Source: Spirochaetia bacterium
Lineage (GTDB): Bacteria > Spirochaetota > Spirochaetia > CADAEX01
Assembly (NCBI GenBank): GCA_963662795.1
Contig: OY759746.1
Span: 2,272,001 to 2,336,000, forward strand
Reading direction: 5' to 3'
DNA length: 64,000 bases
How positions within the stretch are numbered: the first letter of the stretch is position 1; every line of letters begins with the position of its first letter. Of this stretch, positions 1 to 64,000 are shown piece by piece. The translations under genes were made by a program, and so were the position numbers. The notes under the pieces are model-generated. The model did not search any database and had not been told where the DNA came from. It saw nothing but the letters and a program-made list of their open reading frames with translations.

Positions 1-506
1 ATGAGGATTTGATTGTTTTGAAGGGCAAGAATAATTTTTTCTTGAAAAGAATTCAGAAATATATTTTTATTAACAAACCCTGCGTCATAGTCTATATGAA
101 AATTGTGATTCTGATTACTGAAAAGGTTGTTGTTTGTGCGTGGCTTTTTGATATTTATTATAATCCCATCAAATATTGGATCATTAATCATACCAATAAA
201 TGTGATATCTACATTTATACGGTGACCGTTAATATCTAAAATCCGAAAGGAAGATTTCAAAGTATATTCAAGAGGTTGAGTTGCTAAATTTCTAAGAATC
301 TGTGCAAATTTTATTTTTTCTTCTTCAAAAATATATTCTGTAATATTGGATCCCAAAAATACTTCGGATGAGTAGCCAAAGATTTTGTGGGATGAGGCTG
401 TTTCGTGAAGAATTATACCCGTCTCATCCACAATAAGCATGATCTCATTAATATATTTAGTTAAAGTTTCTATGCAGGTTTGAATTTGAATAATATTATT
501 TTTCAT
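1..506 (-). CDS. PAS-domain signalling protein, probably PAS-GGDEF(/EAL); runs off the left edge
   Basis: Manual translation from ATG at 506 (not in the ORF track because there is no stop in the window): MKNNIIQ...IMLIVDETGIILHETASSHKIFGYSSEVFLGSNITEYIFEEE (PAS-like), then DYDAGFVNKNIFLNSF resembling the D-xx-TGL-xNR entry of GGDEF domains. Confidence 0.65.
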   Translation of the reverse strand, partial: MKNNIIQIQTCIETLTKYINEIMLIVDETGIILHETASSHKIFGYSSEVFLGSNITEYIFEEEKIKFAQILRNLATQPLEYTLKSSFRILDINGHRINVDITFIGMINDPIFDGIIINIKKPRTNNNLFSNQNHNFHIDYDAGFVNKNIFLNSFQEKIILALQNNQIL

Positions 507-943
507 AATATAGTAACTAAATATTTAAAAATGTTAGAAATATTGGGAAGTAAAAGATTTTCTACAATTGATGCATTCACTTATGTCTCCAAGTGTTCTA
601 TATAAAAAGTTTCGCATCACTTGGCTAATGTGTAAATCTATCAATGTATATAAAAAAAGGAAACAATTGTATAATTATTTGGAATATCAAAGGCCGTTAA
701 AAATTATTATTAATGCATCTTTGGGATTTGTATGTTTTATTTCTAATGTTGTAATAGTACTATCATGCTGTGGTTGATTATTACAAGCAGTTGGGTTACC
801 CGGTCGATAGATAAAATCCATTCAAGACATTTTATGTTTATTTCTTTATCTATAAACTCTCGTGCAGTGCTCCGTTGTTTTTCCAATTCTAAAAAAATCA
901 AAAATATCCAGTATCATGTTTTATATATTAATAGTCTTATCCT

Positions 944-1702
944 TTATAAAGAGACAGTAAATTCCTCACTCTGAGCAATCCCAACCATCCAGGGGATATT
1001 TTCATAAATAAGATTGCAATAGACTGTAACAAATGCTGATAAATCACCGCTAGCCTCTATGCCATCTTTTATAAAGTCCTCTTTCATCGCAGGGTAAAAT
1101 ATCCAGGTTAGCGCATTATCTATCATTTCCCCATATCCTAGCGACATATTTTTGTCCACCCTTACCGTTGTCTGATATATATATTTCTGGGAGGCATAGC
1201 TCACAACAGCAGAGAAATCAGGAATATCGGATAGGGTCACTCCTGTATTATTTTTATTTAAATTGAGTGACAGGACGTTGGTTGTATGCACTCCACCACC
1301 GGCAGTAGCAGTAACACTATCTATTTTTTCTGGATCTCGTTCTCCCTTCATTGAAAAAAATGCCACAATGAAATATTCGCGACCACTCTGAACAAACGGA
1401 CAGATAAGTGTCCTTGATTTTTTTATCTGGTCTAACGCGGTGTTTCGAATATCGGCAAAGGTATGACTACCGTCAACAGGATTGCTGCTTTCCAATTGAA
1501 CTGAGATGAATATCCGTGTTGTTTCTGGCGGAATATCGGTAAAAATGAGACGAATACCATCTGGCACGCTATTGGCGCTTAATTTGATGTCCTGATATAA
1601 TGCATCTTTATTGCTCACGCATCCCATAAATGCAAAAATATATAACATTATGAAACAGTGTATTTTCAATAAAAAAATATTGTGTTTCATGTTACCCTCC
1701 AA
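944..1702 (-). CDS. Hypothetical lipoprotein
   Basis: 252-aa ORF; basic N-terminus, hydrophobic stretch and lipobox-like FAFMG-C; start could be the second Met. Confidence 0.65.
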   Translation of the reverse strand: MEGNMKHNIFLLKIHCFIMLYIFAFMGCVSNKDALYQDIKLSANSVPDGIRLIFTDIPPETTRIFISVQLESSNPVDGSHTFADIRNTALDQIKKSRTLICPFVQSGREYFIVAFFSMKGERDPEKIDSVTATAGGGVHTTNVLSLNLNKNNTGVTLSDIPDFSAVVSYASQKYIYQTTVRVDKNMSLGYGEMIDNALTWIFYPAMKEDFIKDGIEASGDLSAFVTVYCNLIYENIPWMVGIAQSEEFTVSL

Positions 1703-2022
1703 AAGAAGTAATAGAAAAACTAGATATCCAAATCAAGAACAGTTAAAATATTTACCATCTCCAATCTACTCTAATATATCTTAGCATTAGTGACAATAAT
1801 GCGTTAAGGAGTATTAATATTAATAATTTGAAGTGAAAAATGAAATGTAGACGATTCTTTTTCCAGGTAATCCTACAACTGCTCCATGTATATGGGAAGG
1901 GGATTTTTATGTGAAAGGGATGCGGCGAGTTTTTTGAGACGGAGTAGTGGGAGACGCGGGTAAGATTAATGTCATGTGAATGAGTATGAAAAATGAAAAA
2001 GTAATTGAAATCAGGGAAAAGT

Positions 2023-2490
2023 CTAATTAATTTTTATATATGGATACAGCTTTTTGGCACATTCTGGACAGAGTGAGTGTGTGAAATTTATACCTGAATG
2101 AGTATGTATATATTCTTCAACCTGTCGCCAATATCCTTTATCGTCTCTAATTTTTTTACATGATGAACAAATCGGCAGTAAATATGACAATACATCAACT
2201 TCTTTTTTTATATTTTCCAGTTTATAAATTGTATTTAAAAGCTCCTCGTTAAGATGTGCTGTTTCCCTTTCTTTCTCATAGAGTTTTCTTAAAATTCTAT
2301 GTTGATTTTTAAATATTATATGTGCAGCGACTGTGGCACTGATAGAACTGAAGACTATTGTAATAAGATGTGATTCCCATATGGCAATATCCGGAAATAA
2401 AAATTGTTTCAGTGTTTCATAAGAGGTCATTGAAATAAGCATAAGAATGAAAATAAATATTAATCGGATAAATAAATTCTTAGTTGACAC
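2023..2490 (-). CDS. Two-TM membrane protein with coiled coil and C-terminal Cys-rich LPICxxCKKIRD...HSLCPEC domain
   Basis: Two hydrophobic helices, heptad-rich linker, then LLPICSSCKKIRDDKGYW...FTHSLCPEC, a tail typical of signalling proteins in anaerobes. Confidence 0.75.
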   Translation of the reverse strand: MSTKNLFIRLIFIFILMLISMTSYETLKQFLFPDIAIWESHLITIVFSSISATVAAHIIFKNQHRILRKLYEKERETAHLNEELLNTIYKLENIKKEVDVLSYLLPICSSCKKIRDDKGYWRQVEEYIHTHSGINFTHSLCPECAKKLYPYIKIN

Positions 2491-2648
2491 TTGTTAGTCC
2501 TGATAATTTGAATTTCTGGATAAAGAATATTACGCATAAAGAAGCTGATAGTACATATATTAACACAATTTTAATAATATTGAATGGTAATTTGGGGAAA
2601 ACTAGCTATGATATTGTAGAATGAAGCACAGGGGCGCGGGTAATCCCC

Positions 2649-3601
2649 GAGCCTGTCAAGAATTTTCTGTAAACTCCATTAGACCGGAACCCGGCCTTCA
2701 AATTTTATAGCCAGAAAATTCAATGCCTGGCTCCAATTCTGTATAGGCATCGCCCATTTTTTTCCAATGTTCTGCAGGGCCATATATAATGCAGCTGTAC
2801 GTCCGTTTCAGGAAAGACCGTGCGGAATGGCCTCGGGAAATCCGGTTAAGCCGTCAACCGCCGTTATCAGAATATCCTGTATCCCCGGTTTCTCAACTCG
2901 GTAATGATGGACAGCCAGAATTTGCCCCCTTCATTTTCTCCAGGCCAGAGCCCCGACAGCTCTCTTTTTGACCCTCCAGGGTAATAGCCGGGGCCAGATA
3001 AAATCGATTTCTTCTGAATCCGGCTGTTCTCCCGAACCTTCATGACTATCGCGTCGAAGAATACAATGGGGTAAACAGATTCCATATCCCGGTTTCTCCA
3101 GGCTTCCAGTTCGGCCAGAATACCGTCCGTTATGGATAAGGGGAATCCTCGTTTCCGTAGATTTTTTTCAGGTGTTCGGTGATTCCCGGTTGGACATCCC
3201 CCGGGCGTACATCGATAATATCTTGTCGCTGAATCCCGTGATTTTTCGTTTATGCTTCCCTACAGTTTTGGGTTCAAAGTTTGAATCCCGATCTCGTGGG
3301 ATTTCAATTTCAATGTCTCCCTGATCGCTTCTTACGGTTTTCTTGCTGTTGCCGTTACGCGGTTATCCGTCGGCTTTTCATTGGCTTCTATACTTCTCGT
3401 ACCCGAGATGCTCTGTCAATTCGTTGTTCAGGGCGTTGATTCCATCAACGCCTTTGTAAGCTGTTTGATAATCCCGGCCTCACCTAAAAGGTTTTCAGGA
3501 TTTTTATAATTCTTCAGTAATTCCTGCAATAATTCTTTTGAAATAGCGCATGTACTCCTCTTTTTGAGTTCGGCTATTTACAAAAAATATCTTATACCCT
3601 C
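2649..3601 (-). mobile_element. Degenerate IS256-family insertion sequence
   Basis: Imperfect terminal inverted repeats GAGCCTGTCAAGAATTTTCTGTAAA (from 2649) and GAGGGTATAAGATATTTTTTGTAAA (reverse complement, ending 3601) enclose transposase fragments. Confidence 0.85.
2679..3551 (-). pseudogene. IS256-family transposase pseudogene (frameshifts, internal deletion)
   Basis: Fragments in different frames: ISKELLQELLKNYKNPENLLGEAGIIKQLTKA; ESVYPIVFFDAIVMKVREN; ENEGGKFWLSIITELRNRG; LYMALQNIGKKWAMPIQNWSQALNFLAIKFEGR. Confidence 0.85.
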
Positions 3602-3631
3602 GAAAAATCTTTATAAAAAAGAATCAATGGT

Positions 3632-5062
3632 TTAGTCTGTCAATTGCGCAACAACACAGTCACGCCCATTGTTTTTTGCCATATAAAGCGCGCGATCTGT
3701 TCGGCCTATAATTGTTTCCCATGTGTCTTTTTCTTTAAGCACTGAGATACCTATACTTACTGTCAAATACCCTTCCGGAAGAATTATTGAATGAATTTCC
3801 TGTCTGAGCCTTTCTGCTATTAAAGATGCTTCATCGCTTGTTGTTTCTGTAAGAACAATAATAAATTCCTCTCCCCCAGTTCTACCGATAAAATCTATAA
3901 TACGCATATTTTTTTTTAATATTTTTCCAAGTTTTGTAAGCACAAGGTCTCCCTCAGGGTGTCCGTAGGTATCATTAATTTTTTTAAAATAATCAATATC
4001 TAATGACAATACAGCCATGTCATGCTTATACCTGATCGTTCTTATTATTTCTTCTTGTAATCTTTCAAAAAAATATCTTCTGTTCATAACTCCTGTAAGA
4101 CTGTCAAATCTTGCTAATATCTCAAGTTCTTTCTGGGTCTTAATTAAATCGTTCAGCATATACAGAAATTTTCTTATAAGGTAAATAATTAATATGGTAC
4201 TAAGAAAGTGAATAATTATTCTTCCCAAGCTTCTGAAAGTCCATTTTGAGATCATTGTGGAATTATCTATATCAAAAGTAATTTTGATAGGATAATTAGG
4301 TACAGATTCATATATTAAATACCGTTGATTTTTTATATGTCTACTTTTTTTTATCAATGCAGTACCTGATTTTTCATTGGAAAAAAAATGAAATATTTCA
4401 CCTGGAACAGAAGTGCCTATCACTTTATCTTCAAGCGGGCTTCTGGCAAGAATAATACCGTCATTTCTTACCACTGTGACTTTTAAATTATTTTCATCCG
4501 TAAATGATCTGTTTAAATAATTAAAAATACTTATTTTTGTTACTGCAGTTATTACTGACAGATATTTATTATTTTCAAGTGGAAAAGATACAGGTAATAT
4601 CCACTCTCCGGTAATTCTGCTTTTTTCGGGAGATGAATGATAAATGCCTCTTTTCAGAGGATTCTGCTGCACAAGAAAATATTCTCTGTCACTGACATTG
4701 ATAAGTGGTTGCCCTGATGTATCAGGCTGAAGATAAAGATCACCTTTTTTGTCAATGAATAATAATTCAGTAAATCCATTTGTATTTCTTGTAAATGTTG
4801 ATATCATTTCGTCAAGTTGTGTTTTATTTTCATAGTTTGAATTCAACAATATTGCCAGTTCTTTGAGACTTAAAGTGATTAAATCCATCTGTTGACTAGT
4901 CTGCACTGCTGCAGTTTGACAATAAATACGCATCTTTTCTTTTTCAGAAGCAACTAAACTATCATATTCATTTTTTATCAGACTTAACCCGATAGTCCAG
5001 TAAATGATAAGACCTGTTATTGTTATTTGTAATACAATTCTTTTAATATGATGTAAAATCAT
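3632..5062 (-). CDS. Membrane sensor diguanylate cyclase (Cache-like sensor + GGDEF)
   Basis: Two TM segments around a Cache-like region (INVSDREYF); DSLTGVMNRR, DIDYFKKINDTYGH, RIID I-site and GGEEF active site. Confidence 0.92.
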   Translation of the reverse strand: MILHHIKRIVLQITITGLIIYWTIGLSLIKNEYDSLVASEKEKMRIYCQTAAVQTSQQMDLITLSLKELAILLNSNYENKTQLDEMISTFTRNTNGFTELLFIDKKGDLYLQPDTSGQPLINVSDREYFLVQQNPLKRGIYHSSPEKSRITGEWILPVSFPLENNKYLSVITAVTKISIFNYLNRSFTDENNLKVTVVRNDGIILARSPLEDKVIGTSVPGEIFHFFSNEKSGTALIKKSRHIKNQRYLIYESVPNYPIKITFDIDNSTMISKWTFRSLGRIIIHFLSTILIIYLIRKFLYMLNDLIKTQKELEILARFDSLTGVMNRRYFFERLQEEIIRTIRYKHDMAVLSLDIDYFKKINDTYGHPEGDLVLTKLGKILKKNMRIIDFIGRTGGEEFIIVLTETTSDEASLIAERLRQEIHSIILPEGYLTVSIGISVLKEKDTWETIIGRTDRALYMAKNNGRDCVVAQLTD

Positions 5063-6130
5063 AAATTCCTCATTTTGTATTATTTCTTATATCATTTTTT
5101 AAAAATAAAATGGTGACTGATGAATATTAGCATACACATATTATGGTGCGATACATATTAACCGAATGTTTAAAGTTAATTAATACTTTGTATTTAAACA
5201 ATTAAAATACTATCTTTATCTATCTATGAGAGATGAAAAAAAATCGATATAGTTTTTTGAAAATAAAATATGTAAGCAATATATTCATTTCTTTTATTAA
5301 CGATAATGTCTTCAGCATCAGTTTGAGATTATATTTTCAATATTTTTTGTATTAATTGATGTATACTTGTATGCAATCGCATTCTTAATAATTGTTATTG
5401 TTGGATTTAAAGTAAATAATTATGTTATGATTAATGCTATTATAATAGTTAGTATCAGCATTAATAGTTTATTCATCAAGTTTCCTCTTCACTTACAATA
5501 TGATATTTACGTTAATTACTATTAAATAGAATTAAGAAAATCTAATGATATTATTATGAAGATTTTATATAGAAGTAATTCTGTGTCTTTGTCCCATTAA
5601 GAAGTTTCTTTCTTTTTGGATAAATTGCAAGAAGTAAGTTATATTAATTAGTGAATTGTTTTTATTCTAATTCTGGTCATAAATATACTGAAGGATTTTA
5701 TAACAGAGGACGATAAAAAGTTCCTTGAAAATACTCCTAACCGGATTTTGGAGGAATTCCTTGGAGCTGAAAATACGGACAAAGTAAGAAATGTATACAC
5801 CCCAACATTCAGTTGAAAAAGTGAGAATAATTATTTATTATATATAACAGGCAGAACGGATAGGGTTTTGCCCTTTTTTATTCTTTTCTGAATGATAGAA
5901 GAACTGATAGCAACCTGATTAAAATCATATTGATTATTTTGAAAAACGATTTATAATATATTATCTTCTTCTATCTATATGTTTTATCAGTACATTTATC
6001 CTATTGCCTGTAAGGGAGACAGCTTTTTTTCATAAAAGGAAGCGCCGGAAAAACTCCCGGAATTTTATTTAATTCTTATTGTCGGTAAATTTGATTTTAT
6101 TCCAATTGTGAGTATATATTATATATAGAT

Positions 6131-6694
6131 ATGGAAATTATAGATATTGCGGAAACATTAATAATTCAAGGTATGTACTCTGATGCCAAAACAGTTCTCA
6201 ACCGTCTTCTTGAAGATGAGCCTGATAACAATGAGGCAGTATGTCTTATAGGAATAGCTCTGACTGAAAGCGGAGAAAATGACAGGGCAATCAAGGCGCT
6301 GGATTACTGTCTTAGTAAAAACAGGTACAACGCAGCAGCATGGGAGGCCCTCGGCTGTGCCTGGATGAGAAAGAGCGAACTGGAAAAGGCAAAAGAGGCA
6401 CTTGAATCCGCAGTGAAACTTGAACCCGCGAACTGGTCTGTAAAAAGAAATATGGGCGTTCTGTATATTTTAAAAAGAGATTACAAAAAAGCAAAAGAAC
6501 TTCTGGAATTTGCCAGAGAAAAAAAACCTGAAGACTATAAAACCATTTACGCTCTTATATACGCCTGTGTAAATCTGAAAGATTATAATGAAGCGGAAAA
6601 TCTTATAAGGGAAATCCTTTTTCTTGATATTACTGAAGATATAAAAACTGATGTTGAGCAGCTGCTGATACGCATACAGGCAAAAATGATTTAA
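6131..6694 (+). CDS. TPR-repeat protein
   Basis: Repeated TPR-like helices (AWEALGCAW, VKRNMGVLY, EPDN/EPAN turns). Confidence 0.85.
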   Translation: MEIIDIAETLIIQGMYSDAKTVLNRLLEDEPDNNEAVCLIGIALTESGENDRAIKALDYCLSKNRYNAAAWEALGCAWMRKSELEKAKEALESAVKLEPANWSVKRNMGVLYILKRDYKKAKELLEFAREKKPEDYKTIYALIYACVNLKDYNEAENLIREILFLDITEDIKTDVEQLLIRIQAKMI

Positions 6695-6828
6695 TATATA
6701 GCAATTCTGTATTTAATGAATATTAATAAAAAAAAATTGATAAAATTATCAACATGCCTTATACTAACCGGGTAAAAGTTCAGTCACTACTAAATTAATT
6801 ATTATTTTTCAGGATACACCGGAGGTGC

Positions 6829-8037
6829 ATGGTGAATATTCTTGTTTTAAACAGCGGCAGTTCTTCAATAAAATTCAATCTCTGGAAGATTGAATCAAGG
6901 AAACTTCTTTGTAAGGGCCTTATTGAAAAGATAGGGAAAAAAGACAGTTCCATGACTTACGGACCCAACGGCGGAAAAATAGTTTTTGAAAAAGAGATAT
7001 TGAACCATAAAGACGGCATACAGTTTGTTCTTGATACAATAACAGATGGTAAAAACGGGGTGATAAAAAATATCAGGGAAATAGATGCAGTCGGCCACAG
7101 GGTAGTGCATGGCGGAGAAAAAATAACAAGATCCGAGTTTGTAACAAAAGAAATTGAAAAAATTATTGAAGACTGTATAATGCTGGCTCCTTTGCACAAC
7201 CCGGCTAATCTTGAAGGAATAATAGCGATAGAAAAAGTCCTTCCCGGAGTTCCCAATATAGCGGTTTTTGATACTGCATTTCACTCTTCAATGCCCCCCA
7301 AAGCTTTTATTTATCCGCTTCCCTATGAATTCTACGAAAAATATAAAATAAGAAAATACGGATTTCACGGTACATCTCATAAATATGTTTCATTAAAGGG
7401 CGCTGAAATCCTCGGACTGAAGCCGGAGAAATTCAACTGCATAACCTGCCATCTTGGAAACGGGTCTTCAATCGCCGCCGTAAAGAACGGCCTGTCTGTC
7501 GACACGACAATGGGTTTTACACCTCTTGCGGGACTTCCTATGGGGACAAGGACCGGAAGTATTGATCCTTCGATAATCCTTTACATGATTGAGAAGCTAG
7601 GTTATGAGCCCAAAGCAGTCAATGACATTTTAAACAAGGAATCAGGTTTCAAGGGAATATCAGGGATTTCATCTGACCTGAGGGAAATAAGCGCAGCCGC
7701 CAAAGAGGGGCATGAGAGGGCAATTCTTACATTAAAGATTTTCGCTCATGCTGCCAAAAAGTTTATCGCGGGGCTTGCTACTGAATTGGACGGAAGGGTT
7801 GATGCGATAATATTCACCGGCGGAATCGGCGAAAATTCATCCGAGTCAAGGGAGCTTATCTGCGAAGGACTGCAGATATTCGGAGCTCATATAGACCTGG
7901 AAAAAAACTCATTTATTAAAGGCGAGGGTTTTATTTCACAGGATGATTCCCCGGTAAGGATCATGGTTATTCCCACAAATGAAGAGCTGATGATAGCCCT
8001 TGAGACACAGCGAATTCTTGAAGCAAAAAAGCAGTAA
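6829..8037 (+). CDS. ackA: Acetate kinase
   Basis: ILVLNSGSSSIK, GHRVVHGG, LAPLHNP, FDTAFH, YGFHGTSH, FTGGIGEN, PTNEE; GGAGG RBS. Confidence 0.97.
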   Translation: MVNILVLNSGSSSIKFNLWKIESRKLLCKGLIEKIGKKDSSMTYGPNGGKIVFEKEILNHKDGIQFVLDTITDGKNGVIKNIREIDAVGHRVVHGGEKITRSEFVTKEIEKIIEDCIMLAPLHNPANLEGIIAIEKVLPGVPNIAVFDTAFHSSMPPKAFIYPLPYEFYEKYKIRKYGFHGTSHKYVSLKGAEILGLKPEKFNCITCHLGNGSSIAAVKNGLSVDTTMGFTPLAGLPMGTRTGSIDPSIILYMIEKLGYEPKAVNDILNKESGFKGISGISSDLREISAAAKEGHERAILTLKIFAHAAKKFIAGLATELDGRVDAIIFTGGIGENSSESRELICEGLQIFGAHIDLEKNSFIKGEGFISQDDSPVRIMVIPTNEELMIALETQRILEAKKQ

Positions 8038-8099
8038 AATAACCTGCAGACTGTATATTCCTTAACCTGTATCCAACTCAGCCCTGTAAATACGCCTTA

Positions 8100-9053
8100 T
8101 TATAAAATACCGTCTGCGTAAGAGGTGAAATCAGCAATTGCATCATCCAAATACCTGTCGGTTGTATACCCGGATGCCTTGCTGTGTCCGCCCCCTCCGA
8201 AGTGCTTCGCAATGCTGCTTAAGTCTATATCATCACGCGTTCTGAGGCTTACGCTGCATTTGCCGTTTTTCTCTTCCCTGAAAGAGGCTGTTATTCTGAT
8301 GCCTTTGGTCCCAAGAAATATCTGGTAAAGCATGTCCTTGTCCCTGTCGGTTTCCTTAAAAAACTCAAGATCAGAAATCTTTTCATGGAAAACAAGGAGT
8401 TTACCGTTATGTGATATTACTGCTCTTTCCAGCATCATTTTAAGGAAAGTTATTGATCCTGTTCCCCTGTTGCCGTAAATGGAATAAAAAATTGAATTAG
8501 GCGAAGCGCCAAGATCGCAAAGTTCTCCCGCTGCCTTAAGCGCGTTTCCCGAAGAGGATGTAAGATGTCTGAAAAAGCCTGTATCTGTGCAGAGTCCCAT
8601 AAAAAGCAGACTGCTTTCCTCCATGCTTATTCTATAGTTGTTTTGCTTTAAGAAATTGTAGACAAGATATGTTGCTGAAGGCGCGCTGCTGTCAATATAT
8701 GACGCTGAGGCAGCTTTTGGTTCTGTAAGATGATGGTCAATAACTGCCTGGGGGAATCGCCCCGCATATTCCGCAAAAGGGCCCGTCCTTTCGGCATTTG
8801 CGCAGTCGACAAGGAATACCGCTGTTTTTTCAGTAATATCAGCTTCTGATACTTTTACTCTGAAATAATTTTCATAAGGCTTTATTTCTCTCCGTGTGAA
8901 AGGTACCTGGCTGTAAAGTGATGTTTTTTTCCTCAGTGACCGTAAAAAATTTGATATTACTATTTGACTGCATATACTGTCGGCATCCGGATCTTCATGC
9001 CCGAATACAAGAAAATTATCAAAATTATTAATAAAATCCATAATGGCTTTCAT
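8100..9053 (-). CDS. nrnA: DHH/DHHA1 phosphoesterase (nanoRNase/pAp phosphatase NrnA-like)
   Basis: GHEDPDADS, IDHH, DTGFF, SLRT, FGGGGH motifs. Confidence 0.9.
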   Translation of the reverse strand: MKAIMDFINNFDNFLVFGHEDPDADSICSQIVISNFLRSLRKKTSLYSQVPFTRREIKPYENYFRVKVSEADITEKTAVFLVDCANAERTGPFAEYAGRFPQAVIDHHLTEPKAASASYIDSSAPSATYLVYNFLKQNNYRISMEESSLLFMGLCTDTGFFRHLTSSSGNALKAAGELCDLGASPNSIFYSIYGNRGTGSITFLKMMLERAVISHNGKLLVFHEKISDLEFFKETDRDKDMLYQIFLGTKGIRITASFREEKNGKCSVSLRTRDDIDLSSIAKHFGGGGHSKASGYTTDRYLDDAIADFTSYADGIL

Positions 9054-9078
9054 ATTGCATACCGCTCCGGTGAATTTA

Positions 9079-10242
9079 TCATTTTAAAAGAAGGATATAT
9101 TTCTGAGGAGATCCCCCTGAAATAACCAGTGACTTATTTATAATATAACAATTTATTTCCGTTCTTATACCGAAATCATTAAAATAAAGTCCAGGTTCCA
9201 CTGAAAAACATGAACCTTCAATCAGCGGCCGGTTATCAGGGAATTCAACAGAGTCAAGATTTGCGCCGTATCCGTGCAGTTCAAGGTCAATTGCATGACC
9301 GGTTCTGTGTTTGATTGCATCTCCATAGCCTGATCCGTAAAGAACACTTCTTGCGATGGAGTCTGCTTCAGCTCCTGATACAGATGCATTTTTATCAAGC
9401 TGCCTGCTTATGAAATTTGTAACCGCATCTCTTGCTTCCATGACTGCTCCAAAGGAATTCTCCAAAGGTGCAGGGCAGAAGGGAGCTGTAAATCCGGCCC
9501 AGGAAATATCAGCATATACAGAACCGGGAATATCAAGTCTGCCCCAGATATCAAACTGTACCGGCATGTTTTTTTCAAGTACAGTATCACTTGTACCGGT
9601 ATCATAATGAGGGTCAGCTGTGTTTCCGGCAAATGCCAGAAGCGGAAGATGCTCTGTAACCAGATTATTTTCCCTGTACCTGTCAAGAATAAAAGCCTGT
9701 ATTTCCTTTTCTGTGACAGCCTGATTTTTTCCTATACAGGAAGAGATAAGATCCCAGCTTTCAGATATGATCTCATAGAGCGCCTTGCCTGCCTTCTCAT
9801 GTGAAGCCATCTGTTCTTTATCAAGCACTCCGATTGTTTTCTGAACAAGGGGGGCGGAGCTCTTGGTTCTGATTCCACAGCTCTCAAGCAGGGAAGCTGT
9901 ACCGCTGTCAAGAAAAGATATCTGGGTCAGGTTTATATCGTCCTGGACTGCAAAAAGCATTTCTTTAAATCTGCCTAAAATTACCTTAAGTTCATCCCTT
10001 GAGGTATATATAATCTTTTCGCCCGGCAGATGATCGAGAGCATCAGGTTCAACATTGTGTGTGATTTTTATATTTTTCCTGTCAGGAAAAATCAGATAAA
10101 ACCAGCCCCTGCTGTTTAATTTTGTACTGTCAATCCCTAAAATCAGATCCGAAAGAAGATCCCTGTGTCTGAAATTAAAAAAAAGCCATCCGGAATAGTT
10201 TTCTTCCAGAATGGCTTTTTCTATTTTATCCGCGTTGTACAT
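9079..10242 (-). CDS. M24 family Xaa-Pro aminopeptidase
   Basis: DPHY, FDIWG, YADISW, HRTGHAI, FSVEPGLY, GIRTE metal-site motifs. Confidence 0.9.
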   Translation of the reverse strand: MYNADKIEKAILEENYSGWLFFNFRHRDLLSDLILGIDSTKLNSRGWFYLIFPDRKNIKITHNVEPDALDHLPGEKIIYTSRDELKVILGRFKEMLFAVQDDINLTQISFLDSGTASLLESCGIRTKSSAPLVQKTIGVLDKEQMASHEKAGKALYEIISESWDLISSCIGKNQAVTEKEIQAFILDRYRENNLVTEHLPLLAFAGNTADPHYDTGTSDTVLEKNMPVQFDIWGRLDIPGSVYADISWAGFTAPFCPAPLENSFGAVMEARDAVTNFISRQLDKNASVSGAEADSIARSVLYGSGYGDAIKHRTGHAIDLELHGYGANLDSVEFPDNRPLIEGSCFSVEPGLYFNDFGIRTEINCYIINKSLVISGGSPQKYILLLK

Positions 10243-10655
10243 TAAAAGGAGAATTCAGGCTTGTCTATATCAAAACTGTTATCGTATTTGTTGGGATCGG
10301 AAAGAGTTCCCCATGAAGGGTCGGATTTCTGTTCTCTTAAATACAGCCTCAGGTGGGAAAAGCCATTTTTGTCCCAGTATATGTTCATATAGGGATATTC
10401 AGGTTTAGACCCGTAAAAAACTTCCGCCAGCCATTTGTTGTCTGGCATCTGGGGGACCTGAAACCATTTATAGGGGATAAATACCCTGTGAAGATCCATG
10501 TTCTGTTTTTCATAAACTACCACAAATCCTTTCTGGTGGTGGTATACCTTGTATACTGTAACAGCTTTAACATAATAGTCTGACTCAGCACTGTATGTGC
10601 TGTATGTTATTGTCGCAAGTATTATCAGTGACAATATGACAACCCATTTTTTCAA
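10242..10655 (-). CDS. Exported hypothetical protein
   Basis: TTG start with GGAGG RBS, signal peptide, stop overlaps next ATG. Confidence 0.7.
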   Translation of the reverse strand: MKKWVVILSLIILATITYSTYSAESDYYVKAVTVYKVYHHQKGFVVVYEKQNMDLHRVFIPYKWFQVPQMPDNKWLAEVFYGSKPEYPYMNIYWDKNGFSHLRLYLREQKSDPSWGTLSDPNKYDNSFDIDKPEFSF

Positions 10656-10753
10656 TTTAACGCCTCCGGATTGAAGAATAAAAAATACATTACAATTTAA
10701 TTAAAGATTCTTAAATTATATAACCAATAATTATTGAAATCAAGACAAAATAA

Positions 10754-11695
10754 TTATTCAAGACCTAAAGTGGCAAGCATGACCGCCTTTATTGTATGTT
10801 TGCGGTTTTCAGCCTGGTTCCAGGCTTCTGATCTGTTACCGTCAACAACATCTGCCGTTACTTCGTTTCCCTTAACCGCGGGAAGACAGTGCATGAATAC
10901 CGTATCTGTCTTGCCTGTGTTTTCCATCAGGGAACTGTTTACCTGATAAGGTTTAAGCAGTTTTACCCTTTCGGCAAGTTTGTCTTCCTCTCCCATTGAT
11001 GCCCATACATCTGTATATATTACATCGGCATCTTTAACCGCTTTTTTTACATCAGTTGTTATTTCAACAAGAGAACCTGATTTTTCTGCGAATTGTCTCG
11101 ACATAGTTACGATATTTTCCGAAGGAAGCAGCGAATGGGGAGAAGCAACAGTGATATCGGTACCCATTTTTGAGCATCCAATCATAAGTGAATTGGCAAC
11201 GTTGTTTCTGCCGTCACCCACATATACAAGCTTTATCCCTTCAAGCTTGCCTTTACTCTCTTCCACTGTCATTAAATCGGCAAGTATCTGAGTAGGATGA
11301 AAATCATCAGTAAGACCGTTGTATACAGGGACGCCGGAGTATTCTGCGAGAGTCTGGGCGTTTGAGGTCTTAAATCCCCTGAACTGAATACAGTCAAACA
11401 TTCTTCCCAGAACACGCGCTGTATCTTCTATTGATTCCTTCGCGCCGAGCTGAATATCTGCATTGGAAAGAAAAACAGGATGTCCCCCCTCTTCCCCGAA
11501 AGCAGTTTCAAAGGCGCATCTGGTTCTGGTTGATCTTTTTTCAAAAAGCAGGGCAATGGTAAGTCCTTTGAATCTTTCTTTACCTGAATGTTTTTCTTTT
11601 TTAACACTGTGTGAAAGGTCCAGCAGGTATCTGATTTCTTCCCTGCTGAAATCACGTAAAGTAATAAGCGATCTTCCCTTGAGGCTGGCTGACAT
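10754..11695 (-). CDS. argF: Ornithine carbamoyltransferase
   Basis: STRTR, HPTQ, YTDVWASMG, HCLP, QAENR motifs; start taken at MSASLKGR. Confidence 0.92.
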   Translation of the reverse strand: MSASLKGRSLITLRDFSREEIRYLLDLSHSVKKEKHSGKERFKGLTIALLFEKRSTRTRCAFETAFGEEGGHPVFLSNADIQLGAKESIEDTARVLGRMFDCIQFRGFKTSNAQTLAEYSGVPVYNGLTDDFHPTQILADLMTVEESKGKLEGIKLVYVGDGRNNVANSLMIGCSKMGTDITVASPHSLLPSENIVTMSRQFAEKSGSLVEITTDVKKAVKDADVIYTDVWASMGEEDKLAERVKLLKPYQVNSSLMENTGKTDTVFMHCLPAVKGNEVTADVVDGNRSEAWNQAENRKHTIKAVMLATLGLE

Positions 11696-11742
11696 ATTTC
11701 GACCCCCCTGTATTTTAAATTCCAATTGTATTGATGGACAGC

Positions 11743-12993
11743 TTATGCTGTTTTCTGATCAGAAATGATTATTTCCGCTTTCTCTTTCCCTTCAATCACA
11801 TCCCGTGTAATAATGACTTTTTTGTTTCCTTCGATGGAAGGAAGATCATACATTATGTTAAGCATGATTGATTCTACAATAGAGCGTATACCCCTGGCTC
11901 CTGTTTTTCTTGATATTGCAAGCTCTGAAACCGCGTCAACCGCGTCATCCGTAAATTCCAGCTCTGTGTCATCAAGTTTGAGAAATTCCGTATACTGTCT
12001 GATTATAGCGTTTTTTGGTTCTGTTATAATTCTTCTTAAGTCTTCTTTTGTAAGGTTTTCAAGCGCAACCTGGATTGGAAGCCTTCCGATAAATTCCGGT
12101 ATAAGGCCGAATTTGATAAGATCATCCGGGTGCAGCTTCGAATACAGCTCAGAAAGATTTTTCTCTTCGGTCGGTTTAATGTCAGCGCCGAACCCCATCG
12201 GATGCTGTGAAACCCTTGCCTCAATTATCTTGTCAAGTCCGACAAAGGCGCCTCCGCAGATAAAGAGTATGTTCTCCGTGTTGATTTTAAGCATTTCCTG
12301 GTTCGGGTGTTTTCTTCCCCCCTGAGGCGGAACAGAAGCAATTGATCCTTCAATTATTTTTAAAAGCGCCTGCTGAACACCTTCTCCCGATACATCCCGT
12401 GTTATGGAAATATTTTCACCTTTCTTTGAAATTTTGTCTATTTCGTCAATATAGATAATCCCTTTCTCGGCAGCCTCGATGCTGTTGTTTGCCGACTGAA
12501 TAAGTTTCAGGAGGATATTTTCCACATCTTCCCCGACATACCCTGCTTCAGTAAGGGTTGTCGCATCAGCTATCGCGAACGGGACATTCAGTTTTTTTGC
12601 AAGACTTTTGGCAAGAAGTGTTTTACCTGTTCCGGTCGGTCCGATTATAAGGACATTTGATTTTTCTATTTCAACTTCACTGTTTAGCTTGTCTGAACCT
12701 GATATTCTTTTATAGTGGTTATATACTGCCACGGAAAGTGTTTTCTTTGCGTTTTCCTGGCCTATTACATACAGATCAAGGAATTTTTTAATCTCTTCAG
12801 GTTTTGATACTTTATCTGCAGCAATATCCCTGTTTATGACTTTGTTGTCACCCTGACTTATTATCCTGTTGCAGACTCCGACACACTCGTCACAGATATG
12901 GACACCCGGTCCTGAGATAATCTTTTTTGCCATTTCTCCGGGTTTCCCGCAGAAAGAGCATATCTGATATGTGTCTTTTTTATTTTTTGCCAT
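11743..12993 (-). CDS. clpX: ATP-dependent Clp protease ATP-binding subunit ClpX
   Basis: CSFC/CDEC zinc finger, [20 protein letters not shown]. Confidence 0.98.
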
Positions 12994-12999
12994 TAAAAA

Positions 13000-13596
13000 T
13001 TAACTCCTGGTAAGGATGGAATCGATAAGACCGTACTGCCGGCCTTCTTCCGCTGACATGTAATAGTCCCTTTCAAGATCTTTTGATACTGTTTTGACTG
13101 TTTTCCCGGTATGTTTTGCAAAGTAATCAATAATAAGGGTTTTCAGGCGGACTATCTCTCTTGCCTGTATATCAATATCCCTTGCCTGTCCCTGTACCCC
13201 TCCCCACGGCTGGTGGATAAGTATCCGGCTCGAAGGAAGACACTGTCTTTTTCCCGGTGTGCCGCATGTAAGTAACAGCGCCCCCATTGAAGCAGCCTGA
13301 CCCATGCATATAGTCTGAACGTCCGGCCTTATGTGCTGTATTGTGTCATAAACAGCAAGGCCTGCCGTAACAGAGCCGCCCGGAGAGTTTATATAAAGGC
13401 TGATGTCCCTCTGGGGATCCTGTGATTCGAGAAAGAGAAGCTGGGCTACAACAAGGTCTGCTGTAAGATCGTTTATTTCTCCGTCAAGAAAAACAATCCT
13501 GTCTTTAAGAAGGCGTGAATAGATATCATAGGACCTTTCGCCCGCACCTGTCTGTTCAATGACTATAGGTACAAGACTATTCATTTTTTCATTCAT
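13000..13596 (-). CDS. clpP: Clp protease proteolytic subunit
   Basis: [28 protein letters not shown]. Confidence 0.98.
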
Positions 13597-13621
13597 ATTT
13601 TATAACCTGCATTATATAAGA

Positions 13622-14980
13622 TTAATTATTCATCTGGATAAAATCAAGGAATTTAACTGTTTCTCCTGTTTTTATCACGCTGCTGTCGATCAGCATCTCA
13701 TAAGTTTTTCTTTCGATAAGGGAATGTTTCAAATAGGAGCTCATATTATTGTCTTCAATATATTTTCTGAACTCATCTTCTCCCATTCCGCTCTGAGCTG
13801 CCTGTTTTTTCAGTTCTTCTTCCGCCTCTTCGTCAGAAACTTCCAGTTTTTCCTCATCCATGATTTTACTCACTATAAGCTGCCCTTTGACGCTTTTTAC
13901 GGCAGAGGGTTTCCATTCTTCGAGAAGATCATCTTTTGTTTTATTCTGCATTTCAAGTAATTTAAGGACCTTGGTATCGTCTCCTCCAAACTGATACAGA
14001 AAATTCTGCCAGGAGTGTTCAAGTTCCTGCTCAACCATTGAGGAAGGCACATCAAGTGCCGATGCCTCAACAATTTTATCGATTATCCGCTGCTGTTTTA
14101 AAGCTTTGAGTTTTGAATCAATCATTCCATTCTGTTTTTCTTTGATGTCTTTTTTCAGATCATCAAGAGTTTTGTATTTTTCGCTTATATCCTGAGCAAG
14201 CTCATCATCAATAGCCGGAAGCTGTTTTGATTTGATCCCTGTTACCCTGATTTTGACTTTGACTTTTTTTCCGGCAAGTTCCTTGTATTCGAAGTCATCG
14301 CCGAATGTTTTTTCAACAGTTTTTTCTTCGTCTGTTTTCATCCCTGTAACATCGTCGTCAATCTTGTAATAGTTATATCCTGTTCCGACTGTGAAAGTAA
14401 AATCTTCCCTTGATGTACCCTCAACAGTATTTCCGTCTTCATCTATTTCACAGTAGCTGATTGTCGCTACATCGTTTTTCTCTACAACGCCCTCTTTTTT
14501 TTCTGTTACGACAGCATTCTGTTCCTGATATCTCTCAAGTTCCCTCTTTTCGTCTTCCTTTGAAATTTTTACTTTCGGAATTTCAATTTCAACACCTTTA
14601 TACTGTCCAAGTGTGATTTCAGGATATGTCTCATAGGAAACCTTGAAAACAAGGTCCTTATCAAGGTCTACCGTGAAAGATTCTTCATCGACAAGCCTGG
14701 GTGTGTAATATGGGAGCGGCTTTTTTTCAACATCTTTTAAAACATCTTCAAGGCTTTTTTCAACAAGGTTATAGCCTGATTCCATTTTAAGGCTGTCGCT
14801 GTATTTTCTTTCAAGAATGGCAACAGGAACTTTACCTTTCCTGAAACCCTTAACCTGTGCTGTTTTTGCGTATTTTCCCAATAATTCATCATACTCTTTT
14901 TTGAGTGATTCTTTTTCGATTGTTACGGAAAGTTCTACAACTGAATTCTCCAGAGTTTTAATCTCTTTATTCTTGATCAC
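13622..14980 (-). CDS. tig: Trigger factor
   Basis: GFRKGK signature, FKBP-like middle domain, upstream of clpP-clpX. Confidence 0.96.
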   Translation of the reverse strand: MIKNKEIKTLENSVVELSVTIEKESLKKEYDELLGKYAKTAQVKGFRKGKVPVAILERKYSDSLKMESGYNLVEKSLEDVLKDVEKKPLPYYTPRLVDEESFTVDLDKDLVFKVSYETYPEITLGQYKGVEIEIPKVKISKEDEKRELERYQEQNAVVTEKKEGVVEKNDVATISYCEIDEDGNTVEGTSREDFTFTVGTGYNYYKIDDDVTGMKTDEEKTVEKTFGDDFEYKELAGKKVKVKIRVTGIKSKQLPAIDDELAQDISEKYKTLDDLKKDIKEKQNGMIDSKLKALKQQRIIDKIVEASALDVPSSMVEQELEHSWQNFLYQFGGDDTKVLKLLEMQNKTKDDLLEEWKPSAVKSVKGQLIVSKIMDEEKLEVSDEEAEEELKKQAAQSGMGEDEFRKYIEDNNMSSYLKHSLIERKTYEMLIDSSVIKTGETVKFLDFIQMNN

Positions 14981-15198
14981 AATTTCCCTCTTTTCTAAGT
15001 ATTGTTATGTCGGCGCTGATTACGGCATAGACTGCTTCGTAATAATCCTGCGGCCGTGACGGGAATACCGAACATCTGATCAGAATCCCCATATTTTACT
15101 GATATATATGAAAACATATCAAAAGGGCGGTTTTTTGTATATACCCGTAGGGTATTAGAATATCCAAAGGGTATTTGATAACAATTGAACCGGCACAT

Positions 15199-15227
15199 AA
15201 AAAAAGCGGCCCTTTAATGGACCGCTT
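15199..15227 (-). terminator. Intrinsic terminator of tRNA cluster
   Basis: Minus strand AAGCGGTCC-ATTAAA-GGGCCGCTT followed by T-run just downstream of tRNA-Gly. Confidence 0.7.
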
Positions 15228-15239
15228 GCTAAAAATTAG

Positions 15240-15311
15240 AGCGGGAGACGAGACTTGAACTCGCGACATCCACCTTGGCAAGGTGGAGCTCTACCACTGA
15301 GCTACTCCCGC
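15240..15311 (-). tRNA. tRNA-Gly(GCC)
   Basis: GCGGGAG acceptor, TAGCTCAG D arm, anticodon arm CCACC-TTGCCAA-GGTGG, GTTCAAG T loop. Confidence 0.97.
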
Positions 15312-15340
15312 AGATCAATTTTTTTCCTTCCCTGCTTTAT

Positions 15341-15422
15341 TGCGAGAGAAGGGACTTGAACCCTTAAACCCGAAGGCACCAGATCCTAAGTCTGGCGTGT
15401 CTGCCAATTTCACCACTCTCGC
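15341..15422 (-). tRNA. tRNA-Leu(TAG)
   Basis: CCAGA-CTTAGGA-TCTGG anticodon arm, long variable arm, GTTCAAG. Confidence 0.97.
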
Positions 15423-15526
15423 ATTTTATAACATGATAACAGAAAGTAAGTCAAGAGGAAACTGTTTTTAGCTGTCCGGTAAATACCTCTTCAGCACATA
15501 AAAAAGACAGCTGCCAAATGAAAAAA

Positions 15527-15599
15527 TGAGCCGTGAAGGGATCGAACCTTCGACCCGCAGATTAAGAGTCTGCTGCTCTACCAGCTGAGCTAACGGCCC
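15527..15599 (-). tRNA. tRNA-Lys(CTT)
   Basis: GCAGA-CTCTTAA-TCTGC anticodon arm, GTTCGAT. Confidence 0.97.
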
Positions 15600-15613
15600 T
15601 GGTTAAAAAAACA

Positions 15614-15687
<74 letters not shown>

Positions 15688-15699
15688 CAGAAATAAATG

Positions 15700-15772
15700 G
15701 GTGGATGACGGGGCTCGAACCCGCAACAGCTGGAACCACAATCCAGTGCTCTACCATTGAACTACATCCACC
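15700..15772 (-). tRNA. tRNA-His(GTG)
   Basis: CTGGA-TTGTGGT-TCCAG anticodon arm; encoded extra 5' G. Confidence 0.97.
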
Positions 15773-15788
15773 ATCACTTTCGGTAAGT

Positions 15789-15817
15789 AATATGGAGGAT
15801 TTATCCTGTTTTGTCAA
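15789..15817 (-). promoter_or_regulatory. Sigma70-type promoter of tRNA cluster
   Basis: Minus strand TTGACA-17 nt-CATATT just upstream of tRNA-His. Confidence 0.65.
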
Positions 15818-15837
15818 GAACCAGGATTTTTGCGCAG

Positions 15838-18048
15838 TTATTCTTTTATTGCAGATACAAAGAGGTAAACGCTCTTCCATTTCACCTCTCTGCCTCCAAG
15901 TTTTTTAATTGATTCCTCCCTTATTTTACTGTAAAGAGCAGTTCCGGCGGAGGATGAAAGGATGCTGCCGTAGCTGTCCGGTTTTTCAATATTAAACCAC
16001 TTCTCAATATCAGAAGTCTGGATAAGGCGGGTTTCAAACCATGTTTTTTCCCGGCTCCTTATTTCCCTGAAGCCGGCCCCTGACAGGGTCTCTTTTATGA
16101 TATCTTCACTCAAATCTGTAATATTGCCCGTTCTTGATGTATATATTCTTTCTTCCGCATTTATAAATTCCTGCAGTTCATGGCTGCTGAGGAAAGAGGT
16201 ATCAAGGAGCTGCGAAATTCTGGAAGACTTTGAAACAAGGTTTTCCGCAATTGAAATCCTTCCTCCTGTATCAAGTAATGTGAAGAAGCCTGCTGCAAGG
16301 GCAGATCTGTCATTATACCGGAGAAAGATATTTTTACCTGTAATAATATCAAAAATACCTGGTTCTGTTTCTTTTGCCATATAATCATTTAGATGATTTT
16401 TTATAACAACAGGTTTATCCCCGTTTTCTGCCGGCAGGGGATGTTTTTCAATTATTTCGATGTCTGAAGGATTGTCCCCGATATAAAAAACCCCTCCTTC
16501 AGGGACATGCCGCAGCCCTTCCCATACAAGAAGGCCCCTGTCCGCGGATGCCACAAGTATTCTGTCATATCGCCTTATCTTTATCTGCGAGAATATCTCT
16601 TCCCTGACGGCAGAGAGAATTACGTTTTTATTATCAGAGATCCTTTTAAGCCATGCGTCCCTTTTTTTGTCTGGAGGGGAAAATGTCAGAATTTCCTCAT
16701 CAGTGTCCTCCCTTTCGGCCTGTGCTGCGAGCTGTACTTCCCTCCTTCTGGAAAGTTCATTTTTAAGTTCTGCCTCAAATCCGATATCACCGGGTCTGTA
16801 GAAAATACGTCCTTTCAGGGCTTCCGGCAGGTACTGCTGGGCAACCCAGTGGTCCCTGTATGCGTGGGGATAAAGATAGTTTTTGCCATGCCCGAAACTG
16901 TTTTTGTCTCTGGATGAATCCTTGAGATTTACCGGAACTTCACTTTGTTTTTCCTCTCTTACAGCTTCAAGCGCGTCAAAGAAGGAGAGGGCAGTGTTTG
17001 ATTTTTTGGCGCATGCAAGATAAAGGGCTGTTTCAGCCAGAATAAGCTGTCCTTCAGGCATTCCAATTCTCTCAAAAGCCTGCGCCGCGGCATTTACAAC
17101 AAGAAGTGCGTTCGGATCTGCAAGGCCGATATCTTCAGCTGCTGAAATTATCATTCTTCTGAGAATGAACTTGGGATCTTCTCCCGCATCAACCATCCTT
17201 GCCATCCAGTAAAGGGCGGCATCCGGGTCGGATCCCCTTATTGATTTGATAAAAGCGCTGATTGTATCAAAATGGTAATCCCCTTCTTTATCATAGAGCA
17301 GTACTTTTTTCTGAATACTCTCTTCAGCTGTTTCCATGGAGACATATATCGGCCGCCCTTCCTGGGGAGGGAACTCTTCCGGTGTAGTTTCTATCGCAAG
17401 CTCAAGTGCATTGAGCATACTTCTTGCGTCTCCATTCGCTATATCGGCAAGATGTTCAAGCGAACCTTTTTCAAATTCTATCTTATATTTACCGTACCCC
17501 TTCTCTGTATCGGATAAGGCCTTTTCAGCTGCTCTTAACAGGTCTTCTTTTGTAAGGGGGAGAAGCTGAAATATCCTGCTCCTGCTTACAAGGGCGGAAT
17601 TTACCTCATAGAAGGGGTTTTCCGTTGTCGCCCCGATAAGGATAAAGGTTCCGTTTTCAACCCATGGCAGGAGCGCGTCCTGCTGGGCCTTGTTCCACCT
17701 GTGTACTTCATCGACAAAGAGGATTGTCTTCTGGTCATAAAGTTCAAGTTTCTTCTTTGCCTCAATTATGGCCTCACGTATCTCTTTTACTCCGGAGAGG
17801 ACGGCATTGATTGTAATAAAAGCGCTTTTGGTAGTTTTCGCGATAATCCGCGCAAGTGTTGTTTTCCCTGTTCCCGGAGGTCCGTAGAATATAAGGGATG
17901 AAAGCTGGTCTGCCTGTATTGCCCGGCGAAGCAGCCTCCCTTTTCCTACAAGATGTTCCTGGCCGATAAAATCATCCAGATTCTCAGGCCGCATCCTTGC
18001 AGCGAGAGGCAGAGCTTTTTGGTCTGCTGATGCGATAAATAAGTCCAT
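15838..18048 (-). CDS. rarA: RarA/MgsA AAA+ ATPase with C-terminal methyltransferase-like extension
   Basis: [55 protein letters not shown]; about 290 extra C-terminal residues; start at MDLF. Confidence 0.9.
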
Positions 18049-18374
18049 ACGCAGATTATAGTTTAAAAAAGATTTTTCTGTAAGATTTATTCCCTTTCTG
18101 CTCAAGGATATTAATAGCCGGTTTTTTATGGCAGAAGCAGGACCTGAGCAAAAAAACTCCAATAAATTTCAGTAAAAATTTTCAGGGTAAAAAGAACGAA
18201 AAATCCTTTTTTTGAAGAGATTATCATATTAAATGATATGAATAAGTGAAAATGTCTGAAAAATAACACAACAATCAGGCCGAAATCAAGGATTTATTAT
18301 TTTAATGTGAATTGTATAACTACAAATAAAAATAGGTATTTTATTAATCAAAAATTTATGTTAATAAAATATTA

Positions 18375-18404
18375 TTGCACATTTAATGTAACTGATGTTA
18401 CAAT
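18375..18404 (+). promoter_or_regulatory. Putative promoter with palindromic operator upstream of hydrogenase operon 1
   Basis: TTGCAC-18 nt-TACAAT overlapped by perfect TGTAAC-N4-GTTACA (18387-18402). Confidence 0.5.
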
Positions 18405-18475
18405 AAAAACTGCAGTACAGATGAAATTTCAGTAATTTTATCCGGTACTGATAATCTAAGCAATGAAGGGAGTTT

Positions 18476-19048
18476 GTGCAAATGAAAACCGAGCTTGATG
18501 AAGCCAAGAAAGAAACCGCACAGTGCAGCTGCAGCGAAGATGAAGAATCTTTATATTCAGGTCTTGATGTGGTAATAGACGGGTTTATAGGTGTCCCCGG
18601 GGCCCTGATTCCGGTTCTCCAGTCCACGCAGAATATTTTCGGCTATCTGCCGGAAAAAGCGCTTAAGCATATAAGTGAAAGAATGAAGATACCATACAGT
18701 GAAGTAACAGGTGTTGTAACATTTTATTCATATTTTTCCACTGTTCCACGCGGGAAACACATAATCAGGGTCTGCCTTGGCACTTCCTGCTATGTCAGAG
18801 GGGGAAAAGAGGTACTGGAGGCGATCCAGAAAAAACTTTCAATTCCTGTGGGCGGCACTACTGTGGACAAGATGTTCTCACTGGAAGTCGGCAGATGTTT
18901 CGGTGCATGCGGTCTTGCGCCTACAATTTCAATAGACGGAGAAGTGTATAAAAAAGTAAAACCGACAAAAATAGGTGAAATAATTGAACCGTTTTATGCT
19001 GAAGCTGACGCTGAAGCTAATGCCGGTGCTGACAGGGAGGAGGTTTAA
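18476..19048 (+). CDS. hydC: NuoE-like [2Fe-2S] subunit (HydC) of hydrogenase 1
   Basis: VCLGTSCYVRG and CFGACGLAP thioredoxin-like 2Fe-2S motifs. Confidence 0.9.
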   Translation: MQMKTELDEAKKETAQCSCSEDEESLYSGLDVVIDGFIGVPGALIPVLQSTQNIFGYLPEKALKHISERMKIPYSEVTGVVTFYSYFSTVPRGKHIIRVCLGTSCYVRGGKEVLEAIQKKLSIPVGGTTVDKMFSLEVGRCFGACGLAPTISIDGEVYKKVKPTKIGEIIEPFYAEADAEANAGADREEV

Positions 19049-22000
19049 ATGGGTAAGGAAAAAAAATTGAAAAATAAAATAACCACTCTTGCCGATCTCG
19101 AAAAAATAAAACAGGAGTCCCTGAAAAGGATGGCTGTAAGACTTCAGGATCCGGCGGAAAAAGGGCTTCCCGGAGATACCCCTTTTCATATTATGTTCTG
19201 TTTCGGGACAGGGTGTCTTTCATCAGGCGCTGCCTTTGTAAAGAAGGCATTTGCAGAAAATCTTGAAAAAAACGGGCTTGCGGACAAGGTTACACTTGTA
19301 GAAACTGGCTGTAACGGATTCTGCGCCGGCGGGCCGATTGTTGTAGTCTATCCCGGAGGATATTTTTATCAGAAAGTCTCTCCTGAAGATGCTGTTGATA
19401 TTGTTGAAAGCCACCTTGTAAAAGGTAAACCTGTAAAGCGGCTTATGTTTCATAATCCTGTCAACGGGGAGGTAATACCCAAGTATAAGGATATTTACTT
19501 TTTCGCTCTCCAGAATCTGAGAGTTCTTCACAACAAAGGTCTTATATCCGCAGACAGTATCGATGATTATATAGCCCGTGACGGGTATTTCGGATTTTAT
19601 AAGGCGCTTAAAGAGCTGGAGCCGGACGGGATAATCAAGGAAATTGCTGAATCAGGCCTTAGAGGAAGGGGCGGCGCAGGCTTTACAACAGGAATGAAAT
19701 GGAAGTTCTGCAGCAGGACAGAAAGCAATAAAAAATACATTATCTGCAATGCTGATGAAGGGGACCCGGGAGCGTTCATGGATAGAAGTATTCTTGAGGC
19801 AGATCCCCATGCCGTACTTGAAGGAATGATGATAGGAGCAAGAGCGATTGGGGCAGATACCGGTTATATTTACTGCAGGGCGGAATATCCGCTTGCTATT
19901 CAGCGCCTGGAACACTCAATAAACGAATGCCGTGAAATGGGTCTTCTTGGTAAAAACATCCTTGGAACTGATTTTTCATTTGACATAAAGATTGCTCAGG
20001 GTTCAGGAGCATTTGTCTGCGGAGAAGAGACCGCACTTATGAGATCCATAGAAGGGAAAAGGGGAGAGCCGAGGCCCCGTCCTCCGTTTCCGGCTGTTAA
20101 AGGTCTTTTTGATAAACCTTCCGTACTTAATAATGTTGAAACATTCGGCAATGTCCCTCTCATAATAAAAAACGGCGCAAAGTGGTTCAGGGAAACCGGA
20201 ACTGAAAAATCTCCCGGGACAAAGATATTTGCGCTTACAGGGAATGTTAATAATATTGGCCTAGTCGAAGTAAATATGGGTACGCCGCTCGGAGATATCA
20301 TATATGAAATCGGGGGAGGGATCCCCAACGGGAAGAAGTTCAAGGCTGCCCAGATGGGAGGCCCGTCCGGCGGATGCATAACAAAAGAGCATCTTAATGT
20401 GCCGGTTGATTACGAATCAGTTATTGAACTTGGCGCCATAATGGGCTCAGGCGGACTTATCGTAATGGATGAAGACACCTGTATGGTGGACATGGCAAGG
20501 TTCTTTCTTGAATTCATCCAGGAAGAGTCCTGCGGAAAATGCGTTCCATGCCGCGTAGGAACAAAAAGGATGCTTGAGATTGTTACCCGGATATGCGAAG
20601 GGAAGGGAGAGCTCGAAGATATTGACAGACTTGTTTCGCTGGGAAATCAGATCAAGGATACGGCATTATGCGGTCTTGGTCAGACTGCCCCTAATCCTGT
20701 TCTTTCGACTATAAGGTATTTCAGGAGTGAATATGAGGCCCACATCCTTGAAAAGAGGTGTCCCGCCGGTGTATGTCCGAGTCTTGTAAGGGCCCCGTGT
20801 CAGAGCGGATGCCCGGCAAAGGTTGATATACCGTCATTTGTGGCTTTGACCGGCGACAAGAGATACGCTGAAGCGCTGCAGGTGCACAGGAACAGGAACC
20901 CGTTTGCGGCAATCTGCGCAAGGGTCTGCTTTCATACCTGTGAGGACAAGTGCAGAAGGGCAACGCTTGATGAATCTGTTTCGATCCGGGGAGTAAAAAG
21001 ATTCCTTGTTGATCAGGAAGTTATTGTCCAGAAGCCTGAAAGCAGAGAGAGCGAACGGAACGCAAAAAGAAAAATAGCTATTATCGGAGCAGGGCCTGCA
21101 GGTCTCTCCTGCGGATATTTTCTCGCAAGGCTTGGATACAAACCTAAAGTATTTGAATCGGAATTAAGGCCGGGCGGTATGCTTGTGCAGACTATTCCAT
21201 CCTACAGACTGCCCCGGGAAACACTTGCCCGTGAAATAAGAATGATAGAACAGCTTGGTGTTGATATTGAAACAGGTGTGTCCCTCGGTAAGGACTTTAC
21301 ATTGAAGAGCCTCGCTGATGAGGGGTATGAGGCTGTTTTCATGGGTGTCGGGGCGCCTGATCCCATTACCCTTGGACTTCTTGGAGAAGAAGCGGAAAAT
21401 GTAACAGACGCAATACCTTTCCTCAAGCAGTACAATATCAGGGGTTCTGTCCCGGTCGGGAAGAACGTAATAGTTATCGGAGGGGGAAACGCCGCAATTG
21501 ACGCCGCGAGAACTGCCCTCCGGCTCGGCGCTGAAAGTGTAAAGGTTGTTTACAGAAGAAGCCAGGGAGAGATGCCGGCATATGAAGAAGAAATTGATGA
21601 AGCTATTTCCGAAGGTGTTGTTCTTATGACATTGACACAGCCTGTTGAGGTCATAAAAAATGAGAAAGGCGCTGCTTCCGGCCTCAGGTGCATTCCCATG
21701 AAACTGGGCGAATATGACAGGACAGGAAGAAGAAGACCGACAGAAAAAGAGGGAGAAACATTCATAATTGATGCCGACCAGATAATTATCGCAATCGGCC
21801 AGAAACTTAAAACAGAAAAACTGCTCGGCGAAACAATGCCTGCCCTTACAAGACAGGGCTTTATCCAGACAAACCCGGTTACAGGCCAGACAAGCCTTCC
21901 GTGGCTTTTTGCCGGAGGCGATAACGCTACCGGTCCTGCTTCTGTTGTTAACGCAATAGCAGGCGGCGAGAAAGCGGCAGTAGGTATTCATGACTATCTT

Positions 22001-22273
22001 CTCGGGGAAGGCGAGCCTTTTTGGAGAGAGGAGCAGGTTCTTGATACTGAATATGATCCTGACGCGGATCCTGTTCCCTATCCGAGGGAAAAACAGAGAT
22101 CGATCGCTGTTGAGAGAAGAAGACATAATTTTGATGAAGTAGAACTGGCATGGAATGAAAGTGTAGCTGTCAGACAGTGCAAAAGATGCCTGAGATGTGA
22201 TTATGGAAAAGTTCCCGGTCCGCTTGTGGAAACAACGGTCCAGGTAGTAAGGGAGGTACCAATAAATGCCTAA
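19049..22273 (+). CDS. hydB: NuoF-like diaphorase (HydB) fused to GltD-like FAD/NADPH oxidoreductase, hydrogenase 1
   Basis: GLRGRGGAGF, CNADEGDPGAFMDR, GAFVCGEET, GGPSGG, ESCGKCVPCR; then PCQSGCP, CARVCFHTCEDKCRR, GAGPAG, GGGNAAID...YRRS, FAGGD. Confidence 0.9.
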   Translation: MGKEKKLKNKITTLADLEKIKQESLKRMAVRLQDPAEKGLPGDTPFHIMFCFGTGCLSSGAAFVKKAFAENLEKNGLADKVTLVETGCNGFCAGGPIVVVYPGGYFYQKVSPEDAVDIVESHLVKGKPVKRLMFHNPVNGEVIPKYKDIYFFALQNLRVLHNKGLISADSIDDYIARDGYFGFYKALKELEPDGIIKEIAESGLRGRGGAGFTTGMKWKFCSRTESNKKYIICNADEGDPGAFMDRSILEADPHAVLEGMMIGARAIGADTGYIYCRAEYPLAIQRLEHSINECREMGLLGKNILGTDFSFDIKIAQGSGAFVCGEETALMRSIEGKRGEPRPRPPFPAVKGLFDKPSVLNNVETFGNVPLIIKNGAKWFRETGTEKSPGTKIFALTGNVNNIGLVEVNMGTPLGDIIYEIGGGIPNGKKFKAAQMGGPSGGCITKEHLNVPVDYESVIELGAIMGSGGLIVMDEDTCMVDMARFFLEFIQEESCGKCVPCRVGTKRMLEIVTRICEGKGELEDIDRLVSLGNQIKDTALCGLGQTAPNPVLSTIRYFRSEYEAHILEKRCPAGVCPSLVRAPCQSGCPAKVDIPSFVALTGDKRYAEALQVHRNRNPFAAICARVCFHTCEDKCRRATLDESVSIRGVKRFLVDQEVIVQKPESRESERNAKRKIAIIGAGPAGLSCGYFLARLGYKPKVFESELRPGGMLVQTIPSYRLPRETLAREIRMIEQLGVDIETGVSLGKDFTLKSLADEGYEAVFMGVGAPDPITLGLLGEEAENVTDAIPFLKQYNIRGSVPVGKNVIVIGGGNAAIDAARTALRLGAESVKVVYRRSQGEMPAYEEEIDEAISEGVVLMTLTQPVEVIKNEKGAASGLRCIPMKLGEYDRTGRRRPTEKEGETFIIDADQIIIAIGQKLKTEKLLGETMPALTRQGFIQTNPVTGQTSLPWLFAGGDNATGPASVVNAIAGGEKAAVGIHDYLLGEGEPFWREEQVLDTEYDPDADPVPYPREKQRSIAVERRRHNFDEVELAWNESVAVRQCKRCLRCDYGKVPGPLVETTVQVVREVPINA

Positions 22274-24038
22274 AGCAGAAATAAACAACATGGAAATACA
22301 GTTTGAAGCCGGCGATACAATACTTAAGGCAGCCCATGCTTCAGGGATAGAGATACCCACACTTTGCTTTCTTGAGGGAAAAGATCCCCAGGGCGCATGC
22401 AGGGTATGCGTTGTCGAGATTGATAAAAACAAGCCTCTGGCTGTCGCGTGTGCTACGCCGATTATTGAAGGCATGAAGATCATGACCAATACCAAAAGGG
22501 TGCGGGAAGCGAGAAGGACCGTTGTCGAACTTCTTTTAAGCGAGCATGAAGGGAACTGTCAGTACTGCGACAGGGCTGAAGACTGTGAACTCAAAAAGCT
22601 GGCTTACCAGCTTGGAGTAAGTGAAATACGATACGAAGGGGAAAAACCTTTATCATGGATTGATGAGACAACACCGGCCCTTATAAGGGATCAGGCAAAA
22701 TGCATTAAATGCAGAAGATGTGTAACTGTATGCAATAATGTACAGGGTGTCGGCGCGCTGTTTCCCCAGGGACGCGGATATTCAACTGTTATCAGCACTG
22801 CCTTTGATTCTGGTCTTGATACTGTTGCATGCGTTCAGTGCGGCCAGTGCTCAGCTGTCTGCCCTGTCGGGGCTATTACTGAAAGAAACCATATTGATGC
22901 GGTTTGGAGAGCCATAGAGGATCCTGAAAAATTCGTTGTTGTCCAGACAGCTCCCGCAATCAGGGCAGCGCTGGGCGAGTGTTTCGGATATGAGCCGGGT
23001 ACCCTTGTTACAGGCAAGATGGTTTCCGCCCTGAGGCTATTGGGATTTGACAGGGTCTTTGATACAAACTTTACGGCAGACCTTACCATACTGGAGGAGG
23101 GGACAGAACTTCTTACAAGATTAAAAAGCGCGCTTGTTGATAAAAAGCCGGCTTCGTTTCCGATGTTCACCTCCTGCTCACCCGGATGGATTAAGTTCGC
23201 CGAGTATTTTTACCCGGAATTTCTTCCAAACCTTTCAACCTGCAAAAGCCCGCAACAGATGTTCGGCGCTGTAGCTAAAACATATTACGCTGAGAAAGCG
23301 GGTGTTGATCCGAAAAAAATGGTTGTTGTATCTGTAATGCCCTGTACCGCAAAGAAATTTGAAGCAGAAAGGCCTGAAATGGCATCCAGCGGAAGCAAGG
23401 ATGTTGATTATGTTCTCACTACACGGGAACTGGGGCGGATGATCCAGTCCGCAGGAATTGATTTCAAGGTCCTTCCCGACGGTAAAATCGACAGCCCGAT
23501 AGGGATGTCTTCAGGCGCGGCCGACATTTTCGCCAATACCGGCGGTGTAATGGAAGCGGCCCTCAGGACAGTACACGAGATAGTAACAGGCAGGGAACTT
23601 CCGATGGAGAATCTGCATGTGAAACCGGTTGAGGGACTTGCCGGAATCAAGGAGGCATCCGTGACTTTTACAGGCACGGTCCCTGACTGGAATTTCCTCG
23701 AGGGTGTTACGGCAAAAGTTGCTGTTGCCCACGGACTCGGGAACACAAGGACCCTTCTTGACAGCATCAACGAGGGGAAGAGCCAGTATCATTTTGTCGA
23801 GATCATGACCTGTCCCGGCGGGTGTATCGGAGGAGGAGGCCAGCCGCGCCTTACGACTGATGATGTCAGGCTGGCAAGGATCAGGGCAATTTACAAGGAA
23901 GATGAGGGTAAGGAAATAAGGAAATCACATATGAACCCTGAGATTTTAAGGATATATGAGGATTATCTTGTTAAACCGCTTGGAGAAAAATCTCACCATC
24001 TGCTTCATACTCACTATATTGAGAGATCCAGGGTGTAA
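22266..24038 (+). CDS. hydA: [FeFe]-hydrogenase group A catalytic subunit 1
   Basis: H-cluster motifs TSCSPGW, MPCTAKKFE, EIMTCPGGCIGGGGQP; N-terminal 2Fe-2S, His-ligated and 2x[4Fe-4S] motifs. Confidence 0.96.
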   Translation: MPKAEINNMEIQFEAGDTILKAAHASGIEIPTLCFLEGKDPQGACRVCVVEIDKNKPLAVACATPIIEGMKIMTNTKRVREARRTVVELLLSEHEGNCQYCDRAEDCELKKLAYQLGVSEIRYEGEKPLSWIDETTPALIRDQAKCIKCRRCVTVCNNVQGVGALFPQGRGYSTVISTAFDSGLDTVACVQCGQCSAVCPVGAITERNHIDAVWRAIEDPEKFVVVQTAPAIRAALGECFGYEPGTLVTGKMVSALRLLGFDRVFDTNFTADLTILEEGTELLTRLKSALVDKKPASFPMFTSCSPGWIKFAEYFYPEFLPNLSTCKSPQQMFGAVAKTYYAEKAGVDPKKMVVVSVMPCTAKKFEAERPEMASSGSKDVDYVLTTRELGRMIQSAGIDFKVLPDGKIDSPIGMSSGAADIFANTGGVMEAALRTVHEIVTGRELPMENLHVKPVEGLAGIKEASVTFTGTVPDWNFLEGVTAKVAVAHGLGNTRTLLDSINEGKSQYHFVEIMTCPGGCIGGGGQPRLTTDDVRLARIRAIYKEDEGKEIRKSHMNPEILRIYEDYLVKPLGEKSHHLLHTHYIERSRV

Positions 24039-24087
24039 ATTCTGTTTTTCCCGATAATTGAAACGGGAAAAGAACATAAATCGTGTT

Positions 24088-24140
24088 AAAAAAAAGAAAG
24101 GCTGCATGCGGATTTGCCCGCGCGCAGCCTTTTTTTATTT
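24088..24140. terminator. Bidirectional intrinsic terminator between the two hydrogenase operons
   Basis: A-run, AAAGGCTGC...GCAGCCTTT GC-rich stem, T-run. Confidence 0.8.
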
Positions 24141-24161
24141 CTTTATGAAAAAAACCTGATG

Positions 24162-25934
24162 CTAAACTGATTTCGGCGTATAGCTGGTATGCAGAAGATG
24201 ATGTGAAATCTCGCCCAGAGGCTTGATGAGAAAATTCCTGTACAGGGCCTGTATTTCGGGATTTTCATGCGATTTCCTTATCCCGAGATTTATATCCTCC
24301 CTGTATATCGATTCCGCCCTTTTTTTTCTTATCTCCCATGTGGTTGGGATGGGCTGTCCTCCTCCGCCGAGGCATCCTCCCGGGCATGCCATTACCTCAA
24401 TAAAAGCATAGGGGGATTTCCCTTCTTTTATCTCATCAAGAAGTTTTCTCGCGTTTTTAAGGGTATGGGCAACGGCAACCCGTACCGGCTTTCCTTTAAT
24501 ATTGATTTCAGCTTCTTTTATCCCTTCCATACCCCTTACATCCGCAAACTCAACCTTATCAAGGGTAGTACCTGTCAGCACCTCATAGGCTGTCCGCAGG
24601 GCTGCTTCCATTACACCTCCGGTTGCCCCGAATATTACAGCTGCCCCGGTTGATTTTCCAAGCGGATTGTCAAATTCCTCTTCCGGGAGCCCTGCAAAAT
24701 CAAGTCCGGTCTCCCTGAACATCCTCGCAAGCTCTCTTGTTGTAAGGGCATAATCCACATCCGGAAAACCTGCCCTGTTTGTAAGTTTTTTTCTCTCTTT
24801 CCAGTAGTGGAAAGCGGAATTCATTTCAGGCCTTTCTGCTTCATATTTCTTGGCGGTACAGGGCATTACAGATATGACCCTGATCTTTTCAGGGTCAAGG
24901 TCCGCCTGCCCGGCGTACCAGGTTTTTGCCAAAGCCCCGAACATCTGCTGCGGGCTCTTGCAGGTTGAGATATTTGCAAGCTGATCAGGGAAAAAGTGCT
25001 CAATGAATTTGATCCATCCGGGAGAGCAGGAGGTAATCATCGGGAGGGTTCCTCCTGTTGATATCCTTTTTATAAGCTCATGCCCCTCTTCCATTATTGT
25101 AAGGTCTGCCGTGAATTGTGTATCAAAAACCCTGTCAAATCCCAGTTTTCTGATTCCGGCTACCATTTTTCCTGTTACCAGGGCCCCGCTCTCCATCCCC
25201 ATGGCTTCTCCTATTCCAATGCGGATAGCCGGGGCGGTCTGTATAATGGTAAAAATATCAGGATCGTAAATATCCCGCCAGATGCTGCTGATATCTGATT
25301 TTTCAACAATTGCGCCGGTCGGGCAGACCAAAGAGCACTGACCGCAGTTGGTGCATACGGAGCTGCCCAGTCCCCTGTCCATGAATGTTGTTACACGGCT
25401 GTGAAGGCCCCGGCCTGTGACATCTATCGCGTTTACCGTCTGGATTTCGCTGCATACGCTTATGCACCTGTTGCAGAGGATGCATTTATTCGGGTCCCGG
25501 ATAAGAGAAGGGGAAGATGTATCGAGCGGCAGTGTTTTTGTCCTGGTCTTTGCGTAATGCTGTTCACGCACGCCGAGCTCCCATGCCAGTTTTTGCAGTT
25601 CACAATTCTGGTTCCTGTCGCATTTAAGGCAGTCATCAGGATGGTTGGCAAGGATAAGTTCCAGGTTTGTTTTTCTTGCTTTTCTTATTCTCTCGGAGTT
25701 TGTTGTTATTTCCATATCTGCCCAGACTGAATAGGAACATGAGCGGACAAGCTTTTTTGAGTCTTTTACTTCAATACAGCATATTGCGCAGGATGCGTTT
25801 GAAGCGACATCCTCCATAAAGCATAAATGGGGAATATTTATCCCTACCTCTTTGCAGGCATTAAGAATCGTGGTTCCCTCATCAACCAGGTAATCCTTTC
25901 CGTCAATAATTATGTTTATCTTTTTTCTCATCAT
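24162..25934 (-). CDS. hydA: [FeFe]-hydrogenase group A catalytic subunit 2
   Basis: TSCSPGW, MPCTAKKYE, EVMACPGGCLGGGGQP; same Fe-S architecture; start at MMRKK after GGAGG. Confidence 0.96.
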   Translation of the reverse strand: MMRKKINIIIDGKDYLVDEGTTILNACKEVGINIPHLCFMEDVASNASCAICCIEVKDSKKLVRSCSYSVWADMEITTNSERIRKARKTNLELILANHPDDCLKCDRNQNCELQKLAWELGVREQHYAKTRTKTLPLDTSSPSLIRDPNKCILCNRCISVCSEIQTVNAIDVTGRGLHSRVTTFMDRGLGSSVCTNCGQCSLVCPTGAIVEKSDISSIWRDIYDPDIFTIIQTAPAIRIGIGEAMGMESGALVTGKMVAGIRKLGFDRVFDTQFTADLTIMEEGHELIKRISTGGTLPMITSCSPGWIKFIEHFFPDQLANISTCKSPQQMFGALAKTWYAGQADLDPEKIRVISVMPCTAKKYEAERPEMNSAFHYWKERKKLTNRAGFPDVDYALTTRELARMFRETGLDFAGLPEEEFDNPLGKSTGAAVIFGATGGVMEAALRTAYEVLTGTTLDKVEFADVRGMEGIKEAEINIKGKPVRVAVAHTLKNARKLLDEIKEGKSPYAFIEVMACPGGCLGGGGQPIPTTWEIRKKRAESIYREDINLGIRKSHENPEIQALYRNFLIKPLGEISHHLLHTSYTPKSV

Positions 25935-28900
25935 CTGACACCTCCCGTACCGGAAAGCTTTATGTCGCACCTTAAGCACCTCATTGCCTCGCGCCGGGCC
26001 TGGTCTCCCATATAACCCAGGTTGATTTCCTGAAAATTCCCCTTCCTGTCTTTTACATTTAAATGCCTGCTCTCAATTCCCTCCGCAGATATTATCTCCT
26101 CAGGTATTTCATTGCCGTACTCAAATGTCCTGAACAGGGAGTCAAATCTGTGTTTACCTGTCAGGTCGAAATCAATTATTGAGGAAGCTGTTTTTGCAAG
26201 ACCCATGGCTTCGGCTGCAGTAGACGGGCCTGTTGTTACATCGCCGGCCGCATAAACCAGGGGTTTTCCTGTCCTGCAGGTATAGGGATTGATATAAGCT
26301 GTCCCTTTTTCCGTTGTTATTATTTTTTCCTGTTCAAGGAGGGCTGAATCTACCTTTTCGCCTACTGCAATTACGACAGTATCGCATTTAAGGACAGAGA
26401 TATTACCTGTTTTAACCGGTTTTCTTCTCCCTGACAAATCGAACTGTCCCCCTTCCATTTTCATGATTTCAATTGTTTCCACACTTCCGTCTTTGTTTCC
26501 GGTTATCCTTACAGGATTTGCCATAAACATGAATTTAATCCCCTCAGCTTCCGCCTCGGCAATTTCGCTCTTGTTCGCCGGCATGTCCTCTTTTGCCCTT
26601 CTGTAGGCGACAGTTACATCCGCCCCCGCTCTCCATAAAGATCTTGCGGTGTCTATGGCGACATTACCGCCGCCGATAATTACCGCTTTTTTACCGAGGG
26701 GAATCATCCTCTTTTTCTCCATGTTATCAAGCAGTTCCGTACCCTGAACCACCCCTTTCAGCTGCGATCCGGAAAGGTCAAAACCGATATGCTTATAGGA
26801 CCCGATGGCAAGAAAAACTGTGTCATATTCCTTTAAAAGAGAGTCTGTGTGTATATCCCTGCCGAGGGATTTGTTGAAGAGAAATTTGACCCCGAGTTTT
26901 TTAAAAATCTGAAGCTCTTTATCAAGAATTTCTTTCGGAAGCCTGTAGGAAGGGATACCGTAACGGAGGACTCCCCCTGCTTTCGGGTTCTGGTCATAGA
27001 CTGTAATACTGTGGCCGAGCCTGGAAAGATAAAAAGCCGCTGTAAGGCCCGCGGGACCTGCTCCGATAACTGCTATTTTTTTACCGGTTGACGGGAGTTT
27101 TTCCTTTAGAAGTTTATCATATATCTCGTTCTCCCTTCCCATCTTGTACATTGTGTCTGCCAGATACCTGTGAATTTCACCCTGATGCACCGGCTCGTCG
27201 ATTGTATCCCTCCTGCATCTCATCTGGCAGTGGAAATGGCATATTCTTCCGATTGTCCCCGGCAGCGGGTTATCGCGGAGTGTTGATTCAAAGGCTTCCT
27301 CAAGCCTGTCTTCCTTAAGCAGTGTGAGGTAGGCCGGTATGTCCATGTGCATGGGACATGAGTTTGAGCAAAGCGTTGTAAAGAGCGCTTCGCAAGTCCC
27401 TGCGCTGCAGTGGTGCCGCTGGATGTGCTCTTCATATTCATTCCTGAAATATTTAAGCGTTGTCAGTACCGGATTAGGGGCTGTCTGTCCAAGCCCGCAA
27501 AGGGCCGTATCGATAATAACATTGCCGAGCTCTTCCATCACAGCAAGGTCTGAATCCTCTCCTCCCCCTTTTGTAATTTTATTCAGCAGATTAAGCTCCT
27601 GCGAAAGCCCTTCGCGGCAGGGAACGCATTTTCCGCATGACTCTGAATTCGTGAACTCAATAAAATATCTTGCCACATCAACCATGCAGTTATCCTGGTC
27701 CATTACTACCATGCCGCCGGAACCCATAATGGCCCCGAGAGACGCAAGTGACTCATAATCTATCGGAGTCCCGAATTTTGATACCGGTATGCAGCCGCCC
27801 GACGGGCCGCCTGACTGTACCGCTTTTACCTTTTTTTCCTTTCCGGCGGCGCCGCCGCCAATTTCATAAACCAGAGTAAGAAGGGATTCCCCAAGAGGAA
27901 GCTCTGCAAGTCCCGTGTTTTTAACCTTTCCTACAAGGGAAAAGACTTTTGTCCCCGGGCTTTTTCCTGTACCTGTTTTTAAAAACCACTTGCTTCCTTT
28001 TGCAATAATCACGGGAATATTGCTCCAGGTTTCCACATTGTTGATATTTGTCGGATAACACATAAATCCGCACTGTGCGGGGAAAGGGGGCCTCGGTTTG
28101 GGTCTTCCGGCTTTTCCTTCAGCTGACGCAATCAGCGCTGTTTCCTCTCCGCAGACAAAAGCGCCGGCTCCCTCAACAATTGTAAGGTCAAAGATGAAGC
28201 TGGTGCCGGGTATTTTTGCCCCTATAAACCCAGCCTCCCGGGCCTGGCTTATTGCTTTCTTAAGTCTTTCGACCGCAAGGGGATATTCTGCCCGGACATA
28301 GATTATTCCCTCGTTCGCTCCCATTGCGTATGCGCCGATCAGCATCCCTTCAATGATCATGTGAGGATCGCTTTCTATTTCGTTCCTGTTCATGTATGCC
28401 CCGGGATCCCCTTCATCCGCGTTACAGATAATGTATTTCTTTTCCGCGGATTCTTTTCCCATAAGCGCCCATTTTACGCCTGTTGGAAAGCCGGCTCCGC
28501 CCCGGCCCCGGAGCCCCGATGCCTTTACTTCACCTATAACATCCTGAGGGCTCATTTCGGTAACGGCTTTTATAAATGCTGAATAACCACCCACGGCGAT
28601 GTATTCTTCGATTGATTCCGGATCAATAAGACCCGCATCCCTTAGTACTATTTTTTTCTGGCTTTTAAAAAAAGGTATCTCGTTCCATTCCGGAACACCT
28701 TTATAGCCGCTGCCGTAGCTGATATGGTGAGTATGATGGTCCCATTCTGAAATTTTGCACAGGATGAGTCTTTCCGGGAATGAAGCTTTTTCGATTCCTT
28801 TAATGATAGCATTAACATCTTTCTTCTGTACCCTGTTAAGCACCAGTAAAGGCTGTCCCGGTATGTTTATATTGACAAGCGGTTCTTTAGAGCAGTATCC

Positions 28901-29095
28901 CAGACATCCTGTTTTTCTTAATGTTATTCCCCCTTTTTGCCCCTTTAATCCTGTTTCAAATGCCTCATAAAGCTGGTCTGCTCCGTTACCGATGCCGCAG
29001 GTCCCCATTCCGATGGAGATTGAAGGAAGGTCGGGTTTTATTTTTTTTAAGCCTGCATTTTTCATTTTACTGATTTTTTTGATGTAATCTTTCAT
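25931..29095 (-). CDS. hydB: NuoF-like diaphorase (HydB) fused to GltD-like domain, hydrogenase 2
   Basis: GLRGRGGAGFPTG, CNADEGDPGAYMNR, GAFVCGEET, GGPSGG, ESCGKCVPCR; CSNSCP, GRICHFHCQMRCRR, GAGPAG, GGGNVAID...YRRA. Confidence 0.9.
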   Translation of the reverse strand: MKDYIKKISKMKNAGLKKIKPDLPSISIGMGTCGIGNGADQLYEAFETGLKGQKGGITLRKTGCLGYCSKEPLVNINIPGQPLLVLNRVQKKDVNAIIKGIEKASFPERLILCKISEWDHHTHHISYGSGYKGVPEWNEIPFFKSQKKIVLRDAGLIDPESIEEYIAVGGYSAFIKAVTEMSPQDVIGEVKASGLRGRGGAGFPTGVKWALMGKESAEKKYIICNADEGDPGAYMNRNEIESDPHMIIEGMLIGAYAMGANEGIIYVRAEYPLAVERLKKAISQAREAGFIGAKIPGTSFIFDLTIVEGAGAFVCGEETALIASAEGKAGRPKPRPPFPAQCGFMCYPTNINNVETWSNIPVIIAKGSKWFLKTGTGKSPGTKVFSLVGKVKNTGLAELPLGESLLTLVYEIGGGAAGKEKKVKAVQSGGPSGGCIPVSKFGTPIDYESLASLGAIMGSGGMVVMDQDNCMVDVARYFIEFTNSESCGKCVPCREGLSQELNLLNKITKGGGEDSDLAVMEELGNVIIDTALCGLGQTAPNPVLTTLKYFRNEYEEHIQRHHCSAGTCEALFTTLCSNSCPMHMDIPAYLTLLKEDRLEEAFESTLRDNPLPGTIGRICHFHCQMRCRRDTIDEPVHQGEIHRYLADTMYKMGRENEIYDKLLKEKLPSTGKKIAVIGAGPAGLTAAFYLSRLGHSITVYDQNPKAGGVLRYGIPSYRLPKEILDKELQIFKKLGVKFLFNKSLGRDIHTDSLLKEYDTVFLAIGSYKHIGFDLSGSQLKGVVQGTELLDNMEKKRMIPLGKKAVIIGGGNVAIDTARSLWRAGADVTVAYRRAKEDMPANKSEIAEAEAEGIKFMFMANPVRITGNKDGSVETIEIMKMEGGQFDLSGRRKPVKTGNISVLKCDTVVIAVGEKVDSALLEQEKIITTEKGTAYINPYTCRTGKPLVYAAGDVTTGPSTAAEAMGLAKTASSIIDFDLTGKHRFDSLFRTFEYGNEIPEEIISAEGIESRHLNVKDRKGNFQEINLGYMGDQARREAMRCLRCDIKLSGTGGVR

Positions 29096-29628
29096 GAATT
29101 TCTCCTGCGGGCAGTTTTTTTCGCGGATGAGAGTTTTTTGATAATTGATTCAAGTTTTTCGGAAGTCATGTGGCTGAATATAACGCCGTCGACAGCAATT
29201 ACCGGAGCAAGGGCGCACTGTCCGAAGCATGCGACAGTTCTGACTGTAAATCTCATGTCATCTGTCGTGTAGGATGTCTCGCCTCCTGTTTCCTCTTCAT
29301 TAAGGCCGAGTTTGATCATTATATCGGCAAGAAGCGCTCTTGACCCTCTGGTATGGCAGGCCGTACCCCTGCAGACTGTAACAGTATGGTCTCCCTGGGG
29401 TTTGAGATTGAAAAATGAATAGAATGTAATAACAGAGTAGATTCCTGAAAGCGGGACTTCCATTTTTTCAGCGACATAACGGATTGCAGGTTCTGTCAGA
29501 TAACTGTGGGGAGTCGCCGTCTGAATATCTTCAAGTACTGAAAGAAGATCTCCCGGTTTTCCCCTGTATCCTGCAATAATTGAATTAAAAAGTGAATTAT
29601 CGATTTGCTGAACTTTTGATGATTTCAC
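29092..29628 (-). CDS. hydC: NuoE-like [2Fe-2S] subunit (HydC) of hydrogenase 2
   Basis: VCRGTACHTRG and CFGQCALAP; GTG start with GGAGG RBS. Confidence 0.9.
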   Translation of the reverse strand: MKSSKVQQIDNSLFNSIIAGYRGKPGDLLSVLEDIQTATPHSYLTEPAIRYVAEKMEVPLSGIYSVITFYSFFNLKPQGDHTVTVCRGTACHTRGSRALLADIMIKLGLNEEETGGETSYTTDDMRFTVRTVACFGQCALAPVIAVDGVIFSHMTSEKLESIIKKLSSAKKTARRRNS

Positions 29629-29793
29629 ATAACCCTCCTAAAATATTTTTATAATTTATAAAAAAATTGCCAAGCTGAGGTGTGACATGGAAAAACAAAA
29701 GCTGTATTGGTTTTAAATTAGCTGTAATGAAAAAAGAAAAACATCCGGAAAATTGGCTATTTTCCGGATATAAGATGATACGGGTAATCTGAC

Positions 29794-30225
29794 TCAGTAA
29801 GGTGAAATAATGTAATTTTTAAGCTGCTCGTTTTCAAAAAGGTTGATCTGAAGAAGTTCACTTACAACATCTCCGATCGAAACCAGTCCCGCCAGCTTGC
29901 CTTCATCCATTACCGGAAGATGTCTGATTTTGTTGCTGTCGAACAGCTTCATTACGTCAATGATGTTGGCAGTTTTTTCAGCTGAAATAACTTTGGATGC
30001 CGGTGTCATGATATCGCTTACATTTTTGTCCAGATTGGTGAAACCTTTTCTCAGGATATCTCTTTCAGAAACAATTCCCTTAAGATTTCCGGCTGCATCA
30101 ACAACAACCAGCGCGCCGACTTTTTTACTGTTAAGAGTGTCTATACATTCTCTTACTTTCTGATTTTCCCTGATGGTGTAAATCTCATGTCCTTTTTTCT
30201 TGTCCAGATAGGTACCTACGTTCAT
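29794..30225 (-). CDS. Tandem CBS-domain protein
   Basis: KVGALVVVD..GIVSERD and IRHLPV..GLVSIGD; start at MNVGT after AAGGAG. Confidence 0.9.
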   Translation of the reverse strand: MNVGTYLDKKKGHEIYTIRENQKVRECIDTLNSKKVGALVVVDAAGNLKGIVSERDILRKGFTNLDKNVSDIMTPASKVISAEKTANIIDVMKLFDSNKIRHLPVMDEGKLAGLVSIGDVVSELLQINLFENEQLKNYIISPY

Positions 30226-30595
30226 ACAAACTCCTTTAAAAAACATTAAAACCCGGTCCTGAAAAACTACCGGCATTTAAAAACCCCGAATAGTTTCCAT
30301 GACTTTTGGACTCACGTAAATTTTAGTATGAAAAAAGCAGTAACGCAACCAATTTTTTTATAACTTTCATAATTTGAAACGGCTTATTGCATCATAAATA
30401 TCGAGAAAGCAGTGATTTAAATATGCTGAATCAAAAAAAGTATAAAATATTTGTATAAAATGTTAAAAGTTACTCTAAAATAATGATAAAGATACATAAA
30501 ACCATCAAATTATTGCGTTTAATAAATATAATTCAGACAGCTGACTGCAGTTATGTGTATAGACACTGAAAAAAGAGGCAGGTATACTTGTTTTC

Positions 30596-31165
30596 ATGGA
30601 AAAAAATAAACATCTTGTATGGATTCAGCGCGGCAGAAAATTAGTAAAGGATTTCAGGATATTCAAGGCCGTAGAGGTCGAAAGTATTTCTCCTGAAGGG
30701 GAAAAAAGTGTTTTTGTTCAGCTTGATTCTCCTGACTGGGTTAACATAGTCTGCACTGTTAAAAATGATGACGGCGAAGACTGCTTTCTCATGGTACGGC
30801 AGTTCAGACACGGCAGCGCATCGATAACGCTTGAATTCCCTGCCGGGCTTGTCGATCCCGGTGAGGAGCCGCTTGAGGCGGCAAAGCGTGAACTGCTTGA
30901 AGAAACAGGCACAAGGGCTGAAAAACTTATTTTAATAGGCAGGGCGAATCCTGACCCCGCTTTCATGAATAATACATGCTGGACATATATGGCTGTAAAT
31001 CCCGTGACTGATATGAAGCAGTCGCTTGATGAACATGAAGTTATCGATGTTGAAGTTGTTCCTGTAAAGCAGCTTGAGGCGGAAATGGGAAACGGCGAGT
31101 TTATAAACGCGATTACAATACTGGCTTACATCTGGTATAAAAAATACAGAAAAGAGATAATCTGA
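30596..31165 (+). CDS. NUDIX hydrolase (ADP-ribose pyrophosphatase-like)
   Basis: Nudix box GLVDPGEEPLEAAKRELLEETG; RQFR and LEFPAG. Confidence 0.92.
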   Translation: MEKNKHLVWIQRGRKLVKDFRIFKAVEVESISPEGEKSVFVQLDSPDWVNIVCTVKNDDGEDCFLMVRQFRHGSASITLEFPAGLVDPGEEPLEAAKRELLEETGTRAEKLILIGRANPDPAFMNNTCWTYMAVNPVTDMKQSLDEHEVIDVEVVPVKQLEAEMGNGEFINAITILAYIWYKKYRKEII

Positions 31166-31181
31166 TATGTCAGGCTGTCTC

Positions 31182-31217
31182 TTTTGAAGGCTGCCATTTC
31201 AGACAGCCTTCAGAAAA
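31182..31217. terminator. Probable bidirectional terminator
   Basis: TTTTGAAGGCTG...CAGCCTTCAGAAAA between convergent genes. Confidence 0.6.
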
Positions 31218-31219
31218 GG

Positions 31220-31831
31220 TTAGTTCATTTTCGGCATTGGAAAAGAAAATGATGGCATTTTCTGTATCTCGATCCCTTTTGGAACCTGGAATTTGGATGC
31301 CGGGATTGAAGATGGGGTAGAAACTGATGTGGCTTCCATTGTTGTTTTCATCCCCTCATATTCAGTAACTACCTTAAGCGGCATACCTTCCCACAACCAG
31401 TATTTTTCCTGTCCGTCATCTTTCTTGTTCAGGTATATTGTGCATTTTTTACCGAGAATTGTTTCTGTTCCGACAGCAGTTCCCATGTCCTCTTCATCAA
31501 TATCCATATCAAGCGCCTCATTTTCCATCATACCGCCCATGCTGTCCAATGATTTAAGGTCCATGGCAGTTTTTTCATTCCAGTTGATCATGTATTCGCT
31601 GTCAGGTGTTATGATTGTCGTCGTACTCATTTCATCTGATTTGATTGTAGTAGACATATACACGCCGAATTTGTCAAATGCCATTTCCATAGTGCCGTTA
31701 CCCATGAATTCAGTATTATTGCCGGTAATTTTATAATTAATTACCGCCCTTTCGAGTTTGAATCCTTCTGCCGGAATCGTTGCAGATGCGGCGGTCAATA
31801 TCAGCAGTACGATTAAATATTTTTTCATCAT
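31220..31831 (-). CDS. Exported protein, DUF4412-like
   Basis: Signal peptide; GTETILGKKC and FQVPKG motifs typical of DUF4412/GLPGLI-like folds. Confidence 0.7.
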   Translation of the reverse strand: MMKKYLIVLLILTAASATIPAEGFKLERAVINYKITGNNTEFMGNGTMEMAFDKFGVYMSTTIKSDEMSTTTIITPDSEYMINWNEKTAMDLKSLDSMGGMMENEALDMDIDEEDMGTAVGTETILGKKCTIYLNKKDDGQEKYWLWEGMPLKVVTEYEGMKTTMEATSVSTPSSIPASKFQVPKGIEIQKMPSFSFPMPKMN

Positions 31832-31948
31832 TTCTATACTCCTTCAGAAATCCATTTTGTCAGGTATGATATTATAATATTTTTTATCGAACTTCAAATC
31901 CTTTAACTGATATTGAGTATTTGATATGCTATGATTATTAAAAAAAGA

Positions 31949-32020
31949 AGGCGCCGACCGGATTCGAACCGGTGCATGAAGGTTTTGCAGACCTCTCCCT
32001 TACCGCTTGGGTACGGCGCC
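31949..32020 (-). tRNA. tRNA-Cys(GCA)
   Basis: GGCGCCG acceptor, GAGGT-CTGCAAA-ACCTT anticodon arm, GTTCGAAT. Confidence 0.97.
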
Positions 32021-32045
32021 GTAGATGAAAAAAATATAACAGGAA

Positions 32046-33428
32046 TTGTTTTTAATGTCCAGAGATTTTGAGAGAAACAGGACTGTCCTAAAAACTGACA
32101 GACCTCTTGCCATGCTTATTATCCCCCCTGTATACGATTTTGCATTTTATGACCTCTATTTTAAGCCATACGGGCTTTTAAGAATCGGCCGCTGGCTTCA
32201 AAAGGGGGGATGGAACTGCCTGTTTGTAAATGCGCTTGACTACCGCGATGAAATATCTTTATCCCGGTTAAAACCGCCTCACAGGTATGCCAACGGGACA
32301 GGAAAAATGTTCAGGCAGCCTTTTCCAATGCCGGAAGGGGATTTCCCCTCTTCCAGAAGGTTTTCACGATATGGAATTACAGATGAGTCCTTAAGGTCAG
32401 GGATCGCCTCTTCCCGCAGGCCGGATATCATACTGATTTCAACCTTTATGACATACTGGTACAAAGGGGTAGTTGAAACTGCGCAATTGTGCAGAAAAAT
32501 CTGGCCGGGTGTGCCGGTCTTTACAGGCGGTATCTATGCAACACTTATGCCTGAGCACTGCAGAACAGCAACAGGGGCCGACCATGTTGTAAAAGGGGAA
32601 GCCTGGGATTATCTCAACAGGTATTTCAGCAAATCTGCCCTGCCGGTTTGTGATAAAAGCCCCTGTGATGAGGATTTTCTTATGGAAAGTGAGGTCTGGA
32701 AAGATGCGGCGGTTCTGCGGCTTAATACAGGGTGCCCCATGCGGTGCAGCTACTGCGCATCATCGATGATCGCGGGATTCTCTGAAGGGTCTCCTGACGC
32801 AGTATTTAATCAGTTCCGGGCAATCCATGAAAAATACGGGACAGTTAATTTTGCTTTTTATGATGATGCCCTGCTTTTTAAAAAAGATAAGATACTGCTT
32901 CCGTTCCTTGAAAAAGTAATTGCAAGCGGAATAGAGGCAAATTTTTATGTTCCAAACGCTGTTCATATCGATTTTCTCGACAGCGAATCTGTAAAACTGA
33001 TGAGGAAGGCCGGCTTCAGGGAGATAAGGCTCGGATTTGAAAGTTCTGATCCTGAGTTCCATAAAAATAACGGCAGAAAGTATGATGAGGGTACGTTCCC
33101 TTCAGTGATCGAAAAACTAAAATCCGGCGGATTCTCTGAACGGAATGAAATAATTATCTATATCCTTGCCGGGCTTCCCGGCCAGCTCCGGGATGAGGTT
33201 TTGAATACCGTAAAGTATCTTTCCGGTTTCAATGTGCGCATAAGCGTTTCTGAGTATTCACCTGTGCCGGGGTCATTCCTCTGGGAAGATAGTGTGAGGA
33301 AAAGCCGTTATCCGATAGCGGAAGATCCGCTTTTTCACAACAACTCCATTTTCCCCATGTCGTGGGAGAAGTTTACCTACGAAGATATGCAGAGGCTTAA
33401 AACACTTGCCTCTGAGCTCTCTGTCTGA
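32046..33428 (+). CDS. B12-binding-domain radical SAM protein (start uncertain)
   Basis: KPYGLL, GGIYATL (cobalamin-binding-like), CPMRCSYC, FYDDA, LGFES, YSPVPGS. Confidence 0.85.
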   Translation: MFLMSRDFERNRTVLKTDRPLAMLIIPPVYDFAFYDLYFKPYGLLRIGRWLQKGGWNCLFVNALDYRDEISLSRLKPPHRYANGTGKMFRQPFPMPEGDFPSSRRFSRYGITDESLRSGIASSRRPDIILISTFMTYWYKGVVETAQLCRKIWPGVPVFTGGIYATLMPEHCRTATGADHVVKGEAWDYLNRYFSKSALPVCDKSPCDEDFLMESEVWKDAAVLRLNTGCPMRCSYCASSMIAGFSEGSPDAVFNQFRAIHEKYGTVNFAFYDDALLFKKDKILLPFLEKVIASGIEANFYVPNAVHIDFLDSESVKLMRKAGFREIRLGFESSDPEFHKNNGRKYDEGTFPSVIEKLKSGGFSERNEIIIYILAGLPGQLRDEVLNTVKYLSGFNVRISVSEYSPVPGSFLWEDSVRKSRYPIAEDPLFHNNSIFPMSWEKFTYEDMQRLKTLASELSV

Positions 33429-33468
33429 TGCCTTGCGGAAAACATGCGCCGGACCCGGGGGGCAGCCG

Positions 33469-34545
33469 TTATACAAGCTCGTCCCTCATACTCTCGGCAG
33501 TATTTCCCAGGAGAAGGGCGATGGCATCTTTTGCAGAGATGTCCTTGTTTATTATATTGTAGACAATGTTTGATATCGGCAGTTTTATTTTATACTGATC
33601 AATAATCTGCCTTACAAATTTGGCTGCAACCGCTCCTTCCGGAAGGTACCCCACCTTGTCAATGTTGCTGATCATGTCGTCTATTCCTGTGAACTTATCA
33701 AGTATATTTTTTAACACTATATCCCTGCCGAAACGCCTGTTTCTGCCGTGTATGCTCCTGCAGGTTACGTCAAGATCGCCGACTCCCGAAATTGATGTAA
33801 ATGTTTCAGGATGTGTTGCCCCTAGTACTTTTCCTATTTTCTGGATTTCGTTAAGCCCTGCCGCAAGAAGGAGTGATTCTGTATTGTCTCCGAAATAATC
33901 TGAATTTTCCTTTAAAGCATCAAGCATTCCGAAAGCTATAGCAATAACATTTTTTGTGGCTGCGCATGTCTGAACGCCTATGACATCAATTGAGGAAAAA
34001 ACAAAAAGAGAGGGACTTGTAAGGAGTTCCCTGAACCTGATTGAGTTTCTTCCGTTTCTGCATGCGCTTATCAGCCCGGTTAATTTATTTACCGAGACCT
34101 CTTCCGCGTGGCTTGGCCCCGCTATATAGACAATATTGTCCCTGTAGAAACCGGGGAAATAATCCTCGAGTGTGCTTACTATAAGTTTTGGCCCTGAAGG
34201 GGATGCAATAAATCCTTTTGTTATTATGCCGACTGTTGTTTTGCCTTCCCTTATATCTCTGGCTTCAAGAATTTTTTTTACAGTATCAACAAGATAGATT
34301 GAAGGAGTCGCGATAATCAGAAAATCCTTGTCGTTTGCGGCTTCGATAATATCTGTAGTCGCGCTTAAATCAGGCGGAAGCGTTATTCCCGGAAGATAAC
34401 GGCTGTTAAGATGATTTTTGTTTATATCATCGACAACCTCTTTCATGAAATCCCACATCCGGACTTTTATCCCCTTCTGCGCAATCTGTTTGCCGATTGC
34501 TGTTCCCCATGCTCCAGAACTTATTATTCCGACTTTTATACTCAT
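33469..34545 (-). CDS. gpsA: NAD(P)H-dependent glycerol-3-phosphate dehydrogenase
   Basis: SGAWGTA, TKG, GPSHAEEV, KNVIAI, GVGDLDVTC, RNRRFG. Confidence 0.93.
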   Translation of the reverse strand: MSIKVGIISSGAWGTAIGKQIAQKGIKVRMWDFMKEVVDDINKNHLNSRYLPGITLPPDLSATTDIIEAANDKDFLIIATPSIYLVDTVKKILEARDIREGKTTVGIITKGFIASPSGPKLIVSTLEDYFPGFYRDNIVYIAGPSHAEEVSVNKLTGLISACRNGRNSIRFRELLTSPSLFVFSSIDVIGVQTCAATKNVIAIAFGMLDALKENSDYFGDNTESLLLAAGLNEIQKIGKVLGATHPETFTSISGVGDLDVTCRSIHGRNRRFGRDIVLKNILDKFTGIDDMISNIDKVGYLPEGAVAAKFVRQIIDQYKIKLPISNIVYNIINKDISAKDAIALLLGNTAESMRDELV

Positions 34546-36392
34546 TTTCCGGTATCTCCTGTTTGTGCTTGTTTCGAAAATTCATCAATAATTTCACGGA
34601 TATAATCAAGGCTGTCAAGCCAGAACGCTTCGTTTTCGATATTAAATCCTGCTTTTGCAGCTGTTTCTTCCGCACCGGCCCTGCCTGACATTTTAAGTAT
34701 CTCTTTGTACTGTGCGGGGAAATTTAATCTGTCTGACAAATATTTCCTGTAAAGAGCAATCCCGAAGAGCTGGCCGAATGCGTAAGGGTAATTATAAAAA
34801 CTTAAGGAAGGAATATAGTAATGCCCTTTGACTGCCCACATATAATGGTGACAGGACCGCCTCTCAATGGACTTTCCATAAGTTTTTTTCTGTGCGGCCT
34901 TCATGAGGGCCGAATATTCATCAGCGCTCAATTCTCCCTCTTCCCGTTTTTTAAATACAGATTGTTCGAAGTAAAATCTTGAGAGTATATCGACAATTAC
35001 CTGTGTTATTTCCTGAAGAAAAATCTCCATAATTGGAAGTTTGCCTTCAGGCGGCGCGTTTTTGATTGCTGTATCGAAAATAAGTATTTCCGAAAATATG
35101 GAAGCAGTCTCTGCAAGGGTCATGGGATAATCCTGATGGATATGGCTGTCGTTTTTAAGGACTTCAGCGTGCCATGCGTGACCCAGTTCATGCGCAACTG
35201 TGGATACAGAAGAAAAGTTTCCGCTGTAGTTGCAGAGTATCCTGCTCATCCGGGCAGACGGGAAATTTATGCAGTATGCACCCCCGACTTTTCCTTTCTG
35301 CGGAAGGGCATCGATCCATTTTTCATCAAAAGCTTTTACAGCAAAATTTCCCATTTCCTCTGAAAAGCCGGTAAAAGTTTCTGTTATGAATTTTCTCCCC
35401 TTTTCAAACGGCCAGCTGCCTTTTCCTGACGATCCGTCATCAGGGAGCGGGACACTGTCAGGGAGCGGGGCAAAAATATCGTAAAAGGCAAGTTTTTCAA
35501 GGCCGAGAAGCGAGGCTTTACTGTTAAGGTATTTATGAAAAGATGGAAGTGATTTTTCCATTGCCCCGGTAAGTGCTTTCAGGGTCTTTCCGGATATGCG
35601 CGCCTGAAAAGCTGATTTTTCAATTGCGGATTTCCATCCTTTTCTTCTGTTCAGGATAATGTTAAACCCTTTTACTCCGTTAAGCGCAAAAGAAAGCGGT
35701 ATTTCAACGCTTCTCCATGCCTCAATTTCCTTTTTAAAAGCCTTCTTTCTTGTTTCCCTGTCGCTGCCAAAGGCAAGGGCCCTTAACTCTGTTACGGTTT
35801 TTCTCTCTTTCGCGCTGCGGCCCCATTTAACGCTAAGATCAGATGATACAGCTTCCTGAAGTCTGGACCAGGAGTTCGCCCCCGGCTGCAGCATCTCTTC
35901 TACCAGATCCTCCATCTCTTCCGAAAGCTGGTGTTTTTTAAGCTCTGCTGTTTCGGAAAGGAAAAGGCGGTAGCCGGAAAAAAAACTGTCAGCAGGGTTT
36001 CCCGCTGCCCTTTTATCAATTTCTGCTTCTGACAGTTTGAAATATTTCCTGAAAAGGGTTTTAGCTCTGTACAGGTTCAATTTTTCTTTTTCAAGGGAAT
36101 TGAGCTCTTTAAGTACTGAAGCGTCCGCAGTATTCACAGAATAAAGGGCGTAGCAGAAGGAATAGAGGTTTTCATACAGCGAACCTGAGTATTCCATCTT
36201 CTTTACCGCATCTTTAATCCATTGAATATCATCAGCAGATGCTCCCTCTCCCTTTTTGACAGCATCAAGTGCTTCCTGAAAAGAGTCTGCAAGTCTTTTT
36301 TTATCATTTTTATATGAGGAGTCATCAACCCCCCTGTAAATGGCTGTCAGATCCCAGCGGGGAAGGGGAGTATTCATGTCGGAATTATTCAT
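34542..36392 (-). CDS. M3B oligoendopeptidase (PepF-like)
   Basis: WDL N-terminus, KGKVGGAYC, HELGH, LAETASIF, FYNYPYAFG. Confidence 0.92.
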   Translation of the reverse strand: MNNSDMNTPLPRWDLTAIYRGVDDSSYKNDKKRLADSFQEALDAVKKGEGASADDIQWIKDAVKKMEYSGSLYENLYSFCYALYSVNTADASVLKELNSLEKEKLNLYRAKTLFRKYFKLSEAEIDKRAAGNPADSFFSGYRLFLSETAELKKHQLSEEMEDLVEEMLQPGANSWSRLQEAVSSDLSVKWGRSAKERKTVTELRALAFGSDRETRKKAFKKEIEAWRSVEIPLSFALNGVKGFNIILNRRKGWKSAIEKSAFQARISGKTLKALTGAMEKSLPSFHKYLNSKASLLGLEKLAFYDIFAPLPDSVPLPDDGSSGKGSWPFEKGRKFITETFTGFSEEMGNFAVKAFDEKWIDALPQKGKVGGAYCINFPSARMSRILCNYSGNFSSVSTVAHELGHAWHAEVLKNDSHIHQDYPMTLAETASIFSEILIFDTAIKNAPPEGKLPIMEIFLQEITQVIVDILSRFYFEQSVFKKREEGELSADEYSALMKAAQKKTYGKSIERRSCHHYMWAVKGHYYIPSLSFYNYPYAFGQLFGIALYRKYLSDRLNFPAQYKEILKMSGRAGAEETAAKAGFNIENEAFWLDSLDYIREIIDEFSKQAQTGDTGK

Positions 36393-36621
36393 GGTTCATT
36401 GTTCCTTAATCAGTCCGGATTTTGCATTCCTGCCCATAAGAGCATCAGTCCTTTTTAAGCCTGTCATTGAAAATATATCATAAAAAAATGTTTTTTAAAT
36501 ACAAATAATAGCTTAAAGCGCAGCTTCCGAGCCGTCTGCTTGTATAATAATTAAAGATACTGTATTCTCAGCCTACCACCTTTTCAGGTCAATTCTTAAT
36601 AAACAGCAGGTAAAGAAAAAA

Positions 36622-38484
36622 ATGACTCAGGCAACGGCTTCAGAGATAATGAATAAAATTGAAACAAGAAATGAATTAATCAGAAATATTGCGATAATAG
36701 CCCATGTAGACCACGGTAAAACTACTCTGGTAGATTCAATGTTCAAACAGAGCGGTATTTTCAGGGCAAATGAAAAAGTACGTGAAAGGATTATGGACAG
36801 CGGTGAGCTTGAGAGGGAGAGGGGTATAACAATTTCTGCCAAGAACTGTGAAGTTTTATGGAACGGAATCAAGATTAATATTCTCGATACCCCGGGTCAC
36901 GCTGATTTCGGAGGCGAGGTAGAGCGGGCCCTTTCAATGGTTGACGGGGTTGTGCTTCTTGTTGATGCTGCCGAAGGTCCGCTGCCCCAGACAAGATTTG
37001 TCCTTTCAAAAGCGCTTAAAAATTCACTCGAAATAATTATAGTAATCAACAAGATCGACAGGGACGATGCGAGGCCCGAAGAGGTTTATCACAAAGTGCT
37101 TGAACTTTTAATCGATCTCGGGGCTGATGATAAATACATCGACAGCCCCCTTATCTATGCCAACGGCAGGGAGGGAATAGCCAAATTTTCCCTTTCCGAT
37201 GAAGTATCGAATCTCGCTCCGCTGATGGATACAATCATAAATCATATTCCCGCCCCTTTGTGCGACATGGAAGCCCCTTTCCAGATGCTTGTTGCCGACC
37301 TTGATTATTCCGATTACCTGGGAAGAATGGCAATAGGCAAAATTCAGAACGGAATAGTATCGATTAACGATAAGCTTGTAAGTGTCGGAGCAGGCGGTGT
37401 TATAAAACCTGTCAAGGTCTCCCAGATCCAGGTATACAGCGGAACTGGCCTTGAAGTTGTGGAATCGCTTGCCGCAGGCGACATTGTAATACTATCGGGA
37501 GTCAGCGATATTTCCATAGGAGATACAATATGCAGCGCGCTTCAGCCGACAGCCCTTCCCAGGATCGAAATTGATGAGCCTACTGTCGCTGTCCGCTTTT
37601 CTCCCAACAACTCGCCTTTTGCAGGAAAAGAAGGAAAATTTGTTCAGGGCAGCAAGATACTTGAAAGGCTGAAAAAAGAGACCCTGAGGAATGTAGCCCT
37701 CCAGGTGGAAACCCCCAATGACAACGAAGGATTCCTTGTCAAGGGAAGGGGAGAATTCCAGATGGCCATTCTTATTGAAACATTGAGAAGGGAAGGATAT
37801 GAGTTCTGCGTCGGCCGCCCGCAGGTTATATTCAAATATGATGAAAAGGGAAAAAAACTTGAGCCCATTGAGCATCTTGTAATAAGCGCTGCCAAAGAAT
37901 ATTCAGGAATTATCTCTGAAGCTCTGATGCAGAGAAAAGGGATAATGTCCGGCTATACTCCATGCGACAACGGGACACTTCTTCTTGAATTTTCAGTTCC
38001 TTCACGCTCTCTTATAGGCTACAGGGACAAGTTTATGACTGATACAAAAGGCACAGGACTCATGAACTCCTATTTTTCAGGATATGAGGAATACAGGGGC
38101 GATTTTCAGTCCCGAACAACCGGCTCTCTTGTTTCAGACAGGGGAGGGGAGGCTGTTGCCTACGCAATATTTAATCTTGAACCGAGAGGCACCATGTATA
38201 TCGTGCCCGGCGACCCTGTTTATGAGGGGATGATAGTCGGGGAGCATAACAGGGAAAATGACCTTTACCTGAATCCGACAAAAACAAAGCAGCTTACAAA
38301 CATAAGGGCCGCCAACAAGGACCATGCCTGCGTTCTTATTCCTGTATCGCCAATGACACCTGAAAAAGCCCTTAATACAATCAGGGAAGATGAGCTTGTT
38401 GAAGTAACTCCTCTTTCCATAAGGCTCAGGAAAAGGATTCTTGTGCGGGCAGAAAGAAAGATAGTTGAAAAATACGGACAGTAA
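36622..38484 (+). CDS. typA: Translational GTPase TypA/BipA
   Basis: AHVDHGKTTL, ERGITI, DTPGHADFGGEVER, NKID, GRGE, YEGMIVG. Confidence 0.96.
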   Translation: MTQATASEIMNKIETRNELIRNIAIIAHVDHGKTTLVDSMFKQSGIFRANEKVRERIMDSGELERERGITISAKNCEVLWNGIKINILDTPGHADFGGEVERALSMVDGVVLLVDAAEGPLPQTRFVLSKALKNSLEIIIVINKIDRDDARPEEVYHKVLELLIDLGADDKYIDSPLIYANGREGIAKFSLSDEVSNLAPLMDTIINHIPAPLCDMEAPFQMLVADLDYSDYLGRMAIGKIQNGIVSINDKLVSVGAGGVIKPVKVSQIQVYSGTGLEVVESLAAGDIVILSGVSDISIGDTICSALQPTALPRIEIDEPTVAVRFSPNNSPFAGKEGKFVQGSKILERLKKETLRNVALQVETPNDNEGFLVKGRGEFQMAILIETLRREGYEFCVGRPQVIFKYDEKGKKLEPIEHLVISAAKEYSGIISEALMQRKGIMSGYTPCDNGTLLLEFSVPSRSLIGYRDKFMTDTKGTGLMNSYFSGYEEYRGDFQSRTTGSLVSDRGGEAVAYAIFNLEPRGTMYIVPGDPVYEGMIVGEHNRENDLYLNPTKTKQLTNIRAANKDHACVLIPVSPMTPEKALNTIREDELVEVTPLSIRLRKRILVRAERKIVEKYGQ

Positions 38485-38508
38485 TTACAACGCTGTTCTT
38501 AAGACCTG

Positions 38509-39528
38509 TTATTCAGCAGCTAATGATTTTTCCAGAAATACGCCATGGGTTCCATAATCATTCCATTTAAGGCTTTTGGATTTCTTTAAGCACTGAGGCT
38601 GGAATCCGTCTATGGTTATTCTTGAATTGAGACTTTCCGAAAAAACATAATATTCTTTTTCATTTTTTTTAAGTATTCCTGAATATTCATGTTTTCCCTC
38701 TTCACGGCTGTCAATTTCTCCGACAAGGGTTTGGCGCATAACAGCATAAATGACATTTTTCCCGAGATTCAAATCAAGCCATTCTGTAGTTTTTATAAAC
38801 CCCGGCAGCTTACTGTGTTCCTTTGAAGAAGAATCCGGAGCTTTATTTCCCCTGTTTTGACTTATCAGCTCTGAAAGCCCGTAATGTTCGTTATTATAAG
38901 CCGCTTCATGAGGCAGCAGTCCTTCGTTGTCCGGAATATCAGCTGATGCTCCGTACTGAATCAGTGTTTTCGCGGCAGGAATATGCCCTCCCGCTGCCGC
39001 CTCCAGCAGGGGTGTGCTTCCGTTAACATTCTGTGTATCTACAGCCGCACCGCTTTCGAGCAGGAATTCCACAATATTGTTATGGCCGTACATGGCGGCA
39101 TACAGGAGCGGAGTGTTTCCGAATATATCGGGAGAATGCTTATCCCTGCACAGGGGGAGAAGTATTTCAACCATCGCGAGATGACCGAATCCGGCTGCCG
39201 CGTGAAGTACTCCGTAGCCGCTTCTGTCTTTTATATTAATATCTGCATTATGATCAATCAGGTGGCTTATATATTCAATATGCCCGGTTTTTGCCGCTAT
39301 CAGGGCAGGGGTTTCATTTTCACTGTTAACAGCGTTTACTTCCGCTCCGCTGTCAAGAAGCTCTCTGACAATTGTCATACTGCCCTTCCCGCAGGAAACA
39401 ATCAGCGGTGTATTGCCGTTTTTATCCCTGCAGTCAATATTTCTTATCTTTCTGATAATGGACAGCGCTTCTTCAGTATTACCACTATCAATTACCTTAA
39501 AAAGTTTATTTGATCTACTGAACAGCAT
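38509..39528 (-). CDS. Ankyrin-repeat protein with unrecognised C-terminal domain
   Basis: Repeated G-x-TPL...GA-x-VN ankyrin units over the first ~225 aa. Confidence 0.9.
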   Translation of the reverse strand: MLFSRSNKLFKVIDSGNTEEALSIIRKIRNIDCRDKNGNTPLIVSCGKGSMTIVRELLDSGAEVNAVNSENETPALIAAKTGHIEYISHLIDHNADINIKDRSGYGVLHAAAGFGHLAMVEILLPLCRDKHSPDIFGNTPLLYAAMYGHNNIVEFLLESGAAVDTQNVNGSTPLLEAAAGGHIPAAKTLIQYGASADIPDNEGLLPHEAAYNNEHYGLSELISQNRGNKAPDSSSKEHSKLPGFIKTTEWLDLNLGKNVIYAVMRQTLVGEIDSREEGKHEYSGILKKNEKEYYVFSESLNSRITIDGFQPQCLKKSKSLKWNDYGTHGVFLEKSLAAE

Positions 39529-39714
39529 TATTGTCTCCCTGATAATAATAAAATAATGAATTTTTATTAAAACTGTAATAATTATCGTCAGAAACAGATG
39601 ATGTGCTTATTAAAGTTTGCAGCCATACTCTCAGGGTTCAACAGGTACCCTTCCTCTTGAGTTTTTTTAACCGGCAGATATAATTCATGGAGTGTTAGTA
39701 TCGACAGGAGTATT

Positions 39715-40989
39715 ATGACTTATACAAAACGTCTGAAAATTATTGTCTTATTAGGTACTTTATTCCAAACCGCAGCAGTTTTAATGTTGTTTACGCTTCC
39801 TTCAGCAGTTTTCCCTGAATCACCGCCTCAGCAGGATCTGGAACTTCAGCCGGATCAGCCGCAGGTCAACTGCCGTTCTGCGGTGCTCTATGACGTTACA
39901 TCCGGCACGCTTTTATACGAAAAGAACGCTGATGAGGTTATACCGCCCGCCTCGATGACAAAGCTGATGTCTCTTCATCTTCTCTTTAACGCGGTTGATG
40001 AAGGGCATCTTTCTCTTGACACTTTAATCCCTGTAAGCAGAACCGCATCCTTTAAATCAAGCCCTCCGCATTCCTCCCTGATGTTTCTTGAGGAAGGGCA
40101 GCGTGTTACGCTTCTTGAGCTAATGAAAGGGCTTGCTGTTGCATCAGGCAATGATGCAGGCATTGCAGCAGCAGAGGCAGTTTCCGGTTCTCTTTCTGAA
40201 TTTATAAAATTGATGAACAGAGAAGCTGAAAAACTGGGCCTTGAGAAGACATATTTTGCAGACCCTTCAGGCTACAGCAGCGAAAATCAGACTACGGCAC
40301 GGGATTTCGCGCAATTTTGTATGTTTTACCTTGATAAGCATCCCGAAGCCCTGTCCCTGCTTCATTCACTTCCGGACTTTACCTATCCAAAAAAGGGAAA
40401 CATCCCGCCGGGCGGCAGGAGCACTCATGGCCCAATTACGCAGAAGAACAATAATCTTCTCCTTGGAAGCCTTGAAGGGGTCGACGGCCTGAAGACAGGA
40501 TATATTGATGAATCAGGTTACAATATAGCACTTACCGCTGAAAGGGGAGGGCGGCGTCTTCTTGCGGTTACAATGGGAGGGGAAAAGGAGAAGGGAATAC
40601 TTAACAGGGCGATAGACGGGGCGGTACTTCTTTCGTACGGCTTTTATTACTTTAAAACCTTTTATCCTGTGCTGCCGGATCTGCCGCCGCGCAAAGTCTT
40701 TAAGGGAAAGACGGGACGGGCTGCCGTTACAGCTTCAGTTCCTGCCGTTACCCTGCCGAGGGATTCATCAGGACCCACAGGGAACCTTAAATGGCAGGTA
40801 AACTGGGGCGCGCCGCTTGCCGCCCCTTTTAATAAGGGACAGAAAGCAGGCGAGATATCACTTCTCGACGGCGGCGGCAGAGTCCTCTTTACCCGCCCGA
40901 TAACAACGGTTGAAAGCGCTGAAAAAGGCCAGCTGATTAAACAGCTTTTTGATTCAATCCTCCTTTATTTTATGGGGCTGTTCAGTTAA
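39715..40989 (+). CDS. D-alanyl-D-alanine carboxypeptidase (peptidase S11)
   Basis: PASMTK, SGND, KTG motifs; signal peptide. Confidence 0.93.
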   Translation: MTYTKRLKIIVLLGTLFQTAAVLMLFTLPSAVFPESPPQQDLELQPDQPQVNCRSAVLYDVTSGTLLYEKNADEVIPPASMTKLMSLHLLFNAVDEGHLSLDTLIPVSRTASFKSSPPHSSLMFLEEGQRVTLLELMKGLAVASGNDAGIAAAEAVSGSLSEFIKLMNREAEKLGLEKTYFADPSGYSSENQTTARDFAQFCMFYLDKHPEALSLLHSLPDFTYPKKGNIPPGGRSTHGPITQKNNNLLLGSLEGVDGLKTGYIDESGYNIALTAERGGRRLLAVTMGGEKEKGILNRAIDGAVLLSYGFYYFKTFYPVLPDLPPRKVFKGKTGRAAVTASVPAVTLPRDSSGPTGNLKWQVNWGAPLAAPFNKGQKAGEISLLDGGGRVLFTRPITTVESAEKGQLIKQLFDSILLYFMGLFS

Positions 40990-41063
40990 TTATCGTGATA
41001 TAATTTTATTTATGATTTGCCGGATGTAATTCACCGGCAATCATTTGCAGGGAGGCCGGCAGC

Positions 41064-41516
41064 GTGAAAAGTATTTCTTTTTCCTGTATATTGTTTTTTA
41101 TGATTACCGAAGGGTGCAGCAGTATGGACGGCAGTAAAAAGGCATCTGAAACCGGTCTTCTTCCCCCTTGTCCCTTGACGCCCAACTGTGTTTCATCCCA
41201 GTCAAAAGACTCCGTGCAGCATATTGATCCGATAGAATATTCCGGAATGACAGGGGATGAGGCTTTTGATAAAATGGTCCGCCTCCTTGAAAGTGAAAAA
41301 AGGGTCAGGATAGTAAAGGCTGATAAAGGTAAATATGGTTATATCCATGCCGAATTCCGTACCCTTGTTTTCCGTTTTACAGATGATGTCGAATTTGGCT
41401 TCCCCCCTGATAAAAATATAATAGATGTGAGATCTGTCTCGAGGCTCGGGATATCGGACCTGGGAGTAAACAGACGGCGGGTTGAACATATAAGAAAGAG
41501 GGTCCTCTCTGAATAA
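41064..41516 (+). CDS. DUF1499 family protein
   Basis: CPLTPNCVSSQ, FTDDVEF, RSVSRLGISDLGVNRRR. Confidence 0.9.
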   Translation: MKSISFSCILFFMITEGCSSMDGSKKASETGLLPPCPLTPNCVSSQSKDSVQHIDPIEYSGMTGDEAFDKMVRLLESEKRVRIVKADKGKYGYIHAEFRTLVFRFTDDVEFGFPPDKNIIDVRSVSRLGISDLGVNRRRVEHIRKRVLSE

Positions 41517-41602
41517 TCTCATCTGACAATAAAATTCCCGGGTTGCTTTATTTATATTGACTCCTGCCTTTTTATCTCCTACCATTATGATAGGAGATAA
41601 AT

Positions 41603-43129
41603 ATGGAAAAATCCCTGAACCGGCCTTTTGCTGAGTTCATTACTGATTTTAAAGAGAAACTGAAATATATTTTTTATGTAAGAAGCGATCTGGATAAACT
41701 AAGCACAAAGCGGGGACTGCCTCCTTTTGTTCTTCGGGAAATAATGTCAGGGAATCCCCTGTCGGCGTTTATCCCCTCCCGGTACGGCGGCCGGGGAGGG
41801 TCTGTCCGTGAGGGGCTTGAGCTGCTTTCGGCGGCCGGGTATGAGTCTCTTCCCCTTTCACTTGGATTTGGAATCAACTGGGCACTTTTCCTTCAGCCTG
41901 TCGCAAAATACGCGGAAGAAAAAATCAAACCTTTTGTTTTTAATGGATTTCTGCAGGACAGGAAGATGGGCGGCCTTATGATAACAGAACCTGATTTCGG
42001 CAGCGACGCCCTCAATATGAAAACCTCATATACCGATGAAGGCATCTTTTTCCACCTTAAGGGAAAAAAGCACTGGGCCGGGCTTACAGGCTGGGCAGAT
42101 TACTGGCTGCTTACCGCAAGGCGTAAAAAAGAAGACGGTAACCTTGCAAGGGATATTGATTTTTTCATCTGTGATGTTTCTGAACCGGAGCAGAATATCA
42201 AAGTTGAGGAATTATACGAAAACCTCGGTGTATACATGCTCCCATACGGGCGGAATAGTATAGATGTAAAGATTCCCCGTCTTCAGAAGCTTAAGCCGGA
42301 AAGTTCAGGCATCAAGATGATGCTTGATCTGCTTCACCGCAGCAGGATGCAGTTTCCGGGTATGGGCATGGGTTTTTTGAAGCGGATGCTTGATGAGGCG
42401 GTAAAACATACTCTTGACCGCAGTGTAGGGGGAAGAAGCCTTTTCAGCTACGACCAGGTCCAGCAGCGCCTGACAAAACTTCAGTCGGCATATACTGTAT
42501 GCTCCGCAATGTGTTATAACAGCGCGGGGAAAGCGGGAATAGAAAACAACCTTTCCGGGATCGGTATTGAAGCAAACTCTGTAAAAACCTATGTGACAGA
42601 TCTGATGCAGGAGTCTTCCCAGTCCCTTCTTCAGCTGACAGGGGCCAAGGGGTACCGTCTTGATCATATCGCGGGCCGCTCAATTGTCGACAGCCGTCCT
42701 TTCCAGATATTTGAAGGGTCCAACGATATCCTTTACATCCAGATCGCAGAAGGTGTGCAGAAGCTGATGTCCCAGGGGGAGGAGAGTGGATATTCCGGGA
42801 AGAATAATTTTCTGCAGTTCCTGATGTATTATGAACTTACTTCTCTTGCGGCAGAACATCTTGATAAAAAACTGCTTGATTTTACGCTGAATGAGCAGCT
42901 GCCGCAGAGGCGGCTTACTGCTCTTGGCATGATCATCAGCCGTATAATCGCAGTGAATATGGTTTTAAAATTAACCGGCACAGGATTTAACAAATCACTT
43001 GTTGAAAGCTCTCTCGTAAGTCTCAGGCAGGAGATTGCATCGCTTATAAGCGGGTATCATTCGGAAAATAATGGTGCATACATCGAAGGTTATGAAGAGG
43101 ACAGTTCATGGTTTGACCTTGTTATATGA
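41603..43129 (+). CDS. Acyl-CoA dehydrogenase family protein
   Basis: YGGRG, MITEPDFGSDA, GKKHW, GAKGY, IFEGSNDI. Confidence 0.9.
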   Translation: MEKSLNRPFAEFITDFKEKLKYIFYVRSDLDKLSTKRGLPPFVLREIMSGNPLSAFIPSRYGGRGGSVREGLELLSAAGYESLPLSLGFGINWALFLQPVAKYAEEKIKPFVFNGFLQDRKMGGLMITEPDFGSDALNMKTSYTDEGIFFHLKGKKHWAGLTGWADYWLLTARRKKEDGNLARDIDFFICDVSEPEQNIKVEELYENLGVYMLPYGRNSIDVKIPRLQKLKPESSGIKMMLDLLHRSRMQFPGMGMGFLKRMLDEAVKHTLDRSVGGRSLFSYDQVQQRLTKLQSAYTVCSAMCYNSAGKAGIENNLSGIGIEANSVKTYVTDLMQESSQSLLQLTGAKGYRLDHIAGRSIVDSRPFQIFEGSNDILYIQIAEGVQKLMSQGEESGYSGKNNFLQFLMYYELTSLAAEHLDKKLLDFTLNEQLPQRRLTALGMIISRIIAVNMVLKLTGTGFNKSLVESSLVSLRQEIASLISGYHSENNGAYIEGYEEDSSWFDLVI

Positions 43130-43165
43130 TTGGCTTATCGCCATATGCTGCAAAACAGGAAAAAA

Positions 43166-43223
43166 AATATCCCGCCGTCCGGTGAGTAACCCCTGGGGAT
43201 TATTTCCGGGAAGCGGGATTTTT
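43166..43223. terminator. Long hairpin/terminator between convergent genes
   Basis: ATCCCGC...GCGGGAT outer stem with inner CCGG and TAACCCC/GGGATTA pairing, flanked by A and T runs. Confidence 0.55.
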
Positions 43224-43249
43224 AATTAAATCTTCCTTGCGGAAGCTGA

Positions 43250-43348
43250 TTATCTTGCGCTTAATGAAGTGTCATTGAAATCACTGACAAGTGCAAGAAT
43301 AAATGATGATACTGTCAAAACCACTGCCATTACTTCAATAATTAACAT
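43250..43348 (-). CDS. Putative 32-aa single-TM small protein
   Basis: ATG with GGAGG RBS; MLIIEVMAVVLTVSSFILALVSDFNDTSLSAR; below ORF-track cutoff. Confidence 0.5.
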   Translation of the reverse strand: MLIIEVMAVVLTVSSFILALVSDFNDTSLSAR

Positions 43349-43540
43349 ATTTTTCCTCCGTTATTATTATATCTATAATATAATAATAACCAATGGTTAT
43401 CGTCAATAAAATATTGATAAAACTATTATTCGTTTATATATAAGCTGTTTTTATACTGAACCTTGTTTTGGAATCCGATCCGGGGGCATTCTTAATTCCT
43501 GGTTTAAGACAAACGAAAATTCGGGCAGGGAATATTATTC

Positions 43541-44569
43541 TTGACCAGTGGAATAAGTGTCCCTATCATATACATAATGTCAAAACTGCCGGTTAAAGGA
43601 ATCCTGCTCTTTGCAGTAGTTTTATTTTTTTTGCTCCTGCCGCTCTATACCTGGGCTCAGGTCCTGCTTCCTTCTGCTGATAAAAAAAATATTGATATCG
43701 GGGATATTTCCGTTCATCTTAATGCCGGAATGCTTATCGGTACTGCAAATGAATATGTTTACAGCGGTGATTACACCTTAAGCCGGCTGATCTGGGAAAT
43801 AGATAATTTATATATGGCGGGCGGCGGGTTTTCTCTCAATAAAAACGGGCTGATTTCAATGCAGGCTGATTTATGGCTTAAGGTAATGGACGGCAGCGGA
43901 GTGATGGATGATTATGACTGGCTTGCCGGAGATCTTCCGTGGACACACTGGTCGCATCACCCTGATACTGCCGTAACTAAAGGGACAATTTTCGATCTCT
44001 GTTTTGAGATTGCGCCTGATCGGCTTAAGTATGAGTATTTAGGCTTCAGCGGTTTTGCAGGCTACAGGTTTTCAGATTTTAAATGGGAGTCAAGAGGCGG
44101 TTCCTATATTTATTCATCAGTCAACGAGGCAGGGACCGAGCTTACCGGATTCCGTAATCTTTCCGGTGATTTTAAAGACGGGGAGCCTGCAATATCATAC
44201 CGGCAGACATATAATCTCCCTTATCTCGGCCTGGGGGCTGTAGGGCGCTTAGGTAATTTCCGTCTTGCGGCAAAACTTATCGGAAGCCTGTTTGTTTTTG
44301 GAAAAGCGGTTGATAATCATCACATGAGAGATATGGTGACCTATGCCTGGTTTAACTGGGGACAGATGTTTTCTTCAGATCTTTCCGCACAATACTCCAT
44401 TACTCAGCATTCAGCTTTAAAAGCTGCATTCAGCTATTCTGCATACGGAAAACTGCGCGGCGATACTGAATATCACTTTGCCGACGGGAGTGTGATAACA
44501 TATGAAAACGCAGAAGGCGCGGATTTCGAAACAGTAATGTTCTCTCTTTCTTATGTATATGATTTTTAA
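43541..44569 (+). CDS. Omptin-family outer-membrane protease
   Basis: SRLIW, MDDYDW, WSHHPDT, ISYRQ..LPYLGL, DNH and terminal Phe; true start probably a downstream Met. Confidence 0.88.
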   Translation: MTSGISVPIIYIMSKLPVKGILLFAVVLFFLLLPLYTWAQVLLPSADKKNIDIGDISVHLNAGMLIGTANEYVYSGDYTLSRLIWEIDNLYMAGGGFSLNKNGLISMQADLWLKVMDGSGVMDDYDWLAGDLPWTHWSHHPDTAVTKGTIFDLCFEIAPDRLKYEYLGFSGFAGYRFSDFKWESRGGSYIYSSVNEAGTELTGFRNLSGDFKDGEPAISYRQTYNLPYLGLGAVGRLGNFRLAAKLIGSLFVFGKAVDNHHMRDMVTYAWFNWGQMFSSDLSAQYSITQHSALKAAFSYSAYGKLRGDTEYHFADGSVITYENAEGADFETVMFSLSYVYDF

Positions 44570-44834
44570 AGATTTATAATTTCAGTTTGGGCATTAAAAG
44601 AAATTAATTTTAATTGCTGACTCTTCTGCGAATTTCTGCGAAGGTTTGATACTTAGTCGAATATATAAAAATATGCAGTAAGAAATGCTTAATGAAATCA
44701 GAAAATGATGAAGAGGCAAGTATCTGCATCATTGTATAATCAGATTTATTCTCATGAAGTAATTGCGGACGGCTTTTTCAATTCATGTTATAATTGGAAT
44801 ATCTGGCTATAACATGAATTGAGGAGGATCAGCA

Positions 44835-46130
44835 GTGGCCCACCATACCATGAAAAAATCTGCCTATGAAAACCTTACAGACCGTCTTAACCGTTTCCCC
44901 CAGGGGGCTCCTCCGTCAGAGACGCTTTATAAAATCCTTAAAATACTTTTCAGCGAAAAAGAGGCAGGTCTTGCCGCGCTGCTTCCCATAAAACCTTTTA
45001 CTGTAAAAACAGCATCTGAGTGCTGGAAAATGGATGAAAAAGAAACGAGAAAAATCCTTGATGAACTTGCAGGCAGGGCAATACTCCTTGATATGGAGGT
45101 AAAAGGGGAGAGGAGGTATGTGCTGCCTCCCCCCATGGCAGGTTTTTTCGAGTTTTCCATGATGAGGATAAGGGGGGATGTCGACCAGAAGCTTCTTGCC
45201 GAGCTTTTTTATCAGTATTTAAATGTGGAAGAGGATTTTATAAAAGATCTTTTCGCAAACGGGGAGACCCAGCTCGGGAGAATTTTTATAAATGAAGGGA
45301 CACTTTCCCCTGAGAACGCTCTTCATGTACTTGATTACGAGAGAGCAAGCGAGGTTATCAAAACAGCCTCGGCAATCGGGGTGGGGACCTGCTACTGCAG
45401 GCACAAGATGGAACACGCGGGAATGCGGTGCGACGCCCCGATGGATATCTGCATGACTTTCAACACAAGCGCTTCCTCCCTTGTGAGAAGCGGAAACGCG
45501 AGGGGCATTGAGGCATCAGAGTGTCTTGATCTGCTTGACCTTGCGCAGGAGCATAACCTTGTCCAGTTCGGGGAGAATGTGCAGCAGAACGTTAATTTTA
45601 TCTGCAACTGCTGCTCATGCTGCTGCGAAGCGCTGGTTGCCGCCCGCAAATACGGGATGATGCATCCTGTTCACACAACCAACTTTCTACCGGCAGTGGA
45701 CACCTCTTCCTGCACCGGCTGCGGCAAGTGCGTAAACGTCTGCCCTGTCGAGGCGATGGGGCTGGTCTCATCCAGCGATCCTTTAAACAAGAACCGCAAA
45801 AAGGCAAAGGTTGACGAGAGCATATGTCTCGGGTGCGGTGTATGCCTTAGGGTATGCCCTTCAAATTCCTTATCGCTCAAAAGCAGGGAGAAGCGGGTAA
45901 TAACTCCGGTAGATTCAACCCATAAGGCGGTCCTTATGGCAATAGAGCGGGGAAAACTGCAGAACCTTATATTCGATAATCAGCTTCTTTTCAGCCACAG
46001 GGCAATGGCATCTGTGCTGGGTGTAATACTGCGCCTTCCCTATGTGAAACAGCTGCTTGCAAGCGAGCAGATTAAATCGAGGTACCTCGAGAAGATGATA
46101 GAAAACTACAACAGGAAGACTAATCAATAG
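44835..46130 (+). CDS. 4Fe-4S dicluster protein with extra Cys motifs
   Basis: CYCRH, ICNCCSCCC, CTGCGKCVNVCP, CLGCGVCLRVCP. Confidence 0.85.
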   Translation: MAHHTMKKSAYENLTDRLNRFPQGAPPSETLYKILKILFSEKEAGLAALLPIKPFTVKTASECWKMDEKETRKILDELAGRAILLDMEVKGERRYVLPPPMAGFFEFSMMRIRGDVDQKLLAELFYQYLNVEEDFIKDLFANGETQLGRIFINEGTLSPENALHVLDYERASEVIKTASAIGVGTCYCRHKMEHAGMRCDAPMDICMTFNTSASSLVRSGNARGIEASECLDLLDLAQEHNLVQFGENVQQNVNFICNCCSCCCEALVAARKYGMMHPVHTTNFLPAVDTSSCTGCGKCVNVCPVEAMGLVSSSDPLNKNRKKAKVDESICLGCGVCLRVCPSNSLSLKSREKRVITPVDSTHKAVLMAIERGKLQNLIFDNQLLFSHRAMASVLGVILRLPYVKQLLASEQIKSRYLEKMIENYNRKTNQ

Positions 46131-46472
46131 TAGATCGGCTGCAGCTAACATTTCCATTATCTTTTGAAATATGTAGTAATAGTAACTATTGTTACAGCCC
46201 ACCTTAACTTTTGTTATGGATGAAAATAACAGAAACATTGAAAACTATTTTTTTATCTGAAACTGTACTGAAAAAATCATGAATAATTTGTTTATCTCTT
46301 CTTAACTGTATTTGGCATTAAAATTGCACATAATCTATTGAAACTGTTACTTCTGTAGAAAATTATTGCAAACTGGGTGTTGTGGGTTCATAATGACAAT
46401 AATCATATTGAGATGGAAAATGATAAAAATTAATTTTTTCATCAAAGTTAAAAAATATATCAAAGGCACATA

Positions 46473-46763
46473 ATGATTTTTATTGCACATGAGAATCAAT
46501 TACTGAAAGATCATCTTGAAGGGGTATCCAGGCTTTGCCGCAAGAATGCTGAAAAAATCGGTTGTGGGAATTACGGGGAAGTTCTTGGACTTCTTCATGA
46601 TCTTGGAAAATACAGCAAAGAATTTCAGGATTATATAAAATCTGCTGTTGGAATTCTTGACCCGGATGTTGATGAAGATTTTGTTGATGCCAAAGGACTC
46701 AAAGGAAAAATTGATCATTCAAGCTTGGGAAAGGCGATAAATGATAAGAAAAAAAGCATTTAG
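46473..46763 (+). pseudogene. cas3: Truncated cas3 HD-domain N-terminal remnant
   Basis: IAH...LKDHL...LLHDLGK...IDHS, then stops; lacks the later HH and D ligands and the helicase. Confidence 0.8.
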
Positions 46764-48945
46764 TATTAACTTAGAAGATGTGAAAGACTATTATGCTCAT
46801 TCAGCTAATGAAAAAGGTGAATGGCATCTACTTAAAGATCATTTAACTTCCACAGCAACTCTTATGAAATCTTTTGCTTGTGAAGATGATTATAAAGAAA
46901 TATTTATGCGAACGGGACTTCTTCATGATTTGGGAAAATATCAGCCAGAATTTCAAGATTATCTGATGAATGGAGGACAACGGGGAAGTGTCCCGCATGC
47001 TGTATGGGGGGCTGCACTTGCTCGAAAATTACAATTACCTGAAATTGCATTTGTAATTGATGGGCATCACAAAGGAATGCCTGACAAAGGTGTTCTACGA
47101 ACTGATACTGAGGAATTTCAGGATGAAACGCATTCTCTTAATACAAAAGTTAAGAAAGAATTCTACCGAGATAGTTCAACTCAAGAATCAGAATTTCTTC
47201 CAATTAGGCTTGGTTTATCATCTTTAGACCGGGAATTATTTGTTCGCTATCTTTTTAGTTCGTTGACAGATTCTGACTGGTTAGATACTGAAAAACATTT
47301 TAACATTGATATTGCAAAAATAAGAAGGCATAGAAAATTAGATTATGATTGTTTAATAAAAAAACTTGAAACAGAATTGTCAGAGAAATCAAAATATGGG
47401 AATATTAATGTCCTTAGAAATTCTGTCAGACAATTTGCACTTTCAAGGTCGGATTCTCCAATAGGTTTCTTTTCTTTGAGTTTGCCAACCGGTATGGGTA
47501 AGACTCTTACCTCAGTATCATGGGCATTGTTCCATGCAAGGAAAAATGATCTAAAACGTATTATTATAGTTCTCCCTTTCGTCAATATCATTGATCAAAC
47601 AGCAAAAGAACTTAAGAGAATTTTTGGAGATGAATGGGTGTTGGAACATCATTCATCCTATAATGAACAAAACAAAGACAACGAATCGATGAAGAGGGAA
47701 ACAAATATAAAAAAATTGGCAACTGAAAACTGGGATTATCCTATAATAGTGACAACTACTGTTCAATTTTTTGATTCCTTGTTTTCTAACAAGCCTAGAA
47801 GATGTAGAAAAGTTCATAATATTTCTGAAGCAGTGGTCATTTTTGATGAAGTTCAAAGTTTACCCAAAGAACTTATTGCCCCGACACTCTCTATTCTTGA
47901 GAGTATTAAGAGTATAATGAAGACATCATTTTTATTTTGTACTGCTACTCAACCAGCCTTTGAAAAACGTGAAGATTTTTCTGAAGGTATAGACGGAATA
48001 CTATCACTGGTAGAAAATCCTGAAGAATTATATAGGAACACAAAACGTGTTAATTATAGAGCCATTAACAATTTTGAACCGTTATCCATTAGGGACCTGT
48101 TGTTTCTAATTGCCAAGGAAAGGCGTTCAATTCTTTCCATTTATAATACAAAAAAGAAGGCTTTAGAGGCTTATAGTAATTCAAAGGAACTTGGGATTTT
48201 GACCTCCCGATATCATCTTTCTACATCTATGTGTCCTGAACATCGGAAACGTGTTATAGATAATATAAAGTCAGATATAAATGAGGGGAAATCAGTTTTT
48301 GTTGCTTCGACACAACTAATTGAGGCTGGAGTTGATCTTGATTTCCCTTGTGTCTTTCGGGAAGCAGCACCTTTAGAATCTGTCATTCAATCAGCAGGTC
48401 GATGTAACAGGGAAGGGAAGCTAAATGAATCTGGCGGATTAGGGGATGTTTTCCTTTTTAGCATTGAAGGAAATACTTTCCCTGACCCATTGTATCAAAC
48501 TCTATCACAATATACGATGGGGCTTCTGAAAAAAGATATTGATCAGTTATATACTTATGATTTCTTTACAAATTATTACGAGAATGTCGTTAAGCTTTTT
48601 GTAGATGCTGATAAGAAGAAGGTCAATGAATCCCGTAAGAACTTCGATTTTGAAACTGTTGCCAATACTTATCACTTGATAGAACAGAATACTACAAGCC
48701 TTTTTATACTAAATTATAACCAGGCTACACGTGATTTTTATGAAAGTGTTAAATATAAGCCATATCTTAGCAAAGAAGAGTATCAATACATGCAATTATT
48801 CAGTGTCCAGGTTTTTGACAACTTTCTAGGTAAGACCGTCGGGCAATGGGAAGAAAAAGAACAGGGATTTTATGTATGGTACGGTTCTTATGATAAGGAT
48901 ACTGGAATTACACCTGATCCTATTTTGACAGATGGTATAGTCTAA
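46741..48945 (+). CDS. cas3: CRISPR-associated HD nuclease/helicase Cas3 (type I-C)
   Basis: YAHS, LKDHL, LLHDLGK, GHH, DSDW; LPTGMGKT, DEVQ, TAT, QSAGRCNREG. Confidence 0.96.
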   Translation: MIRKKAFSINLEDVKDYYAHSANEKGEWHLLKDHLTSTATLMKSFACEDDYKEIFMRTGLLHDLGKYQPEFQDYLMNGGQRGSVPHAVWGAALARKLQLPEIAFVIDGHHKGMPDKGVLRTDTEEFQDETHSLNTKVKKEFYRDSSTQESEFLPIRLGLSSLDRELFVRYLFSSLTDSDWLDTEKHFNIDIAKIRRHRKLDYDCLIKKLETELSEKSKYGNINVLRNSVRQFALSRSDSPIGFFSLSLPTGMGKTLTSVSWALFHARKNDLKRIIIVLPFVNIIDQTAKELKRIFGDEWVLEHHSSYNEQNKDNESMKRETNIKKLATENWDYPIIVTTTVQFFDSLFSNKPRRCRKVHNISEAVVIFDEVQSLPKELIAPTLSILESIKSIMKTSFLFCTATQPAFEKREDFSEGIDGILSLVENPEELYRNTKRVNYRAINNFEPLSIRDLLFLIAKERRSILSIYNTKKKALEAYSNSKELGILTSRYHLSTSMCPEHRKRVIDNIKSDINEGKSVFVASTQLIEAGVDLDFPCVFREAAPLESVIQSAGRCNREGKLNESGGLGDVFLFSIEGNTFPDPLYQTLSQYTMGLLKKDIDQLYTYDFFTNYYENVVKLFVDADKKKVNESRKNFDFETVANTYHLIEQNTTSLFILNYNQATRDFYESVKYKPYLSKEEYQYMQLFSVQVFDNFLGKTVGQWEEKEQGFYVWYGSYDKDTGITPDPILTDGIV

Positions 48946-48958
48946 AGGAGGTGAAATA

Positions 48959-49711
48959 GTGTTGGATCAAGAGATTGTCAAAGTAAAAGTTGGGGGAGAC
49001 TTTGCTTGTTTTACCAGACCTGACTTGAAGGTTGAGCGTATGACTTATCCATGTATGACCCCTTCAGCTGCACGAGGAATTCTTGATTCCATTTTATGGA
49101 AACCGGAATTTCAGTGGTATGTGAGGAAAATTCTAATTCTAAAGCCAGTGAAATTCTTCTCAATCAAACGAAATGAAATTAATTCAAAACAAGGTGGACG
49201 AATTATAGAAATTGATGCTATTGATGCCAGGGGAAAGCCTCAATTCCGGACTCAACGTAATAGTATAGTCCTGAAAGACGTTTCTTATATCATTGAAGCC
49301 TCAGTATTCCAAAATGGGTTTGATACGAAGAACCCATCAGTTAAGTACACAGAAATGTTTCGCCGTAGAGTACGCAAGGGTCAATGTTATCGACGTCCAT
49401 TCTTGGGAACTCGTGAGTTTTCTGCTGAGTTTGAAGAGGTCAATGATGCGGACGTCCCCATAAATGAGATAATACCTGTTGGCAGTATGGTTTTTGATAT
49501 TTTTTATGATGAACAGGGAAAACCCTCTCCACTCTTTTTCTATGATGTTGCTGTTATTAATGGAGTACTGAATTGTGAAGTTCCTGAAAATGTTGTCATG
49601 ATGACGTCCAGCCATTTTCGTCCACCCTTGGATGATGAAATTTCTGCAGTTCTTTATGGATTCAACCAGCAAGAAGATAAAGATGAAGTTCAGGAGGTTG
49701 GAGATGATTAA
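48959..49711 (+). CDS. cas5: Cas5c (Cas5d), type I-C
   Basis: GDFACFTRPDLKVERMTY, TPSAARGI, PFLGTREF. Confidence 0.96.
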   Translation: MLDQEIVKVKVGGDFACFTRPDLKVERMTYPCMTPSAARGILDSILWKPEFQWYVRKILILKPVKFFSIKRNEINSKQGGRIIEIDAIDARGKPQFRTQRNSIVLKDVSYIIEASVFQNGFDTKNPSVKYTEMFRRRVRKGQCYRRPFLGTREFSAEFEEVNDADVPINEIIPVGSMVFDIFYDEQGKPSPLFFYDVAVINGVLNCEVPENVVMMTSSHFRPPLDDEISAVLYGFNQQEDKDEVQEVGDD

Positions 49712-51557
49712 AGAGCTAAGTGAACTAGGAAAACAGTTAAGAGAAGAACAAAGCAAAGAGAAACTTATTCATGACGCGATTAAATATGAACCAATGTCAA
49801 TTGACCTTATAATAAATGAAGATGGTTCATTTGATTCTTTTCTTGTTTTTCCTCAAAAAATGACTCCTGCTGAGGCTATAACTGCAAAAAAGGGTAAAGC
49901 CCGTTTACTTCTTGATAAAGCAGAAGAAGTGTTATGCTTTAAAAGTGAAATTTTTATAGAAGAATTAAAGAAAAAACCTGATTCGGAAAAGAAGGTAGCA
50001 CAATATTTGAAAGGTGTTGAATCGAAACATCAACTTTTCATTAATAAGCTCAAAGAGTATAACGATTTACAAATATTGGGTCCTATTTTTAAGTTTTATT
50101 TTGACAACAAAAGTCAGGGGATTGATAAGGCCCTTGAAGCCTTTTTCAACCAGGTCGAAATAAAACAACAAGGAGGCAATATAGCCTTTAGGTTGGTTAG
50201 TCAACAATGTCGTCTACATGAAGAAACAATTATTTTGCAAACACTAATCAATCGATTTGAGAATACCAAGTCTCCAGATAAAAAATGTTCAATTTGTGGA
50301 TTATCTGAACATCGTGTTGTTGATCTACCTCATGGAACGGTTAAACGAGTTCCCGGCGGTTTATCTGCTGGTAATATTCTTGTTTCCTATAATGAAAATG
50401 CGTTTGAATCATATAATTTAATTGGCAATGAAAATTCCTCAATATGTGTTAATTGTGCCCGTACCTATGTTGAAGGTTTAAACTGGCTTTTAAACAACGG
50501 TACCGAATTATCTAAACAAGATAAAAATGGAAAAACAAAAAAACATTTTCAATTCTCCAATCGAAAAAATTTTGGTTCTGATACTGCAATGGTGTATTGG
50601 ACTCGTGCCAAAAAAGACCTTGATGAGTTGGATTTACTTGAGACTCCTGACGAAAAACAGGTAGACCTACTGATTAATTCCGTTTCAAGAGGAAAAGAAA
50701 CATCAGTTAAGGCAATTAAAGACGATCAGTTTTATTCTTTAACTCTATCCGGGGCAGCTGCACGTATAGCTGTTCGGGACTGGATAGAGTTAAGTCTTGC
50801 TGATTATAAAAAGAATATCGGACAGTGGTTTATTGATATTGCTATTGAATCCTATGGGAAAAAATATTATGCACCATTGTATTGGCTATCGCAGGCCGGA
50901 CAGAATGAAAAAATAAAAAATGATGTTACCTCATCCAGAATAGCAACATATCTTTGGAATGCAGCTCTGAAAGGTTCTCCCCCTCCGATATGGATTCTGA
51001 GTGCTGTGCTTAAAAGGCTTAGGTATATGACCCCAACGGATGATAATAATTCGAAAAAAGAACCAGTAACCAAAGAGCGGGCAGCGTTGATACGTTTGAT
51101 ATTAAATAGAAATTTAAGAGAAGGAGGTCTTCGAATGGAGGAACAGTTAGATAAAGAAAATTTAAGCCCTGCATATATTTGTGGGCAGATATTTGCTGTA
51201 TTAGTTGATATTCAGAGGGCTGCGTTAGGAAGTAACGTTAATGCCGGTATACGTGAGAGGTTTTTCTCCTTTGCATCTGCTACCCCGGCATCAGCATTCG
51301 GCCGTTTGATGAAGTTGTCACAGAATCATCTGACAAAACTCAAGGGAGAAAAGCCAGGTGTTTTTTTTGTTCTTGACAGGGAACTTCAGGAAGTGAATTC
51401 AAAAATACTTAATGCTCAATACCCTGCAATTTTGACATTAGAAGAACAAGGTCAGTTTGCGCTTGGTTATTACCATAAAAAACAGGAAACCTGGAACAAA
51501 ATTCAGAAAAATAAGGAATTAAAAGAAGCTCTTGAAAACGAGGAGGAAGAGAAATGA
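49704..51557 (+). CDS. cas8c: Cas8c/Csd1 large subunit
   Basis: Between cas5 and cas7; LVSYNENAFESY, AARIAVRDW, EEQGQFALGYY; ATG 49704 with GGAG RBS. Confidence 0.92.
   Translation: MIKELSELGKQLREEQSKEKLIHDAIKYEPMSIDLIINEDGSFDSFLVFPQKMTPAEAITAKKGKARLLLDKAEEVLCFKSEIFIEELKKKPDSEKKVAQYLKGVESKHQLFINKLKEYNDLQILGPIFKFYFDNKSQGIDKALEAFFNQVEIKQQGGNIAFRLVSQQCRLHEETIILQTLINRFENTKSPDKKCSICGLSEHRVVDLPHGTVKRVPGGLSAGNILVSYNENAFESYNLIGNENSSICVNCARTYVEGLNWLLNNGTELSKQDKNGKTKKHFQFSNRKNFGSDTAMVYWTRAKKDLDELDLLETPDEKQVDLLINSVSRGKETSVKAIKDDQFYSLTLSGAAARIAVRDWIELSLADYKKNIGQWFIDIAIESYGKKYYAPLYWLSQAGQNEKIKNDVTSSRIATYLWNAALKGSPPPIWILSAVLKRLRYMTPTDDNNSKKEPVTKERAALIRLILNRNLREGGLRMEEQLDKENLSPAYICGQIFAVLVDIQRAALGSNVNAGIRERFFSFASATPASAFGRLMKLSQNHLTKLKGEKPGVFFVLDRELQEVNSKILNAQYPAILTLEEQGQFALGYYHKKQETWNKIQKNKELKEALENEEEEK
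51135..51557 (+). CDS. cas11: Internally translated Cas11c small subunit (in frame within cas8c)
   Basis: AAGGAGG at 51121, 7 nt before in-frame ATG 51135 (MEEQLDKENLSPAYICGQIFAVL...), 140 aa. Confidence 0.75.
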   Translation: MEEQLDKENLSPAYICGQIFAVLVDIQRAALGSNVNAGIRERFFSFASATPASAFGRLMKLSQNHLTKLKGEKPGVFFVLDRELQEVNSKILNAQYPAILTLEEQGQFALGYYHKKQETWNKIQKNKELKEALENEEEEK

Positions 51558-52417
51558 ATGCTATATCTAATAGGTATGATTTTGTGTATTTGTTCGATGT
51601 AAAAGATGGAAATCCCAACGGAGATCCAGATCAGGCAAATCTGCCAAGAAGTGATGCCGAAAATCAATATGGATTGGTTACCGATGTATGTTTAAAACGC
51701 AAAGTAAGAAATTATGTGATGATAAAGTACGAATTAAAATCTCCTCACGATATCTTCATTCGGCAAAGAGGTGTTTTGGATGAAGAAAAATATCTTAATC
51801 AGATAATTGATGAAGCAAACGGGGCTTCTCCAATAGAGAAAAGAGATAATCTGTCTGAACGTTTTTTTGATATTAGAACATTTGGCGCTGTTCTATCGAC
51901 TGGTGACGATAAAGTAGGCGCCGGCACTATCCGAGGTCCTGTACAGTTTGGGTTTGCCCGATCAGAGGATAGAATATTTCAAGCTGAACATTCAATTACT
52001 CGTTGTGTTGAAACCACAAAAAATGGTTTTGAAAAAAAGATAGAAAAACAGGAATTCCCATCTACTATGGGAAGAAAAGCTACAGTTCCTTATGGGCTAT
52101 ATAGGATGCATGGTTTTGTGTCTGCAATTGATGCCAGAAAAACAGGTTTCTCAGAAGATGATTTAGAATTACTCTGGGAATCTCTTTTAAATGCCTTTGA
52201 ACATGATCATTCTGCTGCACGCGGTGAGATGAATTCCCGAAAACTTATCGTATTCAAGCATGATAGTCATCTGGGAAATGCCCGCTCTGGAGAATTATTT
52301 GATCTTGTAAGAATCAACAAAGTAGAAAAATTACCGAGGTGTTGGACAGATTACAATGTTGATAAGATAAAAACGAATGATTTACCAAAAGGAATTCAAC
52401 TTATTGAGAAGCTTTGA
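51554..52417 (+). CDS. cas7: Cas7c/Csd2
   Basis: NRYDFVYLFDVKDGNPNGDP, TDVCLKRKVRN, FDIRTFGAV, HDHSAARG. Confidence 0.97.
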   Translation: MNAISNRYDFVYLFDVKDGNPNGDPDQANLPRSDAENQYGLVTDVCLKRKVRNYVMIKYELKSPHDIFIRQRGVLDEEKYLNQIIDEANGASPIEKRDNLSERFFDIRTFGAVLSTGDDKVGAGTIRGPVQFGFARSEDRIFQAEHSITRCVETTKNGFEKKIEKQEFPSTMGRKATVPYGLYRMHGFVSAIDARKTGFSEDDLELLWESLLNAFEHDHSAARGEMNSRKLIVFKHDSHLGNARSGELFDLVRINKVEKLPRCWTDYNVDKIKTNDLPKGIQLIEKL

Positions 52418-52450
52418 GAATTACCATAAGCCTGTTAACTTGCTTGGGTT

Positions 52451-52535
52451 CCGGGGCTCTGCCCCGGCGAAGGGGGTGCTGCGGGATCGCCGGGTGAAAG
52501 GCCGGAAGCCCGCAGCAGGGGGAAGGCTTTCCCCC
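52451..52535 (+). repeat. Structured 85-nt GC-rich repeat, copy 1
   Basis: Three hairpins; aligns without gaps to 60908-60992. Confidence 0.85.
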
Positions 52536-52613
52536 GCAGAATTCCCATGTCGACAGTGCTTGATGCAGGATGTTCCATTTTCCATTTGTAAGATATGCAG
52601 CATAATCAAATGA

Positions 52614-52674
52614 TTGACAGCACCTGAGATGGCGATTATCATGATATATGCTAACTATATTAGCGATTATCATG
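52614..52674 (+). promoter_or_regulatory. Sigma70 promoter of ATPase-cas4-cas1-cas2 with direct-repeat motif
   Basis: TTGACA(52614)-17 nt-TATCAT(52637); GCGATTATCATG at 52632 and 52663. Confidence 0.7.
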
Positions 52675-52687
52675 GAATTGGGGTTTT

Positions 52688-53860
52688 ATGAATAGGTACA
52701 CTAACCGGATACTTGATGTTTCGGCTCTCCTCAAAGAAAGATCGCTATTTCTTTTAGGGCCAAGACAAACCGGTAAATCATCGTTTGTGCGTGAAGAGCT
52801 GAAAAATTTACCTGTGCTTTCCTATAATCTTCTTGACAGCAATCTGCTGTTCAGACTAACTGCAGATCCTTCATATATGCGACAGGAAATTGAGGCGAAG
52901 AATCTTAAGGATTGTGTTGTATATATAGATGAAATTCAAAAGTGTCCGTTTCTGCTTGACGAAGTACATCTGCTTATTGAAGAAAGAGGAATCCGATTTC
53001 TTCTTACCGGTTCAAGTGCCAGAAAACTTAAGAGGGGTGGTGTAAACCTGCTGGGCGGAAGGGCTCGTACTAGGGCAATGCATCCTTTTGTTTATCCGGA
53101 GATAGCCGGAGCAGATTTTTCACTTGAAAGAGTTATGGAATGCGGTTTGATTCCGTCTCATTATCTATCAATGAACCCCGCGGAAGATCTTGCTGCTTAT
53201 GTGAATACCTATCTTGCGGAAGAGATAGCGGCGGAAGGTGCGGCCAGAAACCTGTCGGCTTTTTCGCGGTTTTTACAGGTGGCTGCCTCCACAAATGCAA
53301 AAATGCTTAATTATACCAATGTCGCAGGTGATGCCCAGATTCCAAGGCAAACTGTGAAATTGTGGTATCAGATCTTAACTGACACGCTTTTGGGTTATGA
53401 ATTATTGCCTTATGCTGCGACAGTTAAGAGAAAATCAATTGAAACTTCAAAATTTTATTTTTTTGATCTCGGAATTGTTAAAGCGCTCAGACGGTTACCA
53501 TTAGTTGCTCCTGAAAGCTCTGATTTCGGTGAATTTTTTGAGCATTTCATATTCATGGAACTGCGTTCATGGATTGATTACAGAAAACCGGATATCCCCT
53601 TATCATGGTGGCGATCTAAATCAGGTTTTGAAGTAGATTTTATACTTGGAGAAAAAATTGCCGTAGAAGTGAAATCAGCATCAATTATCCAGATAAAACA
53701 TTTAAGAGGCCTTAAAATCCTGATGGAGGAGGGAAAGATGAGCAGATACATTATTGTTTGCAGAGAACACAGGCAGCGTTTTGTTGATGGCATTCTGGTA
53801 ATGCCCTGGCAGGATTTCCTTGAACAGTTATGGGCTGACAAGTTTGCCGGAGATTTCTAG
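52688..53860 (+). CDS. AAA ATPase with DUF4143-like C-terminus
   Basis: LGPRQTGKS, IDEIQK, LTGSSA, LGGRA, KFYFFDLG, EVDF..AVEVKS. Confidence 0.9.
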   Translation: MNRYTNRILDVSALLKERSLFLLGPRQTGKSSFVREELKNLPVLSYNLLDSNLLFRLTADPSYMRQEIEAKNLKDCVVYIDEIQKCPFLLDEVHLLIEERGIRFLLTGSSARKLKRGGVNLLGGRARTRAMHPFVYPEIAGADFSLERVMECGLIPSHYLSMNPAEDLAAYVNTYLAEEIAAEGAARNLSAFSRFLQVAASTNAKMLNYTNVAGDAQIPRQTVKLWYQILTDTLLGYELLPYAATVKRKSIETSKFYFFDLGIVKALRRLPLVAPESSDFGEFFEHFIFMELRSWIDYRKPDIPLSWWRSKSGFEVDFILGEKIAVEVKSASIIQIKHLRGLKILMEEGKMSRYIIVCREHRQRFVDGILVMPWQDFLEQLWADKFAGDF

Positions 53861-53861
53861 T

Positions 53862-54521
53862 ATGTATAGTGAAGATGAACTTATCCCTATCTCCGCGCTT
53901 CAGCATGTACTGTTTTGTGAACGACAGTATGCCCTGATTCATCTTGAACAGGCGTGGGAAGAGAACCGCTTTACCGCAGAAGGACGTGTTCTTCATGAAA
54001 GAGTTGATATTGAACACCATGAGTCGAGGAAATTATTCAAGGTTGAATATGGAATGGCAATCAGGTCTCTGGAATATGGATTAATTGGAAAAGCTGATGT
54101 GGTGGAGTTCGAAAAAAATTCTGCCGGGGGGTATAGAAAAATAAATCCAGTTGAGTTCAAACGAGGAAGAAAAAAAGAAGAAGACTGTGACCGGGTTCAG
54201 CTTTGTGCCCAGACTTTATGCCTTGAAGAAATGTTTTCCATACCGGTAACAGAGGGGCAGTTTTATTACCTTCAGGAGCACCGGAGGTCATCTTTGGTTT
54301 TTGATTCTGATTTGCGGGTAAAGACGAAATTACTGATCCAGCGAATCATGGAAATTAATAAATCTTTGTTACTGCCTGCAGCGATATATCAGAAAAAGAA
54401 ATGTGATTTCTGTTCCCTGTTTGATATTTGCATGCCGAAAACACTTGATGCCGGAGGGAAGAATGTCTCACGGTATATAAAAGGCCAGTTGAAGATTGCC
54501 TTGAGTGAGGAAGTGAAGTGA
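53862..54521 (+). CDS. cas4: Cas4
   Basis: ISALQHVLFCERQ, GKADVVE, PVEFKRG, QLCAQ..CLEEM, CDFCSLFDIC. Confidence 0.96.
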   Translation: MYSEDELIPISALQHVLFCERQYALIHLEQAWEENRFTAEGRVLHERVDIEHHESRKLFKVEYGMAIRSLEYGLIGKADVVEFEKNSAGGYRKINPVEFKRGRKKEEDCDRVQLCAQTLCLEEMFSIPVTEGQFYYLQEHRRSSLVFDSDLRVKTKLLIQRIMEINKSLLLPAAIYQKKKCDFCSLFDICMPKTLDAGGKNVSRYIKGQLKIALSEEVK

Positions 54522-55549
54522 GAAAACTATTAAATACTTTGTATGTAAATACTCAGGGGAGTTATCTTCACCGGGAAGGTGAAACCATAATAGTTGAACA
54601 GGAACATAAAAAAGTTCTTCAACTGCCTGTTCATACAATAGGTAATGTTGTCTGTTTTGGCAACATAATGTGTTCCCCATCCTTGCTGGGACTTTGCGCG
54701 GAAAGGGATATTGGTTTTTCCTTCATGTCTGAATACGGGAGATTTCTTGCTGCTGTTAACGGGCCGGTGCGGGGAAATGTGCTTCTCCGCCGTGAACAAT
54801 ACAGAAAAGCTGATAATCCTGATATAACAGCAGGAATAGCCAAAAATATTATTGCAGCAAAACTCTCCAATTCCCGTGTTGTCCTAAACAGGGTGTTGAG
54901 GGATCATCCTGAAAAAACTGACTTCAATTCTTTGTCAGTTGCTTCAGAAAATATAGCAGGTCTGATGAATCAACTGGAGAGGATAAACAGTACGGATGAA
55001 GTGAGGGGGCTTGAAGGGACTGCTGCAGCACAGTATTTTGGAGTATTTAATCACCTGATTGTTGATCAGAAAGAAAGTTTTATTTTTAATGAGCGCAGCC
55101 GCAGGCCGCCGCTTGATTCTGTTAACGCACTTTTATCTTTTACCTACACAATTTTAGCTCATGATGTGCGGTCAGCTTTGGAAACAGTGGGACTTGATCC
55201 GGCCGTGGGATTTCTACACCGGGACCGTCCTGGCCGTCCAGGGCTGGCACTTGATATTATGGAGGAATTCCGTTCTGTGATTGCCGACCGGCTTGTTCTA
55301 ACATTGATCAATAGGCGCCAGATAAATCCTTCCGGCTTTACAAAAGCAGAAAACGGAGCTGTCGTAATGGATTCAGATACCAGAAAAATATTGTTAACCG
55401 AGTATCAAAACAGAAAGCAGACAGAAGTCTTTCACCCATACATTGAAGAAAAAATCCCAATAGGTCTGCTTTTTTATGTTCAGGCAAATCTTTTAGCCCG
55501 ATATTTAAGGGGAGATATTGACGGATACCCTTCTTTTTTCTGGAGGTGA
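54518..55549 (+). CDS. cas1: Cas1 (type I-C)
   Basis: MRKLLNTLYV, GNVLLRREQY, RGLEG, RSRRPPLD, GFLHRDRPGR, DIMEEFR. Confidence 0.98.
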   Translation: MRKLLNTLYVNTQGSYLHREGETIIVEQEHKKVLQLPVHTIGNVVCFGNIMCSPSLLGLCAERDIGFSFMSEYGRFLAAVNGPVRGNVLLRREQYRKADNPDITAGIAKNIIAAKLSNSRVVLNRVLRDHPEKTDFNSLSVASENIAGLMNQLERINSTDEVRGLEGTAAAQYFGVFNHLIVDQKESFIFNERSRRPPLDSVNALLSFTYTILAHDVRSALETVGLDPAVGFLHRDRPGRPGLALDIMEEFRSVIADRLVLTLINRRQINPSGFTKAENGAVVMDSDTRKILLTEYQNRKQTEVFHPYIEEKIPIGLLFYVQANLLARYLRGDIDGYPSFFWR

Positions 55550-55553
55550 GTTG

Positions 55554-55844
55554 ATGATGGTTCTTGTCAGTTATGATGTTGCAGTTACAAGTTCAGGCGG
55601 CCAGACCCGGTTAAGAAAGGTAGCAAAAACCTGTCAGAACTATGGTGAACGGGTTCAGTTTTCTGTGTTTGAATGTGTCGTGGATCCTGCTCAATGGACA
55701 AAGCTGAAAAATATTCTTGAGAATATAATAAAAAAAGAATCCGATAGCCTTCGGTATTATTACCTTGGGGCAAACTACAAAAACAGGGTTGAGCATGTAG
55801 GTGCCAAGCCCTCCCGTGATGTTGATGCTCCCATTATAGTATGA
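55554..55844 (+). CDS. cas2: Cas2
   Basis: MMVLVSYDV, RVQFSVFEC, DSLRYYYLG; GGAGG RBS. Confidence 0.97.
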   Translation: MMVLVSYDVAVTSSGGQTRLRKVAKTCQNYGERVQFSVFECVVDPAQWTKLKNILENIIKKESDSLRYYYLGANYKNRVEHVGAKPSRDVDAPIIV

Positions 55845-56019
55845 TGCGAACCCCCATGATACAGAAAACTCCGTACCTTTCGCAAATAAAATAAGTTATT
55901 GGTATATAAAGATCTTTGATATTCTAGAGAAGGAAGATTGAGAAAAAATAAATGTTATTTGGATGTTCGCATTATTGACTATATAAAGTCTTTTATAGTA
56001 AGTATTTAAATGTATATAA
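55845..56019 (+). promoter_or_regulatory. CRISPR leader
   Basis: AT-rich 175 nt between cas2 and the first repeat; TGCGAA (55845) with inverted TTCGCA (55879, 55966). Confidence 0.85.
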
Positions 56020-59000
56020 GTCGCTCCCCACGCGGGAGCGTGGATTGAAACACAGTTCCATATCTCACATGGTAATTTATATATCGTCGCTCCCCACGCG
56101 GGAGCGTGGATTGAAACCATTTGATATTGCCTATACAATGAGAGAAGAAATGTCGCTCCCCACGCGGGAGCGTGGATTGAAACAATCTGTAAATGACGAT
56201 GTTATCCTGGCAGATTCAGGTCGCTCCCCACGCGGGAGCGTGGATTGAAACATCAGACTGAAATCGCTCATATAAAAATCTTTCAAGTCGCTCCCCACGC
56301 GGGAGCGTGGATTGAAACAATATCCAAGCCGTTAACTGTTATTTTTTTATCAGTCGCTCCCCACGCGGGAGCGTGGATTGAAACGGACAAATACAAGCTG
56401 CAATGGGATATATGATAGGTCGCTCCCCACGCGGGAGCGTGGATTGAAACTTAAACACTAAGCGGTTTTAGCCTCCACCGCTTTGTCGCTCCCCACGCGG
56501 GAGCGTGGATTGAAACACTTGAAGGATCCATTGCATCTGAAGCAAGCTTTGTCGCTCCCCACGCGGGAGCGTGGATTGAAACCAGCCATAGAAGCAACAA
56601 ACCCATTATTATAAAGTCGCTCCCCACGCGGGAGCGTGGATTGAAACCCGAAAATGCAGAATGGATTGATGATTGGTTAGGTCGCTCCCCACGCGGGAGC
56701 GTGGATTGAAACCGGAAGAAGGAAAAGACGAAGGCGCAGCATTTTTAGTCGCTCCCCACGCGGGAGCGTGGATTGAAACTGCAAAAAAACCGGAAAAGAC
56801 CTTTTACAAAAAAGTCGCTCCCCACGCGGGAGCGTGGATTGAAACAAATAATGCTCTGCGCAAAGCGCGCAGGGCATTAGTCGCTCCCCACGCGGGAGCG
56901 TGGATTGAAACATCAATATTTTACAAGAGAATGGAATCTGGTTGATGTCGCTCCCCACGCGGGAGCGTGGATTGAAACGTAATCTTGATACAAGAGAAGT
57001 TGTAAAAATTATGTCGCTCCCCACGCGGGAGCGTGGATTGAAACCTTGTACTCTGTGCATAAGCCAGAGACTTGATCTGTCGCTCCCCACGCGGGAGCGT
57101 GGATTGAAACTGAACATTTAAGTTAGAGCTGTCATCCCCTTTTAGTCGCTCCCCACGCGGGAGCGTGGATTGAAACTTTCCCTTTATATCCATTATGTCA
57201 GGCTCCTGTCAGTCGCTCCCCACGCGGGAGCGTGGATTGAAACAAGCCCTTTAGTATGGAACTCATAATTAGATACAAGTCGCTCCCCACGCGGGAGCGT
57301 GGATTGAAACATATTGTCCCTGGCATCGTTGAATATTCCGAAAATGTCGCTCCCCACGCGGGAGCGTGGATTGAAACGGATTATTCGATACAAAAACAGG
57401 AATTAAACCAGAGTCGCTCCCCACGCGGGAGCGTGGATTGAAACTGGATAAATAAGGCTCTCCGCTTGCCGTTCGACAAGTCGCTCCCCACGCGGGAGCG
57501 TGGATTGAAACAAGAAAATCAGCATTACTCTGCATGGGCTTGTATGTCGCTCCCCACGCGGGAGCGTGGATTGAAACATTTTCATGGTTTTCGGATCGCT
57601 CTTGTAAAGGACGTCGCTCCCCACGCGGGAGCGTGGATTGAAACAGCTTATGCGGGGGATTTAGAGGATAATTTTGCCAGTCGCTCCCCACGCGGGAGCG
57701 TGGATTGAAACCTCTTCCGGTTTCTTTTTCGGATCTTCTACCGGGGTCGCTCCCCACGCGGGAGCGTGGATTGAAACAGGTAAATGAGAAGGGAATAATT
57801 AAGGGGTTCCAAGTCGCTCCCCACGCGGGAGCGTGGATTGAAACACTGCAAGCGTCCGGGTAAGTCTCAATTATCCGCGTCGCTCCCCACGCGGGAGCGT
57901 GGATTGAAACTTCCATAAAATTAAAATCCCTGTTTCCTTTTTTAGTCGCTCCCCACGCGGGAGCGTGGATTGAAACAATAAAGCATTCGCCGATATCCTC
58001 GACATAGCCCGGTCGCTCCCCACGCGGGAGCGTGGATTGAAACACGTTTATATATGGGAGTATAATAATGGAGAGCTGTCGCTCCCCACGCGGGAGCGTG
58101 GATTGAAACAAAGTGTGGGACATCTAACAATTTAGAGATACATCGTCGCTCCCCACGCGGGAGCGTGGATTGAAACCATTGCTTGTCAAAGTGCCTGATG
58201 TCATCATTTTGTCGCTCCCCACGCGGGAGCGTGGATTGAAACAATCCATATTATATTCATGCCCCCCTCCTTACTGTGTCGCTCCCCACGCGGGAGCGTG
58301 GATTGAAACTAATCGATTGGTTAGAATATGGAAAAGGACTGCATAGTCGCTCCCCACGCGGGAGCGTGGATTGAAACTATAGAATCACTTGTTCCTCTAC
58401 TAAAAGCTCCTGGTCGCTCCCCACGCGGGAGCGTGGATTGAAACCTAAAGAAGAGCCGAAACCATTGACAGCAGAACAGGTCGCTCCCCACGCGGGAGCG
58501 TGGATTGAAACATCGTTATACGAATTAAGATGTACAAATATTGAAGTCGCTCCCCACGCGGGAGCGTGGATTGAAACAACCCATTCGTTAGCAACCTATT
58601 CCATCGAATAGGTCGCTCCCCACGCGGGAGCGTGGATTGAAACCTGTGGTGGGCTTATAATAAAATATACAATGAACAGTCGCTCCCCACGCGGGAGCGT
58701 GGATTGAAACTTATAATAGTTACAATGTACACACTGACCATTAGGTCGCTCCCCACGCGGGAGCGTGGATTGAAACGTTATATGATATTCCGTATATTAA
58801 TATATGTATAGTCGCTCCCCACGCGGGAGCGTGGATTGAAACAATGTATACAATCTGATTAAGGATAAACGGATGATGTCGCTCCCCACGCGGGAGCGTG
58901 GATTGAAACTTTATCGGTTAGCCATAGCTTTTTGTCTTTTATCGTCGCTCCCCACGCGGGAGCGTGGATTGAAACCGTAATGTTATTATATAACCTGCGC

Positions 59001-60304
59001 AACTCTAAAGGTCGCTCCCCACGCGGGAGCGTGGATTGAAACTTTATCGGTTAGCCATAGCTTTTTGTCTTTTATCGTCGCTCCCCACGCGGGAGCGTGG
59101 ATTGAAACCGTAATGTTATTATATAACCTGCGCAACTCTAAAGGTCGCTCCCCACGCGGGAGCGTGGATTGAAACTGTGCGATTTTATTTGTAATTTTTA
59201 TTCCCATATCGTCGCTCCCCACGCGGGAGCGTGGATTGAAACAGATGATTTAAAATCATTTATTTGCTTGGTGTAGTCGCTCCCCACGCGGGAGCGTGGA
59301 TTGAAACACATATCCCGACAAACCACATGACTACGCACAAGTCGCTCCCCACGCGGGAGCGTGGATTGAAACATTTATATTGTTTATTAGTCTGTCATTT
59401 ATTACATGTCGCTCCCCACGCGGGAGCGTGGATTGAAACTCTTTCCGAGTTCTGCCGCAACTGCATCTTTTATTGTCGCTCCCCACGCGGGAGCGTGGAT
59501 TGAAACTAAATTTGCCTGTATTGTTGCCGCCTGATCTGCTGTCGCTCCCCACGCGGGAGCGTGGATTGAAACATGAGAAACTTTTTTTATTGCTTTATAC
59601 CATTTGGTCGCTCCCCACGCGGGAGCGTGGATTGAAACTAAATCCCCATCTTTTACAGTGCGGACTGCCACAGGTCGCTCCCCACGCGGGAGCGTGGATT
59701 GAAACAAAATGTTGATGTAACGCCGCTTGTAGATTTTGCAAGTCGCTCCCCACGCGGGAGCGTGGATTGAAACATTGAAACATCTTTTAAATTACCAATT
59801 TGTGAAGGTCGCTCCCCACGCGGGAGCGTGGATTGAAACTTAATAAATTGTTCCTGTCGTCATTTGTTAATATGTCGCTCCCCACGCGGGAGCGTGGATT
59901 GAAACAGGTGTATAATAATTTTTACATTTTGTGTTATTAGGTCGCTCCCCACGCGGGAGCGTGGATTGAAACCCAAAAAGCCATTATGTCCTCCTACGGC
60001 TCACAGGGTCGCTCCCCACGCGGGAGCGTGGATTGAAACATTATAAACCATGCTGCCATAATAAAACAGATAGGTCGCTCCCCACGCGGGAGCGTGGATT
60101 GAAACTAAACTATCAAACCATAGACAAACATACTCATGAGTCGCTCCCCACGCGGGAGCGTGGATTGAAACTAAACTATCAAACCATAGACAAACATACT
60201 CATGAGTCGCTCCCCACGCGGGAGCGTGGATTGAAACAGCCATCTATTTGATTTATCATTAAATCTTGCTCTGTCGCTCCCCACGCGGGAGCGTGGATTG
60301 AAAC
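56020..60304 (+). CRISPR. Type I-C CRISPR array: 65 repeats and 64 spacers (manual count)
   Basis: 32-nt repeat GTCGCTCCCCACGCGGGAGCGTGGATTGAAAC, no variant seen, spacers about 33-36 nt. Confidence 0.99.
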
Positions 60305-60529
60305 AAGGATTGCATGGAACTTTATCTCATGGGTTTGGTAAAACTATTGTTTCTGGAAGCTGCAACATCTGAAGATGACCTCAAAAATCCCCCATCAAAT
60401 CATTTTAAGCGGCTAAAAGGTAATATGAAAGGTTATTGCTCAATACGAATTAACAGGTAGTGGAGAATACAATTCAAAATCAAGGATGGAGAATTGTTTG
60501 ATGTTTCGATAGTGGATTATCACTCATAG
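60305..60529 (+). pseudogene. higB: higB (RelE-family toxin) pseudogene
   Basis: KDCMELYLMG-LVKLLFLEAATSEDDLKNPPSNHFKRLKGNMKGYCSIRINR*WRIQF...VSIVDYHS*; N-terminal residues of the family appear missing; internal TAG at 60458. Confidence 0.85.
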
Positions 60530-60539
60530 GATGGAAAAT

Positions 60540-60855
60540 ATGGATAAAATAATTATAGAAACCCCTAAAATTGGAGATATCATAAAGGAAGAATTCCTTG
60601 AGCCCCTTGGGATATCCTTACAGGTTTGCCAAAGATATTAAAGTTTCTACAAGTTTAGTTCTGGATCTGATTCATAACAGAAGAAAAATAACTGTAGAAA
60701 TGGCTCTTCGTCTTTCAAAATATTTCAATACTTCTTAAAAATTCTGGGTAAACCTTCAGAATGAACTGGATCTGTGTGAGATTAGAGGCAAAATGGCTGA
60801 AGAAATAGATAAAATCCCGGTAATTGTACATTCAACAGATAAAACACTTTTCTGA
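60540..60855 (+). pseudogene. higA: higA (HTH antitoxin) pseudogene
   Basis: MDKIIIETPKIGDIIKEEFLEPLGIS, frameshift, YRFAKDIKV...ITVEMALRLSKYFNTS*KFWVNLQ. Confidence 0.85.
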
Positions 60856-60907
60856 TTGGTTTATTTTCTTTTGTTTTAACTGATTATGACAAGGGACAGA
60901 CAGGATT

Positions 60908-60992
60908 CCGGGGCAGTGCCCCGGCGAAGGGGGTGCGGCAAGATCACCGGACACAAGGCCGGAAGCTTGCCGCAGGGGGAAGGCCTTCCCCC
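60908..60992 (+). repeat. Structured 85-nt GC-rich repeat, copy 2
   Basis: Same three-hairpin layout as 52451-52535 with compensatory substitutions. Confidence 0.85.
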
Positions 60993-61017
60993 CCCTGATG
61001 CAGCCGGATGTTATGAT

Positions 61018-61842
61018 TTAAAAAGATTTGAACTTTGTTTTATACCCTTTTTCGATTGAGACAAGTTCCCCCTTGACCATTTCTTTTGAATTGCTGAGTG
61101 TCCACTCGTATTTGATAAGTCCTCCTGCGGCAGCTGCATCCACCCACCATGTATAGGTTAATGTTGATTTGTCTTCTTCGTTGTAATACTTCCACTCAAT
61201 GCGTTCGCAGTTAAAGGTTTTCCCGCTGACTTTTATTTTCTCTTTTCCCTTGCTGTAATTCTGAAGATCGCTGAAATCAAGGGTGCTTGCGGGGGCCTCT
61301 TCCGGCGGGGTTGTTTCCGCTTCAGGGTCAGCTTTTTCCTTTGAGTACTTGAATTCGGATTCCTGGATTCTCTTTACATCTTCGTTGTAATAGCGTATTT
61401 TCCGGGCAAGGAGGTCCTTGTCCATAAGAGCCTCAAATTCCCATTCTTCCCCTTCGCTTCTCCATGCGAGGTACCACCAGCTGCTGCCGTCGGGAAGGTT
61501 TTTAAGCAGGGCGCGCTCTGCCTCTACCGAGCTTACCGCCCCTTCGCTGTCAGTTGCGGAAAGGCGCCATACAGTCCCTTGCGTTTCTTCAAGCTCATAG
61601 TAGCCGGCCCCGAATCCCCCCATAAAGAATATCTGGGCATATAGCGTGTTGAACATCATTTTGCGGTTCATGCCGGTCACTCCTGTGGCAGATGCCGCTT
61701 CGGCGTCAAGCCGTGCTTTTGCCTTGTCCTTGATACCTGTAACAGGATTTTTTATATCTCCTAATTTGGGAAGGGAAAAACCCTCTTGTGGCAGCATCGC
61801 CCCTGTAAGTATTATGAAAAGCAATACAGTAATTTTTCTCAT
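61018..61842 (-). CDS. Exported hypothetical protein
   Basis: 274 aa, signal peptide, AGGAG RBS. Confidence 0.75.
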   Translation of the reverse strand: MRKITVLLFIILTGAMLPQEGFSLPKLGDIKNPVTGIKDKAKARLDAEAASATGVTGMNRKMMFNTLYAQIFFMGGFGAGYYELEETQGTVWRLSATDSEGAVSSVEAERALLKNLPDGSSWWYLAWRSEGEEWEFEALMDKDLLARKIRYYNEDVKRIQESEFKYSKEKADPEAETTPPEEAPASTLDFSDLQNYSKGKEKIKVSGKTFNCERIEWKYYNEEDKSTLTYTWWVDAAAAGGLIKYEWTLSNSKEMVKGELVSIEKGYKTKFKSF

Positions 61843-62051
61843 ATTTTCTCCTATTCTTTGAATTCCGCACGGTTTTCGGCCTGCTGAATATCATATATAT
61901 ATTATATCACCAGCGTGACAGGAAGTATCTGCAAATAATTTATATTTATCCTTTTCATTGACTTATCCAGTCCCTATTAGGTACTTTTAATCTATATATT
62001 AATAGAGCTATATAGACAGCCGGCTTACCAGCCGGCAGGGAAGGTTAAAAA

Positions 62052-62885
62052 ATGAAAAAATATATAAACAGAAAAACTGCCTTAGTTTCAGCAGTTTCAG
62101 TTATTGCGCTGCTGTTCGCAGTATCCTGCTCTTCAGGTAGCAACGGAAGTGATAATTCAGGCGGTAATAAGGAAAGATCGGCTCTGCAGGTGATTCTGGA
62201 AAGAGGCACTATAAGGGTCGGGACAACCGGGGACTTTAACCCCATGAGTTTCAAAGACTCTTCAACCGGCGAATACGCAGGATATGATATTGATCTTGTG
62301 AAGCAGCTTGCCTCTGATATGGGTGTTGAGGTTGAATGGGTAGCTACAGACTGGAAAAACCTTGTAACAGGTATTGCATCGGGAAAGTATGATATTACAA
62401 CCGGCGCTTCATATAATATGGGCAGGGCCAGGACCGCGGGCTACACTCTTCCTGTAGTTGATGTTGGAACAGTACCGCTTACTTTAAAGAAGAATGCCGG
62501 CCGTTTCAGCGGATGGGATTCCATTAACAAAAAGGGTGTAAAAGTCGCGGCAACCCTGGGGACAGTGTTCGAGGAGCAGGCAAGAAACCTTTTTCCCGAT
62601 GCTGAAATCAGGACAGTAGAGGCTCCTGCCAGGGATTACCAGGAACTGCTTGCGGGCAGGGCTGATATCTCTGTAACCAGCAATATTGAAGCCTCACAGC
62701 TCATTAAAACCTACAAGGAGCTTGCAATTGCAGATGTTGACGGGCCCAGGTACGGCAATGTTATAGGGCTTCTTGTTCCCCAGGATGATGAAGTCCTTAA
62801 AAATTACATTGATGTCTGGATAATGATGAAAGAGAAAAGCGGTTTTATCCAGTCTCTGAAAGATAAATGGCTCTCATTAAAATAG
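62052..62885 (+). CDS. Polar amino-acid ABC transporter substrate-binding lipoprotein (family 3)
   Basis: Lipobox AVS-C; RGTIRVGTTGDFNP, GYDIDL, GRAD. Confidence 0.9.
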   Translation: MKKYINRKTALVSAVSVIALLFAVSCSSGSNGSDNSGGNKERSALQVILERGTIRVGTTGDFNPMSFKDSSTGEYAGYDIDLVKQLASDMGVEVEWVATDWKNLVTGIASGKYDITTGASYNMGRARTAGYTLPVVDVGTVPLTLKKNAGRFSGWDSINKKGVKVAATLGTVFEEQARNLFPDAEIRTVEAPARDYQELLAGRADISVTSNIEASQLIKTYKELAIADVDGPRYGNVIGLLVPQDDEVLKNYIDVWIMMKEKSGFIQSLKDKWLSLK

Positions 62886-62889
62886 AGCT

Positions 62890-63693
62890 ATGGGAATATA
62901 TACGGGAGATGCAGCCGCGGACAAAAAAATGTCTTTTTCAAATAAACTGAAATTCTTTTTTGTAATTGCGGCTGTTTTTCTTCTTTCATCCTGCAGCAGG
63001 GAAAGCTATTCATGGGGCTGGTTCATACTTTCCCCTTTCACAGATTCAGGCCAGTCAAATATTGTTTTCCTTTTAAAGGGGATATTGCCTACAGTCGCGG
63101 TTTCGTTTGTATCGCTTGTAATTTCTGTCACGCTGGGTCTTATTGTCATGCTTGCCGGGCTGTCCGGCAGCAGGATCTTAAAGACTTTCAACAGGTTCTG
63201 GGTAGAGTCCTTCAGGTCTGTCCCTGTACTGGTTATGATACTCTGGACATACTACGGGCTTCCTGTCTCTCTCGGGATAAATCTTGATGTTTTCACTTCA
63301 GCTGTAATAGCTCTTTCTCTTTGCGACAGCGCTTTCGAAGCTGAAATATTCAGGGCAGGAATACAGTCAATACCCAAAAGCCAGTACGAAGCTGCAAGTC
63401 TAGACGGGATGAGTGAACTTCAGTCGCTGTATTATGTAATTATGCCGCAGGCTGTTAAAAATATTCTTCCCCCTCTTGTAAACCAGTTCGCGTTCATGCT
63501 CAAGATGTCTTCGATAGCATCTGTTATAGGACTTGCCGAGCTTACCAGGAAAGCGAATGAACTTACGGTGATAGAATACAGGCCTCTTGAGATATATACG
63601 CTTCTTGTCGCTGAATACCTTTTTCTTGTTCTTATTGTCTCATATTTTTCAAGAAAACTTGAAAAATCGCTTTCCGGCAATGCTCTTGACTGA
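62890..63693 (+). CDS. Polar amino-acid ABC transporter permease
   Basis: FRSVPVLV, AEIFRAGIQSIPKSQYEAA, PQAVKNILPP. Confidence 0.92.
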   Translation: MGIYTGDAAADKKMSFSNKLKFFFVIAAVFLLSSCSRESYSWGWFILSPFTDSGQSNIVFLLKGILPTVAVSFVSLVISVTLGLIVMLAGLSGSRILKTFNRFWVESFRSVPVLVMILWTYYGLPVSLGINLDVFTSAVIALSLCDSAFEAEIFRAGIQSIPKSQYEAASLDGMSELQSLYYVIMPQAVKNILPPLVNQFAFMLKMSSIASVIGLAELTRKANELTVIEYRPLEIYTLLVAEYLFLVLIVSYFSRKLEKSLSGNALD

Positions 63694-63753
63694 AATATTT
63701 TATACCGGCCCTTTTTCCTTGACCTGCCGTTCAGTATTCAATATCTTTAATAT

Positions 63754-64000
63754 ATGAAATACAGAAAACTTGGAAGTACAGATATTGAAGTAAGTGTTAT
63801 TGGAGTCGGAACATGGCAGTTCGGCGGCGAGTGGGGCAGGGATTTTTCGCAGAAGGATGTATCATCCATTCTTGCGGCTGCAGGGGATAACGGGATCAAC
63901 CTTATTGATACAGCGGAATGCTACGGAGACCACCTGTCTGAAAAACTGATTGGCGGTTATATAAAAAACTGCAGGGACAAGTGGATAGTGGCTACAAAAT
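63754..64000 (+). CDS. Aldo/keto reductase (truncated by window edge)
   Basis: MKYRKLGSTDIEVSVIGVGTWQFGG...GINLIDTAECYG...IVATK. Confidence 0.9.
   Translation, partial: MKYRKLGSTDIEVSVIGVGTWQFGGEWGRDFSQKDVSSILAAAGDNGINLIDTAECYGDHLSEKLIGGYIKNCRDKWIVATK

Follow-up and report, generated by a model that had tools for sequence, protein, structure and literature searches.

It is chiefly through HydABC-type enzymes that fermenters and syntrophs keep NADH and ferredoxin in balance with H2, and the mechanism of bifurcation in these enzymes is still debated. The enzymes of group A3 associate a HydA subunit carrying the motifs L1-L3 with a NuoE-like HydC and a NuoF-like HydB, which harbours FMN/NADH, B1 and B2 (3Cys+His) sites and the B3/B4 domain where the reduction of ferredoxin has been located (PMC11829005). 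Solved examples include the bifurcating HydABC from A. woodii (7q4v), T. kivui (8a6t) and T. maritima (7p5h), and the NiFe-HydABCSL complex (7t2r). Enzymes devoid of B3/B4 are considered as non-bifurcating NADH hydrogenases (PMC7311640, PMC11406978), e.g., the ferredoxin-independent HydAB/HydABC from Syntrophus aciditrophicus and Syntrophomonas wolfei, whose HydB lacks B3/B4 and carries no added module; the HydAB from S. aciditrophicus does not reduce NADP+ (less than 0.01 U/mg; PMC7311640). In the StnABC/NfnABC complexes (S. ovata 8oh5, C. saccharolyticus 9bov, T. sibiricus 9n5u), an FAD/NADPH cassette resides in a NuoG-like A subunit without an H-cluster (termed StnC in the first of these and NfnA in the other two), whereas the BfuB subunit keeps B3/B4 for ferredoxin. 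In the NfnAB/NfnSL enzymes, NfnB begins with the corresponding 'RNFxEV..RCLxC' segment, uses Glu as a ligand of its proximal cluster and is paired with NfnA. Finally, in the HydDB [FeFe] hydrogenases of group A2, the protein encoded next to HydA is recognised by the presence of a GltD domain and the absence of NuoF (PMC5037454).

The combination of both domains in a single B subunit has also been reported from genome sequences. An 'enlarged beta-subunit with a GltD domain' was described for Vallitalea guaymasensis in 2018 (Microorganisms, PMC6163223), and the 'sub-type I BfuABC' of group A3, in which B3/B4 are replaced by a DPD_II FeS domain and an FAD/NAD(P) domain, was delineated in 2024 among Hydrogenedentota genomes (mSystems, PMC11406978); homologues in Spirochaetota, Planctomycetota, Kiritimatiellota and other groups are mentioned in these genome papers. 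The novelty of the architecture implied in a preliminary description of the present locus is reduced to that extent. With respect to biochemically characterized NuoF-GltD hydrogenases, none was found in the literature searches.

The window, i.e., the whole stretch of 64,000 nucleotides analysed here, contains two neighbouring and convergent hydC-hydB-hydA operons (Table 1), which match sub-type I BfuABC on the basis of its published description: replacement of B3/B4 by DPD_II and FAD/NAD(P) domains, a Ser residue in P1 and an M3a-type BfuA (PMC11406978). The available portions of the 2018 and 2024 papers, which deal with sequences only, do not note a permuted topology of the module, a Lys/His/Glu variation at one of its cluster ligands or side-by-side paralogous operons; the first two of these features, together with the co-occurrence of canonical HydABC and NfnABC in the same genome, are added here. 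The genes for tig, clpP, clpX, a recombination ATPase, a CBS protein and a NUDIX protein adjoin the operons, with no functional link found to them, and no NfnA-like gene adjoins either operon. The sequencing runs listed comprise 5 contig-type runs from 2 studies, none of them of RNA. The FeFe_hydrog_A6 match of hydA2 begins at residue 21, and the true start of this gene is probably Met16, which overlaps the hydB2 stop.

Table 1. Features of the two hyd operons, with positions numbered along the window.
Feature	Positions	Strand	Basis
hydC1, NuoE-like subunit with C1 [2Fe-2S] site, 190 aa	18476..19048	+	PF01257 E 9.5e-46; NCBIfam HoxE/NuoE models
hydB1, NuoF::GltD fusion, single unbroken frame of 1074 aa, clade A, Lys type	19049..22273	+	ORF, Pfam, NCBIfam, PDB matches, AF2 model
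hydB1 NuoF core, residues 170-580: FMN/NAD(H), B1 [4Fe-4S], B2 (C478, H565, C571, C576)	19556..20788	+	conservation; fold match
hydB1 GltD cassette, residues 581-1051	20789..22201	+	alignment to Csac NfnA/StnC; model fit
K650 codon of hydB1	20996..20998	+	aligned with Lys ligand K170 of StnC/Csac NfnA
hydA1, [FeFe]-hydrogenase catalytic subunit, 590 aa	22266..24038	+	NCBIfam FeFe_hydrog_A6; motifs
Probable bidirectional terminator between the convergent hydA genes	24088..24140		G+C-rich hairpin with A-run and T-run flanks, read by eye
hydA2, second [FeFe]-hydrogenase catalytic subunit, ORF of 605 aa from GTG	24162..25979	-	NCBIfam FeFe_hydrog_A6; TSCSPGW
hydB2, NuoF::GltD fusion, 1054 aa, clade B, His type	25931..29095	-	ORF, Pfam, conservation
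hydB2 GltD cassette, residues 573-1044	25964..27379	-	cassette HMM envelope 573-1044; motif conservation
H642 codon of hydB2, aligned with K650 of copy 1	27170..27172	-	clade-B alignment column
hydC2, NuoE-like subunit, 178 aa	29092..29628	-	PF01257 E 5.5e-42

The two HydB proteins share 42% identity over their full length and the same succession of domains. In the Pfam search, Complex1_51K (E 2e-45 for HydB1 and 7e-48 for HydB2) and NADH_4Fe-4S are followed by Fer4_20 (5e-20 and 1.5e-21) and Pyr_redox_2 (7e-31 and 1e-37), matches to a fused architecture that lie far beyond chance. Residues 47-582 of HydB1 align with the HydB chains of A. woodii (7q4v_B, E 1e-220) and of the NiFe-HydABCSL complex (7t2r_B, E 2e-239), the HydC subunit, FMN/NADH site, B1, B2 and N-terminal domain being alike in the window operons and the solved HydABC and NiFe-HydABCSL enzymes, although the N-terminal domain of HydB2 contains just three conserved Cys residues. 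The NuoF core displays GDPGAFM in HydB1, GDPGAYM in HydB2 and GGPSGG in both, as well as the H-x5-C-x-A-G-x-C signature at H565..C576 and H557..C568, respectively. The B2 ligands C478, H565, C571 and C576 are kept in all 121 sequences of the clade-A set and their equivalents in all 120 of clade B. The core motif residues of HydB1 are retained in 97-121 of the 121 aligned relatives, mostly 120-121, with C501 as the lowest, and the FMN/NADH motifs of the NuoF part are as conserved as those of the cassette in both the clade-A set and clade B.

The alignment to the solved HydB chains extends through '...EAHI..K.CPAGVC..L', past which canonical HydB proteins enter C-x2-C-x2-C-x3-CP repeats, whereas the window protein enters 'VRAPCQSGCPA', the start of a GltD module. 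The C-terminal 2x[4Fe-4S] domain of HydABC and NiFe-HydABCSL thus gives way to an FAD/NADPH cassette of about 470 residues. Since the cassette starts only 8 residues after C576, its first cluster ligand falls at the sequence position of the canonical B3 ligands. No C-x2-C-x2-C-x3-C repeat occurs after the core of the fused proteins, where the cassette runs from residue 581 or 573, whereas the canonical HydB and the BfuB from the same genome each possess two. The replacement of the ferredoxin-docking domain by a GltD-type FAD/NADPH module, as put forward in the preliminary description, is confirmed for both HydB copies.

The cassette of both copies contains two [4Fe-4S] sites, an FAD motif GAGPAG, a GGGNAA or GGGNVA motif and a YRR motif that also occurs in StnC, Csac NfnA and T. 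maritima NfnB, all of which use NADPH. The eight Cys residues proposed to bind the two clusters, together with GxGxxG, GGGNxA and YRR, are found in 120-121 of the 121 sequences of the clade-A set and in all 120 of clade B, except for G809 of the GGGN motif, replaced by Ala in 75 of the 120 clade-B sequences. All of the motifs listed at the outset are therefore present. Residues 581-1051 of HydB1 align with Csac NfnA (9bov_A, residues 101-567, E 4e-105) and with StnC (8oh5_C, residues 101-566), and show the same boundaries R-x-P-C ... R-C-L-x-C in a permuted order; the 'RNFxEV...RCLRC' segment, N-terminal in NfnAB/NfnSL, forms a C-terminal tail at residues 1020-1051. Of the label 'GltD/NfnB-like' initially given to the module, the GltD/Nfn-like FAD/NADPH character stands, whereas the likeness to NfnB has to be replaced: the cassette is of the permuted StnC/NfnA (Nfn-Bfu) type. 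Unlike in StnABC/NfnABC, with which the window operons share a BfuBC-type core, the cassette belongs to HydB, B3/B4 are lacking, and HydA possesses an H-cluster domain; the location of the NADP module on the B subunit had been correctly recognized. In addition, and unlike in the HydDB enzymes, the protein adjacent to HydA carries NuoF and GltD together.

A single ligand position distinguishes the fused lineages. K650 of copy 1, a Lys in 120 of 121 sequences, aligns with K170 of StnC and Csac NfnA, a ligand of the FAD-proximal cluster in these enzymes (PMC11829005, PMC10482914), so that copy 1 shares with them a 3Cys+Lys proximal site. Copy 2 has the permuted topology but exhibits a His (H642) at this position, conserved in 120 of 120 clade-B sequences, and a third fused lineage (P0377/P0309) has a Glu, as does NfnB. 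In this respect, the Glu ligand has been associated with the bifurcating NfnB and the Lys ligand with the non-bifurcating StnC and Csac NfnA (PMC10482914).

The AF2 model of the hydB1 product (mean pLDDT 87.7, pTM 0.83) conforms to this organization. Its core superimposes on Csac NfnB (9bp5_B) with a Z score of 47.3 and an rmsd of 1.7 A over 525 aligned residues, and its cassette on Csac NfnA with a Z score of 47.7 and an rmsd of 1.9 A over 453. Two BfuB chains align up to model residues 638-640 and reach the FeS subdomain of the cassette.

The partner subunits are of the expected types. HydC1 and HydC2 are NuoE-like (PF01257, E about 1e-45 and 5e-42), and HydA1 and HydA2 score 876 and 866 bits with the NCBIfam model FeFe_hydrog_A6, more than 100 bits above its cut-off of 765 bits, which places HydA among the genuine group A hydrogenases according to this family model. 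The motifs of HydA1 read TSCSPGW, MPCTAKKFE and EIMTCPGGCIGGGGQP; L1 is TSCSPGW in both HydA proteins, L2 and L3 are intact, and the best PDB match of HydA1 is the A. woodii HydA1 (7q4v_A, E 9e-185). The H-cluster motifs are hence retained, as previously noticed, and the window operons display all of the group A3 features mentioned above with the exception of the ferredoxin-reducing B3/B4 domain.

Each operon would encode a soluble HydABC-type (Bfu-type) [FeFe] hydrogenase without a ferredoxin arm and with two pyridine-nucleotide sites, namely an FMN/NAD(H) site in the NuoF core and an FAD/NADP(H) site in the Stn-type cassette that occupies the usual place of B3/B4. We infer that electrons would travel between the H-cluster, the HydA FeS chain, [B1-FMN-C1] and the distal [4Fe-4S] of the cassette (C584, C635, C1047, C1050), and from there via the FAD-proximal [4Fe-4S] (C588, C627, C631 and K650 or H642) to FAD and NADP(H). 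The net reaction would be 2 H2 + NAD+ + NADP+ <-> NADH + NADPH + 2 H+. In a fermenter containing PFOR and Rnf, it would probably run towards H2, with NADPH, instead of reduced ferredoxin, helping to pull the oxidation of NADH. Judged from the sequences, a ferredoxin-independent [FeFe] hydrogenase linking H2 with NAD(H) and NADP(H) is predicted with slightly better than even confidence, and the coupling of H2 to both nucleotides is plausible as the most economical reading. Three points count against it. Nernst arithmetic with the E' values tabulated in PMC9304861 puts the equilibrium H2 pressure at about 3 Pa when NADH is the sole donor, at about 145 Pa for NADH+NADPH and at about 0.15 bar for NADH+Fd, so that the benefit of coupling is real but small and the energetics of the H2/NAD/NADP split modest. 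Moreover, the genome also encodes a canonical HydABC and an NfnABC, from a true Nfn-Bfu operon (L001) away from the window operons, which jointly could do the same job and make the physiological need for the fused enzymes less evident. The occurrence of the fused B subunit beside non-hydrogenase partners, considered below, is the third point.

A more specific proposal, to be taken as tentative, is that NADP(H) might replace ferredoxin as the low-potential partner at [B1-FMN-C1], either in an obligate confurcation of NADH + NADPH to 2 H2 or in a 1:1 split of H2 electrons between NAD+ and NADP+, and that the paralogues might be tuned for potential or direction by the fourth ligand of the FAD-proximal cluster, which is Lys and His in copies 1 and 2, respectively, and Glu in the third lineage. 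If true, these lineages would represent a natural three-way experiment in which one ligand sets the behaviour of the GltD/Nfn module.

Rather less probable is a scaffold housing two uncoupled activities, i.e., a non-bifurcating enzyme that uses NADH at FMN or NADPH at FAD alone, and would function as a dual-specificity redox valve or an H2-mediated transhydrogenase. HydAB(C) enzymes without B3/B4 indeed run on NADH alone (PMC7311640), the cassette of Stn/Nfn-Bfu simply lets NADPH electrons enter and does not bifurcate them, and the standard potentials of both acceptors lie above that of H2. However, the invariant B2 ligands, the N-terminal thioredoxin-like domain and HydC are Bfu features that non-bifurcating relatives often lack (PMC11406978), and the point of attachment of the cassette coincides with the hinge on which the mobile low-potential arm turns.

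An unlikely alternative is a four-substrate hybrid of Hyd and Nfn, with an NfnB-like cassette whose FAD would bifurcate NADPH electrons and one [4Fe-4S] of which would reduce free ferredoxin, thereby linking H2, NAD, NADP and ferredoxin. The homology of the cassette to NfnB (4ylf_B, E 1.6e-91; 5jca_L, E 9e-81), the 'second bifurcation centre' postulated at the FAD in PMC11406978, the ferredoxin-linked PFOR and Rnf encoded in the genome and the Glu of the P0377/P0309 lineage speak in its favour, but the window copies have Lys or His where the bifurcating NfnB has Glu, their permuted topology differs from that of NfnB, the NfnA-like partner is missing next to the operons, and the distal cluster, needed for the link to the core, would probably be less available to ferredoxin. 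A dead HydA in a Stn-like NADH/NADPH transhydrogenase, suggested by the Ser that replaces a cubane-ligating Cys of the H-cluster in both fused-HydB partners (TSCSPGW, versus TSCCPAW in the canonical HydA of the genome) and by the catalytically dead NuoG-like scaffold StnC, is rejected as very improbable, as the same TSCSPGW occurs in A. woodii HydA1, an active enzyme of solved structure, Ser at the fifth position of P1 is common in four of the five sub-types (PMC11406978), L2 and L3 are intact, and the hydrogenase model is largely exceeded.

The NuoF-GltD fusion is widespread, occurring in many phyla, and elsewhere the fused B subunit also adjoins non-hydrogenase partners, which points to a general module not specific to hydrogenases. 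Because of this distribution, a ferredoxin arm exchanged for a two-electron NADPH/FAD module would add an unrecognised link between H2 and NADPH to models of anaerobic redox metabolism. As a natural variant, the fusion would provide a clean test of whether [B1-FMN-C1] needs a one-electron low-potential acceptor, and the Lys/His/Glu variation is an obvious handle for mutagenesis. In a tree of the NuoF core (127 rows, 44 of the initial 171 having been removed because their core was incomplete), the 26 fused rows, 19 of them added by hand from two homologue lists, are scattered over 6 changes, at least two of which are forced by supported branches. The independent origins suggested by this scatter are nevertheless unsupported: the AU test does not reject a single fused clade (lnL difference 53.4, p 0.237), and in the cassette tree (35 rows) one change suffices, with a support of 62.

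The two convergent three-gene operons of the window (see the table below) both encode a NuoE-like HydC, as recognized by Pfam and NCBIfam, and an [FeFe] hydrogenase HydA, which matches the NCBIfam model 'FeFe_hydrog_A6' with 876 and 866 bits for a cut-off of 765. The motifs quoted for both HydB copies in the preliminary description were each recovered in both sequences. The domain search similarly bore out a NuoF part, made of the Complex1_51K, SLBB and NADH_4Fe-4S domains, followed in both copies by a GltD-type part consisting of Fer4_20 and Pyr_redox_2, a domain pair known from GltD, NfnB and DPD. The two HydB share 42% identity from end to end.

Genes and elements discussed, with window positions except where a locus or contig label precedes the positions
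Feature	Position	Strand	Size	Description
Operon pair	18476-29628			two convergent three-gene operons
hydC1		+	190 aa	first gene
hydB1	19049-22273	+	1074 aa	second gene, Lys type
hydA1	22266-24038	+	590 aa	third gene, L1 motif TSCSPGW
Hairpin	24088-24140			G+C-rich, A-run on one side and T-run on the other, between the convergent hydA genes
hydA2	24162-25979	-	605-aa ORF	third gene, L1 motif TSCSPGW
hydA2/hydB2 overlap	25931-25979		49 nt	for hydA2 as listed, with a GTG start
hydB2	25931-29095	-	1054 aa	second gene, His type
hydC2		-	178 aa	first gene
Ankyrin-repeat protein	38509-39528		339 aa	Ank_2, E 1e-35; unrelated to hydrogenases
Omptin-family outer-membrane protease	43541-44569		342 aa	E 6.5e-47; unrelated to hydrogenases
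Two small ORFs, canonical cluster	L002:3383-4346		192 and 130 aa	between hydC and hydB
Canonical hydA	L002:6176-7927		583 aa	L1 motif TSCCPAW, ferredoxin-type HydB partner
ORF after canonical hydA	L002:7989-10715		908 aa	
Fusion locus, Planctomycetota MAG	L066:3854-9822			formate-dehydrogenase-like partner
Fusion locus, Promethearchaeota MAG	L067:4001-10818			2Fe-2S and Glu_synthase-domain neighbours
Fused hydB, related genome	G026:C109:3614-6634			in-frame TAA inside the match

Residues 47-582 of hydB1 align with the solved HydB/BfuB chains 7t2r_B (E 2e-239) and 7q4v_B (E 1e-220), and residue-level alignments extend the identity with solved HydB through '...EAHI..K.CPAGVC..L', the B2 site, where Zn is bound by three Cys and one His according to a passage of the 2025 paper on NfnABC from Caldicellulosiruptor saccharolyticus (Csac; PMC11829005). 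Past B2, the canonical chains, as well as the 598-aa HydB and the 597-aa BfuB of the source genome, possess the two C-x2-C-x2-C-x3-CP motifs of the ferredoxin-docking domain (B3/B4), in place of which hydB1 exhibits 'VRAPCQSGCPA'; the swap point is thus located at residues 579-581, eight residues past the last B2 ligand.

The added module of hydB1 (residues 581-1051) aligns over its full length with residues 101-567 of Csac NfnA (9bov_A, E 4e-105) and with residues 101-566 of StnC from S. ovata (8oh5_C, E 7e-93). In classical NfnB, the segment 'RRxNFxEV...RCLxC' is N-terminal (4ylf_B residues 12-43), whereas in StnC and NfnA it is placed as in hydB1, where it is C-terminal (1020-1051), and the module therefore corresponds to the permuted cassette of the Nfn-Bfu/Stn transhydrogenases, with the same boundaries but on another subunit. 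Of the GltD/NfnB-like character initially proposed, the GltD type is retained, but the alignment and the AF2 fit replace the NfnB order by that of StnC and NfnA. In this respect, the AF2 model of hydB1, built from a 59-sequence alignment (mean pLDDT 87.7, pTM 0.83, tail pLDDT about 85-93), supports a permuted cassette of the Nfn-Bfu/Stn type: residues 580-1056 superimpose on 9bov_A (Z 47.7, rmsd 1.9 Å, 453 aligned residues) and 8oh5_C (Z 45.6), and residues 46-582 on Csac NfnB (Z 47.3, rmsd 1.7 Å). The BfuB chains 9mqx_B and 9n5u_B align up to model residues 638-640, inside the FeS subdomain of the cassette which, since range ends alone are reported, weakly hints that this subdomain may sit in place of B3/B4.

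In an alignment of hydB1 and hydB2 with the 119 best hits of hydB1 (clade A), the FMN/NADH loops, the B1 and B2 ligands, the eight cassette Cys and the GxGxxG, GGGNxA and YRR motifs are kept in 120-121 of the 121 rows, apart from some Ala/Gly/Ser exchanges and one B1 Cys column (97/121), probably an alignment artefact. The hydB2 set (120 rows) shows no variation in the eight Cys proposed as cassette ligands, in the B1 and B2 ligands, or in GxGxxG and YRR, whereas the Phe F203 of the FMN/NADH loop occurs in 99 rows and G809 of GGGN is replaced by Ala in 75. YRR is common to hydB1, StnC, Csac NfnA and T. maritima NfnB, the last three being NADPH enzymes. The N-terminal domain of hydB2, with three conserved Cys only (119/120) and a PF01257 score below the cut-off (20.8 vs 24.8 bits), resembles that of the source genome's own Nfn-type BfuB.

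In passages of the Stn and Csac papers (PMC10482914, PMC11829005), the FAD-proximal [4Fe-4S] cluster is described as having a fourth ligand that is Lys (K170) in the Stn/Nfn-Bfu cassette, which is non-bifurcating, and Glu in the bifurcating NfnB. The hydB1 residue aligned with K170 is K650, in a column occupied by Glu in T. maritima NfnB and by Lys in 120 of the 121 clade-A rows, the lone exception being hydB2, whose aligned residue, H642, is His in all of its 120 relatives. We infer that K650 and H642 are ligands of the proximal cluster; Lys or His rather than Glu at this position counts against the FAD as a second, NfnB-like bifurcation centre, an idea found in part of a 2024 paper on Hydrogenedentota (PMC11406978), at least for the window copies. 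Glu (ERF), as in bifurcating NfnB, occupies this column in the representatives P0377 and P0309, a third lineage of fused HydB that branches well away from the two window clades on the core tree (pair support 100%).

On the evidence of these alignments, the encoded complex is of the HydABC type; an FAD/NADPH cassette of the Stn type stands in place of its ferredoxin arm, and both this cassette and the NAD(H)/FMN site are intact. Electrons would be exchanged between the [B1-FMN-C1] site and the distal cassette cluster, whose first ligand would lie 8 residues past the B2 hinge, and would continue through the proximal cluster and FAD to NADP(H). Ferredoxin would not be needed for linking H2 to the NAD(H) and NADP(H) pools. 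We lean slightly towards such a ferredoxin-free dual-nucleotide hydrogenase, its mode of coupling being left unspecified. An explicitly uncoupled dual-nucleotide hydrogenase is unlikely, and a ferredoxin-using hybrid looks distinctly doubtful. Nernst arithmetic from the E' values tabulated in PMC9304861 (NADH -280, NADPH -380, Fd -500 and H2 -414 mV) puts the upper limit of feasible H2 formation at about 145 Pa with NADH plus NADPH, about 3 Pa with NADH alone and about 0.15 bar with NADH plus Fd, which suggests that NADPH could replace ferredoxin, if less effectively, in pulling NADH oxidation; in the reverse direction, H2 could feed both nucleotide pools.

Direct fusions occur in 13 of 76 loci surveyed in one-per-species genomes, four followed by a HydA H-cluster domain, six devoid of it although 2.9 kb or more of sequence is available downstream, and three ending too early to tell the partner. 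The fusion precedes a 933-aa formate-dehydrogenase-like molybdopterin protein in a Planctomycetota MAG, and a 237-aa 2Fe-2S protein, a 526-aa Glu_synthase-domain protein and glutamate dehydrogenase in a Promethearchaeota MAG. Judging from such partners, the fused B subunit appears to be a general two-nucleotide module. In both operons of the window the partner is a true HydA, and a dead hydrogenase is very improbable. The L1 motifs differ between the HydA paired with GltD-fused HydB and the canonical HydA, and Ser-type HydA may be tied to particular HydB types.

Homologue searches of a 5.8-billion-protein set yielded, as the best 120 of at least 8000 candidates each, proteins of 1006-1088 aa for hydB1 (P0001), from Planctomycetota, Hydrogenedentes, Lentisphaerota, Spirochaetales, Omnitrophota and Chitinispirillaceae, and of 956-1063 aa for hydB2 (P0002), every one with both domain sets, from Sphaerochaeta (S. 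pleomorpha, 66%), Paludibacter, Bacteroidota and Goldbacteria. With the NuoF part alone as the criterion, 12 of the 150 best representatives at 50% identity matched the cassette HMM (3 at full length); the best-scoring representatives, P0245 and P0248 (738 and 776 aa), have C-terminal tails of 165-211 residues with neither the cassette nor the 2x[4Fe-4S] domain nor any Pfam hit. The NuoF-core tree (127 rows) places the two window copies in different clades, both supported, amid HydB of the ferredoxin type. A single clade of fused forms is not rejected by the AU test (p 0.237), and the cassette tree (35 rows) needs one change for the B-borne cassettes, the two clades being sisters (SH-aLRT 91). 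The data are thus compatible with one ancient fusion whose descendants later diverged, and they do not demonstrate multiple origins. Fused genes occur in 11 of 31 related genomes; within the same family, they were found in the genera g1 (3/3, both types adjacent as in the window) and g4 (3/3), and not in g2 (0/8) or g3 (0/5). The in-frame TAA in one related fused hydB could reflect a broken gene or an assembly error.

The source genome (3.93 Mb, one contig) contains seven Fe_hyd_lg_C matches, a canonical hydC-x-x-hydB-hydA cluster, an Nfn-Bfu operon (bfuC-bfuB-bfuA, the latter of 684 aa and PRK12814-like), a true gltBD pair, PFOR and Rnf. With PFOR, Rnf, Nfn-Bfu and canonical HydABC, the organism has both a ferredoxin metabolism and a separate NADPH/NAD/Fd transhydrogenase, to which the fused enzymes are additions rather than substitutes. 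The three additional ORFs of the canonical cluster gave no NCBIfam hit at E 1e-10.

An enlarged beta-subunit with a GltD domain was noted in Vallitalea guaymasensis in 2018 (PMC6163223). The Hydrogenedentota paper defines, in the part concerned, a 'sub-type I BfuB' comprising DPD_II and an FAD/NAD(P) domain, and states that biochemical validation is lacking. Under the HydDB rule (PMC5037454), a NuoF domain in the neighbouring protein explicitly bars a hydrogenase from group A2. A full-text literature search, as the preliminary description had advised, found no biochemical characterization of a NuoF-GltD hydrogenase, although subscription journals and supplements could hold one. As an enzyme variant, the GltD-fused HydB is real, intact and of interest, but it is not a new discovery. 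Compared with the relevant passages of the printed accounts, what is added is the recognition of the cassette as permuted and of the Stn type, the series of Lys, His and Glu at the ligand position, and the location of a Lys-type operon next to a His-type one in a genome which encodes canonical HydABC and NfnABC as well.

The strong hairpin between the hydA genes, read from the sequence and missing from the pattern-scan listing, is probably a bidirectional intrinsic terminator. The family match of hydA2 begins at residue 21, and Met16, whose ATG overlaps the hydB2 stop codon, is a more likely start than the GTG, which suggests translational coupling.

Follow-up and report, generated by a model that had tools for sequence, protein, structure and literature searches.

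Among the systems described so far, the candidate defence family PDC-S01 comes closest to the gene considered here. One paper presents PDC-S01 as a candidate made up of a single gene that stands alone and occurs within BREX, DISARM and RM systems; the PDC families as such were derived from genes nested in other defence systems, and the word "CRISPR" is absent from the main text of the paper (10.1101/2024.01.29.577857). PDC-S01 consists of an ATPase fused to a PD-(D/E)xK nuclease in a single gene (PMC12988326; PMC3424549) and is given as not yet validated, with no anti-phage activity demonstrated, in the account of PMC12988326. In the literature on DUF4143 together with CRISPR, on COG1373 and on PDC-S01 we found no description of a linkage to cas4, with the proviso that supplements may list such neighbours; a near case is an AAA_14/DUF4143 gene located downstream of a CRISPR array in T. 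thermophilus (PMC4406477). TK0459 from Thermococcus kodakarensis, an AAA ATPase with a RecB-family nuclease domain, is described as residing among cas genes and adjoining a VapC/MazE pair (PMC1462988; PMC3737340). With regard to the control of adaptation, the type I-A adaptation operon of Sulfolobus is reported to stand under a dedicated regulator, Csa3a (PMC5587795). This CARF-wHTH protein, which lacks an ATPase and a nuclease, constitutes a precedent for regulated adaptation genes.

The window, i.e., the whole stretch of 64,000 nucleotides that was analysed, contains a complete type I-C CRISPR-Cas locus with one extra gene between cas7 and cas4. All seven I-C genes were matched in Pfam and, like the array, are located on the + strand. 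The effector module (46741..52417) consists of cas3 (46741-48945; Cas3 HD, DEAD and Cas3-like_C), cas5 (48959-49711; Cas5d), cas8c (49632-51557; Csd1, 2.9e-96) and cas7 (51554-52417; Cas7, 5.2e-92). The adaptation genes (53862..55844), cas4 (53862-54521; Cas4, 1.7e-21), cas1 (54518-55549; Cas1, 5.2e-106) and cas2 (55518-55844; Cas2, 4.4e-27), are followed by a leader (55845-56019) and an array of 65 identical 32-nt repeats (56020-60304). The locus is accompanied by a 96-aa ORF (46473..46763, + strand) representing a stub, the 5' part (HD region) of a cas3 other than the resident one (Pfam Cas3_HD, 4e-4; 35% identity to residues 27-96 of the resident Cas3), and by a HigB-like toxin remnant (60323..60529, + strand; PF05015, 3.6e-10 on 60323-60457) with an in-frame stop at 60458. 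The original prediction had placed an intact ATPase of 390 aa between cas7 and cas4, and the open reading frame, its Pfam matches and the flanking cas genes bear this out. The gene (52688-53860, + strand) starts with ATG, has no internal stop and is present as a single copy in its own 3.93-Mb genome. Its TAG stop (53858-53860) is indeed separated by 1 nt from the cas4 ATG at 53862, and the sequence GGAG is found 10 nt 5' of that ATG.

The encoded protein matches AAA_14 (PF13173; residues 18-139, 6.2e-19), DUF4143 (PF13635; residues 179-330, 7.6e-29) and all seven PADLOC HMMs for PDC-S01 (best 1.5e-53), and thereby shares with PDC-S01/COG1373 the same domain pair and the same single-gene ATPase-nuclease layout. 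Both the Walker motifs and the C-terminal EVDF...EVK motif of the PD-(D/E)xK type that had been recognized beforehand are present and invariant or nearly so in alignments of 11 and 83 rows. This applies to Walker A (GPRQTGKS, residues 24-31), to Walker B (VYIDE, 77-82), with G24, K30, D81 and E82 conserved, and to E315-V-D317...E327-V-K329, where K329 is invariant and D317 and E327 are nearly so in the 83 sequences. NCBIfam yielded no match and a sequence search of the PDB no relative below E 0.3. An AF2 model of the protein (pLDDT 93.6, pTM 0.93) aligned over residues 1-269 with 2QEN (Z 15.4, rmsd 3.3, 247 aligned) and also matched 2FNA (Z 14.4), STAND NTPases (Z 10-13.6) and ORC2 (Z 8.9). 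As modelled, the protein is a STAND/Orc-like nucleotide-switch ATPase with a winged helix and, at its C-terminus, a PD-(D/E)xK nuclease domain. The best fold matches, 2QEN and 2FNA, are solved members of the COG1672-type family to which TK0459 belongs, and the shared fold comprises ATPase, helical domain and winged helix. TK0459, however, represents another sequence family (ATPase_2, PF01637, is absent among the Pfam matches of the window protein at E<=10), is archaeal and belongs to a type I-A/I-B cas cluster, i.e., to a different CRISPR subtype. The nucleotide-binding, helical and winged-helix core likewise aligns with that of STAND NTPase defence proteins (Avs, NLR, Apaf-1, CED-4). Some Avs proteins also join this core to a nuclease effector domain; the window protein differs in lacking a sensor repeat domain and in comprising only 390 aa, and its likeness to these proteins was seen at the level of the fold.

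Relatives were collected as 96 loci from two collection scans and analysed together with the window. Seventeen copies of the ATPase gene, from the window and 16 of the 96 loci, are linked to cas genes; many of the metagenome loci are near-copies representing about 12 distinct lineages, such that these counts overstate independence. All linked copies occur in I-C systems directly upstream of cas4, and all fall into one clade of 28 rows, which agrees with the earlier suggestion that DUF4143 ATPases preceding cas4 might form a clade. Besides these 17, the clade holds four rows with a 5' stub of cas4 and six in non-cas contexts, and the catalytic residues are retained in every covered row but L059. 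The two closest genome relatives (78-79% identity) as well as 14 metagenome relatives (65-70%) reside in I-C loci at the same position, while cas linkage was found in none of the 62 collection-scan loci below 65% ATPase identity. The metagenome locus scan returned no relative above 70% identity, and a protein search shows relatives of 71-88% on short contigs. Closest homologs in random non-cas contexts had been named as an observation that would speak against a connection with adaptation; as judged from their gene neighbourhoods, the closest relatives of the ATPase instead occur in non-random contexts and recur before cas4, which is a new observation.

The association goes further than neighbourhood. 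In nine linked loci with both ends readable, the ATPase stop is found 1-27 nt from the cas4 start or overlaps it, and the Shine-Dalgarno sequence of cas4 is conserved within the 3' end of the ATPase gene, which indicates operon integration beyond mere adjacency. In the Cas1 tree, seven of the nine linked Cas1 proteins form one clade (98% SH-aLRT, which is the only support measure of these quick-mode trees) that branches in the order seen for the ATPase. L038 and L048 are the exceptions; here, a second Cas1 lineage captured the ATPase at least once at exactly the same position. The ATPase thus co-diverges with Cas1 in the main lineage, and it is this property, together with operon fusion to cas4-cas1-cas2, that sets the clade apart from PDC-S01 as described. 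Effector genes, on the other hand, differ widely between loci (cas7 25-54%, cas3 25-35% identity). DNA homology between L049 and the loci L050, L046 and L051 begins at -73 to -78, extends through cas2 to the first repeats and is absent further upstream; its start, about 75 nt 5' of the ATPase ATG, coincides with a conserved promoter treated below. Such a pattern indicates that ATPase and adaptation module are exchanged independently of the effector module.

Findings of this kind would be expected of a dedicated adaptation accessory, an ATPase-nuclease working with Cas4-Cas1-Cas2. It could act as a sensor-repressor that frees the adaptation promoter upon encounter of foreign DNA; alternatively, it could produce or trim prespacers as a nuclease driven by ATP, e.g., at the non-PAM end, which is left unprocessed by Cas4. 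In favor of such a role are the place directly 5' of cas4, fixed in the 14 loci with a visible junction, the similar divergence of ATPase and Cas1 (68-78% versus 71-77% identity), the co-transfer with the adaptation module irrespective of the effectors and L049, where no effector gene is found within 10 kb upstream of the ATPase-adaptation-array unit. In the window, adaptation evidently worked beside the ATPase since the array has 65 perfect repeats. The presence of the fold-related TK0459 among cas genes in T. kodakarensis (PMC3737340; PMC1462988) and the regulated type I-A operon under Csa3a (PMC5587795), as portrayed in these sources, fit in as well, and a gene under selection for a function in adaptation would likewise be expected to show the long co-divergence with Cas1 and at least one uptake into a second Cas1 lineage. 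Nevertheless, we consider an accessory of this kind rather unlikely. The ATPase is dispensable, as all of the 29 other I-C loci from the phylum lack it, including those with the closest adaptation modules, L118 and L119 (Cas1 identity 69% and 64%). In addition, the same cassette also occurs by itself outside cas loci and is kept after deletion of cas4-cas1-cas2, and its slot is filled by toxin-antitoxin cassettes in other loci. The alternatives that the original prediction had put beside a role in adaptation, a co-resident defence effector or a solitary insertion, fit at least as well.

The six clade rows in non-cas contexts are accompanied by a methyltransferase, a TA/IS/MTase island, RecD2 or a second DUF4143 gene, and in other genomes relatives of the ATPase occur in multiple copies (up to 17 matches). 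Of cas4, only an initial piece of 44-63 nt follows the ATPase gene in L043, L047, L052 and L054. Synteny between L047 and L049 holds on either side, but the 6 kb of cas4-cas1-cas2 and array found in L049 are missing from L047; the ATPase has here outlasted the adaptation genes. In L048, the cassette is bracketed by a 239-nt duplication of the cas4 5' end (88% identical), which, by its sequence, represents a scar of insertion into cas4. An origin of the upstream stub from another cas4 lineage was ruled out by its 88% DNA identity to the downstream cas4 of the same locus. Furthermore, in 11 of the 29 ATPase-less I-C loci the same junction is occupied by ParE, PIN, HepT or DUF4160 pairs or by Bro-N genes, several of these cassettes abut cas4, and a PIN remnant is left at this place in the window, too. 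Toxin-antitoxin and related cassettes thus have a general hotspot in the cas7/cas4 junction. The caveat that the family is widespread and often found as solitary insertions was thus well placed, considering the membership in PDC-S01, the stand-alone clade members, the persistence after loss of cas4-cas1-cas2, the scar and the hotspot.

Toxin-antitoxin cassettes in cas loci share with the window gene the cas7/cas4 slot, the strand and the abutment on cas4, whereas the latter is a single gene for a 390-aa enzyme with a far longer co-inheritance with the adaptation module. The duplication in L048, the cas4 stubs behind the ATPase in four loci and the hotspot with its ParE, PIN and HepT pairs are also what an addictive or selfish passenger would leave behind, one that spreads by recombination via the conserved cas4 5' end, persists, as the toxin-antitoxin pairs of this junction would, because it is hard to lose, and benefits neither defence nor adaptation. 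That the gene is a passenger and nothing else is improbable in our view. It does not conform to a type II toxin-antitoxin pair, being a single 390-aa gene without an antitoxin-like partner and with no small partner ORF in 52417-53862 besides the PIN remnant. Strict conservation of the two active sites in a clade with divergence of up to ~35% argues for a selected enzymatic function, and neither a PHROG match nor relatives on the viral contigs searched were found.

Upstream of the ATPase gene, a GC-rich three-hairpin element (copy 1, 52446..52535, + strand) recurs with 83% identity at the right edge of the variable island (copy 2, 60903..60992, + strand), and three compensatory pairs are found among four copies. 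No Rfam match at E<=1 falls on copy 1 in a search of 52300-52800, the fold of 52415-52615 is unremarkable on energy alone (z-score -1.69), and a chrB-a match over the ATPase start on the minus strand (E 0.24) is far under threshold and was dismissed as chance. A PIN (VapC-like) toxin gene has left its 3' part, interrupted by an in-frame stop, at 52553..52617 (+ strand). This remnant shares 89% identity with the 3' end of a PIN ORF that is intact in G002, a genome of the same genus, and gave no BLASTP alignment with the junction PIN gene of L123. A reading of G002 as an empty site that never held the module was rejected, since this genome retains a remnant of the operator/-10 type and, of higB, no more than the final codons; it is a deletion derivative at a contig end.

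The promoter-like site TTGACA-17-TATCAT (52614..52642, + strand) agrees with the consensus at 11 of 12 positions, as the designation near-consensus had implied. A promoter scan detected 7 promoter-like sites in the region and is weak evidence by itself because shuffles gave 3.9 +/- 1.8; the recurrence of the same -35/-10 pair 5' of the ATPase genes of relatives carries more weight. This conserved promoter supports the proposal that the ATPase heads a separately promoted cas4-cas1-cas2 operon. The same promoter and palindromes are visible in the non-cas rows L039, L040, L042 and L055, while they are degenerate in L045, and L070 has no upstream sequence. In relatives, two GCCAA-N5-TTGGC palindromes with a fixed spacing of 31 nt flank the promoter and bracket its -10 element. 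In the window, palindrome 2 (GCTAA-CTATA-TTAGC, 52650..52664) is the sole GCYAA-N5-TTRGC match, and 15 of 20 clade loci keep such an operator-like site, located at -38 to -50. Palindrome 1 (AGCAC-N5-ATGGC, 52619..52633), 31 nt upstream of palindrome 2, occupies the same position as the first site of the relatives, of which it is probably a degenerate form. This arrangement, a palindrome sequence that varies with the ATPase subfamily, the lack of any other regulator gene in the cassette and the appearance of DNA-bound Orc1/Cdc6 among the fold relatives would suit a pure transcription factor, i.e., one that represses or activates the adaptation operon in an ATP-dependent manner and uses its nuclease-like domain for DNA binding. 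We regard this as very improbable, as the invariant or nearly invariant D317, E327 and K329 are unexpected of a dead nuclease.

Taken together, an autonomous, STAND-like PDC-S01 cassette that has become lodged in the adaptation operon, is now fused to it and provides its promoter appears somewhat better supported than not. The cassette brings along a predicted sigma-70-type promoter enclosed by two operator-like palindromes. Within a single lineage of spirochaetes it would have been embedded at the junction of the I-C effector and adaptation modules, abutting cas4, and since then have been inherited and swapped between loci with cas4-cas1-cas2 and the leader, its promoter being the only candidate directly before the adaptation genes. 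The protein would act alone as an ATP-dependent DNA-directed nuclease with a candidate defence or selfish function and may repress its own promoter via the palindromes. If it does, the effect on CRISPR would be mainly transcriptional, with cas4-cas1-cas2 placed under the regulated promoter of the cassette. The winged helix of STAND proteins is usually not DNA-binding, for which reason the ATPase may not be the operator-binding protein.

A bolder reading, which we advance tentatively and deem unlikely, is that one PDC-S01 clade is a true, as yet unnamed component of I-C adaptation: an operator-bound, ATP-dependent sensor that foreign DNA would draw off, releasing a burst of Cas4-Cas1-Cas2 while the nuclease feeds or trims prespacers. 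By analogy, TK0459 among cas genes may be a parallel case, and toxin-antitoxin cassettes before cas4 would then represent other solutions to stress-gated spacer acquisition. For most CRISPR types, it is poorly understood how and when spacer acquisition is turned on. A compact and recurrent natural unit, consisting of a predicted regulated promoter, an ATPase-nuclease, cas4-cas1-cas2 and a leader, moves as a block between I-C systems and offers an experimental handle in the form of one promoter with two palindromes, one protein with two mutable active sites and natural controls with and without the gene. The nesting of candidate defence genes inside other defence systems is now extended to CRISPR-Cas, and toxin-antitoxin and similar cassettes are seen to land preferentially at the I-C effector/adaptation junction. 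Even if the ATPase were only a passenger, the locus would remain a clear-cut example of an operon captured by a cassette embedded in it.

The window contains a complete type I-C CRISPR-Cas locus, whose genes, named by Pfam, are cas3 (46741-48945), cas5 (48959-49711), cas8c (49632-51557), cas7 (51554-52417), cas4 (53862-54521), cas1 (54518-55549) and cas2 (55518-55844), and with a CRISPR array at 56020-60304 whose 65 repeats of 32 nt are all identical. Two of its spacers are present in duplicate (58910-58943 equals 59043-59076, and 60106-60139 equals 60172-60205), and one of these belongs to a duplicated unit of 133 nt comprising two repeats plus two spacers. Between cas7 and cas4, 270 nt downstream of the former, lies an additional ORF of 390 aa (52688-53860) with AAA_14 (6.2e-19) and DUF4143 (7.6e-29) domains in Pfam, present as one copy only in the 3.93-Mb genome of the organism. 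The original prediction had described an intact ATPase gene here with Walker A, Walker B and nuclease-like motifs, a near-consensus promoter and a spacing of 1 nt to cas4, and all of these are present as described: the motifs read GPRQTGKS (Walker A), VYIDE (Walker B) and E315-V-D317...E327-V-K329 (nuclease-like), a promoter-like TTGACA-17-TATCAT site lies at 52614-52642, the TAG stop of the ATPase ends at 53860 and the cas4 ATG begins at 53862.

All seven PADLOC models for PDC-S01, a candidate phage-defence family, match the ATPase (best 1.5e-53), while no match was obtained in NCBIfam or PHROG. PDC-S01 reportedly joins an ATPase and a PD-(D/E)xK nuclease in one protein and ranks as the fourth most common prokaryotic defence candidate, still awaiting validation (PMC12988326); DUF4143/COG1373 is also included in a survey of the PD-(D/E)XK enzymes (PMC3424549). 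The AlphaFold2 model of the protein is confident (pLDDT 93.6, pTM 0.93; 83-row alignment) and comprises a nucleotide-binding domain, a helical domain and a winged helix in residues 1-269, whose closest structural matches are two archaeal ATPases, 2QEN (247 residues aligned with Z 15.4 and rmsd 3.3) and 2FNA (Z 14.4), followed by STAND NTPases such as plant NLRs, CED-4, Apaf-1 and Avs5 (Z 10-13.6) and then by ORC2 (Z 8.9). Residues 270-390, barely covered by the fold search, read as a nuclease core on the basis of their alpha/beta pattern and motif positions. Both active sites of the ATPase are strictly conserved. This speaks against the cassette being a purely selfish passenger, which we consider unlikely, and equally against the ATPase acting purely as a regulator, for which we see very little room. 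Most likely, the protein itself works as a nuclease that is directed at DNA and switched by ATP.

Protein searches returned thousands of relatives, whose source names indicate Spirochaetota. The Cas proteins of the window were searched by tblastn in 16 loci from species-representative genomes and in 80 metagenome loci, the best of 212; relatives of 71-88% identity on short contigs lie outside this survey. The two nearest relatives from the genomes do not occur in random contexts but in I-C loci, one in the order cas3-cas5-cas8c-cas7, Bro-N ORF, ATPase-cas4-cas1-cas2 (L021, ATPase 78% identical) and one in the order cas7-cas3, 161-aa ORF, ATPase at the contig end (L022, 79%). Of the 80 metagenome loci, 14 with 65-70% identity are cas-linked; cas4 immediately follows the ATPase in 12 of these (L037, L038, L044, L046, L048, L049, L050, L051, L053, L059, L072 and L085), and L056 and L076 have I-C effector genes upstream and end within the ATPase. 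The metagenome loci are partly redundant, with many near-copies, and represent about 12 distinct linked lineages. Below 65% identity, tblastn detected a cas match in none of the 62 loci of this combined set, and none was present within 1.5-kb flanks at 19 loci with 23-56% identity in the relatives' genomes. According to Pfam analysis of 143 neighbouring ORFs, all linked systems are type I-C and the non-cas contexts are genuine.

In a maximum likelihood tree of 101 ATPase sequences (quick mode, with SH-aLRT as the sole support measure; sequences below 40% identity and five interrupted by stops had been removed), all 17 cas-linked rows, that of the window among them, fell into one clade of 28 (support 88), bearing out the idea that ATPases directly upstream of cas4 group together; the window sequence clusters with those of L021 and L022 (support 99). 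The 11 other rows of the clade are not all independent contexts, because four of these loci (L043, L047, L052 and L054) retain the first 44-63 nt of cas4 just after the ATPase stop before they diverge. One of them, L047, is syntenic on both sides with the cas-linked locus L049, minus the 6 kb of cas4-cas1-cas2 and array present there. In these stub loci, the adaptation genes were lost secondarily and the ATPase was kept. Six rows are true non-cas members (L039, L040, L042, L045, L055 and L070), and L079 may or may not belong with them. At two non-cas loci (L043:8247-9512 and L055:8374-9825), the clade member is immediately preceded by another, diverged AAA_14/DUF4143 gene, so that the two form tandem paralogues.

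Comparison of the linked loci with the window revealed 65-78% identity for the ATPase and mostly 62-79% for Cas1, Cas4 and Cas2, as opposed to 25-54% for Cas7 and 25-35% for Cas3; the cassette moves with the adaptation module and not with the effector. DNA homology of L049 to L050 (95%), L046 (83%) and L051 (78%) sets in 73-78 nt 5' of the ATPase ATG and extends through cas2 into the first repeats, the DNA further upstream being different. The 10 kb upstream of the ATPase-cas4-cas1-cas2-array unit of L049 (L049:9989-17249) contain no I-C effector gene. Of 37 Cas1 sequences placed in a tree (quick mode), nine were linked and 28 came from loci lacking the ATPase; seven of the nine linked ones reside in one clade of eight (support 98) and branch in the order seen for the ATPases: window and L021, then L085, L051 and L046, then L050 and L049. 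Cas1 from L038 and L048 falls into a separate clade (support 96) even though the ATPases of these loci are 65-68% identical to that of the window, so the cassette has entered one or more further adaptation lineages. At L048:3572-5785, the cassette sits between 239-nt direct duplicates of the cas4 5' end (88% identical), and the upstream cas4 stub stops at codon 83, just 5' of the palindromic promoter; this is the scar of an insertion that duplicated a long stretch of its target. Co-divergence with the adaptation genes, capture at the same spot more than once and operon integration all speak for a true adaptation accessory, i.e., a sensor-repressor or a maker or trimmer of prespacers. We regard such a role as possible but doubtful, given that stand-alone copies exist, that the ATPase persists after loss of cas4-cas1-cas2 and that it is dispensable.

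The last point follows from an evenly drawn phylum sample of 401 genomes, 41 of which gave a Cas4 match: none of the best 29 loci inspected, the window's own excluded, contains the ATPase, and in those with the closest adaptation modules, L118 (Cas1 69%) and L119 (64%), cas7 directly precedes cas4. At E<=1e-120, relatives of the ATPase occur in only three other genomes of the sample; they are 50-59% identical, and no cas gene lies within 1.5 kb. In 11 of the best 29 loci, the cas7/cas4 junction is filled by other cassettes that run in the direction of the cas genes, namely an antitoxin with ParE (L121, L122, L127, L139, L140) or PIN (L123, L128), DUF4160 plus DUF2442 (L125), a nucleotidyltransferase with HepT (L129), Bro-N (L133, L139) and a RelB-like ORF (L134), and several finish exactly at the cas4 start. 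Cassettes of selfish or defence type thus use this junction as a general landing site. ORFs with a Bro-N domain are found there repeatedly in type I-C loci, a further one being located between cas7 and the ATPase at L021:8940-9773. Genes lying inside other defence systems were also the basis on which PDC-S01 was defined (10.1101/2024.01.29.577857).

The cassette brings its own predicted promoter, which is conserved and framed by palindromes. In 20 clade loci with upstream sequence, the layout is TTGAC, GCCAA-N5-TTGGC, TATCAT or TATTAT and a second GCCAA-N5-TTGGC, the palindromes being spaced 31 nt start to start in every case; both are perfect in 12 loci, one in three and both are degenerate in five. 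The window belongs to the three with a single perfect palindrome, the second site at 52650-52664, which is the sole match to the motif in the window. This layout is identical in cas and non-cas members, and the palindrome motif also precedes the gene in relatives with as little as about 57% identity; subfamilies further removed have different 6-5-6 palindromes. As the cassette holds no other regulator gene, the simplest reading is that the ATPase regulates its own promoter; the winged helix of STAND proteins is often not DNA-binding. In the nine linked loci with both ends readable, the ATPase stop lies 1-27 nt from the cas4 start or overlaps it, and AGGAGG or GGAG for cas4 is situated within the ATPase 3' end.

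With regard to its surroundings, the ATPase-adaptation-array block of the window is bracketed by two copies (83% identical) of a GC-rich three-hairpin element, one of 90 nt between cas7 and the promoter (52446-52535) and one at 60903-60992. This element also marks the same island edge in two genomes of the genus (L151:1501-1589 and L150:1501-1594), has three compensatory base-pair changes among four copies and gave no Rfam match at E<=1. The block is further flanked by toxin gene remnants with in-frame stops, the 3' part of a PIN (VapC-like) gene (52553-52617) that is intact in the same-genus genome G002 and, after the array, a HigB-like one (60323-60529; PF05015, 3.6e-10). In G002, at a contig end, the PIN gene is joined to the last higB codons via 115 nt still resembling the operator and -10 element, as a result of a deletion reaching from the ATPase through the array. 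In another such genome, G001, about 4 kb of unrelated DNA (L159:7346-11364) between a ferredoxin-domain gene and the GC-rich element replaces window positions 46200-60900, i.e., the whole 14.7-kb CRISPR-Cas locus. Just 5' of cas3, a 96-aa ORF (46473-46763) represents the 5' remainder of another cas3 gene and shares 35% identity with the N-terminus of the resident Cas3, which suggests an earlier module replacement. Given these replacements and deletions, the locus lies in a variable island that has been turned over repeatedly.

A comparable protein lies among cas genes in an archaeon: TK0459 of Thermococcus kodakarensis combines an AAA ATPase with a nuclease of the RecB family. A 2006 study counted it with the genes that have a loose cas association (PMC1462988), and in 2013 it was listed within the cas cluster, next to a VapC/MazE pair, but as a gene that is not itself cas (PMC3737340). 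The solved relatives of the TK0459 family are the best fold matches of the window ATPase. In a literature search of main texts, we found no account of a DUF4143/COG1373 clade tied to type I-C adaptation modules. On balance, we favour the view that the cassette is an autonomous PDC-S01 unit with a promoter of its own that became lodged where the I-C effector and adaptation modules meet. After landing there, it would have fused to the adaptation operon and since then been inherited and exchanged jointly with it. The consequence of the cassette for CRISPR is architectural, in that the adaptation genes sit behind its promoter and may be regulated from there.
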